Shown: in pieces, positions 1 to 45,744 of the stretch
Layout: each line of letters starts with the position of its first letter
Position numbering within the stretch: position 1 is the stretch's first letter
Assembly: GCA_003557585.1 (NCBI GenBank)
Contig: PWOE01000113.1
Location: 1 to 45,744, forward strand
Direction of reading: 5' to 3'
DNA length: 45,744 nt
Source: Candidatus Nealsonbacteria bacterium
GTDB lineage: Bacteria > Patescibacteriota > Minisyncoccia > Minisyncoccales > CSSED10-335
The notes under the pieces: model-generated
Seen by the model: only the letters and a program-made list of their open reading frames with translations
Databases searched by the model: none
Told to the model about the DNA's origin: nothing
Program-made: the position numbers and the translations under genes

Positions 1-46
1 AAGTCACCTCCTTTCTGGCTAAACTATAGCATTAAGAGCTAATAAG

Positions 47-1519
47 TCAAGAAAGCTCTTTCTCTATAATCTTTTTAACTGATTCTGGATTGGCCTTGCC
101 TTTTGTCTTGGCCATTACTTGACCTATCAAGAATTGAAGTGATGCCTCTTTGCCTTGCTTGAGATCATCCACTGCTTTTTCGTTTTGAGAAATAATTTCT
201 TTAATAATCAAAGCTAGCTCCTTGCTATCACTCATCTCTGATAATCCCTTCTCTTCAATAATATTTGATGGATCAGCTCCACTCTTTAGCATCTCTTGTA
301 ATAAGATTTTGGCAATCTTGCTTGATATCTCCTTCTTGTGGATTAATTTAATTAACTCAGCAAAATTCTCAGGAGTTATAATGTTTTCAATTCCGTCTTT
401 CTTCAACAAAGACCTTAAGTCACCTAGAATGTAATTAGCAGCTGCCTTTGATAGTTTCAAGCTCTCTTCTTTAGCTATCTCGCTCTTGATATCTTCTTCT
501 TTAATCCAATTATTGAGCTCGCTAATAACTTTTTCGTAATAGTCTGCGGAGTCTCTATCATTGATAAATATCTCCACACTCTCTTCATCTAAACCATATT
601 CTTTCTTAAACCTCTCTCTTTTTTCTTTGGGCAACTCTGGAATTGATGCCTTCATATGATCTAAATCGATACCCTCTTCTTTGATAGAGATTGCTGGCAA
701 ATCTGGCTCAGGAAAATACCTGTAATCATGAGACTCTTCTTTACTTCTTTGAAGTATCGTCTTTTGTTTATCCTCATCCCAACCCCTTGTCTCTTGATAA
801 ATTCTCTCTTTTTTATCTAAAATCTCTTTTTGTCTTTCAATCTCATAATTAATCGCTTTCTCAATCGCCTTGAATGAATTAATGTTTTTTATTTCAACCT
901 TATCACCTAGTTTTTTTCTATCACTTGAAAGCGATATATTGGCATCAACTCTTAGCTCTCCCTTCTCCATATCAGCGCTAGAGACTTGTAAATATCTAAG
1001 AATTAATCTTAATTCTTCAGCAAATTCTTTTGCCTCTTGGGCAGAATGAATGTCTGGTTCAGTGACAAGCTCCATTAAAGGAACCCCTGCTCTATTGAAA
1101 TCAACTAAAGAGTAATTTGACTCTTTGGGATGAACCAGTTTGCCGGCGTCTTCCTCTAAATGAATTCTAGTGATTCTTATCTCTCTTTCCTTGATCTTGA
1201 GCTTGCCTTTTTGACAAAAAGGCTTGTCATACTGACTTATCTGATATCCCTTTGGTAAATCGGGGTAGAAGTAATTTTTCCTATCAAACTTTGACTCTTC
1301 TGCTATCTCGCAATCTAATGCTAGGCCGGTTTTAACGATCTTGATAATCGCTTCTCTGTTCACAACAGGCAAAGAGCCCGGTTGACCAGTGCAAACAGGA
1401 CAGATATTAATATTCGGCTCTTGAGCATCTGAGTCGTTTGCGCAAGAACAGAATATTTTAGAGGCTGTATTGAGCTCTATATGAACCTCTAATCCAATGG
1501 TCGGATAATACTTAACCAT
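47..1519 (-). CDS. gatB: Asp-tRNA(Asn)/Glu-tRNA(Gln) amidotransferase subunit B
   Basis: 490-aa ORF. N-terminus MVKYYPTIGLEVHIELNT and CPVCTGQPGSLPV are typical GatB. C-terminal YqeY-like tail. TGA stop at 47-49. Confidence 0.95.
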   Translation of the reverse strand: MVKYYPTIGLEVHIELNTASKIFCSCANDSDAQEPNINICPVCTGQPGSLPVVNREAIIKIVKTGLALDCEIAEESKFDRKNYFYPDLPKGYQISQYDKPFCQKGKLKIKEREIRITRIHLEEDAGKLVHPKESNYSLVDFNRAGVPLMELVTEPDIHSAQEAKEFAEELRLILRYLQVSSADMEKGELRVDANISLSSDRKKLGDKVEIKNINSFKAIEKAINYEIERQKEILDKKERIYQETRGWDEDKQKTILQRSKEESHDYRYFPEPDLPAISIKEEGIDLDHMKASIPELPKEKRERFKKEYGLDEESVEIFINDRDSADYYEKVISELNNWIKEEDIKSEIAKEESLKLSKAAANYILGDLRSLLKKDGIENIITPENFAELIKLIHKKEISSKIAKILLQEMLKSGADPSNIIEEKGLSEMSDSKELALIIKEIISQNEKAVDDLKQGKEASLQFLIGQVMAKTKGKANPESVKKIIEKELS

Positions 1520-2185
1520 CTACTTTTTCTTTTTTTGTAACTCTTTAACAATCTTAACACCAGAGCTAGTTCCAACAATATCAGCCCCAGCTTTAATCAT
1601 CTTTTTAATGTCATCAAGAGTTCTAACATTACCCGATGCCTTGATTAAAAGACCCGGGGCATTATCTCTCATTAGCTTTAAGTGATAAGCTTTTTCTTTC
1701 ATCTCTCGATTCTCTAAAGGATCTTTAGAAGTGGCTGTTTTAACGCAGATTGCTCCTGCCTTTTTAACTATCTTAGAAGCTTTCTTGATTTCGTCATCTG
1801 TTAAAAAACCTGAACCGATAATAACTTTTGTCGGCAGGATCTTGCAAATAACTTTTAAATCTTTAAGGACTTTATCGTATCTCTCATATTTCATGTCAAT
1901 GATGTTCATGACAATATCTAGTTCATCGCCACCATCCTTTTTTACTTTTTTACAGACCTTAACTCTTTCGCTGTGTGAAGAAAGACCCATAGGAGGATCA
2001 ACCAAGACAACAACTTTAGGCTCTTCACCTTTGAGTTCCTGGCTAGCTAATTTAGTCCATTCGGGGTTAATGCAAACACCATGAAAATTATATTTAATTG
2101 CTTCTTGGCAAAGCTTTTTAATATCTTTAGCTTTAGCTTCTTTTCTAATATCTGTGTGATCTATTGTTTGAGCTATCTTTTGCAT
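1520..2185 (-). CDS. deoC: deoxyribose-phosphate aldolase
   Basis: 221 aa. DeoC-like IDHTDIR, GVCINP, CVKTATS (Schiff-base Lys region) and IKASGNVRT motifs. Abuts the gatB start. Confidence 0.85.
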   Translation of the reverse strand: MQKIAQTIDHTDIRKEAKAKDIKKLCQEAIKYNFHGVCINPEWTKLASQELKGEEPKVVVLVDPPMGLSSHSERVKVCKKVKKDGGDELDIVMNIIDMKYERYDKVLKDLKVICKILPTKVIIGSGFLTDDEIKKASKIVKKAGAICVKTATSKDPLENREMKEKAYHLKLMRDNAPGLLIKASGNVRTLDDIKKMIKAGADIVGTSSGVKIVKELQKKKK

Positions 2186-2231
2186 AATATTTAAGTTCTT
2201 TTTCGCGAAATATCGCTTCTAAAAACTCTTT

Positions 2232-2711
2232 TTATTTTTTATCTAAAACAAGAAAGGTTAGTTTATAATCACTTGTCTCTTTTTCTTCTCTTTCAACTTC
2301 CACCCAAAGAGAAGAGTCATATTCGGGAAAGAATATATCTGCCTTGAAAGAGGCATCAATTAAAGTTAAGTAGATTCTGTCTGCTAAAGGTAGAAATTGA
2401 CGATAAACAGAGGCTCCGCCTGCAATCATAATCTCCTCGACATCCCCTGCTTTATCTATAGCATCTTCTACTGATTTGGCAATCAAGCAATTCTCTTCTT
2501 GAAAATTGTCTTCTCTGCTTAAAATGATATTAGTTCTATCGGGCAAGGGCTTACCAATTGATTCAAATGTCTTTTGCCCCATAATAACTGGTTTACCTAG
2601 AGTCTTTTCTTTGAAATATCTTAAATCTTCTTTAATCTTCCAAGGCAAAGAGTCGCCAAGACCGATCTCTCTATTTTTACCCATCGCCGCAATGATTGAA
2701 ATTCTTGGCAT
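2232..2711 (-). CDS. folA: dihydrofolate reductase
   Basis: ISIIAAMGKNREIGLGDSLPW, VIMGQKTFESIG, TNIILSR and GGASVY motifs. ATG at 2711 (MPRISII) chosen because the longer ORF to 2729 overlaps the thyA stop (2713-2715). Confidence 0.85.
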   Translation of the reverse strand: MPRISIIAAMGKNREIGLGDSLPWKIKEDLRYFKEKTLGKPVIMGQKTFESIGKPLPDRTNIILSREDNFQEENCLIAKSVEDAIDKAGDVEEIMIAGGASVYRQFLPLADRIYLTLIDASFKADIFFPEYDSSLWVEVEREEKETSDYKLTFLVLDKK

Positions 2712-2712
2712 C

Positions 2713-3711
2713 TTAAAATCCACCAACATTAGTTATTGGTGCTTTGATTCCAGAATAAGGATCGTAGTTTTGTAATTCAAAGTCTTGAAACTTGAAATCG
2801 TCTATATCTTTAACCTGAGAATTAATTTTCAAAGAAGGTAACTCTTTTGGCTCTCGAGATAGCTGCTCTTCAACTTGATTGAAATGATCAGAATAGATAT
2901 GTGCATCACCAAAGCTATGTACAAAATCACCCAACTCAAGGTTTGTAACTTGGGCAACCATCAAAAGAAGCATGGCATAACTGGCAATATTGAAAGGAAC
3001 TCCTAAGAACATATCTGCACTTCTTTGATATAATCCTAGATTTAATCTATTGCCTTGAGTCACTGTGAATTGAAATGTTGTGTGGCAGAAAGGTGGGGTT
3101 TCATTTCTATTCTTCTCTGAAGCCATAGCATAGATAAAGTCCGGATTCCAAGCTGAGACAAGATATGACTTTCTAAAGGGTTTATCTTTCAAGCCATCTA
3201 TCACCCAGCCAAGCTGGTCAATTTCTCTGCCATCACTGGCTGGCCAACGTCGCCACATTCTTCCGTAAGAATAGATTAAATCAGCCCACTCTTTAACAAA
3301 ATCATCGCTTTCTGGAAGCTCCTTGATCTTGTTTATAAAATCCTCTTGGCTCAAGTCTTTATCGGGATCATTCTTTAAGCAATGCTTGTGATATCTTTTC
3401 CAGGCCCATTCATCCCATATATGAACATCATTATCAACTAGATATTTAATGTTGGTATCGCCTTTTAAAAACCAGAGAAGCTCATGTAATATCCCTCTGA
3501 AAAATACTTTTTTTGTTGTTAACAATGGAAATCCTTCTGATAAATCAAATCTCATCTGACGACCAAATACAGACTTGATATAAGGGATTTCTCGACCCTC
3601 TTTTTCATATTGACTTTTAACTTCAGGAGTTAGAAAAACCTCTTTTTTAGAGCCTTTTTCCATTATCTCCTTGAGTAGTTCTAAATATTGATATTCAGAC
3701 TTGTTTCTCAT
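2713..3711 (-). CDS. thyA: thymidylate synthase (ThyA, long form with small-domain insert)
   Basis: SAWNP, PPFCHTTFQF (catalytic Cys), YQRSADMFLGVPFNIASYA and GDAHIY motifs. ATG at 3711 (MRNKSEYQYLELL) chosen because the ORF extension to 3762 overlaps the dcd 3' end. Confidence 0.9.
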   Translation of the reverse strand: MRNKSEYQYLELLKEIMEKGSKKEVFLTPEVKSQYEKEGREIPYIKSVFGRQMRFDLSEGFPLLTTKKVFFRGILHELLWFLKGDTNIKYLVDNDVHIWDEWAWKRYHKHCLKNDPDKDLSQEDFINKIKELPESDDFVKEWADLIYSYGRMWRRWPASDGREIDQLGWVIDGLKDKPFRKSYLVSAWNPDFIYAMASEKNRNETPPFCHTTFQFTVTQGNRLNLGLYQRSADMFLGVPFNIASYAMLLLMVAQVTNLELGDFVHSFGDAHIYSDHFNQVEEQLSREPKELPSLKINSQVKDIDDFKFQDFELQNYDPYSGIKAPITNVGGF

Positions 3712-3713
3712 AA

Positions 3714-4253
3714 TTAAACTTGTTCTTCTTTGCCATCGGTTGAGACCCGACCTCCTTGCCACTGTCCTCTATACTGACTTCCCTCTCCTAGTATCTCTTG
3801 AAAAGTAATGTGCACAATTCGGGCTCCAAAAGATATCTTGATTGGGCTCTTGCCCATATTTATTAAACCAAATGTTAATTCTCCTGAATAGCCTGGCTGG
3901 ACAATTCCATTCAAAAGAGCCAGTCCCGACCTAAAAAGAGTCGTTCTTGGGAATATGATACCAGATAATGATTTAGGTAAATTCACCTTTTCAATGGTCT
4001 TTATTAGATAGTACTTGCCTGGCTCAAAAAGAAAGCTCTTTTCTTCTTTTTCATCATATCTCTCAACTAATACGCTCTCTGGCGTCTCCCTTTCTTCAAT
4101 ACCTAAAGACCCATCTCCTTCAAGAGAGTAAATTTCTCCTAAACGAAGATCAAAGCCAGCTCCTTCTGGGTTGTTTAATTCTCTATCACAAAGACCCTCA
4201 ACTAAATTAATTTCTTTAACTAATTTGTGAAGTTCTTTTATGCCTAATATCAT
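3714..4253 (-). CDS. dcd: dCTP deaminase / dUTPase-superfamily protein
   Basis: 179 aa. GFDLRLG, PRTTLFRSGL, VQPGYSGELTFGLIN and a YRGQWQG tail resemble the dCTP deaminase family. Confidence 0.7.
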   Translation of the reverse strand: MILGIKELHKLVKEINLVEGLCDRELNNPEGAGFDLRLGEIYSLEGDGSLGIEERETPESVLVERYDEKEEKSFLFEPGKYYLIKTIEKVNLPKSLSGIIFPRTTLFRSGLALLNGIVQPGYSGELTFGLINMGKSPIKISFGARIVHITFQEILGEGSQYRGQWQGGRVSTDGKEEQV

Positions 4254-4784
4254 TTAGCTTTCTTTAATTTTTATTTCCACTTCTTTGGGAGTATATTGCC
4301 TAATCTTGATACCTCTTTTTTCAGCTAACTCCCAGGCCTCATTCTCTTCTTCTTTACCCTCGCCACCCGTCTTTAATCTTTCATATTTCTCTAGATAAAC
4401 TATCTCTGAGACTCCAACATTATTGAGAGCTTTAAGACAATCGTAACATGGAGAAGATGTTACATAAAGAGTCGCTCCTCTTAATCGTCTAGTGTCTTGG
4501 CAATTAATGATTGCATTAATTTCTGCATGAATGCCTCGACACCTTTTAAGATTACCGTCTTTATCGCCATCAATCTTAGCGCAACCAACCTCTATACAGT
4601 GATCATCTCCTTCTGTGGGCCCATTATAACCCAAAGAGACTATTCTTTTTCTTTCATCAACTAAAACAACCCCTACTTTGTGAAATTTACAAGAAGTTCT
4701 CTCTGAAACCAAAAGAGCCAGACCCATAAAAGTATCATCCCAAGATAGCTTTTTGGTTCTGGCTTTTTTAATGTTTTGATTCAT
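4254..4784 (-). CDS. comEB: deoxycytidylate (dCMP) deaminase, ComEB-type
   Basis: Cytidine/deoxycytidylate deaminase zinc motifs HAEINAI and SPCYDCLKAL. 176 aa. Confidence 0.85.
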   Translation of the reverse strand: MNQNIKKARTKKLSWDDTFMGLALLVSERTSCKFHKVGVVLVDERKRIVSLGYNGPTEGDDHCIEVGCAKIDGDKDGNLKRCRGIHAEINAIINCQDTRRLRGATLYVTSSPCYDCLKALNNVGVSEIVYLEKYERLKTGGEGKEEENEAWELAEKRGIKIRQYTPKEVEIKIKES

Positions 4785-4790
4785 GATTCT

Positions 4791-5216
4791 TTAATCGATG
4801 ATTTCTACTCCCATATTTTTGGCTGTTCCTTCGATGACCTTCATCGCTGCATTTATATCGTCTGTATTTAAATCAGCCATCTTCTTCTCAGCTACTGACT
4901 TTAATTGAGCCTTGGTCATCTTGCCAACTTTCTTTTTTTGAGGAACTCCTGACCCCTTTTCAATGCCTATCTCTTTTTTAATCAATTCTGATGCTGGTGG
5001 CTGTTTAAGATGAAAATCATAACTTCTATCTTCGTAAACATTAATCTCTACAGGAATCTTAAAACCATCTTGGTCTCTTGTCTTATCGTTGAATTGCTGG
5101 CAAAATTCAGCAATATTCAAGCCATGCTGAGCCAAAGCTGGGCCGACTGGAGGAGCTGGAGTCGCTTTTCCAGCAGCAATCTGAACTTTAATAACAGCTT
5201 TAATCTTTTTTTTCAT
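4791..5216 (-). CDS. rplK: 50S ribosomal protein L11 (uL11)
   Basis: 141 aa. [24 protein letters not shown] is the canonical L11 N-terminal motif. Confidence 0.96.
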
Positions 5217-5220
5217 ATTT

Positions 5221-5766
5221 TTATATCTTTTTTATCTGCAATGAATCTAATTCAACGGGAGTATCTCTCCCAAACATATTAACTAAAACTTTAATTTTAC
5301 CTCTTTCCATATCGATTTCAGAAACCTTGCCATCAAATTCTTTGAAAGGTCCATCAATTATCTTAACCATACTGCCTACTTCGACATCTATCTTGTATTT
5401 CGCAACATCTGCGCCCATTCTTTTCTTTAATGTAGTTATCTCTTTTTCTGACAATGGCAAAGGAGTCGTTCCAGCACCGACAAAACCGGTCACATTTGGA
5501 GTATTTCTAACAACATACCATGAATCATCTGTAACAATCATTTCAACTAAAACATATCCTGGGTAAATCTTCTCCTCAACCATCTTTCTTTTGCCGTTCT
5601 TAATCTTTATCTTTTTTTCTTTTGGAACAATTACACTAAATATCTTATCTTCCATACCTAAAGATTCTACCCTTTGCCGAAGATTCTTGGCAACGGCCTC
5701 TTCATAACCAGAATAGGTATGGATAACATACCATCTTTTTTGTTCAGATATCTTTTGTCGAGACAT
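5221..5766 (-). CDS. nusG: transcription termination/antitermination factor NusG
   Basis: 181 aa. [14 protein letters not shown] domain, C-terminal KOW ([18 protein letters not shown]). secE-nusG-rplK synteny. Confidence 0.95.
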
Positions 5767-5768
5767 TT

Positions 5769-5960
5769 CTAATTAATTATAACTCTTTGTAGAAAAAAAT
5801 CTAAACCACCTAAAAAAGCTGCTACAGCAACTGAAACTCCAACGACTATAAGAGTATATTTAACTGCTTCTTTTCTAGTTGGCCAACTAACCTTTCTTGT
5901 CTCTTGGCGAACTTCACTAAAAAAGAGCCTTATTTTGTTGAGTAATCCATTCTTTGGCAT
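5769..5960 (-). CDS. secE: preprotein translocase subunit SecE
   Basis: 63 aa. E(V)[14 protein letters not shown] followed by a single TM helix. Located upstream of nusG. Confidence 0.85.
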
Positions 5961-5966
5961 GTCTGA

Positions 5967-5995
5967 ATCTTAACTAAAGTAACCTCTTTTGTCAA
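5967..5995 (-). promoter_or_regulatory. sigma70-like promoter for secE-nusG-rplK, predicted leaderless
   Basis: Minus strand: TTGACA (5990-5995), 17-nt spacer, TAAGAT (5967-5972), then 6 nt to the secE ATG (5960). No SD. Sits in the 38-nt gap after the gyrB stop. Confidence 0.5.
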
Positions 5996-5998
5996 ACC

Positions 5999-7954
5999 TT
6001 ATATATCTAAGTTTTTGACCTGTTTGGCGTGTGTCTGTATAAACTTTTTTCTTGGGAAAACCTCTTCTCCCATTAAAATATCAAATATCCTATCAGCTTC
6101 CTTGGCATCTTCTATGGTTGCTCTAAGCAGAATTCTATTCTCAGGATTCATGGTCGTTTCCCATAGCTGTATAGGATTCATCTCTCCTAAACCCTTATAT
6201 CTTTGAATGTTAATATTGGGCAAAGTAGATTCTTCTTTTTTCTTTGACTTCTTATCATCTTTCATAGAAGAGACGATCTCTCTTTTATCATCCTCGGTGT
6301 AGGCATACTCTATTCTTTTGCCTGACTGTATCTTATAGAGAGGTGGCTGCGCTATATAAAGATATCCTGCTTCAATGATTGGCCTGAAATATCTATAAAA
6401 AAGTGTCAAAAGAAGAGTCTTGATATGATTACCATCACTATCAGCATCGCTCATAATAATAACTTTATGATATCTTAGCTTATCAATATTAAAATCTTCA
6501 GCAACTGCAGTTCCTAAAGCAATAATCAATGATTTTATCTCTTTAGAAGCCAAGACTTTATCCAATCGAGCCCTTTCAACGTTCAATATCTTACCCTTTA
6601 AAGGCAAGATTGCCTGAAATCTTCTGTCTCTGGCTCCTTTACAAGATCCACCCGCCGACTCTCCCTCAACGATATAAAGCTCTGATTCCTCTGGCTTCTT
6701 AGAGGAGCAATCAGCTAATTTGCCGGGCAGAGATAGGCCCTCTAAAACTCCTTTTCTTAAAACTGTCTCTCTAGCTGCTCGAGCAGCTTTTCTTGCCTTG
6801 GAAGAAAGTAGGCATTTCTCAATGATGCTTTTAGCATCTTGAGGATTTCTCTCTAAATAATCTACCAAGGCCTCTGAGACAACCGCCTCAACTGCTGGCT
6901 TAACCTCAGGATTGCCAAGCTTTGATTTCGTTTGACCTTCAAATTGTGGCTCTTTAACTTTAACCGAAACGACAACCGTCAATCCTTCTCTTACATCATC
7001 ACCACCTAAATTATCATCGCCACTTTTTAAAATGCCATTTTTACGGGCATAATCATTTAAACTTCTTGTTAGTGTTGATCTAAAGCCAGTCAAATGACTG
7101 CCACCCTCTTTGGTCAAGATATTATTAGCAAAACTCTCTTCGTATGATTCGAACTCTTGAGTATAATTAAAGGCAGCCTCAACAACTATCTCATCCTTGG
7201 TCCCTAGGCAATAAAATGTGTTTAAGTGTTGCTTTATAGATCCCCTTGTGAGGTATTTTACATAAGACAAAAGACCCCCTTCAAAATAAAAAGTGTAGCT
7301 CTCATTCTTGCCCTCTCTCTTGTCGGAAAAGACAATTCTAGTTCCTTTGGTGAGATAAGCCTGTTGCCTTAAATGATTAATAATCTTCTTGGGAACAAAG
7401 TTTATCTCTTTAAATATCTCAACATCGGGCTCAAAGATAACAGTTGTGCCTCTTTTTTTTGTTTTGGAATCTTTAACAAGCTTGGTTTTAGTTTTTCCCT
7501 TGGCATATTCTTGATAATACTTGTTGCCATCTCTGTAAACTTCCGCTCTCATCCAATTTGATAAAGCGCAAACCACAGATACTCCAACGCCATGCAAGCC
7601 TCCTGAAACTTGATAGGCCTTGCCACCAAATTTTGCTCCAGCATGCAAAGTCGTCATGACAGTTTCTAAAGCTGACTTTTTTGTTTGTGGATGAGTGTCT
7701 ATGGGAATTCCCCTGCCATCATCTGAAACACTAACCCTATTGTCAGGCAAAAGAGTGACTTCAATATTCTTCGCGTAACCAGCAATTGCCTCATCCAAAG
7801 AGTTGTCTAAACACTCTTTAATTAGATGGTGCAAGCCATCGGGTCCAGTAGATCCAATGTACATCCCAGGTCTTTTGCGAACTGGTTCTAATCCTTGCAA
7901 AACAAAGATATCTTTTGAAGTATAGCCTTTTTTTGTTTCTTTTTTTTGTTTCAT
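5999..7954 (-). CDS. gyrB: DNA gyrase subunit B
   Basis: 651 aa. GHKL ATPase motifs (LEPVRKRPGMYIG, LHHLIKECLDNSLDE, GGLHGVG), Toprim EGESAGGS and PLKGKILNVE. No intein. Confidence 0.97.
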   Translation of the reverse strand: MKQKKETKKGYTSKDIFVLQGLEPVRKRPGMYIGSTGPDGLHHLIKECLDNSLDEAIAGYAKNIEVTLLPDNRVSVSDDGRGIPIDTHPQTKKSALETVMTTLHAGAKFGGKAYQVSGGLHGVGVSVVCALSNWMRAEVYRDGNKYYQEYAKGKTKTKLVKDSKTKKRGTTVIFEPDVEIFKEINFVPKKIINHLRQQAYLTKGTRIVFSDKREGKNESYTFYFEGGLLSYVKYLTRGSIKQHLNTFYCLGTKDEIVVEAAFNYTQEFESYEESFANNILTKEGGSHLTGFRSTLTRSLNDYARKNGILKSGDDNLGGDDVREGLTVVVSVKVKEPQFEGQTKSKLGNPEVKPAVEAVVSEALVDYLERNPQDAKSIIEKCLLSSKARKAARAARETVLRKGVLEGLSLPGKLADCSSKKPEESELYIVEGESAGGSCKGARDRRFQAILPLKGKILNVERARLDKVLASKEIKSLIIALGTAVAEDFNIDKLRYHKVIIMSDADSDGNHIKTLLLTLFYRYFRPIIEAGYLYIAQPPLYKIQSGKRIEYAYTEDDKREIVSSMKDDKKSKKKEESTLPNINIQRYKGLGEMNPIQLWETTMNPENRILLRATIEDAKEADRIFDILMGEEVFPRKKFIQTHAKQVKNLDI

Positions 7955-8073
7955 CTATTTCAATAAAAAAAGAGTCGTTTTTAAAAAATATTAAAGCTCT
8001 TTTTATTCCTTATTTTATGATTAACTATCCTTATTTTAACTTAATTTTAGAGTTAAAGCAAGTCTATTAAAAG

Positions 8074-8099
8074 ATAAAAAAACCGACTTAAGTCGGCTT
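8074..8099 (-). terminator. rho-independent terminator after the tRNA cluster and small ORF
   Basis: Minus-strand RNA AAGCCGAC-UUAA-GUCGGUU (7-bp stem with one G-U) followed by a U-run (plus-strand A-run 8076-8080). The stop codon of the small ORF lies in the loop. Confidence 0.45.
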
Positions 8100-8315
8100 A
8101 TTTTTTTCTTTTTTGTGAGATATAATTTCAGTTGGTTCGGCAAATGATTGCGTTTTTTTAAATATAATTCCATTCTCTTTTACTCTTCCTATTAATCTCT
8201 TTTCTCCATTTGATTCCACTATCTCGGCTCTTCTTATTTCTAAAACATTTCCCGAGGAAGTCCTGACGTCAATGCGGCGATACTCTCCAACTGATAAGTC
8301 TCCTACTCTTATCAC
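8088..8315 (-). CDS. hypothetical small protein (~75 aa)
   Basis: The 97-aa ORF overlaps tRNA-Asp at its 5' end. An in-frame GTG at 8315 lies 9 nt after a strong SD, AAAGGAGAG (8323-8331). No recognisable family. Confidence 0.4.
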   Translation of the reverse strand: MIRVGDLSVGEYRRIDVRTSSGNVLEIRRAEIVESNGEKRLIGRVKENGIIFKKTQSFAEPTEIISHKKEKNKPT

Positions 8316-8351
8316 AAACAATCTCTCCTTTCTTTTTTCAATGTTCTTGTT

Positions 8352-8428
8352 TGGCGGGGACGACCGGACTCGAACCGGCAACCTCCACTGTGACAGAGTG
8401 GCGATCTAACCAATTGATCTACGCCCCC
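8352..8428 (-). tRNA. tRNA-Asp (anticodon GTC), CCA encoded
   Basis: Manual fold: GGGGGCG/TA/GATC-AATTGGTTA-GATC/G/CCACT-CTGTCAC-AGTGG/AGGTT/GCCGG-TTCGAGT-CCGGT/CGTCCCC/G-CCA. Canonical cloverleaf with G73. Confidence 0.9.
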
Positions 8429-8438
8429 AAATGAACTG

Positions 8439-8512
8439 TGCCGGCGGGAGGACTTGAACCTCCGACCTACGGCTTATGAGTCCGTCGCTCTTACCAACTG
8501 AGCTACGCCGGC
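8439..8512 (-). tRNA. tRNA with anticodon CAT, elongator type (Met, or Ile2 if lysidine-modified)
   Basis: GCCGGCG/TA/GCTC-AGTTGGTAA-GAGC/G/ACGGA-CTCATAA-GCCGT/AGGTC/GGAGG-TTCAAGT-CCTCC/CGCCGGC/A. G1-C72 is paired. A31/G39 mismatch. No encoded CCA. Confidence 0.85.
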
Positions 8513-8538
8513 TCGATTCAATATATTTTAAAAAAATG

Positions 8539-8609
8539 TTGCGGGGGCCGGAATTGCACCGGCGCCTTGAGGTTATGGGCCTCACATGGTACTACTCCAC
8601 CACCCCGCA
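8539..8609 (-). tRNA. initiator-like tRNA (anticodon CAT) with non-canonical loops
   Basis: TGCGGGG/TG/GTGG-AGTAGTA-CCAT/G/TGAGG-CCCATAA-CCTCA/AGGC/GCCGG-TGCAATT-CCGGC/CCCCGCA/A. The acceptor stem nearly matches E. coli tRNA-fMet (CGCGGGG...CCCCGCAA). It has C33 and G55 and lacks GG in the D-loop. Confidence 0.65.
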
Positions 8610-8621
8610 TTAATGTTTTGT

Positions 8622-8650
8622 ATCTTAATACAGTTTAACAAGAAAATCAA
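8622..8650 (-). promoter_or_regulatory. sigma70-like promoter for the tRNA cluster
   Basis: Minus strand: TTGATT (8645-8650), 17 nt, TAAGAT (8622-8627). The predicted TSS is a few nt upstream of the first tRNA 5' end (8609). Confidence 0.4.
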
Positions 8651-8652
8651 CC

Positions 8653-9180
8653 CTAAGATATGGCGCTTAAATTCCTAAACGTTCTCTCATAAACTTTAAG
8701 CGTCTCTCTCGCTTTTTCCAAGGTAAGCTGATAGTCAGGGTCATAAACAACATTATTTCTAGTTTTTCTCGCTTCTTTGATCTCATCAATGTTTTCAAGT
8801 TCAGAGCTAGTTGTCTTTTCCAGCTTCTCTTCTATCGTCTTTTCGCTATGACCAATTCTTTCAAGAGTCTTATCAAGCATCATATCAGCCTCTATAATTG
8901 CCAACTTATACTCTGATTCTAGGCCGCTATCTAGCTTCTTTTCAATCTTCTTCCATTCTTTCAAGAGCTTACTGCTTCCTTGAGGCTTAAAAGAGAGGAA
9001 CTCTGATGCCTCCTCAAAAAACCTTAAATTTAATCGCTGACTTACTAAAAGGACAAAAATTATCACTCCTAAAAAAACTATTGACAAGACGATGAAAACA
9101 ATTTGCGAAATTTCTATAATATCATTGAATGGTTGCGGAATTGTTTCTGGTGATAATAGATAAGAAATTATTTCTTCCAT
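8653..9180 (-). CDS. hypothetical membrane-anchored protein
   Basis: 175 aa. One TM helix (IVFIVLSIVFLGVIIFVLLV) followed by a charged helical region. Overlaps the gatA stop by 13 nt. Confidence 0.6.
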   Translation of the reverse strand: MEEIISYLLSPETIPQPFNDIIEISQIVFIVLSIVFLGVIIFVLLVSQRLNLRFFEEASEFLSFKPQGSSKLLKEWKKIEKKLDSGLESEYKLAIIEADMMLDKTLERIGHSEKTIEEKLEKTTSSELENIDEIKEARKTRNNVVYDPDYQLTLEKARETLKVYERTFRNLSAIS

Positions 9181-10592
9181 ATTTTTTCAAAATATTCAGC
9201 TGCTTTAAAAATATCCGACTCTTTGAAATATGAGCCAATTACCTGCATGCCGACAGAAAGATTGCCGACCTTACCACAAGGTAAAGATATTGCTGGCAAA
9301 CCAGCTATATTTACGCCGGCAGTAAAGATATCTGAAAGATACATAGCTAAAGGGTCTTTTGCTTTCTCACCTATCTTGAAAGGTAATGTCGGTGATGTTG
9401 GTGCTAAGATTAAATCAACTTCCTGAAAAGCTTCTTTGAAATCATTGATAATTAAAGATCTTGCTTGTTGGGCTTTCTTGTAGTAAGCATCATAATAGCC
9501 AGCTGAAAGAGTGTAGCTTCCCAGAGAAATTCTTCTTTTGACTTCAACTCCTAGCCCATCTTTTCGACTATTGAAATATCTCTCTGAAAGATCTTTACCT
9601 TCTTTAGATAAACCATACCTCAATCCATCATAACGTGCTAGGTTTGCTGATATCTCCGATGGTGAAATTATATAATAGACTGGTAGGGCATATTCTGTGT
9701 AAGGCAAACTTATTCTCTTAATTTTGAAGCCTTCTTTTTCAGCAGCAACAATCGCTTCTTCTATCTTTTCTTCAACATTTTTATCAATTCCTTTTTTGAA
9801 ATATTCCTCAGGAATTCCAATCCTGAAGTTCTTAACATCTTTATCTGAATCTTTGAAAGTGTAATCAGCTGAGGTAGAGTCCATCTTGTCTTTACCTGAT
9901 ATCGCTTTGAAAACAATCTTGGCATCCTCAACGTTTTTAGTTAAAGGGCCAATCTGATCTAAAGATGATGCCATGGCTATCAGGCCATATCTTGAAACAG
10001 CGCCATAGGTCGGTTTTAATCCAACTAACCCGCAAAACGAAGCTGGTTGCCTTATCGATCCACCCGTATCAGAGCCAAGGGCAAAACAAGAGAAGTTGGC
10101 AGCAACAGCTGCTGCTGATCCTCCAGAAGATCCTCCAGGAACTAAATCTGTATTCAATGGATTTCTGGTAACTCCATATGCCGAGTGCTCTGTAGACGAA
10201 CCCATGGCAAATTCATCCATGTTGGCTTTACCGATGATTATTGAGCCCGCTTTCTTTATCTTTTTAATTACTGTTGCATCATAGGGGGCGATGTAATTTT
10301 CCAACATCTTTGATCCGGCAGTTGTTTTTCCTCCTTTCATCAAGATATTATCTTTAATCGCAGAAGGAATACCGCTTAAAATTGGAATATCTTTTTTTCT
10401 TGCAATCTCTTTGTCAATCTCTTTTGCTTGAGATATCACCTCTTCTCTGTTAAAGCTCAGCAGAGAGAAGATGAAATCATTGTTCTTCTCAATCTCTTTG
10501 ATAAAAGACTCTGCTATATCAAGAGCCGAAAAAGATCTTTTCTTTAGTCCTTGGTTTATCTCTTTTATCGTTTTTTGAAAGAAATCGCTCAT
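9168..10592 (-). CDS. gatA: Asp-tRNA(Asn)/Glu-tRNA(Gln) amidotransferase subunit A
   Basis: 474 aa. Amidase signature GGSSGGSAAAVAA...GSDTGGSIRQPASFCG. Confidence 0.95.
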   Translation of the reverse strand: MSDFFQKTIKEINQGLKKRSFSALDIAESFIKEIEKNNDFIFSLLSFNREEVISQAKEIDKEIARKKDIPILSGIPSAIKDNILMKGGKTTAGSKMLENYIAPYDATVIKKIKKAGSIIIGKANMDEFAMGSSTEHSAYGVTRNPLNTDLVPGGSSGGSAAAVAANFSCFALGSDTGGSIRQPASFCGLVGLKPTYGAVSRYGLIAMASSLDQIGPLTKNVEDAKIVFKAISGKDKMDSTSADYTFKDSDKDVKNFRIGIPEEYFKKGIDKNVEEKIEEAIVAAEKEGFKIKRISLPYTEYALPVYYIISPSEISANLARYDGLRYGLSKEGKDLSERYFNSRKDGLGVEVKRRISLGSYTLSAGYYDAYYKKAQQARSLIINDFKEAFQEVDLILAPTSPTLPFKIGEKAKDPLAMYLSDIFTAGVNIAGLPAISLPCGKVGNLSVGMQVIGSYFKESDIFKAAEYFEKIWKK

Positions 10593-10873
10593 TTAAAGAC
10601 TGACTTTACTTTAAGAAAACTACCTTCTTTTTCAGAAAAAAGAGCTACTATTCCTTTCTTGTTGTCGAAGCTTTCAATCTCATCCTCCCTGGCCTTGCTG
10701 TACTCTTTAATCTTGAATAACAATGTTTCAGATTCTTTAATTTTTAGCTCATCTATCTTCTCAATATAATCTAAAATATCGGAGAGATCTTTTTGCAAAG
10801 ACTCTTTTTCCTTTTCTTTTAAACCAATCTTAGAAAGATTAAGTATCTTTTCTATAATTGTCCTATTAATCAT
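10589..10873 (-). CDS. gatC: Asp-tRNA(Asn)/Glu-tRNA(Gln) amidotransferase subunit C
   Basis: 94 aa. 4-nt overlap with the gatA start. GatC-like LSKIGLKEKEKESLQKDLSDILDYIEKI. Confidence 0.85.
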   Translation of the reverse strand: MINRTIIEKILNLSKIGLKEKEKESLQKDLSDILDYIEKIDELKIKESETLLFKIKEYSKAREDEIESFDNKKGIVALFSEKEGSFLKVKSVFK

Positions 10874-10882
10874 CTCTTTTTA

Positions 10883-11950
10883 TTATTGTTTGGGAGCTTC
10901 TAGCATGTCTGTCTCCAAGAGAACCTCGTGCAACTCATCGATATGCTCTAAGACAAAGCCGGCTCCCCTAGCGACCGCTGTTAGCGGATCATCTGCTATC
11001 TTAGTTTTTATCTTGGTCTCTTCAGCTATTAATTGATCGAGCCCTTTCAAGAGACTACCTCCACCCAAAAGATAAATTCCTTTGTTCATGATATCGGCCA
11101 ATAATTCTGGTGGAGTATCTTCCACTGTTAATTTTATCGATGTAATAATCTCTTTAACCGACTTCTCCATTGCCCTTCTAATATCTTTGTCAGTAACAAT
11201 TATCTCTTCTGGTAAACCAGTTACAACATTTCTACCTCTTATCGGCATCTCTAATTTATCTTTAAGCGGATAAGCAGATCCTATGCTAATCTTCACCTCT
11301 TCCGCAGTTCTTTCTCCTATTAGCAACTTGTACTCTTCTTGAGCAAACTTTATGATGTCTTCGTTAAGCTTGTCTCCAGCAACCCTAAGACTTCTAGCGA
11401 CAACTATTCCTCCAAGTGAGATAACAGCAACTTCTGTTGTTCCACCACCAATATCAACTATGAAATTTCCGCCTGCATCTTGAACTTGTAGGCGAGCTCC
11501 AATCGCTGACGCCATCGGCTCTTCTATCAAGAAGACCTCTCTTGCTCCAGCATTCTTGCCCGCATCTTGAACGGCCTTCTTTTCAACTTCAGTAACCCCA
11601 AATGGAATGCCAACAATCAATCTCGGTCTTAATTTTATGAAAAACTTTCTGTCATAGGCTTTGTCTATGAAATATCTCAACATCTGCTCGGTGACGTCAA
11701 AATCAGAAACAACTCCTGAAACAAGAGGTCTTGTTGCCACTATATGAGCTGGTGTCTTGCCAACCATTCTTTTAGCCTCTTCTCCTATCGCTAGAATCTG
11801 ACCAGTCTTTTGATTAACAGCAACAACTGATGGTTCAGATATTATTATTCCTCGCCCCCTGACATAGACAAGAGAATTAGCTGTCCCAAGATCAATACCG
11901 ATATCGGTTGAAAATTTACTAAAGAATTCTTTGAGATAAGATTTAATCAT
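10883..11950 (-). CDS. mreB: rod shape-determining protein MreB (paralog 1)
   Basis: 355 aa. Actin-fold motifs IGIDLGTANSLVY, DIGGGTTEVAVISLGGIV and GGGSLLKGLD. Confidence 0.9.
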   Translation of the reverse strand: MIKSYLKEFFSKFSTDIGIDLGTANSLVYVRGRGIIISEPSVVAVNQKTGQILAIGEEAKRMVGKTPAHIVATRPLVSGVVSDFDVTEQMLRYFIDKAYDRKFFIKLRPRLIVGIPFGVTEVEKKAVQDAGKNAGAREVFLIEEPMASAIGARLQVQDAGGNFIVDIGGGTTEVAVISLGGIVVARSLRVAGDKLNEDIIKFAQEEYKLLIGERTAEEVKISIGSAYPLKDKLEMPIRGRNVVTGLPEEIIVTDKDIRRAMEKSVKEIITSIKLTVEDTPPELLADIMNKGIYLLGGGSLLKGLDQLIAEETKIKTKIADDPLTAVARGAGFVLEHIDELHEVLLETDMLEAPKQ

Positions 11951-13017
11951 ATTAGTCTTTGAATGTCATAAATAGTAACAAATATTAATAGACCCACCAG
12001 TATTAAAAAGGATATTGCAACCGCATTCTTTTCAATCTTGGGATTCAGTGGCGATCCCTTAATCTTTTCAATCATCAATAAAAGAAATCTACCTCCATCC
12101 AAGGCTGGTATCGGCAAAAGATTAAATATCGCTAAAGAGATAGAGATAATTGCTATTATTGTTAAGTAATCAACTAAACCTCTTTCTATCGCTCCCACAA
12201 AAATCTCTCCGACAATAGCGACAGGACCAGCAAACTTAACCTCCTCTGGCATCGGCTCTCTTAGAACAGCTCTTCTTGCTATATCAAAAAGAGATGTTGT
12301 TATTAAACGTGTCATCCTGCCCGTCATTATTATTCCATAAAAAGGAGCTGTATAGAAGGGGTATCTCTGGGTTGTCATCCTGTTGAAATGAACTCCCATC
12401 AATTCATCTTCTTCTAATGCTTCCAGCGATACAAGAAGATTCTCTTTGCCTCTGGTAATTGAAAACTCTAAATCCTTGCCCTTATTCTCTGCTATGAACT
12501 TCTTAAGATCCTCTGATCTATTAATTGAGCTAAAAGAGTCATTGAATCTAGCTTCATTAATGATGTCGCCTGGAATTATCCCTGCTTGCGCTGCAGGAGA
12601 TTCAGAGACGACCCCGATAATCATTACTTGAGCATCGGGAGCATAAAAATCATCATCGATTGCTGTTGGCGAGCCGATTATCGCTATTAAAGTTAAAGCG
12701 ACGAAAGCAACAATCCAAAAAGCGATTACTCCTCCTAGAATTATCGCAGACCTTTGCAATATCGATTTTTCACTGAAGCTTCTCTTGTCTTTGATTCTCT
12801 CTTCTTCACCATATATTTTAACAAAAGCACCAATTGGTAGAAGATTTAAAGAATAGAGCGTCTCTCCTATCTTTTTGCTCACTATCTTTGGCGGAATTCC
12901 TATACCAAACTCCTCTACCTTAACGCCCATCTTTTTTGCAACTAAAAAATGGCCTAGTTCATGTAAAACCATTAAAGCAACTAAACTGATAATAGCAATT
13001 GTTATATATAAAAACAT
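11947..13017 (-). CDS. rseP: RIP metalloprotease RseP (site-2 protease, M50 with PDZ)
   Basis: 356 aa. HELGHFLVAKKMG (HExxH), central PDZ-like region (SPAAQAGIIPGDII), NLLPIPALDGG motif, multiple TM helices. Confidence 0.8.
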   Translation of the reverse strand: MFLYITIAIISLVALMVLHELGHFLVAKKMGVKVEEFGIGIPPKIVSKKIGETLYSLNLLPIGAFVKIYGEEERIKDKRSFSEKSILQRSAIILGGVIAFWIVAFVALTLIAIIGSPTAIDDDFYAPDAQVMIIGVVSESPAAQAGIIPGDIINEARFNDSFSSINRSEDLKKFIAENKGKDLEFSITRGKENLLVSLEALEEDELMGVHFNRMTTQRYPFYTAPFYGIIMTGRMTRLITTSLFDIARRAVLREPMPEEVKFAGPVAIVGEIFVGAIERGLVDYLTIIAIISISLAIFNLLPIPALDGGRFLLLMIEKIKGSPLNPKIEKNAVAISFLILVGLLIFVTIYDIQRLI

Positions 13018-13019
13018 CT

Positions 13020-13580
13020 TTAGCTCTCCATTATCTCTTCTTCTTTTCTTTTATAAGTTTCTTCAACCTTTTGACTGTAATCATCTATTAACTCTTGCAG
13101 ACCATCTCTTCCCTTGAATTTGTCATCTTCTCTTATCTCTCCCTTTTTGAAATTGTCTTGAATTTTACGCCAAGCCTCTTCTCTCGATTTTCTTAAAGAG
13201 ATTTTGGCTGCTTCAGCCTTGTCTCCCAAGAGCTTTAATAGCTTCTTTCTATACTCTTCAGTTAAAGACGGTAGAGTGACCCTGATAATGTTGCCATCAA
13301 CAACTGGACTTCCCCCTAAATCTGACTGTGACAAGGCTTTTTCAATTTCAGAGACAATCGATTGGTCCCATGGCTGTATAGCAAGAGTTCTTGGACCCAT
13401 GGTACTTATAGAGGCTAACTGGTTAAGGGGCATTTTAGAACCATAAGAATCGACAACTATCTTCTCAACTAAAGAGGGGTTGGCTCTTCCGGTTCTAATT
13501 GTAGCAATATCTTCCTCAAAAAAGTTGATTGTCTTATCAAATTCTTTTTTTGTTTCTTCTATAATATCTTTGATATCCAT
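13020..13580 (-). CDS. frr: ribosome recycling factor
   Basis: 186 aa. IRTGRANPSLVEKIVVDSYG and VTLPSLTEEYRKKL are typical RRF. Confidence 0.95.
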   Translation of the reverse strand: MDIKDIIEETKKEFDKTINFFEEDIATIRTGRANPSLVEKIVVDSYGSKMPLNQLASISTMGPRTLAIQPWDQSIVSEIEKALSQSDLGGSPVVDGNIIRVTLPSLTEEYRKKLLKLLGDKAEAAKISLRKSREEAWRKIQDNFKKGEIREDDKFKGRDGLQELIDDYSQKVEETYKRKEEEIMES

Positions 13581-13582
13581 AT

Positions 13583-14482
13583 TTATAACTCTATTAATAA
13601 TGATTCTATTGCTAATTTAGCATTGATATTGGTCTGGTTGATAAAATCAATCGTCTTGTTAATTGAATTGATAGATCTTATTATCTTTTTCAATGAATAA
13701 CTAACATTTTCTCCCTTAACCTTTCTTATGAATAATTCCCTGAAATAGCTCAACCATATCTCTAGAACTCTTCTTAGCTCATCTTTGTCTTCAGATATCT
13801 TCTTTGCATAATCAAATCTTAAATGAAATGATTCTTTAATTGATGTAATCTTTGCTAATTCCTTTATTGTCTTTTTACGAAACTTAAGGTCTTCAGGATT
13901 TTTTGAAAAATTAACTGCTATCCCTGGTCTACCAAAAGAAAAAAGAGATATCTCGTCAGCTTTTTCTTCGTCAATGCCTTTTTCGATTAAAAGATTCTTT
14001 ATCTTATCTTTTTCAACTGGAAAAAACTTAAATCTTTGCAACCTTGATCTTATCGTAGCAAGAAGCATCTCTGGATATTCTGTTATTAAGAAAAAGACTG
14101 TTTCCCCTTTGGGCTCTTCTAAAATTTTAAGAAGAGCGTTGGCAGCTTCTCTATTTAAAAGATGAGCGTCATCTATTATAACCCACTTGAAACAAGAAGA
14201 GTGCGGGGAAAGAGAAACTTTCTTGATAAGATTTCTAATTTGATCAATCTGAATAACTCCCTTAACTGGCTCTATCAAGATAAGGTCTGGGTCTTTGTTG
14301 TTCTCTATCGAAAGGCATCTTTTACAATTATCGCAACCACAATTAATTTTTTTAAAAAGATCTATGGCTATCTTCTTTTTGCCTAAAGAAGATCTTCCTT
14401 GAAAAATGATTCCATGGGGAATCTTTTTTGATACAACAATTCTGTCCAATAATTCCCTCTGTTTTTCGTGCCCAATTAGCAT
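13583..14482 (-). CDS. holB: DNA polymerase III subunit delta'
   Basis: 299 aa. AAA+ clamp-loader fold: HGIIFQGRSSLGKKK (degenerate P-loop), a Cys-rich zinc module (CGCDNCKRC), NALLKILEEP and TIRSRLQRF (SRC motif). Confidence 0.75.
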   Translation of the reverse strand: MLIGHEKQRELLDRIVVSKKIPHGIIFQGRSSLGKKKIAIDLFKKINCGCDNCKRCLSIENNKDPDLILIEPVKGVIQIDQIRNLIKKVSLSPHSSCFKWVIIDDAHLLNREAANALLKILEEPKGETVFFLITEYPEMLLATIRSRLQRFKFFPVEKDKIKNLLIEKGIDEEKADEISLFSFGRPGIAVNFSKNPEDLKFRKKTIKELAKITSIKESFHLRFDYAKKISEDKDELRRVLEIWLSYFRELFIRKVKGENVSYSLKKIIRSINSINKTIDFINQTNINAKLAIESLLIEL

Positions 14483-14486
14483 AGCT

Positions 14487-15500
14487 TTAACGCCTAGTCA
14501 TTATGCTTCTCTTGTAAGCATCTAGATTTTCTAAAACCTCTCCTGTTCCTTTCGCTACACAAGTTAAGGGTTCATCTGCTATAAAACAAGGAACCCCAAT
14601 ATTTTGAGAAATAAGAGTATCGATATTCCTTAAAAGAGCTCCTCCGCCAGAAACAACCATGCCTTTGTCCATGATATCAGCAGATAGCTCAGGTGGAGTG
14701 TCTCTCAAGACCTGTCTTATCGTTGCTAAAATCTCTTCTAATGGCTCTCTTATCGCCTCGGCAACTTCATTCGAGCTTATGCTTATATTCCTGGGAAGCC
14801 CTAAAGCCAAGTCTCTACCTCTAATATTCATAGTCTTCTCTTCTTTTTCAGGAATTGCTGTGCCGATTTCTTTCTTGATTTCTTCTGCTGTCTGTGACCC
14901 AACAGCCAGCTTATATTTCTTTTTTATATAATCTACAATGGCTGCATCAATCTTATCACCCGCTGTTCTCAAAGAAGAATAGTTAACAACGCCTCCTAGA
15001 GATATGACGGCGACCTCAGAAGTTCCGCCTCCGATATCGACAATCATATGTCCTGAGCAAGAATTAATCGGCATACCTGCTCCAATAGCTGCCAAAACTG
15101 GCTCTTTCGCAACATAGACAGCTTTGGCTCCAGCTAAGATACCTGCCTCAATGACAGCTCTTTTCTCGGTAGAGGTTACTCCCGCAGGAATACCAATAAT
15201 TAGTTCTGGCTTAAATAATCTAAATGACTTTGTAGTTTTGGTAATGAAATAACGAAGCATTACCTCAGTTATCTTGTATTCGGCAATAACCCCGTCTTTA
15301 AGAGGGCGATAAACCTTAATTGAATCGGGAGTTCGGCCTATCATCTCTTTGGCTTCAGCTCCGACGGCTAATATCTTATTCTCAGAAATAGAAACTGCAA
15401 TAACTGACGGCTCGTTAAGAACTAGCCCTTTCTTGGGAATGAAAACCAAAGAATTACAAGTACCAAGGTCTATTCCTATCTTTTTAATAAACATATTCAT
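14487..15500 (-). CDS. mreB: rod shape-determining protein MreB (paralog 2)
   Basis: 337 aa. IGIDLGTCNSLVF, DIGGGTSEVAVISLGGVV and GGGALLRNID. Confidence 0.9.
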   Translation of the reverse strand: MNMFIKKIGIDLGTCNSLVFIPKKGLVLNEPSVIAVSISENKILAVGAEAKEMIGRTPDSIKVYRPLKDGVIAEYKITEVMLRYFITKTTKSFRLFKPELIIGIPAGVTSTEKRAVIEAGILAGAKAVYVAKEPVLAAIGAGMPINSCSGHMIVDIGGGTSEVAVISLGGVVNYSSLRTAGDKIDAAIVDYIKKKYKLAVGSQTAEEIKKEIGTAIPEKEEKTMNIRGRDLALGLPRNISISSNEVAEAIREPLEEILATIRQVLRDTPPELSADIMDKGMVVSGGGALLRNIDTLISQNIGVPCFIADEPLTCVAKGTGEVLENLDAYKRSIMTRR

Positions 15501-16843
15501 TATTTTCTTAATTCTGTGTTTCCTCTTTTTATCTTTGCCCCAATTTTTTGTAGTCGTTCTTCAATCTTTTCATATCCCCTATCAACTTGAGAGATATTTT
15601 TAATAACTGTGATGCCTTGTGCTATCAAGCCAGCGACTATTAAAGCTGCTCCACTTCTCAAGTCTAATGGTCCTAGCTCTGTTCCGTGCAACTCTGTTGG
15701 TCCATTAATGACTGCCCTATGAGGGTCGCAAATAACGATCTCTGCCCCCATCTTGTTAAGTTCTTCTAGATATTTAAGTCTTCCGTCATATAAAGGATCG
15801 TGAATCAGTGTCAGTCCTTGAGCTTGAGTTGCCAAAACTCCAAAGATTGATTGCAAATCTGTTGGAATTCCTGGGTAAGGTAATGCTTGTATCTTTTTTA
15901 TCTTTAAATCGTCTGACTTTTCTGCCATCACCGAGCTATCTGATAATATTTCAAACTTTCCGCCAGAGCTTCTAATCTTCTTGAAGAAAAGATCTAAGTA
16001 TTTAACAGGAACATTGTTTATCTTAACCTTGCCAGGAGATGCTAGTGCCATCAAGATATATGTTCCAGCTTCAACATAGTCATAAGATATAAAATGGTCT
16101 GCTCCTTTAAGATCTTTCTTTCCTTGTATCGTTATTGTGTGTGAACCGATACCATCTATTTTAACCCCCATCTTGGATAAGAACGATGCAAGTTCTTGAA
16201 CATGGGGCTCGCAAGCAGCTATCTTTATAACTGTCTTTTTGGGCGTTAAAGCGGCAGCCATTAAAGCATTCTCTGTTCCAGTTACTGAAAATTCATTCAA
16301 GACAATCTCTTGGCCAGCTAACTCGTCTTTAACTCTTATCTTGTAAAGATTAGTTTTGTCTGAATAGGCGCTCTGCTCTTTCTCTTTTTCTTTGTCAAAA
16401 TAAGCTCCAACCTGACTAATTTCAACGTCTGCGCCCATCTCAACAAAAGCATCTAGGTGTGCATCAATTGATCTTGTTCCGATAAGACATCCTCCAGGAT
16501 GATTAATTTCAACAGATTTAAGCCTTGCCAAGAGTGGTCCCAAGATGAGAACGGATGACCTCATTCTTGAGACAAGACTATTATCCATCTTAGATAAATC
16601 AATCTCTTTCGCCTCTATCTTTACCTTTCTTTCTCCTAGCCATGTCACTTTTGCTCCCAAGCTAGAAACGAGCTTGATCATCTTTAAAACATCTTCAATT
16701 AAAGGAAGATTATCAATTACACAAGGCTCCGAAGTGAGCAAGGTTGATGCTATAATCGGTGTTGCTGAGTTCTTGGACCCTTTAACGTCAATCTCACCTT
16801 TAAGAGGGCTACCTCCCTCTATTATGAATTTATCAGAAGTCAT
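15500..16843 (-). CDS. murA: UDP-N-acetylglucosamine 1-carboxyvinyltransferase
   Basis: 447 aa. KGSKNSATPI, GGCLIGTRSIDAH (active-site Cys loop) and LRSGAALIVAGL. EPSP-synthase fold. Confidence 0.95.
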   Translation of the reverse strand: MTSDKFIIEGGSPLKGEIDVKGSKNSATPIIASTLLTSEPCVIDNLPLIEDVLKMIKLVSSLGAKVTWLGERKVKIEAKEIDLSKMDNSLVSRMRSSVLILGPLLARLKSVEINHPGGCLIGTRSIDAHLDAFVEMGADVEISQVGAYFDKEKEKEQSAYSDKTNLYKIRVKDELAGQEIVLNEFSVTGTENALMAAALTPKKTVIKIAACEPHVQELASFLSKMGVKIDGIGSHTITIQGKKDLKGADHFISYDYVEAGTYILMALASPGKVKINNVPVKYLDLFFKKIRSSGGKFEILSDSSVMAEKSDDLKIKKIQALPYPGIPTDLQSIFGVLATQAQGLTLIHDPLYDGRLKYLEELNKMGAEIVICDPHRAVINGPTELHGTELGPLDLRSGAALIVAGLIAQGITVIKNISQVDRGYEKIEERLQKIGAKIKRGNTELRK

Positions 16844-16853
16844 ATTACTCTGT

Positions 16854-16882
16854 ATAATAACTCATAAAAAGAAAGTTGGCAA
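16854..16882 (-). promoter_or_regulatory. sigma70-like promoter for the murA operon (very short leader)
   Basis: Minus strand: TTGCCA (16877-16882), 17 nt, TATTAT (16854-16859), then 10 nt to the murA ATG (16843). No SD. Confidence 0.45.
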
Positions 16883-16904
16883 GCAAGGAAAAATAGTATA
16901 AAAT
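16876..16904 (+). promoter_or_regulatory. sigma70-like promoter for the PEGA-domain gene, predicted leaderless
   Basis: Plus strand: TTGGCA (16876-16881), 17 nt, TAAAAT (16899-16904), then 6 nt to the ATG at 16911. Its -35 overlaps the murA -35 on the opposite strand. Confidence 0.45.
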
Positions 16905-16910
16905 GGGTCT

Positions 16911-18224
16911 ATGACGAAAAAAGAGAGATCTATATTGTTTATAATAATGCTTCTTCTTTTCCTTTTTCTAGGACCAACTTTGGTTCTTTATTCACAAGGA
17001 TATAGGTTTGATTTAGAGTCTAAAAGAATTGTCCAAAGCGGCGCCCTCTATTTCAGAGCTTCTCCTAGAAGCGTCTTTGTAGAAGTGATGACCGATGACC
17101 AGTCAAGGGTTATTAATAGAAAAACTGATTTTTTCTTTGGCACTCTTTTCATTGAAAATCTCCTACCTAAAACTCACCATATCAAGATACAAAAAGAGAA
17201 TTATCATCCGTGGCAAAAAAGCATCCAAATCGGAGAAAGGCTTGTTTCTGAATTTAAAAACATCACATTGATACCCAAAGAGGCAAAGATTGAAATCGCT
17301 GAAAAAGATATTAAAGAGCTCTTCTATTTTCCAGAAAAAGATAAATTAATTTTTCTATCAAACAATAACGACCTATTTTTTCATGAGAACAAGCAAGACA
17401 GCCAATTAATATTTTCATATAATGAAAAAGAAGAGATAGAGGTGATAGATCTACTTAAAGATAGCGAAAAAGTCTTGGTCAAGGCTGACGATAATTACTT
17501 TTTAATTAACGGAGAAGATCAAGAATCAACTTTAATTAGCCTTCCAGATAATATTCAAAAGATATCGATGACAGAAGAAGGGGTATTCTTCATAAAAGAA
17601 GGAGATCTCTATCTTTATAAACATGAAATGAAAGAGACCTCTCTATTTTTCGAAGAGGTTCTTGATTACAGAATTGATAAAAAAGATATCTTTTATCTTT
17701 CTGAAGATGGATTTTTGATGAAGAATGATAACAAGATCAATCAAGATCCTGTTGCCTTTGAAGAATCAGCCGACATCATTAATTTAAATCCCAATATAAT
17801 TAAGGATGAAGAAGCCTTCTATGTCTTTGACAGAAATGATTCAAAATTTAAAGAGATTGTTCAGTCTGATTGCAATGCTTTAATTTCTCCTGATAATAAA
17901 AAGATGGCTTGCTATAAAGACCATGAGATAAGGATCATTTTCCTTGAAAATATTTTTGATCAACCCCAAAGGGAGGCTGGTGATGTTGTCTTCCTAACCA
18001 GAGTTTCAGACAAGATAGACTATTTAAATTGGTATACTTCCCATTATCTAATATTCACAACAACCAACCAGATAAAGACGATTGAAATAGATAATCGCGA
18101 TCATATCAATGTTAATCAAATAGCAGAGATTGATTTCAGAGATATCTTTTTCAGATTTTCTGACAAAAGACTATATCTCTTAAGCGATCAAAATCTGATT
18201 GTTTCAGAAAAACTTGTTCCTTAA
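16911..18224 (+). CDS. membrane-anchored PEGA-domain protein with C-terminal repeat region
   Basis: 437 aa. N-terminal TM (ILFIIMLLLFLFLGPTLVLY). PEGA-like segment (VFVEVMTDD...HHIKIQKENYHPWQKSIQI). Later SPDNKKMACY resembles PD40/TolB-like repeats. The only plus-strand gene between 47 and 44829. Confidence 0.65.
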   Translation: MTKKERSILFIIMLLLFLFLGPTLVLYSQGYRFDLESKRIVQSGALYFRASPRSVFVEVMTDDQSRVINRKTDFFFGTLFIENLLPKTHHIKIQKENYHPWQKSIQIGERLVSEFKNITLIPKEAKIEIAEKDIKELFYFPEKDKLIFLSNNNDLFFHENKQDSQLIFSYNEKEEIEVIDLLKDSEKVLVKADDNYFLINGEDQESTLISLPDNIQKISMTEEGVFFIKEGDLYLYKHEMKETSLFFEEVLDYRIDKKDIFYLSEDGFLMKNDNKINQDPVAFEESADIINLNPNIIKDEEAFYVFDRNDSKFKEIVQSDCNALISPDNKKMACYKDHEIRIIFLENIFDQPQREAGDVVFLTRVSDKIDYLNWYTSHYLIFTTTNQIKTIEIDNRDHINVNQIAEIDFRDIFFRFSDKRLYLLSDQNLIVSEKLVP

Positions 18225-18251
18225 AAGAAAAAACCGCCTTGAGCAAGGCGG
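18224..18251 (-). terminator. rho-independent terminator ending the ribosomal super-operon (after rpsI)
   Basis: Perfect 7-bp stem CCGCCTT/AAGGCGG (18234-18240 / 18245-18251) with a 4-nt loop. On the minus strand it is followed by TTTTTTCTTTT. Lies between convergent genes. Confidence 0.65.
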
Positions 18252-18257
18252 CAAAGA

Positions 18258-18827
18258 TTATCTTTTCTTCCACTGAGGCGCTCTTCTGGCTCTTTTGAGG
18301 CCTGGTTTCTTTCTTTCTCGTCTTCTAGGGTCTCTCGTTAGATAACCGGCTCTTCTGAGTCGTTTTTTAAATTCTGGATTAAAAAGAAACAGAGCTCTAG
18401 AGATTCCATGCCTTATCGCTTCTGCTTGAGCATTTATTCCTCCACCTTTTGTCTTGACTTCAATTCTGAATTTATCGAGACACTTCATCTTTTTCAAAGC
18501 AGCTAAGCAATCTTCTCTTAACTCAAAAAGTGGAAAGTAGTCCTCTAAGCTCTTGTCGTTCACAATGAACTCTTTTTTTCCTTTAACGAAAAGCCTAACC
18601 CTAGCCACTGCCGACTTTCTTCTGCCTGTCGCTTCAAAGTATTGTCGGTCATCAATTGCAACAAATTCTGGCTCTTTAGTTTCTTCAACTTCTTTCTTCA
18701 AAGTTGGCTTAAGAGGCTTCTTCGTCGCAACCTTCTTTTTGTCGGTCTTTTTAATCACCGTGCTTTTTTTAACCGGCTTCTTTTTTTTGACAACCTCTTT
18801 TTTTGTCTTGTTTTTTGTCTTTTCCAT
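18258..18827 (-). CDS. rpsI: 30S ribosomal protein S9 (uS9) with a ~55-aa lysine-rich N-terminal extension
   Basis: The C-terminal ~130 aa are canonical S9 (GRRKSAVARV...GGGINAQAEAIRHGISRAL...LTRDPRRRERKKPGLKRARRAPQWKKR). The N-terminus is a K-rich low-complexity tract. Confidence 0.93.
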   Translation of the reverse strand: MEKTKNKTKKEVVKKKKPVKKSTVIKKTDKKKVATKKPLKPTLKKEVEETKEPEFVAIDDRQYFEATGRRKSAVARVRLFVKGKKEFIVNDKSLEDYFPLFELREDCLAALKKMKCLDKFRIEVKTKGGGINAQAEAIRHGISRALFLFNPEFKKRLRRAGYLTRDPRRRERKKPGLKRARRAPQWKKR

Positions 18828-18836
18828 AATTATCCC

Positions 18837-19211
18837 CTATTTCTCAGAATCAGATTTCTTGGAGAAATTCATTTTCAATCTTTTAATAATTTCAGGTCTA
18901 AGTTTATTTTTGGGTAACATGCCCCAAACTGCTCTTTTGAAGTTTTCGCCTGGTCGACGATTTTTCAGCTTGCTGTAAACTTCTTTCTTTAAACCTCCCA
19001 TGTAACCAGTGTGTCTATAATAGATTTTTTGTTCTTCTTTTTTTCCAGTTGTCTTTATTTTGTCTAAATTATCGATGATTACAAAATCACCCGTATCTTT
19101 GTGAGGTGAATAGTCTGGCTTACCCTTGCCCCTTAAAAGGTCAGCAACTTTAGTGGCAAGACGTCCAAGCACCATTCCTTCTGCATCTATTTTGTGAGTT
19201 TTGCGATCCAT
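18837..19211 (-). CDS. rplM: 50S ribosomal protein L13 (uL13)
   Basis: 124 aa. GMVLGRLATKVADLLRGKGKP and YYRHTGYMGGLK. Confidence 0.93.
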   Translation of the reverse strand: MDRKTHKIDAEGMVLGRLATKVADLLRGKGKPDYSPHKDTGDFVIIDNLDKIKTTGKKEEQKIYYRHTGYMGGLKKEVYSKLKNRRPGENFKRAVWGMLPKNKLRPEIIKRLKMNFSKKSDSEK

Positions 19212-19216
19212 AATTA

Positions 19217-19564
19217 TTATATAAGCTCAATGAAAACTATTTTAGCACTATCACTTTTTCTTGGTCCAATTTTTGTAATTCTTGTATAACCTCCTCTTCT
19301 TTCGGCATATCGTTTACCGAGATCATCAACCATCTTTTTGACAACTTTTTCAGGCAATATTTTAGCTAACAATCTTCTGCTATTTATCTCATCTTTCTTG
19401 GATTTCGTAATCTGCTTCTCAATAAAACTAGCTACTTCCTTCGCTTTGGCTTCAGTCGTCTTTATCTTTTCTTCCATTACCAACTGACCAGCGAGGTTTC
19501 TCAAAAGCGCCTTTCTTTGATCTTTTTCTCTTGATAATATTCTTCCTTTCTTTAGCTTGCGCAT
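19217..19564 (-). CDS. rplQ: 50S ribosomal protein L17 (bL17)
   Basis: 115 aa. LSREKDQRKALLRNLAGQL...TTEAKAKE...GGYTRI. Confidence 0.93.
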   Translation of the reverse strand: MRKLKKGRILSREKDQRKALLRNLAGQLVMEEKIKTTEAKAKEVASFIEKQITKSKKDEINSRRLLAKILPEKVVKKMVDDLGKRYAERRGGYTRITKIGPRKSDSAKIVFIELI

Positions 19565-19568
19565 CTCT

Positions 19569-20492
19569 TTAAGACTTTAATTCAAAATCAAGCTTTTTCA
19601 AAGCTTTTTTTATCTCTTTCAATCCCTTTTCTCCCATGCCATCAAGTTGCATAATTGATTCTTCATTTCTCTTTAAAAGGCCAGCAACTGTCTTTATATT
19701 GTTCTTGGTTAAGATATTGATTGTTCTGGAACCGATCTTTAAATCTTCTATCTTTGTTTTCTGAAGATCGTCTTCTTCTTTTTCATCATCTTGAATCTCT
19801 TCTATATCTTTTTCTTCTTCTTTAACTAATTGCGAAAAATGATTAACTAAAATTTTTGCTGATTGATTAAAGGCATCTTCTGGGTCTATTGTGCCATCAG
19901 TCTCGATATCAATAAATAGCCTGTCAAAATCAGTTCTCTTGCCAACTCTCATATTTTCAACTCTGAAATTAACATTTCTGATTGGAGTAAATATTGCATC
20001 AACTGAAATTTGACCAATCTCTAATTTTTCACTTTTATCTTGATCAGTTGAAAGATAGCCAAAGCCTCTTTCCACCTGTATCTCCATCTCAAGCTCACTC
20101 TTTTTGTCAGTTAAAGTTGCTATATGAGCATCTTTATTGATTACTTCTAATTGAGTCGGTATATCTATATCCGATGCTTTCACGATTTTCTCTCCCTTGA
20201 TTTTAAGTATTGCTTTTTGTGGTTCAGGAACGTGCATCTTGAATCTTAAAGCCTTGATATTGAGAATAATAGACATCACGTCTTCTAAGACTCCAGGTAT
20301 TGTCGAAAACTCGTGACTAGCATCTTTTATCTTAACTTGAGTCACTGCGGCTCCTTCAAGAGATGAATAAAGAACCCTTCTTAAACTGTTACCTAAAGTA
20401 ACTCCATAGCCTGGATAAAGCCCTTCTATTTCAAAGAGAACTCTATTCTCTTTTTTCTCAACTATTTTTGGAAGTTTTGGCAAAGGAATCAT
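19569..20492 (-). CDS. rpoA: DNA-directed RNA polymerase subunit alpha
   Basis: GYGVTLGNSLRRVLYSSLEGAAVT N-terminal domain, acidic linker, C-terminal domain (SRTINILTKNNIKTVAGL). ATG at 20492 is preferred over the TTG at 20522, which overlaps the rpsD stop. Confidence 0.93.
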   Translation of the reverse strand: MIPLPKLPKIVEKKENRVLFEIEGLYPGYGVTLGNSLRRVLYSSLEGAAVTQVKIKDASHEFSTIPGVLEDVMSIILNIKALRFKMHVPEPQKAILKIKGEKIVKASDIDIPTQLEVINKDAHIATLTDKKSELEMEIQVERGFGYLSTDQDKSEKLEIGQISVDAIFTPIRNVNFRVENMRVGKRTDFDRLFIDIETDGTIDPEDAFNQSAKILVNHFSQLVKEEEKDIEEIQDDEKEEDDLQKTKIEDLKIGSRTINILTKNNIKTVAGLLKRNEESIMQLDGMGEKGLKEIKKALKKLDFELKS

Positions 20493-20502
20493 TTTTTTAT
20501 TA

Positions 20503-21132
20503 TTATTTAGAATAAAACTCAAAGATGACTGATGTCTCTACTGGGACATTGGCATCTTCTTCTGAAGGAAGGTCTAGAACCTTGCCTTTCATCTTTTCTT
20601 TATCTAAAGAGAGCCATTGTGGCACTTTATAGTTTTTGATTAAAGTTTTGATTTCTTCAAACTTTTTCTTTTTTCTGGATTCTGCTCTAATCTCAATCTC
20701 ATCATTTTTCTTGATTTCATATGATGGAATATCTACCTTTCTCTTGTTGACCATGAAGTGACCATGATTCACTAATTGTCTTGCTTCAAATCTTGAACTA
20801 GCAAATCCAAATCTATAAACAGTATTGTCAAGCCTGCTTTCAAGCTTTTTCATTAATAAGTCTCCTGCATTTCCACTTCTGCTTCCCTTGGCGAGAGTCT
20901 CTTTAACATATTTTTTAAATTGTCTTTCACTTATATTGTACCACCTTCTTAGTTTTTGCTTTTCAGCAAGCTCCCTGCCGTAACCAGATATCTTTCTGTT
21001 TCTTTTTTTAGATCTAATTCCAGGTGGATAGTTTCTTTTAACTATTTCACATTTTTGACCATAACAACGCTCCCCTTTTAAAAAGAGCTTAACTCCTAAC
21101 CTTCTACATATTTTACATTTCTCTTTGATCAT
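20503..21132 (-). CDS. rpsD: 30S ribosomal protein S4 (uS4)
   Basis: 209 aa. CKICRRLGVKLFLKGERC zinc-type N-terminus, YGRELAEKQKLRRWYN, S4 RNA-binding domain. Confidence 0.95.
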   Translation of the reverse strand: MIKEKCKICRRLGVKLFLKGERCYGQKCEIVKRNYPPGIRSKKRNRKISGYGRELAEKQKLRRWYNISERQFKKYVKETLAKGSRSGNAGDLLMKKLESRLDNTVYRFGFASSRFEARQLVNHGHFMVNKRKVDIPSYEIKKNDEIEIRAESRKKKKFEEIKTLIKNYKVPQWLSLDKEKMKGKVLDLPSEEDANVPVETSVIFEFYSK

Positions 21133-21134
21133 AA

Positions 21135-21584
21135 TTAAACTCGTCTTGGTCTACGTGGTCGGCACCCGTTGTGAGGTATGGGTGTAATATCTTTAATTAA
21201 TATAATATCTAATCCTCTTGAAGCAAGAGATTTAATTGCTGAGTCTCTTCCTCCTCCAATTCCTTTAACAAATATCGATATCTTCTCAATGCCTTCTTTT
21301 TCTGCTTTTTGAGCCAAAACTTCTGCGACTTTGGAAGCAGCAAAAGGAGTCGCTTTCTTTGTTCCTTTGAAACCGATATTACCTGCACTCGACCAAGCTA
21401 AAACGTCACCACTAGAATCGGTTAAAGTGATACTGGTATTGTTGTATGAAGAAGAGATATAGACTCTGCCTTCGGTCAAGCCTCTCCTTTTGGCTTTATT
21501 ACTCTTTTTCATCACCTGGCTGAGCTTGTCTTTCTCTTCTAACAACTCCTCTTTTGTTTGTTGTGCTATTCTTTTTTTACCCAT
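21135..21584 (-). CDS. rpsK: 30S ribosomal protein S11 (uS11)
   Basis: 149 aa. NNTSITLTD..GDVLAWSSAG, GFKGTKKATPFAA and TPIPHNGCRPRRPRR. Confidence 0.95.
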   Translation of the reverse strand: MGKKRIAQQTKEELLEEKDKLSQVMKKSNKAKRRGLTEGRVYISSSYNNTSITLTDSSGDVLAWSSAGNIGFKGTKKATPFAASKVAEVLAQKAEKEGIEKISIFVKGIGGGRDSAIKSLASRGLDIILIKDITPIPHNGCRPRRPRRV

Positions 21585-21594
21585 AAATATCTAT

Positions 21595-21984
21595 TTATTT
21601 TGGACTTGGCGGTGGTTTCTTTCCAGAACCAACTGTTATCCTTACATTGCCACGAACTGTTCTACTATTGGTCTTTGTCCTTTGTCCCCTTGCTGGAAGT
21701 CTCTTTGAGTGTCGAGCACCCCGCCAAGAGTCAATCTCTTTCAATCTCTTGATATTCATCATCACCTCTCTTCTTAAATTTCCTTCAATTCTGTGTTTCT
21801 TTTCTATTAAATCTCTGATCGCATTAATCTCTTCTGACTTCAAGTCAGACGCCTTTCGAGAGCCATCTATCTTTAATTCTTTCAATGTTTTTTTACTTAA
21901 GAATGGACCTATACCATAAATGTAGGTTAGCGCTATCTCTATTCTTTTGTTTTCGGGAATAGTTGCTCCCGCAATTCTTAACAT
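21595..21984 (-). CDS. rpsM: 30S ribosomal protein S13 (uS13)
   Basis: 129 aa. RIAGATIPENKRIEIALTYIYGIG and RGARHSKRLPARGQRTKTN. Confidence 0.95.
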   Translation of the reverse strand: MLRIAGATIPENKRIEIALTYIYGIGPFLSKKTLKELKIDGSRKASDLKSEEINAIRDLIEKKHRIEGNLRREVMMNIKRLKEIDSWRGARHSKRLPARGQRTKTNSRTVRGNVRITVGSGKKPPPSPK

Positions 21985-21986
21985 AT

Positions 21987-22100
21987 TTATCCTTGACGTT
22001 GCTTGTGTCTCTTATTTTTACATATCACATAAACTCGGCCTTTGCGCCGAACAATCTTACAGTCTTTACAAATTTTTTTAACTGACGATTGAACTTTCAT
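21987..22100 (-). CDS. rpmJ: 50S ribosomal protein L36 (bL36), zinc-binding form
   Basis: Not in the ORF track (37 aa). Manual translation of the minus strand: [37 protein letters not shown], then TAA. Canonical position between infA and rpsM. Confidence 0.9.
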
Positions 22101-22140
22101 TTAAATTAAAAATAATCATTCGCCTATATAAAAACGAACC

Positions 22141-22362
22141 TTATTTTTTTCTATAAATTATTCTGCCTCTTGTATCGTCGGGAGAACTCATCTCTACTGT
22201 CACCTTGTCACCAGGCAAAGTTCTGATGCGATACATTCTTAGTTTGCCTGCTAAATGAGCTATAATCTCCTTGCCGTCATCAAGAGTAACTCTAAAATGA
22301 GTGTTTGGCAGTGCTTCGGTTACTATTCCTGACTTTTGAATAACTTCTTTTTTTTCGGTCAT
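22141..22362 (-). CDS. infA: translation initiation factor IF-1
   Basis: S1-like fold: [63 protein letters not shown] at 22362 (MTEKKEV) is preferred over the TTG at 22383. Confidence 0.92.
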
Positions 22363-22373
22363 TGACGTAGTAG

Positions 22374-22402
22374 ATGCTAACAAAAATTTCGGTTTTAGTC
22401 AA
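22374..22402 (-). promoter_or_regulatory. sigma70-like internal promoter upstream of infA
   Basis: Minus strand: TTGACT (22397-22402, directly after the upstream stop), 17 nt, TAGCAT (22374-22379), then 11 nt to the infA ATG (22362). Confidence 0.4.
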
Positions 22403-23683
22403 CTAAATATCAGCTTCCACCTTTATTTTAATATCTATCTTGTCTGCTTTAGGCATTCTCGTTAGCCAAAATGGATAATAATTTATCTTTGCTTTAAAGA
22501 TGCCTTCATAATTGTTCAAGATAGTCTCTGCCTCATCAATCTTTCTCCTTTCAAGTAGTTTTTTTGTATTAGCTTCTCTAACTCCGTTATAGACAAGAGC
22601 TGAGGCATCAATTCTAAAAATAGCCTCCCCTTTGATTGAATCAAGTGACTTGACTTCGTAAAAGATATCGATGCTATCCAAACAAACTTCTTTAAGAGAC
22701 AAGATGCTGTCACTCTGAGTATCGTTGTCATAATCGTTCAAGATAAAGCTACTTAACATCTCTTTTAAGTCTGATTCCTTGAAAGAAAGTATCTTGAGAT
22801 CTATTTTAACTGAATAATCAAATGATTCAGAATTTTCTCCAACATTGGGATAAACTGATTCTTCAGATATCTCCCATTCCATTAAATCGTTGTCGATAAC
22901 GAAGTCTTCTGATATCTCTTTTTTAAGCTTTTCTCTGGATAAATTCAAGATATCTTGTATCGTAATCTCTCTAGCTTCGCTGACATCCTTGTCTGTTATC
23001 TTGGGCAGCTCTTTGACATAACCACCACTGATCGGTTCGTTGTTTTCGGCATAAATTGAGGTATACATCGGTGTTCCCTGAAGTCCAGGAATTGAAAATT
23101 TCTGACTTTTCTCTATGTTGTAATCCTCCCCGGCTTCTGCCGCAACAACAACTAAATCTATTTTACCTGGTCCCGATGGAGTCCTGCCTGGCACAGAAAC
23201 TCTTTCAACTGAACGGAAAAGCTTGCCTTCTGAAGATATAAATCTAGTGCTGGCTATCAGAATTTGAGGTAATGAAGAATGGTTGTTATAAACTGTTAAA
23301 GTTCCCTGTGCCTTTTCTTCTTTTATCTCTTGACCAGAAGAGATGAAGCTTCTTGATTTCTCCTCTTTCATCTCAAATATCTCACCCGGCATCTCTTGAT
23401 CATCATAATTGAGATGCAAAATTGACGATTGTACTTTTAATTCACCCAAGTAATCTACTTTTTCGGTTTCAGGCCAGATAACGATTTCTCCTTTCAAGAA
23501 TATTGTATGGCTAAATATGATAAACAATACCAAGAAGAAAGCTAAAACGGATAATATAATCTTTGATTTCATTGTTCTTTTTTTCAAAAAAATAAAATTG
23601 CTTCTCTTTTTATTTGAAGAGTTATCTTTATAATCTTTCTCTTTTTTATCGGGGGGAAATATGTCGTATATCTTTTTGGGCAT
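22403..23683 (-). CDS. hypothetical membrane-anchored protein
   Basis: 426 aa. Basic N-terminus, one TM helix (IILSVLAFFLVLFIIF), large extracytoplasmic beta-rich region. No family recognised by eye. Confidence 0.65.
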   Translation of the reverse strand: MPKKIYDIFPPDKKEKDYKDNSSNKKRSNFIFLKKRTMKSKIILSVLAFFLVLFIIFSHTIFLKGEIVIWPETEKVDYLGELKVQSSILHLNYDDQEMPGEIFEMKEEKSRSFISSGQEIKEEKAQGTLTVYNNHSSLPQILIASTRFISSEGKLFRSVERVSVPGRTPSGPGKIDLVVVAAEAGEDYNIEKSQKFSIPGLQGTPMYTSIYAENNEPISGGYVKELPKITDKDVSEAREITIQDILNLSREKLKKEISEDFVIDNDLMEWEISEESVYPNVGENSESFDYSVKIDLKILSFKESDLKEMLSSFILNDYDNDTQSDSILSLKEVCLDSIDIFYEVKSLDSIKGEAIFRIDASALVYNGVREANTKKLLERRKIDEAETILNNYEGIFKAKINYYPFWLTRMPKADKIDIKIKVEADI

Positions 23684-23689
23684 AAAGCT

Positions 23690-23717
23690 ATTATATACTA
23701 TATAAACTCTCTGGCAA
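23690..23717 (-). promoter_or_regulatory. near-consensus sigma70 promoter, predicted leaderless transcript for the 426-aa gene
   Basis: Minus strand: TTGCCA (23712-23717), 16 nt, TATAAT (23690-23695), then 6 nt to the ATG (23683). No SD. Confidence 0.5.
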
Positions 23718-23724
23718 GAGAAAT

Positions 23725-25566
23725 CTACTCTAACTTCGCTTTAATTCTTCTAACTCCAGAAGAGGAAGCCTCCTCTTTAATTATTTTGAAATTACCTAAC
23801 TCTGAAGTATTTGAGACATGTGGGCCATGACAGATCTCTTTTGAAAAAGAATCAATCGCATAGACTATTACTTTGTCTGGATATCTCTCTCCGAAAGATG
23901 CCAATGCTCCTGATTTCAGAGCTTCATTCAAATCCATCTCTCGGCGAATGATAGGCAAACCTTCTCTTATTTTTCTGTTCACAATCTCTTCCACTTTATT
24001 TATCTCTTCCTCAGTCATCTTCCTGTCAAAAGAGAAATCAAATCTCAATCTTTCTGGATTTATATTGCTCCCTTTCTGAAAAACTTGATCTCCTAACACA
24101 TCCCTTAATGCTTTTAATAAAAGATGAGTGGCAGTGTGTAACTTCTTTGTCTTTTCACTTGAATCGACTAATCCTCCTTTAAAAACTCCAGCTGAAGCAG
24201 TTCTTGAAAGCCTTTTATGTTTTTCATTCTCTTCAATAAATCCTTTTTTATCAAGATTCTGTCCTCTTTCTTGAGCTAATTCCTGAATCATCTCAATCGG
24301 AAAGCCGTAGCTCTGATGTAAAAAGGCTGCATCTTTGGCGCTTATCTCTCTTTTGTCTCTTAATTTATTAAATTCTTTAATGCCACGCTCCAATGTTTTG
24401 TTAAATATCTTTCCTTCTTTCTCTAGCTCCTCTTTAATAAATTCTTTATTCTTTTCAAGCTCAGGGTAGTTGTCTTTATATATTTCAATCACCTTGCTTG
24501 CCACGCGACTCATCCAATTGTCGGAATCAATTCCAATCTCTCTTGCATATCTAATTGCCCTCCTCACTAGCCTTCTAACAAAATATCCCTGATGTTTGTT
24601 TGAAGGAACAACTCCTTTTTCATCTCCGACGATAAAAGTTGCTGCTTTTATATGGTCAGCAATAACTTCAAAGCTTTTTATATCATCCCTGTATCTCTTG
24701 TTTGACATCTCTTCTATCTCTGAAATGATGAGTTTGAAAAGATCTGTCTCAAAAACACTTTCAAGGTTTTCCTTTGCCATGGCTATTCTCTCTAAGCCAC
24801 CTCCAAAATCAACATTCTTATTTTTTATCTCATGCCATCCATCTTCGCTTTTCTGGTACTGCATAAAAACTGAATTGCCAATTTCGATGAATCTGCCGCA
24901 ATCACAATTAAGATGACAGAACTCTCCAAAAGACGGATCGTGCTTCTTATCTGTTTCGTAAAATGTTTCTGAGTCAGGACCACCAAGCTCTCCAATGGCG
25001 TCTCCTCTTTGCCACCAATTCTTATCTTTATAAGCAAATATCTTCTCTTTTGAAAAATCAATTTTAACTCCCGGACCATCTTCGCCCTTTCCTGAAGTCT
25101 CCGGCCCCTCCAGAGCATCGATGCCATATTTCCTGTATATCTTTTTTAGAATCGATATCGACTCATTATCTTTAGAGATAGATTCGTCACCCAGGTAAAC
25201 AGTTTGGTATATTCTTTCGGGATCTATCTTGATAACTTCAAAAAGAAATTCGAACCACCAAGAAAGTTGCTCCTCTTTAAAATAGTCACCTAAAGACCAA
25301 TTGCCAAGCATTTCAAAAAAAGTGGTATGACGTTTGTTGCCTATCTCTTCAATATCGTCACTTCTGAAAGATCTTTGAAAATTAACTAATCTCTTGCCTT
25401 TGGGATGCTTCTCCCCCAAGAGAAAAGGGACCAAAGGAAACATGCCCGAATTAACAAAGAGAAGAGTCGGGTCATTTTCCGGTATCAACGACACGGAAGG
25501 AACGAGATGATGTCCCTTCTCTTTATAAAAAGAGATAAATTTTTCTCTAATTTCAGAAGAATCCAT
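23725..25566 (-). CDS. alaS: alanine--tRNA ligase, short form lacking the C-Ala domain
   Basis: 613 aa. N-terminus IREKFISFYKEKGHHLVPSVSLIPENDPTLLFVNSGM. Editing-domain metal motifs HTATHLL and CHGPHV. Ends just after GVRRIKA. Confidence 0.9.
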   Translation of the reverse strand: MDSSEIREKFISFYKEKGHHLVPSVSLIPENDPTLLFVNSGMFPLVPFLLGEKHPKGKRLVNFQRSFRSDDIEEIGNKRHTTFFEMLGNWSLGDYFKEEQLSWWFEFLFEVIKIDPERIYQTVYLGDESISKDNESISILKKIYRKYGIDALEGPETSGKGEDGPGVKIDFSKEKIFAYKDKNWWQRGDAIGELGGPDSETFYETDKKHDPSFGEFCHLNCDCGRFIEIGNSVFMQYQKSEDGWHEIKNKNVDFGGGLERIAMAKENLESVFETDLFKLIISEIEEMSNKRYRDDIKSFEVIADHIKAATFIVGDEKGVVPSNKHQGYFVRRLVRRAIRYAREIGIDSDNWMSRVASKVIEIYKDNYPELEKNKEFIKEELEKEGKIFNKTLERGIKEFNKLRDKREISAKDAAFLHQSYGFPIEMIQELAQERGQNLDKKGFIEENEKHKRLSRTASAGVFKGGLVDSSEKTKKLHTATHLLLKALRDVLGDQVFQKGSNINPERLRFDFSFDRKMTEEEINKVEEIVNRKIREGLPIIRREMDLNEALKSGALASFGERYPDKVIVYAIDSFSKEICHGPHVSNTSELGNFKIIKEEASSSGVRRIKAKLE

Positions 25567-25568
25567 AT

Positions 25569-26261
25569 CTAATTTAAAGCTTTCTCAATTATCTTTTTAA
25601 ATTCTTGATGGTCAAGAGAAGCCGAACCAACCAGCAATCCATCGAAAAGAGACTTTTCAAGATAATCCGAGCAGTTCTCTGAATTAACACTACCGCCATA
25701 TAGTATTTTCGAGAACCTGCCCTTAAAAGAATCGCTAATGAAGCTCCTCATCTCTTTCGCTAATTCCCAATCGCAACTATCACCAGAACCTATCGCCCAA
25801 ACTGGCTCATAGGCGATGATGACCTCTGTTGATTTTGGAATAATTGAAAGCTGTTCTGCCACAATTTTTTCTGCTTCTTTTTTATCTCTCTCCTCTCTTG
25901 TTTCTCCAATACATAAAATCGGTGTAATCCCCTCTTCAATAAGAGCTTTCATCTTTTTTTCGATAATTGAATTGTCTTCTTTTAGATTCCTTCTTCTCTC
26001 TGAGTGACCGATTATAACATATTTGCAACCGATATTTTTCAACATCAACGCTGATGTTTCTCCAGTGAAAGATCCTTTTCTTTCCCAGAATACATCCTGA
26101 GCACCAATCGTCGCTTTTTTAATCTCTTTTTTAACCTCGTTCAAAAAGATTACCGGTGGACAAAGAATGACCCCTCCTTGATCTGAAAAAAAAGCAATCT
26201 CTCTTGCCTTAGAGACATCTTCCGGATTCATCTTCCAATTAGCAACAATTAATTTTTCCAT
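25569..26261 (-). CDS. tpiA: triose-phosphate isomerase
   Basis: 230 aa. VANWKMN, IIGHSERR, CIGET and YEPVWAIGSG motifs. Confidence 0.93.
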   Translation of the reverse strand: MEKLIVANWKMNPEDVSKAREIAFFSDQGGVILCPPVIFLNEVKKEIKKATIGAQDVFWERKGSFTGETSALMLKNIGCKYVIIGHSERRRNLKEDNSIIEKKMKALIEEGITPILCIGETREERDKKEAEKIVAEQLSIIPKSTEVIIAYEPVWAIGSGDSCDWELAKEMRSFISDSFKGRFSKILYGGSVNSENCSDYLEKSLFDGLLVGSASLDHQEFKKIIEKALN

Positions 26262-26265
26262 TGAA

Positions 26266-27279
26266 TTATCTTTGTTTTCTTAGAAATTCCGCTGCCTTTT
26301 CTGGCTCGATAGTTGAAATCTCGATTCCAAAGCCGAGTTCAAAGCCAGCCCAGACAGAGGTTTTTGGCATGATTGTCCAGTGCCAATGATAGTATGAGTG
26401 ATCTTTACCATCTCTTGGAGCAGAGTGAAGGTAAAAGTTGTACGATGGATCTCCCAAAGCTTTATCTAGCTTTCTTAAGACATCTTTAAAAGCTTTAGCT
26501 AAATCTTCCTTCTCTCCTTCTTTAATATCCTGAAAGAAAGAAAGATGTCTTTTGGGAGATATGATTACCTGAAAGGCTGACTTTGAAGCAAATGGGCAGA
26601 GAGCGACAAAGTTTTTGTTTTGGTAAACTATCCTTTTCTTTTTTTTAATCTCCCACTTATTCATCTTGCAATAGACACAATCTTTTTTCTTGGCATATCT
26701 CTTTGCTCTATCAAGGGCATCTTCTAGGTCAGAGTCTATTAAAGGCAAACCAATTATCTGAGAGTGAGGATGATATATTGTAGCACCAGCCTCTACTCCA
26801 TGATTATGAAAGATGGCAACATATTTTATAAGCTTCTCTTTGATTAAACTCTGATATCTGTCTTGGTAGATATCAATCACCTCTTTGATGTGACTCACTG
26901 GCAATCTTGCTAACGATTTGTGGTGGTCTTTAGTGATAACGACCTCGTGAGAACCTATAGCATTCATTCTTTCAAAGAGACTGTTCTCTTTTCTTCTATT
27001 TAGCTTTCCATCTTTAATAAAGGCTGGGTACTTGTTAGGAATAACAACGGTTGTCCATTGCTTTGAGTCTAATTCTTTCTTTTCGCCATTGAAATAAAGA
27101 GCTAGCGGCCTCGCCTGATCTTTTATGTCGCAGAAAGGACAATCTTTTTTAGGCGTTGCTGGTCTCTTTTTTTTAGCCTTGAATGTTGCCGGTCTTTTAC
27201 CTCTACCAGTGGCGATAACGACCCAGTTTTTACTGCTTACATCTAGCCTTAATTCTGAAGGAAACTTATCTTTTTTCAT
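26266..27279 (-). CDS. galT: galactose-1-phosphate uridylyltransferase-family (GalT/HIT) nucleotidyltransferase
   Basis: 337 aa. CPFC zinc motif, NKYPA, FHNHGVEAGATIYHPHSQI (HxHxQ active site). Confidence 0.7.
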   Translation of the reverse strand: MKKDKFPSELRLDVSSKNWVVIATGRGKRPATFKAKKKRPATPKKDCPFCDIKDQARPLALYFNGEKKELDSKQWTTVVIPNKYPAFIKDGKLNRRKENSLFERMNAIGSHEVVITKDHHKSLARLPVSHIKEVIDIYQDRYQSLIKEKLIKYVAIFHNHGVEAGATIYHPHSQIIGLPLIDSDLEDALDRAKRYAKKKDCVYCKMNKWEIKKKKRIVYQNKNFVALCPFASKSAFQVIISPKRHLSFFQDIKEGEKEDLAKAFKDVLRKLDKALGDPSYNFYLHSAPRDGKDHSYYHWHWTIMPKTSVWAGFELGFGIEISTIEPEKAAEFLRKQR

Positions 27280-28012
27280 CGTAAAGTCCTTTTAAATGAT
27301 TCCATCTTATCTCAAATAGCTCCTTGAATACTTGAAAGTATCCCTTTATTCCAACTTTACTCTCTGCATCATTTATCCAATGAACCGGAATGATACCTAT
27401 CTTTTTCTTATATCCTCTCTTTTTGGCTAGAAATAGAATTTCAATATCAAAACCCCATCTTTCTATTCTCAGCTTGGGAAATATTTCTTGAACAATTTCA
27501 TCGGTGAATACCTTGAAGCCGCACTGAGTGTCCCATATCCCAGATATAGCAAAGACTTGTATAATTAAGTTACCGATATTACCTAAAATTCTTTTAATAA
27601 GTGGTTGAGGAATCGCCTGCTTGGCTCCCTTGGCATCTTTTGGATCTCGGCTTCCTATAACAATTTTATAGCCTTCATCGAAGAGAGGCCATGCCTTTTC
27701 TATATGATCTATTGATGTTGAATTATCAGCATCCATAAATAGTCTATATTTCCCCTGAGCTATAAGCATTCCTTGCTTAACCACTCCTCCCTTGCCCTTG
27801 TTCTTTACATTGTCAATCAACTTTAAATGAGGAATCTTCTTTTCAAAACTTGTAACTAAATCTGCTGTCTTGTCTTTTGAGCCATCATTTACAACCAATA
27901 TCTCATAGCTGTACTCTTGGTTCTTCAAATAGCCATTTAAAGATTCCAACGTTTTAGAAATTCTTTTTTCTTCGTTATAGGCTGGGATAACAATAGATAG
28001 ATCTTTTGACAT
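27266..28012 (-). CDS. family-2 glycosyltransferase (dolichyl/polyprenyl-phosphate glycosyltransferase-like)
   Basis: 248 aa. LSIVIPAYNEE, VVNDGSKDKT and FMDADNS (DxD). GT-A fold. Confidence 0.8.
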   Translation of the reverse strand: MSKDLSIVIPAYNEEKRISKTLESLNGYLKNQEYSYEILVVNDGSKDKTADLVTSFEKKIPHLKLIDNVKNKGKGGVVKQGMLIAQGKYRLFMDADNSTSIDHIEKAWPLFDEGYKIVIGSRDPKDAKGAKQAIPQPLIKRILGNIGNLIIQVFAISGIWDTQCGFKVFTDEIVQEIFPKLRIERWGFDIEILFLAKKRGYKKKIGIIPVHWINDAESKVGIKGYFQVFKELFEIRWNHLKGLYDEKR

Positions 28013-28061
28013 AATTTATATATTTAACCTCATTAATAATATATCATAGCGAAGCATAAAT

Positions 28062-28808
28062 TTAAAACGTTGCTGTTAAAATCTCTGTTCCAGAGCTTGT
28101 AATAGCTACTGTGTGTTCAAACTGAGCTGATAATGATCCGTCCGCTGTCTTATATGTAAAACCGTCCTCTGACTTCTTTGCTTCCGCTGAACCATTGCCT
28201 ATTATCGGTTCAATGCAGAAGACCATTCCTTCTCTTATCTTTGGCCCAGACTTCTTTTTACCAAAGTTTAATATTTGAGGATCTTCATGAACCTCTTTAC
28301 CTATGCCATGACCGCAAAAGTTCTTGATTACAGTGAATCCTTGAGACTCGGTATGTCTTTGAATTGCTTCACTGATATCTCCAAAAGTTTTACCTGCTTG
28401 AGCTTTCTTGATGCCTCTCTTGAGAGCCTTCTTGGCAGCTCTTATGAGTCTTGCTCTCTCTAAATCTATCTTACCTACACCAAGAGTCACTGCCATGTCT
28501 GTATGATATCCATTATACAAGAGACCTATATCTAAAGATATCATCTCTCCTTCTCTTAAAACTCTGTTTGATGGTAGTCCATGAACAATCTCATCATCTA
28601 TAGAAGTGCAAAGAGATGCCGGGAATCCTTGGTATCCTTTGAAAGATGGTTTACCAAATTTAAAAAGCAGACTCTCAGCAAGTCTGTTTAAATCATTGGT
28701 AGTTATTCCTGGAGAGACTTTTTCTTGTAGCTGAGATATTATCTCCGACAAGATTTTCCCACCCTCTTTCATTGTCTCAATCTCTTTGGGTGATTTAAGA
28801 TGTATCAT
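28062..28808 (-). CDS. map: type I methionine aminopeptidase
   Basis: 248 aa. Metal ligands in the contexts DEIVHG, ISLDIG, YHTDMA, CGHGIG, FCIEP and FEHT. Confidence 0.95.
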   Translation of the reverse strand: MIHLKSPKEIETMKEGGKILSEIISQLQEKVSPGITTNDLNRLAESLLFKFGKPSFKGYQGFPASLCTSIDDEIVHGLPSNRVLREGEMISLDIGLLYNGYHTDMAVTLGVGKIDLERARLIRAAKKALKRGIKKAQAGKTFGDISEAIQRHTESQGFTVIKNFCGHGIGKEVHEDPQILNFGKKKSGPKIREGMVFCIEPIIGNGSAEAKKSEDGFTYKTADGSLSAQFEHTVAITSSGTEILTATF

Positions 28809-29473
28809 TATTTTTTTAACTTCTTGAGAATATCTTTAAAGACATCGTCTATCGATTGATTGCCATCTATTTCAAAGAAATTCTTCTTTTTTTGATAAAA
28901 TCTTACTGTTGGCATAACTTCTCTCTTGTACCATCCCCACCTTAAATTGATTGCTTCAACAGTGTCGTCTTTTCTTGCTACCAAAACTCCTCCACACTTA
29001 GAACATTCTGAAAGACTTTCTTTAACTAAAGATCCTTCTCCGCAACTTTTGCAAATTCTTCTTTTGGCGAGCCTCTCTATCGCTTCTTTTTTAGAAATCT
29101 TAATGAAAAATATTTTAGTCTCTTTATACCAGCTGTACCAATTAAGTGCCTCCTCCATCATCTTTGCTTCAAAAATTGTTCGTGGGCTACCATCAACAAC
29201 CAATCCCTTGAATATTCCTTTTCTTTTAATCTTCTCAAACTCTTCCATCCAGATCTTAAAAACAACAGGCGTAGGAACTCTTTCGCCGCGATGTATAACA
29301 TCTCCTATCTTCTTGCCAGTATAATCATTTTTACTAGCCCGAGCCCTCAATAGCTTGCCGCTACCGATATAATCTAAGTCAAACTTTTCTTGAATCATTC
29401 TCGCTTGAGTTCCTTTTCCTGACCCAGGTGGACCAAGCAAAATAACAACAAAATTTTTTTTAGAAGGTTTCAT
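28808..29473 (-). CDS. adk: adenylate kinase (Cys4 zinc lid)
   Basis: 221 aa. P-loop LLGPPGSGKGTQ. Lid CKSCG...CSKCGG. Confidence 0.93.
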   Translation of the reverse strand: MKPSKKNFVVILLGPPGSGKGTQARMIQEKFDLDYIGSGKLLRARASKNDYTGKKIGDVIHRGERVPTPVVFKIWMEEFEKIKRKGIFKGLVVDGSPRTIFEAKMMEEALNWYSWYKETKIFFIKISKKEAIERLAKRRICKSCGEGSLVKESLSECSKCGGVLVARKDDTVEAINLRWGWYKREVMPTVRFYQKKKNFFEIDGNQSIDDVFKDILKKLKK

Positions 29474-30758
29474 ACTCCCTCATTTGAAGTTGAGAATTTA
29501 TCTGCTTTATTGTTTCTAAAACAACACTGACAATAATTAAGACAGAGGCTCCTCCAATCAAAAATTGAAAATCTTCTATCTGAATTTGGGTTATCACTTC
29601 AATTAGCCATCTTATAATCCAAGGCATTATAGCGACAATTCCCAGAAAGAGACCTCCCAAAAACAAGGTTCTGTTTAATATATGCCCCAAGAACTTAGCT
29701 GTTGGCTCGCCCGGCCTAATCCCCGGGACAAAACCACCCATCTTTTTAAGGTTGTCTGCCACATTCTTGGGGTCAAATGTAATTGCAGTATAAAAATAAG
29801 TAAAGGCAAAGACCAAAATGAATGTTAAAGCTCCGAAAACCAGTAAACTATCGAGGGTATTGGCTATAAAACCGGCAACACTACCTAAGAAGCCACCAAT
29901 TCTAGACATAAATTGAGCTAATATCGATGGCAAAGAGACGAGAGAAAATGCAAAGATTATCGGAATAACTCCAGCTGGATTGAGGTTTAATGGAAGATAT
30001 GTAGAGGATCCGCCATAAAGCTTCATGCCTCTTACTCTTTTAGCATATGAAATTGGAATATTCCTTCTAGCTTCAGTGAAAAGAATCACTCCGAAGATAA
30101 TTGAGGCTGCCATCAGAAAAAGAAGAACATATGCTTGTATGGCACCTGGATAATCTCTGATGCTAGCAATCATATTGAAGGTATTAATGGGAAAGTCAGC
30201 GATAATTCCAGCAAAAATTAAGAGAGATACTCCATTACCTATTCCTTTTTCTGTAATTAATTCACCTAACCACATCAAAAATACAGTTCCTGCAGTGATT
30301 GTAGCCAGAGCGTTAATTGTTGCCATTAAATCTAATGGCTCAATCACTCCTTGCCCTTGAAAAAGAGCCAGCATTCCATATCCCTGAAGAAGGGCAAAAG
30401 GAATTGTTAAAAGTCTGCCATACTGATTTATCTTTTGCCTGCCAGCATCTCCTTCTTCTTTTTGAAGTTGCTCTAGTGCAGGGAAAACCATAGTTAAAAG
30501 CTGCATAATAATGACAGCTGTGATGTATGGTCCAAGTCCAAGCATAACGATAGAAAATCTATCAAGTGCTCCACCGGTAAAGGCACTCGCAAATTGAAAG
30601 ATTCCGAAATCTTGAAAAAATGCCTGCATACCTTCGGTATTGATGCCCGGCATCGGAATGTTCGCCATTAATCGAAAAACTACAAAGACGCCTAAAACAA
30701 AGAGTATCTTGTTTCTTAGCTCTTTGATTTTAAATATTTGGATAAGCTTTTCTATCAT
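29460..30758 (-). CDS. secY: preprotein translocase subunit SecY
   Basis: 432 aa, 10-TM pattern. LGLGPYITAVIIMQLL and GNGVSLLIFAGI. Confidence 0.96.
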   Translation of the reverse strand: MIEKLIQIFKIKELRNKILFVLGVFVVFRLMANIPMPGINTEGMQAFFQDFGIFQFASAFTGGALDRFSIVMLGLGPYITAVIIMQLLTMVFPALEQLQKEEGDAGRQKINQYGRLLTIPFALLQGYGMLALFQGQGVIEPLDLMATINALATITAGTVFLMWLGELITEKGIGNGVSLLIFAGIIADFPINTFNMIASIRDYPGAIQAYVLLFLMAASIIFGVILFTEARRNIPISYAKRVRGMKLYGGSSTYLPLNLNPAGVIPIIFAFSLVSLPSILAQFMSRIGGFLGSVAGFIANTLDSLLVFGALTFILVFAFTYFYTAITFDPKNVADNLKKMGGFVPGIRPGEPTAKFLGHILNRTLFLGGLFLGIVAIMPWIIRWLIEVITQIQIEDFQFLIGGASVLIIVSVVLETIKQINSQLQMREYETF

Positions 30759-31186
30759 TATAGCATAGAGCCTTTAGCTTTCTCTATCTTGTTCTTGGCT
30801 GCTTCGGAGAGAAGGCAATCTTTTATCTTTAATGATTTATTAATTTCTCCCTTGCCAAGTATCTTAACCTCTGGCTTTTTCCCTGAAGCTCTGCGAATCA
30901 TCTTTTTTTCAAGCAATGTCTCGGGAGAAACAACTTCATTTTCTTTGAAGTTGTCGTTTATATCTTTCAAGTTAACGATTGCAATTCCCTTGTCCTTGGA
31001 ATTGAAATTATAACCTCTAAGCTTATGATATTTCTTAATAATACCTCTAATTGGTGGTTCTAGCTTTCTTCCAGCTCTCGCTTTCTGTCCTTTAACTCCT
31101 CTGCCAGAATAGGTGCCTCTTTTGCCACCTCGACCAACAATCTTTTTTTTAGCTTTTTTAGATGATTTAACTTGATGAATCTGCAT
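30758..31186 (-). CDS. rplO: 50S ribosomal protein L15 (uL15)
   Basis: 142 aa. VGRGGKRGTYSGRGVKGQKARAG. Confidence 0.93.
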   Translation of the reverse strand: MQIHQVKSSKKAKKKIVGRGGKRGTYSGRGVKGQKARAGRKLEPPIRGIIKKYHKLRGYNFNSKDKGIAIVNLKDINDNFKENEVVSPETLLEKKMIRRASGKKPEVKILGKGEINKSLKIKDCLLSEAAKNKIEKAKGSML

Positions 31187-31192
31187 AATCTT

Positions 31193-31687
31193 TTATTTAG
31201 AATTATCTGATACGCTCTCCTCTGGAAGCTTTAATTTCTTTAAGGCCTCTATGGTCGCCTTGGCATTATTAAGCTTGTTATTTGTTCTGCTAACTATTTT
31301 AGCTGATATATTTTTGATTCCAGCTAAGTCGCATATAATTCTCACTGTTCCTCCGGCTACAAGACCTCGTCCCTTTTTCTGGGGCCTTAAAAGAACTTGA
31401 GCCGCACCATACTTGGCTTCAATTTGATGCGGAATAGTGTCATCAATTATAGGAACTTTAATTAATTCTTTTTTAGCGAGATTTGTTGCCTTGTTTATCG
31501 CCTCACTGACATCGCTTGACTTGGCGACTCTAACTCCAACTCTTCCTTTTCTGTCGCCAACGACAACAACGGCTTGGAAACGAAGCCTTCTCCCTCCAGC
31601 GGTCATCCTTTCAACCCTTGAAAGACCTAGAAGTTTTGAGTCAAATTCTTGGTCTTTTTTCTTTTTGAAATCTTTTTTCGCAATCAT
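31193..31687 (-). CDS. rpsE: 30S ribosomal protein S5 (uS5)
   Basis: 164 aa. RVERMTAGGRRLRFQAVVVVGDRKGRVG and GRGLVAGGTVR. Confidence 0.95.
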   Translation of the reverse strand: MIAKKDFKKKKDQEFDSKLLGLSRVERMTAGGRRLRFQAVVVVGDRKGRVGVRVAKSSDVSEAINKATNLAKKELIKVPIIDDTIPHQIEAKYGAAQVLLRPQKKGRGLVAGGTVRIICDLAGIKNISAKIVSRTNNKLNNAKATIEALKKLKLPEESVSDNSK

Positions 31688-31691
31688 AAAA

Positions 31692-32027
31692 TTAAAACTT
31701 TAATCCTTCTTTTTTAGCTCCTTCAGCCAAGGCTTTAACTCTGCCATGATAAAGATAACCTCCTCTATCAAAGACAACTTCTTTTATCTTTTTTTCAAGG
31801 GCTTTTTGAGCAATTAATTTGCCAACTTCGTTGGACAAAGATATATTATCTTTTTTCTTTGTCTTAATCTCTCGACTATCAGCAGAGACTATTGTTTTCC
31901 CCTCTGTGTCATCTATTATCTGAGCATAGATGCCTTTGGCAGATCTAAAGACCGAAAGTCTTGGCTTCCTTTTGTCACCTGAAATTTTGGCTCTTATTCT
32001 TTTGTGTCGTCTTTCCCTGTTTGACAT
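31692..32027 (-). CDS. rplR: 50S ribosomal protein L18 (uL18)
   Basis: ATG at 32027 ([17 protein letters not shown]...PRLSVFRS...[25 protein letters not shown]). The longer ORF to 32090 would overlap rplF by 59 nt. Confidence 0.93.
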
Positions 32028-32031
32028 ATTT

Positions 32032-32577
32032 TTAAGCGTCAGATCCGGTTGCTTTCTTGCCAACCTTTCTTTTAACAATCTCGCCGACATATCTAATTCC
32101 CTTGCCCTTGTATGGTTCGGGTGGTCTTATCTTTCTTACCTTGGCAGCTGTCTGTGTCACTTTTTCCTTATCAATTCCAGAAAAAGTTATAATATTCTTT
32201 TCTATCGAAAAAGTTACCCCTTCTGGTTGATCAACTTTAACCGGATGAGAGAATCCTAAGCTTAAAATAAGAGTCTCTCCTTCCATAACTGCCTTGTAAC
32301 CAACTCCTTCAATCTGAATCTTCTTTTCAAATCCCTCTGAAACTCCTGAAACCATGTTATTAATAAGGGCTCTGGTTAATCCCCAATATGCTTTGCTTTT
32401 CTTGGTCTCTTTGCAAGGGGAAACTGTAATCTCGTCATCCTTTATTTCAACATCGATCTCTGGTCTAATCTCTCTTTTCAGCTCACCCTTAGGACCTTTA
32501 ATTGAAACAATCCTGTTTTGCATCTCTGCAGTTACTCCTTGAGGCATTTGTATCGGTTTTTTCCCTATTCTAGACAT
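32032..32577 (-). CDS. rplF: 50S ribosomal protein L6 (uL6)
   Basis: ATG at 32577 ([15 protein letters not shown]...). [11 protein letters not shown] near the C-terminus. The longer ORF to 32640 overlaps rpsH. Confidence 0.93.
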
Positions 32578-32581
32578 ATTT

Positions 32582-32971
32582 TTACCAAATTTGAAATAAT
32601 ATTTCGCCTCCATTCTTCTTGAACCTAGCCTCTTTGTCACTCATTATTCCTTTAGAAGTTGATATCAAGGCCATGCCGGCACCGCTTCTCACTCTCTTGA
32701 TATCTGTTGCTTGAGAATAGATTCTTTGCCCGGGAGTTGAAACTCTTTTTATACCAGAGATAGCTGGTTCATTGTCATCATACTTTAATTCAATCTCAAT
32801 AATCTTGTTAGGTATCTTGCCCTTCTTTTCTAAACTCAAAATCCAGTTCTCTTTTTTAAGAGCCTTAGCAATCTCGTGCTTTAAAGAAGAATAAGGAATT
32901 TTAACTGTTTTCTTGGAAACAGCTTGGGCATTCTTTATTCTGTTTATCATATCTGCTATTGGATCGGTCAT
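32582..32971 (-). CDS. rpsH: 30S ribosomal protein S8 (uS8)
   Basis: 129 aa. MTDPIADMINRIKNAQ...LISTSKGIMSDKEARFKKNGGEILFQIW. Confidence 0.95.
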   Translation of the reverse strand: MTDPIADMINRIKNAQAVSKKTVKIPYSSLKHEIAKALKKENWILSLEKKGKIPNKIIEIELKYDDNEPAISGIKRVSTPGQRIYSQATDIKRVRSGAGMALISTSKGIMSDKEARFKKNGGEILFQIW

Positions 32972-32980
32972 ATTTTTATA

Positions 32981-33166
32981 TTACCAACTTGATTTTCTAA
33001 TTCCGGGGATTAAACCTTCGTTGGCCATCTCTCTGAAACAGATTCTGCATAGACCAAAATCTCTAAGATAGCCTCTTTTTCTGCCGCACTTGAAACAGCG
33101 TCTCACTTCACGAGTGCTGAATTTCGGTTTCTTTTTTGACTTAGCGATTTGTGATTTCTTGGCCAT
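32981..33166 (-). CDS. rpsZ: type Z 30S ribosomal protein S14 (zinc-binding, 61 aa)
   Basis: [20 protein letters not shown] with a C-terminal W. Canonical position between rplE and rpsH. Confidence 0.93.
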
Positions 33167-33171
33167 AATCT

Positions 33172-33726
33172 TTAAGATTTAATCGGAAGACCTATTTTTT
33201 TTAATAAACTCAACCCTTCTTCCTTATTGCTTGCAGTTGTCTTTATCGTTATTTCAAAGCCAAATATATTTTTAAGTTTTTCGGCGGAAACTTCTGGAAA
33301 GATGATCTGCTCTTTTATGCCTAATGTATAGTTGCCTGCCTTATCAAATGATTTACTATCCAGCCCTTTGAAATCTCTCGACCTTGGCAAGGCAACATTA
33401 ATAAGGCTTTCTAGGAAATTATACATTCTATCTTTTCTTAGCGTCACCTTAACTCCCATGGGAACTCCCTCTCTAATTTTGAATGCTGCTATCGACTTTT
33501 TAGCTTTTGTTACCACTGGCTTTTGCCCGCAAATCAAAGATATCGCTTCACTAATCTCTTGAATAAACTTTCTTTGCTCGTCAGATCCCTTTGAAGAAAT
33601 CTCCTTACCAAAGCCGACGTTGACAACAACTTTTTCTATCTTGGGAACAGCCATAACGCTCTTATAGTTAAACTCTTTTTTCATGGCTGGAACAACTTCT
33701 TTCTTGTATTTGTCTTTCAATCTCAT
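33172..33726 (-). CDS. rplE: 50S ribosomal protein L5 (uL5)
   Basis: 184 aa. [35 protein letters not shown] and RDFKGL. Confidence 0.95.
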
Positions 33727-33731
33727 CTTGC

Positions 33732-34037
33732 TTATATCTCTTTATTACACTTTTTGCAAAATCTCTTTTTATTCTTATCGGTGACTTTATAGCCTACTTT
33801 GGCTGCTGTCATGCATTTAGGACAGACCAAGATTACGTTTGAAACGTGTAGTGGAGCAGGAAATTCAACAATTTGACCTTTTTCGCCACTCTTTTTCGGT
33901 CTAACGCTCTTTTTCTTGAGATTAACATTCTCTACGGCAATCTTGTTTTTATCGTTAAAAGCCTGAACAACTTTGCCTTTTTTGCCCTTGTCTTTACCGG
34001 TTGTCACAAGAATTGTATCGCCTTTTTTTATTTTCAT
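33732..34037 (-). CDS. rplX: 50S ribosomal protein L24 (uL24) with C-terminal CxxC...CxxC
   Basis: Canonical start MKIKKGDTILVTTGKDKGKKGKV at ATG 34037. The track ORF starts at a TTG (34094) and an ATG at 34067 is also possible. KOW motif. CPKC...CKKC at the C-terminus. Confidence 0.88.
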   Translation of the reverse strand: MKIKKGDTILVTTGKDKGKKGKVVQAFNDKNKIAVENVNLKKKSVRPKKSGEKGQIVEFPAPLHVSNVILVCPKCMTAAKVGYKVTDKNKKRFCKKCNKEI

Positions 34038-34086
34038 ATTTAATCTTTTCTTTAGCGGCTCTGGCATACTAACAAAGTTTGCCTCT

Positions 34087-34458
34087 TTAGACAAGTTCTC
34101 TCGCCATGCCTGCTACTTTGTCAAAACCTTTCTCTCTTAATTCTCTGGGAATCGGTCCAAATATTCTTCCACCCTTAGGGTTTTTGGTCTTGCCATCGAG
34201 AATAACCACTGTGTTTTCGTCAAACCTGATGTAAGAACCATCTTTTCTTCTGTAGGCTTTCTTTTGCCTAACCACAACCGCTCTTGTCACATCGTGCTTT
34301 TTAACAACTTTTCTCGGCTCAGCTTCTTTCACAGCAGTAACAATGATATCTCCTATCTGAGCATATCTTCTTCTGGTGCCCCCTAAAACTCTAAAGCACT
34401 GAACAAGCTTTGCCCCAGAATTATCAGCTACTTTTAGCATTGTTTGCGGTTGAATCAT
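34087..34458 (-). CDS. rplN: 50S ribosomal protein L14 (uL14)
   Basis: 123 aa. [17 protein letters not shown]...[11 protein letters not shown]. Confidence 0.96.
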
Positions 34459-34700
34459 TGTTCTTTATTCTCTTTGCTAATAATTTTCCATCTTTTGTCT
34501 TTGCTCAACGGTCTTGTCTCTTCGATTAAGACCTCTTCGCCAATCTTGCATTCATTCTTCTCGTCATGGGCCTTGTACCTCTTGTGAGATCTATATTTCT
34601 TTTTATATTTTGGGTCTTCTTTTAATGTCTCAACATTAACTACAATGGTCTTATCCATTTTATCTGAAACTACGACTCCTTTTAATTGGCGTTTTGGCAT
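34455..34700 (-). CDS. rpsQ: 30S ribosomal protein S17 (uS17)
   Basis: 81 aa. [16 protein letters not shown]...[17 protein letters not shown]...RPLSKDKRW. Confidence 0.93.
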
Positions 34701-34701
34701 C

Positions 34702-34890
34702 TTATTTTTTCTCTTCTTTTAATATGGTTAGTATCTTTGCAATCTCTTTCTTATTTTTAGATATCTGTTTAACATTCTTGATTTTACCTGCAGAGTTTCT
34801 GAAGTATAAATTTCTTAAATCCTCCCTTTTTTTATCAAGCAGCTCTAGCAGATCTTTTTCTGGTTTTTTTCTTATTTCTGAGATTTTCAT
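34702..34890 (-). CDS. rpmC: 50S ribosomal protein L29 (uL29)
   Basis: 62 aa, helical and K/E-rich ([26 protein letters not shown]). Canonical position between rplP and rpsQ. Confidence 0.88.
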
Positions 34891-34892
34891 AA

Positions 34893-35303
34893 TTATCGCT
34901 TAATGAATTTAGTTTTAACTGGTAGCTTGTCAGAGGCCTTTCTTAAAGCGCTTCGAGCATCTTCTTCTTTTATTCCATCTATCTCAAAGAGAACCCTGCC
35001 TGGATTTACGGGAAAAACATAGTGATCAACTGATCCTTTACCTCCTCCCATAGGAACCTCATTGCCTTTACTTGTTACTGGCTTGTTGGGAAAGATTCTG
35101 ATCCATAGCTTACCACCCTTTCTTAGATATCTGACAATAGCTCGTCTAGAAGCCTCTATCTGTCGTGAAGTTATCCATTTAGATCCTTTGCTTTGTAAGC
35201 CGAAGGAACCAAAAGAAAGCTCATTTCCACGCATCGCAACCGATCTATCTTTGCCTTTGTGAGATTTTCTGTGTTTTACTTTTTTCGGTATTAATAAAGA
35301 CAT
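34893..35303 (-). CDS. rplP: 50S ribosomal protein L16 (uL16)
   Basis: 136 aa. PKKVKHRKSHKG, ITSRQIEASRRAI and MGGGKGSVDHYV. Confidence 0.96.
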   Translation of the reverse strand: MSLLIPKKVKHRKSHKGKDRSVAMRGNELSFGSFGLQSKGSKWITSRQIEASRRAIVRYLRKGGKLWIRIFPNKPVTSKGNEVPMGGGKGSVDHYVFPVNPGRVLFEIDGIKEEDARSALRKASDKLPVKTKFIKR

Positions 35304-35304
35304 C

Positions 35305-35958
35305 TTATTGGTTGAACTTATCTCCTTTGTATATCCAGACCTTTATACCGATTGCGCCATAAGAACATCTGGCAATTCCTTTGCTGTAATCTATGTCTGC
35401 TCTTATTGTCTGCCTGGGCAATCTTCCTTTTTTAGTCCATTCTTTTCTGGCAATCTCCACCCCATCCAATCTTCCTGAGAGCTCCACTCTAGCGCCAATA
35501 ACCTCCTTGTTAAGCATAACCTTCTCTATAATCTGCTTTAGAACTCTTTTATAGGGAACTCTTCTCTCTAGTTGTTGAGCAATCCATTGCCTAGAGAGTG
35601 AAGCTGAAAGCCAAGGATTTCTAATCTCTTTAATTTCGATATTGATATCTCTCTTGTCTTCCTTGTCTTCTTTCTTAATAATCTTTACAACCTCTTTCTT
35701 TATCTTTTCAACCCCTTCACCTCCTCTACCGATAATCAGCCCTGGTCTTGAACTAAATATAATTATATTTAGCTTCTCAGTAAATCTTTCAATTTCAATC
35801 TTTTCAACTCCCATCTTGTCAAGTTTTTTGTTCAAGAAATCTCTCAATTTAAAATCTTCTTCTAGATATTTAGAAAAGTTCTTTTTGTAGAATCCCCTGG
35901 AATCCCAGTCATTCATTCTTCTCGCCCTGTATACTTTTGGATGTACCTTATGTGACAT
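35305..35958 (-). CDS. rpsC: 30S ribosomal protein S3 (uS3)
   Basis: 217 aa. SHKVHPKVYR, KH domain (IIGRGGEGVEKIK), C-terminal GRLDGVEIAR...GAIGIKVWIY. Confidence 0.96.
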   Translation of the reverse strand: MSHKVHPKVYRARRMNDWDSRGFYKKNFSKYLEEDFKLRDFLNKKLDKMGVEKIEIERFTEKLNIIIFSSRPGLIIGRGGEGVEKIKKEVVKIIKKEDKEDKRDINIEIKEIRNPWLSASLSRQWIAQQLERRVPYKRVLKQIIEKVMLNKEVIGARVELSGRLDGVEIARKEWTKKGRLPRQTIRADIDYSKGIARCSYGAIGIKVWIYKGDKFNQ

Positions 35959-35965
35959 AATTTAT

Positions 35966-36496
35966 TTAAATTGATTTTCTTCTAAAAACTTGTGATTTTG
36001 TCTTCTTTTCCTTCGTCTCTTTAACTTTATCAACTTTCTTTGCTCTTGCTGACTTCTCTTTCTCTTTCTTTCCTAAGCGAGTGTCTTCTTTTATCTCTTC
36101 AAGAGAAGCAACTTTCTTGGTAACTACCTTGTCTTTCTTTTTCTTCTTGGTTTCCCCTTTTTTCTCTATCTGGTCTAAAACAAGCGTTATATGCGATGTC
36201 TTCTTCTCTATTCTCGAAGCAGATCCCCTAGCTCTTGGCCGCCATCTTTTTAATTTAGGCGCCTCATCAATTGTAATCTTGGAGATATAAAGATTCTTTT
36301 CATCCCAACCCAAGTCATTTTTAGCGCTAGTTAATCCTGACTTCAAAAGCTTTAGCAAAGGTCCTGCTGATTTGTTAACGGTGAAGCTCAAAAGAGATTT
36401 TGCTCTTTCTGCGCCCTCTCCCCTTATCATGTCAGCTACTAGGCGTACCTTTCGAGGAGCTATTCTTATGTGTCTTGTCTTAACAGTGACTGTCAT
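35966..36496 (-). CDS. rplV: 50S ribosomal protein L22 (uL22) with a ~60-aa lysine-rich C-terminal extension
   Basis: The N-terminal ~115 aa are canonical (IRIAPRKVRLVADMIRG...RWRPRARGSASRIEKKTSHITLVL), followed by a K/E-rich tail. Confidence 0.93.
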   Translation of the reverse strand: MTVTVKTRHIRIAPRKVRLVADMIRGEGAERAKSLLSFTVNKSAGPLLKLLKSGLTSAKNDLGWDEKNLYISKITIDEAPKLKRWRPRARGSASRIEKKTSHITLVLDQIEKKGETKKKKKDKVVTKKVASLEEIKEDTRLGKKEKEKSARAKKVDKVKETKEKKTKSQVFRRKSI

Positions 36497-36509
36497 TTAT
36501 TTATCTTAT

Positions 36510-36800
36510 TTAACCTTTCTTTCTTTGATCTAATTCTTTTTGCATCTTACCACCATGCCTAACGAACTTTGTTGTCGGTGAAAACTCTCCTAATTTATGA
36601 CCGACCATATTTTCACTTACCTGAACTGGAATATGCTCTTTGCCATTATGAACACCAAAGGTGAAGCCTATCATTTCTGGAGTTATTGTTGAATTTCGGG
36701 CCCATGTCTTGATAGTTGTTTCGTCGCTTGGTTTCTTCCCTTTTATCTTTTTCAAAAGCTTTTCATCGACATAGGGTCCTTTTTTTAAACTTCTTGCCAT
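36510..36800 (-). CDS. rpsS: 30S ribosomal protein S19 (uS19)
   Basis: 96 aa. [17 protein letters not shown]...[28 protein letters not shown]. Confidence 0.96.
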
Positions 36801-36814
36801 ATTATTTAATCAAT

Positions 36815-37264
36815 TTATCTTCTTTTTTTTCTTCTTCTTTTAATAATCATCCTGTTGGTGTTTTTTCTCTTTCTTGTCTTGACCCCTCGCGCAATCTTGC
36901 CCCAAGGAGTTTTAGGATGCTTCAAACCGATTGGAGCCTTGCCTTCTCCTCCTCCGTGTGGATGGTCAACTGGATTCATCGCTGAGCCCCTAACTGTTGG
37001 CCTTCTCCCCATTCTTCTTGCAGTTCCAGCATTCTTAATCTTCTTGTATCTATGTTCGGGATTTGAAACTGAACCGACAGAAGCAAAGCAGTTCTTGTGA
37101 ATCTTTCTTACCTCTTTTGAAGGCATTTCCAGTGTAACATATTTGCCCTCTAAAGATAGAACTTTGGCTGAAGAGCCGGCAGATCTCACAAGGCCACCTC
37201 TTCTTTCTGGCTCAATTTGAATATTGTAAACTTCGGTGCCAACTGGAATATGCTTTATTCTCAT
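36815..37264 (-). CDS. rplB: 50S ribosomal protein L2 (uL2), C-terminal part, downstream of an in-frame TAA
   Basis: 149 aa. IPVGTEVYNIQIEPERRGGLVRSAGSSA, PTVRGSAMNPVDHPHGGGEG. In the same frame as ORF 37283..37597, separated from it by TAA plus 6 codons (IKPGNR). Confidence 0.85.
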   Translation of the reverse strand: MRIKHIPVGTEVYNIQIEPERRGGLVRSAGSSAKVLSLEGKYVTLEMPSKEVRKIHKNCFASVGSVSNPEHRYKKIKNAGTARRMGRRPTVRGSAMNPVDHPHGGGEGKAPIGLKHPKTPWGKIARGVKTRKRKNTNRMIIKRRRKKRR

Positions 37265-37282
37265 TCTGTTGCCTGGCTTTAT

Positions 37283-37597
37283 TTATGCTTTCTCTGAAGC
37301 AACCACCTGGTCATCTTCTTTGACTCCTTGCGGAGCAAGGATATAGCTTTTCTTGCCATCTGGATACTCGACTAAGGCGATATATGCTGTGCGATATGGG
37401 TCATACTCGAAATGAATAATCTTAGCTGGTTCATCTAATCTATTTCTGCTGAAATCAACCAGTCGATACTTTCTTTTAGCTCCGCCTCCTTTATGCCTAA
37501 CCGTAATCCTGCCTGAGCTTCCTCGCCCAGCATTTCTTTTTAAGCTAACAAGTAGCTTTTTTTGCGGCTTCTTTTTTGATAATGTTTGTTTAGCCAT
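37283..37597 (-). CDS. rplB: 50S ribosomal protein L2 (uL2), N-terminal part, ends at a premature in-frame TAA
   Basis: 104 aa. [52 protein letters not shown]. Stop at 37283-37285. Confidence 0.85.
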
Positions 37598-37609
37598 GAT
37601 TAATCGTCT

Positions 37610-37639
37610 ATTTTAAGCATAAAAACGGGAAATAGTCAA
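37610..37639 (-). promoter_or_regulatory. possible internal promoter in the rplW-rplB spacer
   Basis: Minus strand: TTGACT (37634-37639), 18 nt, TAAAAT (37610-37615), then 12 nt to the rplB ATG (37597). The spacer is suboptimal and the context AT-rich, so this is tentative. Confidence 0.3.
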
Positions 37640-37645
37640 AAAAAG

Positions 37646-38032
37646 CTAGCTTGGATAGACATCTATCTTTTCTCCTTTTTTAATTTCAACAATCGCTTTC
37701 TTGAATCCCTTTTTCCATCCCTGATATCTTCCAAGTCTCTTTCTCTTCTTGGGAATATTTATAATATTAACATTAACAACTTTTGTTTTGTAAATTTCTT
37801 CTACTGCCTTCTTAATCTCAGTCTTATTGGCTTCATCAGAGACAACAAATATATATTTATTCTCTTCGTTTAGTTTAGTTGCTTTCTCGCTAATGTATGG
37901 ATACTTAAGTTGTCGCCAAGCCATTAACGACTTTCCCTTTGCCTTTTTAGGTGAAACATTTAAAGGCTCGCTCTTCTTGGGAGCTTCCTTTTTCTTCGCC
38001 TCTTCCTTTTTTTTGAAAATATTTATTGCCAT
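37646..38032 (-). CDS. rplW: 50S ribosomal protein L23 (uL23) with a ~35-aa lysine-rich N-terminal extension
   Basis: 128 aa. Core YPYISEKATKL...FVVSDEANKTEIKKAVEEIYKTKVVNVNI. The start sits 6 nt after the rplD stop, which supports the extension. Confidence 0.9.
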   Translation of the reverse strand: MAINIFKKKEEAKKKEAPKKSEPLNVSPKKAKGKSLMAWRQLKYPYISEKATKLNEENKYIFVVSDEANKTEIKKAVEEIYKTKVVNVNIINIPKKRKRLGRYQGWKKGFKKAIVEIKKGEKIDVYPS

Positions 38033-38038
38033 ATCTTA

Positions 38039-38665
38039 TTAAACAAAAGTTTCTTCAATTACCTTAATTGCATCTTCAGCAATAATCAGATTTTTAAAAC
38101 TCAGTAAATCAAGTGGATTGATATTCTTAACAGGTATCGTCTCTATTTCTGGAATGTTTCTTGAAGCTAAAACAAGGTTTCTGTTTGGATGACAGAAAAC
38201 AATTAAGGCTTTCTTTTTATCAAAAGGGAGCTTATTTAAGATCTCACTAACGATAGATGTTTTTGATTTGTCTATTTTCAAGCTATCGATAAAAAGAATT
38301 TCATTGTCTTTTAATTTTCCTGACAGTGTCATCAAGAGAGCTTTTCTTCTCATCTCTTTGGGCACCCTTTTCTTGTATATCTTCTCATTTCTAGGGCCGA
38401 AAGTAACACCTCCCCCTTTCCAGATAGGAGAGCGAGTTGATCCATGTCTAGCTCTTCCTGTTCCTTTTTGTCGCCATGGCTTTCTACCTCCCCCTCTAAC
38501 CTCACTTCTGTCTTTGGTATGAGCGTTAACTTGTCTCTTGTTAGCCATTTGAGAAACAGTGACTTGATGAACTAAATCGTCGTTAACAGAAAGACCAAAA
38601 ATAGACTTTGGTAAATCGATCTTTTTAACTTCTTTCCCTTCTTGATTGTAGACTGGTGCTTTCAT
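38039..38665 (-). CDS. rplD: 50S ribosomal protein L4 (uL4)
   Basis: 208 aa. RSEVRGGGRKPWRQKGTGRARHGSTRSPIWKGGGVTFGP. Confidence 0.96.
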   Translation of the reverse strand: MKAPVYNQEGKEVKKIDLPKSIFGLSVNDDLVHQVTVSQMANKRQVNAHTKDRSEVRGGGRKPWRQKGTGRARHGSTRSPIWKGGGVTFGPRNEKIYKKRVPKEMRRKALLMTLSGKLKDNEILFIDSLKIDKSKTSIVSEILNKLPFDKKKALIVFCHPNRNLVLASRNIPEIETIPVKNINPLDLLSFKNLIIAEDAIKVIEETFV

Positions 38666-38667
38666 CT

Positions 38668-39258
38668 TTAATTTTGTGCCTTAATTTCAAGAAGGGTTCC
38701 CCTTCTTCCAGGAACCGCTCCTTTAATTGCTATAATATTTTTTTCAGAATCAACGCTGATTACTTTGAGATTCTTAATGGTTGTTCTATCTGATCCCATC
38801 CTTCCTGGCATCTTTCTACCTTTAATCACTCTTTGAGGATATGCGCTTCCAATTGAACCAATCTTTCTCTCGTTGTGTTTGGTTCCATGGGTAGCATCAG
38901 CGCCAGAGAAACCCCACCTCTTTACTCCTCCTTGAAATCCCTTGCCCTTAGATATACCTGAAATCTTAATTAAATCTCCTTCTTGAAAAATTGAGACATC
39001 AATCGTGTCTCCTAATTTGTACTCTTTATCCAAAGAAAACTCTCTGATATGTTTAAAGTGTTTTCCTTTAGCAGGTTTCTTTTGTAGTTTCTCTTTAGTT
39101 ATCTCACCAAATCCAACTTGAACTGCCTCATAGCCATCCTTTTCAAGGCTTTTTATCTGCAGAACTTTGCACGGACCAGCCATTACTAAAGTCACTGGAA
39201 TAGATTCTCCATCTTTAAAAACTCTCGTCATTGATATCTTTTTTCCTAGAATAAACAT
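38668..39258 (-). CDS. rplC: 50S ribosomal protein L3 (uL3)
   Basis: Canonical N-terminus MFILGKKISMTRVF at ATG 39258. GKGFQGGVKRWGF and GRMGSDRTT. The track ORF extension to 39357 runs through a structured spacer and overlaps rpsJ. Confidence 0.93.
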   Translation of the reverse strand: MFILGKKISMTRVFKDGESIPVTLVMAGPCKVLQIKSLEKDGYEAVQVGFGEITKEKLQKKPAKGKHFKHIREFSLDKEYKLGDTIDVSIFQEGDLIKISGISKGKGFQGGVKRWGFSGADATHGTKHNERKIGSIGSAYPQRVIKGRKMPGRMGSDRTTIKNLKVISVDSEKNIIAIKGAVPGRRGTLLEIKAQN

Positions 39259-39273
39259 GATTTTTAAGATAGG

Positions 39274-39296
39274 TAAAAGCCGGGTACAGCCCGGCT
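39274..39296 (-). promoter_or_regulatory. GC-rich stem-loop plus U-tract (attenuator/terminator-like) in the rpsJ-rplC spacer
   Basis: Minus-strand RNA AGCCGGG-CUGUA-CCCGGCU (perfect 7-bp stem, 39278-39296) followed by UUUACC. Lies in an 82-nt gap, whereas most gaps in this operon are 2-15 nt. Confidence 0.4.
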
Positions 39297-39340
39297 CTTG
39301 TGTCCATAGCTGATTTCTCGTTAAAAAGTCCGGGTAAAAA

Positions 39341-39676
39341 TTACATTTTAATTTCAATATCCACGCCTGCGGGCAAAGTCAGATTCATTAAGGCATCAAT
39401 CACTTTTGGATTTGGATTAACAATGTCAATCAATCTCTTGTGAGTCCTTATTTCGAATTGCTCCTTTGATTTGTTGTGAACAAAAGAAGATCTGTTTACA
39501 GTATATTTCTTGGTCTCTGTTGGCAAAGGAACCGGTCCCGCAACATCGCTGCCATAACGCATCACAGTCTCCACTATCTGTCTCGAACTGTTGTCTATGA
39601 CCTTGTTATCATATCCTTTAAGCTTGATATGAATTCTGCTCTTTAAATCCTCTTTAGTTTTCTTTTTTGCAGGCAT
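39341..39676 (-). CDS. rpsJ: 30S ribosomal protein S10 (uS10)
   Basis: 111 aa. [23 protein letters not shown]...GPVPLPTE...[12 protein letters not shown]. Confidence 0.96.
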
Positions 39677-39683
39677 CTATCCT

Positions 39684-40883
39684 CTATTTAATTATCTTTG
39701 TTACTACTCCAGCTCCAACTGTCTTGCCACCTTCTCTAACAGCAAATCTTTGCTTTTCTTCCAGTGCAATAGGAGCAATCAACTTAACCTTAACATTAAC
39801 AGTATCTCCGGGCATAACCATCTCTTTGCCTTCTGAAAGAGTCACTTCTGATGTTACATCAGTTGTTCTGAAATAGAATTGAGGCTTGTAACCACTGAAG
39901 AATGGTGTGTGTCTACCTCCTTCTTCTTTGGTAAGAATGTAAACCTCTGCTTCAAATTCAGTATGAGGAGTAACTGACCCAGGCTTAGCTAGAACTTGCC
40001 CTCTCTCGAGGTCCTCTTTCTTGAGACCTCTTAAAAGAATGCCTACATTATCTCCAGCTCTTCCTTGATCTAAGATTTTATTAAACATCTCAACACTGAC
40101 AACAGTCGTCTTGCTTGTCGGCCTAATTCCAACAATCTCTATCTCTTCATTTGAATTAACAATTCCTCTTTCAATTCTACCAGTAGCGACTGTTCCTCTT
40201 CCAGCAATTGAAAAGACATCTTCAATTCCCATGAGGAATGGCTTGTCAACGTCTCTTTCAGGTTCTGGAATATACTCGTCTAAAGCTTTAACCAATTCCA
40301 TTATTGGATTGATGGCTTCATCGTCTGCTGATTTTGCTTCAGTCGCCTTTAAGGCTGAGCCCTTGATAACTGGAATCTCATCTCCTGGATAATCATACTT
40401 CTTGAGAAGCTCTCTGATTTCAGACTCAACTAAATCAACCATCTCTGGATCGTCTACCATATCAACTTTATTAATAAAGACGACTAAAGATGGTAGGCCA
40501 ACCTGACGAGCTAAAAGAATATGCTCTCTGGTCTGAGGCATCGGTCCATCAACAGCAGAGACGACCAGAATAGCTCCATCCATTTGAGCTGCTCCGGTAA
40601 TCATATTTTTAATGTAATCTGCATGTCCTGGACAATCGATATGAGCATAATGCCTATTTTCAGTTTCATACTCTAGATGAGAAATTGAGATGGTTAATCC
40701 TCTCGCCTTTTCTTCTGGAGCAGAATCAATCTGGTCAATTGTCTTTTGTGAACCTCCAAATCCTTTAAGACTTAAAGAGTTCAAGATAGCCGCAGTTAAA
40801 GTTGTCTTACCATGATCTACGTGACCAATGGTTCCGACATTAACGTGAGGCTTTGATCTTTCAAATTTTTCTTTTTCAGCCAT
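39684..40883 (-). CDS. tuf: elongation factor Tu
   Basis: 399 aa. [25 protein letters not shown] and SALK G-motifs. Confidence 0.98.
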
Positions 40884-40972
40884 AAATTTTTAAAACTAAA
40901 AGATTTTAAGTTAATTTCTCTTAGTTTAATTATTTTCTAATTATTTTTAATAAGATTTAACGCTTAAGTTAT

Positions 40973-41000
40973 ATTCTATTTAATTTTGAAAAAAAGTCAA
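40973..41000 (-). promoter_or_regulatory. possible internal promoter for tuf in the fusA-tuf spacer
   Basis: Minus strand: TTGACT (40995-41000), 16 nt, TAGAAT (40973-40978). 126-nt AT-rich gap. The leader would be ~85 nt. Confidence 0.3.
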
Positions 41001-41009
41001 TCCGATTAA

Positions 41010-43118
41010 TTATCTTTTTTTGCCTTCTATAATCTCTTGCGATACATTAACAGGAATCTCCTCATAATTATCAAATTCCATTGTGAAATTACCTCGACCC
41101 TCGGTCATTGACCTTAAAGACGTCACATAGCCGAACATCTCAGATAAAGGAACTCGAGCTTTAACCACTTTCATACCTGCCACCTCTTCGGTCTCCTCTA
41201 TTTTGCCTCTTCTTGATGACAAGTCTCCAATAACATCTCCTAGAAAATCTGTCGGTATTGTAACTTCAATTTTCATAATTGGCTCTAAAAGAATCGGTTT
41301 AGCTCTCTTGCAAGCATCTTGAAACGCTAAAGATCCGGCAATCTTAAAGGCCATCTCTGATGAATCGACTTCATGGAAAGAGCCATCATAAAGGGTTACC
41401 TTGAGATCTGATATCGGATAACCCGCCAAAACACCCTTGTCGCTAGCTTCTTTAATGCCTTTTTCAACAGCAGGAATATATTCTTTAGGTATAATTCCTC
41501 CTTTAATCTCGTCAACAAACTCAAGACCCTCGCCTTCCTCTTTTGGCTCAACTTTCAGCCAAACGTGTCCATATTGACCTCTTCCTCCACTCTGCTTGAC
41601 ATATTTACTTTCAGCTTCGGCGGACGCCTTTATCGTCTCTCTGTAAGCTACTTGGGGCCTACCGACTTGAGCTTCAACACTAAACTCTCTCTTCATTCTG
41701 TCAACTAATATCTCTAAGTGAAGCTCACCCATTCCTGAGATAACCGTCTCTCCAGTCTCCATATCAGATTTGATTTTGAAAGTTGGGTCTTCGTCAGCTA
41801 ATTTCTTTAAAGCTAGCCCCATCTTTTCTTGGTCAGCCTTGGTCTTGGGCTCAATTCTGATTGAGATAACTGGCTCTGGGAAAGTAATCTCTTCCAAGAT
41901 AATAGGCGCTGATTCATCGCAGAGAGTGTGCCCTGTTGATGTGTTTTTTAATCCAACCGTTGCTGCAATGTCTCCAGCAAAAACTTCTTTAACTTCTTCT
42001 CTTTCAGAAGAATGCATTCTTAAAATCCGACTAATTCTCTCTTTTTCTCCAGTTGTTGAATTCAAAACATATGAACCAGTCTGAATGCTACCAGAATATA
42101 CTCGGAAATAGGTTAATGTTCCGACATAAGGATCTGTCGCAATCTTGAAAGATAGGGCTGAGAACTTTTCCTCATCATCGGCTTTTCTTGTCGCTATCTC
42201 GTCATTTTTAGGATTTCTGCCTTCAATTGGTGGTAAGTCTATTGGTGACGGAAAGAAATAACAGATAGCATCAAGTAATAATTGAACTCCCTTATTCTTA
42301 AGTGCTGAGCCACACAGAACTGGAACCAGCTTATAATCTAAAACTGCTTTTCTTAAGGTTTTAATTATCTCTTCTTTAGTAATCTCCTGCTTTTCTAGAT
42401 ACTTCTCAAACAAAAGGTCATCTTCTGCAACAACTTTTTCTAAGAGATCCTTGTGCCACTTTTCAGCTTTCTCTTTCATCTCTTCGGGTATCTCTGAATA
42501 CTCCATCTTTTCACCAAAATCTCCTTCAAAAGTAATCATCTTCATCTCTAAAAGATCAATTATTCCCTTGAAATCATCTTCTAAACCAACTGGAATCTGT
42601 AAGGCAACTGTTTTTGTAGTTAATTTGTTGTTAATGGAGTCTAGAGCAAACTCAAAAGATGCTCCTATTCGATCAAGCTTATTGATAAAACAGATTCTGG
42701 GAATCATGAATTTATCAGCTTGACGCCAAACTGTTTCTGATTGAGGTTGAACTCCAGAAACACCTTCAAAAACGACAACTGCACCATCAAGGACTCTTAA
42801 TGATCTTTGAACTTCTGCTGTAAAATCGATATGACCTGGAGTATCTATGATATTAATTCTATGCTCGTTGTCTTTGATTCTCTCTCCATCGCTTGCAGGA
42901 GGCATCCAAAAACAAGTCGTTGCCGCTGATGTAATAGTGATTCCTCTTTCTCTTTCTTGATCCATCCAGTCCATAATTGCTTGCCCACTATGAACTTCTC
43001 CCATCTTGTGGGAAATTCCAGTATAAAAAAGGATTCTCTCAGAAACGGTAGTTTTGCCTGCATCGATATGGGCAATAATTCCGATATTTCTATATTTTTT
43101 TATAGGATAAAGTCTCAT
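41010..43118 (-). CDS. fusA: elongation factor G
   Basis: 702 aa. [21 protein letters not shown]. Domain IV and V motifs ([12 protein letters not shown]). Confidence 0.98.
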
Positions 43119-43141
43119 AAATCAATTTATGTCAAGCGGTC

Positions 43142-43612
43142 TTACCAAGCAAAATGAGCAAAAGCTTTGTTGGCTTCAGCCATTCTGTGGATTTCTTCTT
43201 TTTTCTTTACTGCTGCCCCTGTATTTTCAGAAGCATTTATAATCTCCTCAGCCAATCTATCTTGCATAGGTTTGTTCTTCTTGGTTCGCGCAGACAAGAC
43301 AAGCCATCTCATCGCCAAACTCATCCTTCTCTCTTTGGCAACAGGGATTGGAACTTGGTAGATTGCTCCTCCGATTCTCCTAGACCGAACTTCCATGTTA
43401 GGTCCAATATTGTCTAAAGCCTTTTCAAAGATCTCTACCGGATCGCTCTTCTTTTTTTCACTTACTTGCTCTAGAGCTTGATAGAGAATCTTTCTAGCTA
43501 TAGATTTCTTGCCTTTTCTCATTATATGATTGACGAACTTAGCAACAACAACGTTGCCATATAATGGATCAGGTTGAATTTCATGTTTTGTAATTTTTCC
43601 TTTAGCGGCCAT
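43142..43612 (-). CDS. rpsG: 30S ribosomal protein S7 (uS7)
   Basis: 156 aa. DPLYGNVVVAKFVNHIMRKGKKSIA...MEVRSRRIGGAIYQVP...AFAHFAW. Confidence 0.96.
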   Translation of the reverse strand: MAAKGKITKHEIQPDPLYGNVVVAKFVNHIMRKGKKSIARKILYQALEQVSEKKKSDPVEIFEKALDNIGPNMEVRSRRIGGAIYQVPIPVAKERRMSLAMRWLVLSARTKKNKPMQDRLAEEIINASENTGAAVKKKEEIHRMAEANKAFAHFAW

Positions 43613-43629
43613 ATTCTAACGATTAAATA

Positions 43630-44046
43630 CTATGATTTTTTCTCTTTTTTAGTTCCATATCTGCTTCTGCTTCTCTTTCTGCCCTCAACTCCAGCTGCAT
43701 CCAAAACACCCCTAACAACTTGATAACGAACACCGGCTAGGTCTTTAACTCTACCTCCTCTAATCATGACCACTGAATGCTCCTGAAGGTTGTGGCCGAT
43801 GCCTGGGATATATGCTGTTGTTTCCATGCCATTGCTAAGACGAACCCTGGCTACTTTTCTTAGAGCTGAGTTTGGCTTCTTCGGTGTTGTTGTAAAGACC
43901 TTTAAACAAACCCCTCTCTTGAATGGTGAGTTGTAATAAGAAGGTCTGTTTTTTAAACTATTGAAACCAAAAGAAAGAGCTGGCGACTTTTTCCGCTTTT
44001 CAATCTTTTTCCTTCCCTTTCTTATAATTTGATTAATTGTTGGCAT
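43630..44046 (-). CDS. rpsL: 30S ribosomal protein S12 (uS12)
   Basis: 138 aa. [31 protein letters not shown] and [12 protein letters not shown]. Confidence 0.96.
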
Positions 44047-44074
44047 CTTTAAATATAAAAGAATAAAAATAATT

Positions 44075-44125
44075 AAGCGCCCTGCGCTTACAAAGACATA
44101 TTACAAAAATAGACTGAAATGTCAA
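44075..44125 (-). promoter_or_regulatory. sigma70-like promoter and 5'-leader hairpin of the str/ribosomal super-operon
   Basis: Minus strand: TTGACA (44120-44125), 16 nt, TAATAT (44098-44103). The leader contains hairpin AAGCGC-AGG-GCGCTT (44075-44089). About 45-nt AT-rich leader with no SD before the rpsL ATG (44046). Confidence 0.45.
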
Positions 44126-44133
44126 CCCTGATA

Positions 44134-44829
44134 TTATATCCCAGCGATTAATCTGAATAATATGAAAACTAACTGAAAAACAATCGGTAATAAAAGATAA
44201 ATCGCAAGAAATATCAAAGGAATCGCCGCTATGCCCAATCTAGGATAAATCTCCTTGAACTTATATTCAATTTTAGGAAAAAAAGTAAAAAGGATATGTG
44301 AACCGTCTAACGGTGGTATCGGCATTAAATTGAAAATTGCTAAAAGAACATTAATAAAGATGATAACCAAGAAAAGGAAAAATGCTAGCCCCCAAAAACC
44401 GCTCTCGGCAAGAGCTTCTGGCATTCTAAATTCAGATAGATATCTTAAAAAAGATTGAAAAACTGAAGCCTTGCCCTCATAGCTAAGAGGAATAAATCTA
44501 GCTATAATGCCAAAGAAAGAAGCTACTATAAGGTTGGAACCTGGGCCAGCGGCAGCTACTTTTAATGAACCATATTTCTGATCCTTGAAGTTGTAAGGAT
44601 TCACTGGTACTGGTTTTGCCCAGCCAAAGATAAATCTAGTAGGAAAGATAATGCAGATTAAAGGCACGATAAAGGAACCCATAAAATCTAAGTGACGTAA
44701 AGGATTAAGGGTAAGTCTGCCGGCATATCTTGCCGTTGGGTCACCCAAAGAATCAGCAACGCTGCCATGGGCAACCTCATGAATAATAATTGAGAATATT
44801 AAAATAGTTAATAGAAAGATAATTTCCAT
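44134..44829 (-). CDS. site-2 protease family (M50) zinc metalloprotease, no PDZ
   Basis: 231 aa, polytopic. HEVAHG (HExxH) and NLMPIPPLDGSH motifs. Confidence 0.85.
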   Translation of the reverse strand: MEIIFLLTILIFSIIIHEVAHGSVADSLGDPTARYAGRLTLNPLRHLDFMGSFIVPLICIIFPTRFIFGWAKPVPVNPYNFKDQKYGSLKVAAAGPGSNLIVASFFGIIARFIPLSYEGKASVFQSFLRYLSEFRMPEALAESGFWGLAFFLFLVIIFINVLLAIFNLMPIPPLDGSHILFTFFPKIEYKFKEIYPRLGIAAIPLIFLAIYLLLPIVFQLVFILFRLIAGI

Positions 44830-44837
44830 TAATTTCT

Positions 44838-44866
44838 ATAGTAGCACACCATTTAATGCTTGTAAA
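44838..44866 (-). promoter_or_regulatory. sigma70-like promoter (extended -10) for the M50 protease gene, near-leaderless
   Basis: Minus strand: TTTACA (44861-44866), 17 nt, TGC-TACTAT (-10 at 44838-44843), then 8 nt to the ATG (44829). Confidence 0.45.
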
Positions 44867-44933
44867 AATAGCCTTTTAGTGATATACCTTTCGTACGATA
44901 TCAAAAATAATAAACAATAGATACTTTAAAAAG

Positions 44934-45152
44934 ATGCCTAAACAATGCGCAATTTGCGAAAAAAAGTCGGTAATGTCAAGACAGAGAAAAAAGTTGATGT
45001 CAAAATATAATCCGACTCCTAAAAAAAGGAAGTATGCCAATTTGCAAAATCTCACTGTTCCTCAAGACACAAAAAAAGCAAAATACAAAGAATTTGCCGG
45101 GCAAAAGATAGTTGCCTGCACTAAGTGTATCAAGGCTTTAAGCAAGAGCTAG
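44934..45152 (+). CDS. rpmB: 50S ribosomal protein L28 (bL28), Cys-containing form
   Basis: 72 aa. MPKQCAICEKK...YANLQ...IVACTKCIKAL resembles zinc-type L28. Confidence 0.8.
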   Translation: MPKQCAICEKKSVMSRQRKKLMSKYNPTPKKRKYANLQNLTVPQDTKKAKYKEFAGQKIVACTKCIKALSKS

Positions 45153-45157
45153 ACAAG

Positions 45158-45229
45158 CGGGGCGTAGTATAGTGGTTATTATTCCGGGCTGGGGGTCCGG
45201 TGACTCCGGTTCAATTCCGGGCGCCCCGA
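45158..45229 (+). tRNA. tRNA-Pro (anticodon GGG)
   Basis: CGGGGCG/TA/GTAT-AGTGGTTA-TTAT/T/CCGGG-CTGGGGG-TCCGG/TGAC/TCCGG-TTCAATT-CCGGG/CGCCCCG/A. C1-G72 and A73 are typical of bacterial tRNA-Pro. G37. No encoded CCA. Confidence 0.88.
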
Positions 45230-45235
45230 ATTTTG

Positions 45236-45259
45236 GTTGTTGACAAAACAACTTTTTTT
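45236..45259 (+). terminator. weak rho-independent terminator after rpmB and tRNA-Pro
   Basis: GTTGTT (45236-45241) / AACAAC (45247-45252) stem with a 5-nt loop, followed by T7 (45253-45259). The stem is AT-rich. It overlaps the -35 of the next promoter. Confidence 0.35.
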
Positions 45260-45267
45260 ATTATAAT
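45240..45267 (+). promoter_or_regulatory. consensus sigma70 promoter for the downstream secreted-protein gene
   Basis: TTGACA (45240-45245), 16 nt, TATAAT (45262-45267). Both hexamers are perfect consensus. Confidence 0.6.
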
Positions 45268-45308
45268 TATCTCACCTTAAAAAGGGAATAAAAAGGAGGT
45301 GCAGCACT

Positions 45309-45744
45309 TTGTCAAAAAAGATGGCAGTTATTGTTTTTGTAATAATCATGGTTTCTGTCATTGGATTGGGGGGCATTTCTGCATCTTATAATCCCCCAAC
45401 AACCGGGCCCTTACCAGACTCATGCTTCAAGGTTGAGTTCAACAAAAGCGGCAGAATAAGCAATGTGCAGAATGCCACCCACAAAGAGAATGACGGCATT
45501 ATCACTATCACCTTCCATGAAGAAGAAGTGATTATTCACAACCTCATCTTCAAGGAAAGATCCGAATTAATTGGATTCTCCTGGACCAGCTCCTCTACTG
45601 TGAGAGTATGGATTAAATTTGGACCAACTTCCAAATTAGCAGGAGAAGGTATCGAGGGTAGCTTCGTTACACCTAACAACAGAGGGGTAAGCAATATTGT
45701 TTTTTGCTTCTCCTCCGATGACGACAACGGCAATGGCAATGGCG
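45309..45744 (+). CDS. hypothetical secreted/membrane-anchored protein, 3'-truncated by the window end
   Basis: Not in the ORF track because it has no stop in the window. Open frame from TTG 45309 (9 nt after SD AAGGAGGTG, 45293-45301), or from ATG 45321, to 45744. Translation: (M)SKKMAVIVFVIIMVSVIGLGGISASYNPPTTGPLPDSCFKVEFNK...FCFSSDDDNGNGNG. Signal-peptide-like N-terminus. Confidence 0.6.
   Translation, partial: MSKKMAVIVFVIIMVSVIGLGGISASYNPPTTGPLPDSCFKVEFNKSGRISNVQNATHKENDGIITITFHEEEVIIHNLIFKERSELIGFSWTSSSTVRVWIKFGPTSKLAGEGIEGSFVTPNNRGVSNIVFCFSSDDDNGNGNG

Follow-up and report, generated by a model that had tools for sequence, protein, structure and literature searches.

The window analyzed here, a complete NCBI contig of 45,744 bp with a G+C content of 37% and of Patescibacteria/Parcubacteria type, carries the str, S10, spc, and alpha ribosomal operons in canonical order. 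They are flanked by gyrB, gatCAB, two mreB genes, murA, frr, alaS, tpiA, secY, adk, and map, as well as by a thyA-folA-dcd-dCMP deaminase cluster and rplK-nusG. Within the S10 operon, rplB, the gene for ribosomal protein uL2, is placed between rplW and rpsS, in the same order as in three related contigs (L117, L119, and L123), and its frame contains a single internal TAA (Table 1). Reading the minus strand from the ATG at 37597, we found 104 codons, the TAA at 37285..37283, and then, with the frame kept, another 155 codons, followed by a terminal TAA (36817..36815) that places the C-terminus exactly where it lies in relatives. This second reading of the strand confirmed the two ORFs originally delimited on either side of the internal stop, 37283..37597 (104 aa) and 36815..37264 (149 aa), as well as the translation across their junction, which runs VASEKA, the stop, and then IKPGNRMRIKHIP. 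As the frame is unchanged across the stop, ribosome hopping and frameshifting were dropped as explanations.

Table 1. Parts of the interrupted rplB frame, with their coordinates in the window and the basis of each assignment.
Feature	Coordinates	Strand	Basis
rplB (uL2) frame, 260 codons plus terminal TAA, with a single internal TAA	36815..37597	minus	Homology; Pfam L2_N and L2_C
Codons 1-104, N-terminal tail and RNA-binding (OB-like) domain	37286..37597	minus	PF00181; 68-76% identity to relatives
In-frame TAA, codon 105; Glu (GAA/GAG) in relatives	37283..37285	minus	Codon comparison
IKPGNR spacer, six codons between the TAA and the next ATG	37265..37282	minus	Family consensus still encoded
ATG of Met112, first possible restart codon; ancestral internal Met (GNRM)	37262..37264	minus	Alignment
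Codons 113-260 plus terminal TAA, SH3-like C-terminal domain with HPHGGGEG and basic tail	36815..37261	minus	PF03947; 81-82% identity to relatives

Apart from the stop, the gene has the properties of an ordinary rplB. Joined across codon 105, the protein has 260 aa, which equals the length of most close homologues, and the alignment shows no indel at the junction; the original description of one residue replaced without insertion or deletion therefore stands. The joined sequence matches PF00181 (Ribosomal_L2_N) over residues 24-99 (profile positions 1-76 of 77, E = 5.6e-32 to 7e-31) and then PF03947 (Ribosomal_L2_C) over residues 107-233 (profile positions 6-126 of 126, E = 1.8e-47 to 2.9e-46), with the HPHGGGEG loop that marks the family present in the latter. 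It also aligns with solved bacterial uL2 chains (E = 1.6e-82) with no gaps around the junction. Both halves are thus undegraded, as had been stated, and the IKPGN motif reported to persist after the stop is still encoded in the spacer as part of IKPGNR. What fails is the expectation that uL2 is encoded in one uninterrupted frame, with the TAA at codon 105.

The position of the stop relative to the protein domains was overlooked in the original prediction. Residue 105 falls within the 7-residue gap that separates the L2_N and L2_C matches. We inspected the AlphaFold (AF2) model of the closest relative (P0001), a protein with the same length and numbering as the uL2 of the window. In this model, residues 101-110 form an ordered coil (pLDDT ~93) between the last strand of the N-terminal domain and the first strand of the C-terminal domain (residues 111-113). 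A total of 134 single-base nonsense changes are possible in rplB, and only 5 of these (3.7%) fall in residues 100-106. This linker position is the best argument for a split that could be tolerated.

Among the approximately 57 genes of the window, rplB is the only one that is interrupted, and even the small genes rpmJ, rpsN, and rpmC are intact. Long ORFs that share a frame and are separated by a single stop occur in six pairs on the gene-bearing minus strand. The five pairs other than rplB, with stops at 1520, 4254, 4791, 18837, and 31193, were rejected as split genes, being distinct neighbors with full-length family matches (gatB/deoC-like, dcd/dCMP deaminase/rplK, rpsI/rplM, and rplO/rpsE). 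Since no other nonsense codon or frameshift was found in these genes, the assembly is not generally error-prone. TAA is also the main terminator in the window, ending 44 of 57 genes at C-termini that match those of homologues, while TAG ends 9 and TGA 4; rplB itself ends in TAA. The commonest terminator tetranucleotide is TAA-A (20 genes), which is identical to the context of the internal stop. The four tRNAs encoded in the window (Asp-GTC, two Met-CAT, and Pro-GGG) include no suppressor tRNA.

Several other features of the window are reported here in their own right. The two tRNA-Met(CAT) genes and tRNA-Asp(GTC) form a tight cluster on the minus strand (8352..8609). Of the CAT pair, one could serve as the initiator tRNA or be a precursor of tRNA-Ile2, and a 97-aa ORF with a TTG start that overlaps tRNA-Asp (8088..8381) is probably spurious. 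In the ribosomal operons, rpmD (L30) is absent between rpsE and rplO, where the gap is 6 nt (30758..31687), and rplK directly adjoins the dCMP deaminase gene (4254..5216), rplA (L1) not being at that place. Reduced ribosomal gene sets of such a kind have been reported for bacteria of the candidate phyla radiation. Between rplK and gatB, a deoxynucleotide block on the minus strand (1520..5216) comprises genes for dCMP deaminase, dcd, thyA, folA, and a DeoC-family aldolase. At their N-termini, the longest ORFs of thyA and rplC extend into the genes upstream; these extensions are probably untranslated. Two full-length mreB paralogues are encoded on the minus strand at 10883..11950 and 14487..15500, each matching Pfam MreB_Mbl with E ~1e-136; they lie ~2.5 kb apart, with genes for an M50 protease, frr, and holB between them. 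The product of alaS (23725..25566, minus strand) has 613 aa, well below the size of typical bacterial AlaRS, and appears to stop after the editing domain. Three ORFs have no Pfam match: 8653..9180 (minus strand, 175 aa), 16911..18224 (plus strand, 437 aa), and 22403..23683 (minus strand, 426 aa). The 437-aa ORF is the only plus-strand gene in the window, and both it and the 426-aa ORF have an N-terminal hydrophobic segment.

To place codon 105 in context, we aligned uL2 with 29 close homologues, which share 64-79% identity with it and are nearly all 259-261 aa long. The column of the stop is Glu in almost every one of the 29, within the consensus SEKAEIKPGNRM. At the DNA level, codon 105 is GAG in L117 and GAA in both L119 and L123, the three closest contigs. 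With GAA as the codon of relatives, a single G>T transversion suffices to give TAA; the plus-strand base at 37285 is A, and a C there would restore GAA. We then considered 36 metagenome loci whose DNA encodes EKA-x-IKPGNRM. In these, codon x was GAA in 13, GAG in 8, AAG in 4, AAA in 3, CAA in 2, GAT in 2, and GAC, TTG, ACA, and CCG in one each, so that besides Glu the position is occupied by Lys (7 loci), Asp (3), Gln (2), and Leu, Thr, and Pro (one each). A stop was found at codon x in none of the 36, and none of these loci came from the same species as the window. Likewise, a search of the metagenomes with a degenerate DNA pattern for SEKA-x-IKPGNRMRIKHIP gave no match. No internal stop occurred in a set of 116 rplB loci either; these had been retrieved through DNA-pattern or tblastn matches and are hence unbiased by gene calling. 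The originally proposed check of whether related rplB loci share the stop accordingly came out negative, the close homologues being intact at 259-261 aa and all 36 loci carrying a sense codon at this position. A split state shared among relatives, which would be expected of an evolved gene fission, is therefore not seen.

The stop is also confined to a single record. In a collection of ~15 billion proteins, each half of uL2 forms a one-member cluster that comprises only the contig of the window, and exact look-ups of both halves and of the neighboring S19 and L23 found no other contig. The best intact uL2 homologue is 80% identical, and identities to 260-aa Patescibacteria uL2 proteins are 75-80%, the best named matches being assigned to Nealsonbacteria, 'Pacebacteria', and the Patescibacteria group. 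That the best intact uL2 is only 80% identical indicates that the species has no other representative in these data, either with or without the stop. A scan of genome contigs with the joined protein was dominated by the universal MNPVDHPH pattern and gave no close relative, the best among the matches listed being 57% identical.

A different rplB stop was encountered on the JGI contig Ga0376277_0080220 (L124). Here a Patescibacteria-type rplB contains an in-frame TAG at 47-49 (DKERQ, the stop, IIAPQ), located at or next to the position of the invariant Tyr85 and 67 nt from the contig end. The gene call on this contig covers only a 167-aa L2_C fragment, and the site of the TAG differs from that of the stop in the window. 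The 167-aa L2_C-only protein (P0159) was considered as a second natural split and rejected, being a contig-end fragment with its TAG at a different site. The L124 case does show that isolated rplB stops occur sporadically in public assemblies.

We next asked whether rplB shows signs of decay or of adaptation to the stop. Of 74 columns that do not vary among the other 29 sequences, the uL2 of the window matches 73, the sole deviation being an A to S change, and intact relatives deviate at 0-2 such columns. Its identity to the uL2 encoded on the three relatives' contigs is 78, 75, and 79%, compared with 80, 83, and 79% among the relatives themselves, and twelve other translation genes from the str, S10, and spc operons give the same pattern of identities. 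The internal TAA is the only lesion in rplB, and the relaxed constraint that would mark a pseudogene is not seen. Moreover, the 18 nt that separate the stop from the next ATG keep IKPGNR, in which G109 and R111 are invariant and N110 nearly so, while an untranslated spacer would be free to drift. Given this combination of no decay and no adaptation, the stop, if it is real, arose long after the lineage had separated from its nearest relatives. Two features that one would expect of a gene fission are nevertheless present, as both halves are under constraint and the break coincides with a domain boundary.

Expression of the downstream half would depend on a start at the ATG of Met112. We compared the upstream regions of 51 minus-strand genes with those of internal in-frame ATGs and found SD-like 4-mers (GGAG, GAGG, or AGGA) at 7 of the 51 real starts vs. 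32 of 206 internal ATGs. This lack of enrichment agrees with the SD-independent initiation that had been suggested, and initiation in the window does appear, from its sequence, to be SD-independent. The A+T content upstream was 76% for real starts and 63% for internal ATGs; for ATG 37264 it was 59%, and no SD-like motif was found upstream of this codon. The downstream half thus shows no start signals of its own. The original prediction had proposed a split uL2 expressed by termination-reinitiation at ATG 37264. As an evolved arrangement, this is not supported, the codon being an ancestral internal Met with the upstream composition just described. A product started there would also lack G109 and R111, which are invariant, and N110, which is nearly so. 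The gap of 18 nt is within the range where reinitiation is already strongly reduced in E. coli and Haloferax volcanii; in these two organisms it becomes steeply less frequent as the gap widens, and at ~20 nt hardly any is left (PMC10666635). With regard to read-through, the 115 nt around and after the stop fold no better than shuffled sequences (MFE z = +0.64). The signs of programmed read-through are therefore lacking, as the stop is absent in relatives, TAA-A is an ordinary terminator in the window, and no structure was found.

In our view the TAA probably (at roughly 65%) stems from an error in the consensus, the assembly, or the sequencing, or else is a minor allele that the assembler picked or a deleterious mutation of very recent origin; an artefact or population variant was the first of the options originally listed. 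A G>T substitution would have turned the GAA codon of Glu105 into TAA in one assembled contig, and the resulting base would not be the working allele of the living population. Low coverage or G>T oxidative damage might account for an error; alternatively, the assembler may have taken up a minor allele, or a fresh deleterious mutation may be awaiting purging. The organism would then decode the gene in the usual way into an ordinary uL2 of 260 aa, position 105 being Glu or a residue like it. The stop is a single base away from the codon of relatives, it is absent in those relatives, the gene has no other lesion, and TAA terminates normally in the window. We favor an error or a private allele because relatives have GAA or GAG and none of the 36 or 116 loci has such a stop, because both halves are singletons on one contig and the stop is without independent confirmation, and because there is neither decay nor adaptation to a split nor a read-through signal, while L124 illustrates how such stops turn up sporadically. 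Against an error, the rest of the window is clean, and a hit in the linker, a 3.7% target, is somewhat unlikely for a random event. A fresh pseudogene, with a second intact rplB elsewhere supplying uL2, would make nonsense in an essential gene compatible with life, and nothing in the window speaks against such a copy, but the gene occupies its canonical place (rplW-rplB-rpsS) in the order seen in relatives and has a single lesion with no relaxation of constraint. To our knowledge, the genomes of Patescibacteria are small and duplicated ribosomal protein genes are not expected in them, and we consider this explanation very improbable. Reassignment of TAA to a sense codon has only the in-frame TAA itself in its favor; the use of TAA at 44 of 57 gene ends, together with the fact that no other conserved gene carries an in-frame TAA, practically excludes it, in agreement with the earlier rejection of a global reassignment, to which the 20 genes ending in TAA-A also speak.

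If the stop is instead real and tolerated, uL2 would be made as two polypeptides, with termination after Ala104 and a C-terminal domain started at Met112, either by SD-independent de novo initiation or by reinitiation, and the two halves would sit side by side on the 23S rRNA. The TAA lies in the ordered coil between L2_N and L2_C, an in-frame ATG follows within 7 codons and could in principle be used where initiation does not depend on an SD, and both halves are fully conserved. A precedent exists in eudicot mitochondria: there the original rpl2 is cut short by a TAA, which leaves a 5′ part, and the 3′ part is provided by a separate gene (PMC5664110, citing Adams et al., 2001). This case is one of gene transfer and separate expression signals, however, and not of a bare stop codon. 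The split is further opposed by its occurrence on one contig only, with no stop at this or any other position in the rplB of relatives, and by the lack of drift in a spacer that would supposedly be untranslated. The C-terminal fragment would lack I106-R111, and its start would fall within the first strand of the domain. The sequence preceding ATG 37264 has the composition of internal ATGs rather than of real starts, and reinitiation across 18 nt would be close to the distance at which it is nearly abolished in E. coli and H. volcanii (PMC10666635). Taking the linker location together with the clean remainder of the contig, we regard a real split as unlikely but not negligible. The more specific scenario of a very young fission of uL2 at the domain linker in a bacterium of a free-living lineage (Patescibacteria), with an SD-less restart at the internal Met and before any compensatory change, seems to us quite unlikely. 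Alternatively, near-cognate read-through of the UAA could yield full-length uL2, as could an ochre-suppressor tRNA with its gene elsewhere in the genome. In favor of this, the IKPGNR codons that follow the stop are fully conserved, as they would be if still translated, and rplB shows no decay. Yet UAA-A is the most used terminator, and as it stands at 20 of 57 gene ends an efficient suppressor would extend most proteins. The basal level of UAA read-through in bacteria falls far short of the supply needed for a ribosomal protein made in stoichiometric amounts. The tRNAs of the window are limited to those for Asp, Met, and Pro listed above, no stimulatory RNA structure follows the stop, and no relative shares it, which leaves read-through or suppression improbable.

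Among known systems, rplB resembles the single-gene internal-stop lesions of metagenome-assembled genomes (consensus errors or private nonsense alleles), in which a one-base change is private to one assembly and the gene is otherwise under constraint; the rplB of L124, with its stop at a different site, is a second example. It differs from them in that the rest of the 45.7-kb contig is clean and the stop lies exactly in the inter-domain linker. In Gracilibacteria and Absconditabacteria, UGA is read as Gly (genetic code 25) throughout the genome, with many in-frame UGAs per gene. The window resembles these lineages in having an in-frame stop in a conserved gene of the candidate phyla radiation, but the codon here is TAA, it occurs once in ~57 genes, and it is the main terminator. 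A stop followed by a close in-frame ATG on the same mRNA is also reminiscent of termination-reinitiation coupling in prokaryotes (Huber et al., 2023, PMC10666635). In that study, coupling is efficient only where genes overlap or lie a few nt apart (spacings such as -4 or -1), whereas rplB has an 18-nt gap and a restart codon that is an ancestral internal Met. With the fission of mitochondrial rpl2 in eudicots, the gene would share N- and C-terminal uL2 polypeptides, along with a TAA that truncates the original gene to its 5′ part. In plants, the 3′ rpl2 stands apart from the 5′ part, usually in the nucleus, and has expression and targeting signals of its own (PMC5664110), and that split is conserved across many lineages; in the window, the two parts share a frame and are separated by 18 nt, have no evolved signals, and have been seen once.

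Were the stop real and fixed, rplB would be the first natural bacterial split of a universal large-subunit protein near the peptidyl-transferase center. It would mean that the domains of uL2 can be delivered separately, as in eudicot mitochondria, and would provide a test of SD-independent restart within an operon. If the stop is an error or a transient allele, it is a matter of quality control only, and rplB should be annotated with a suspected internal-stop error and not taken as evidence of recoding in Patescibacteria. On the best-supported reading, the rplB stop is not a biological feature of this organism, and represents at most an ordinary nonsense allele.
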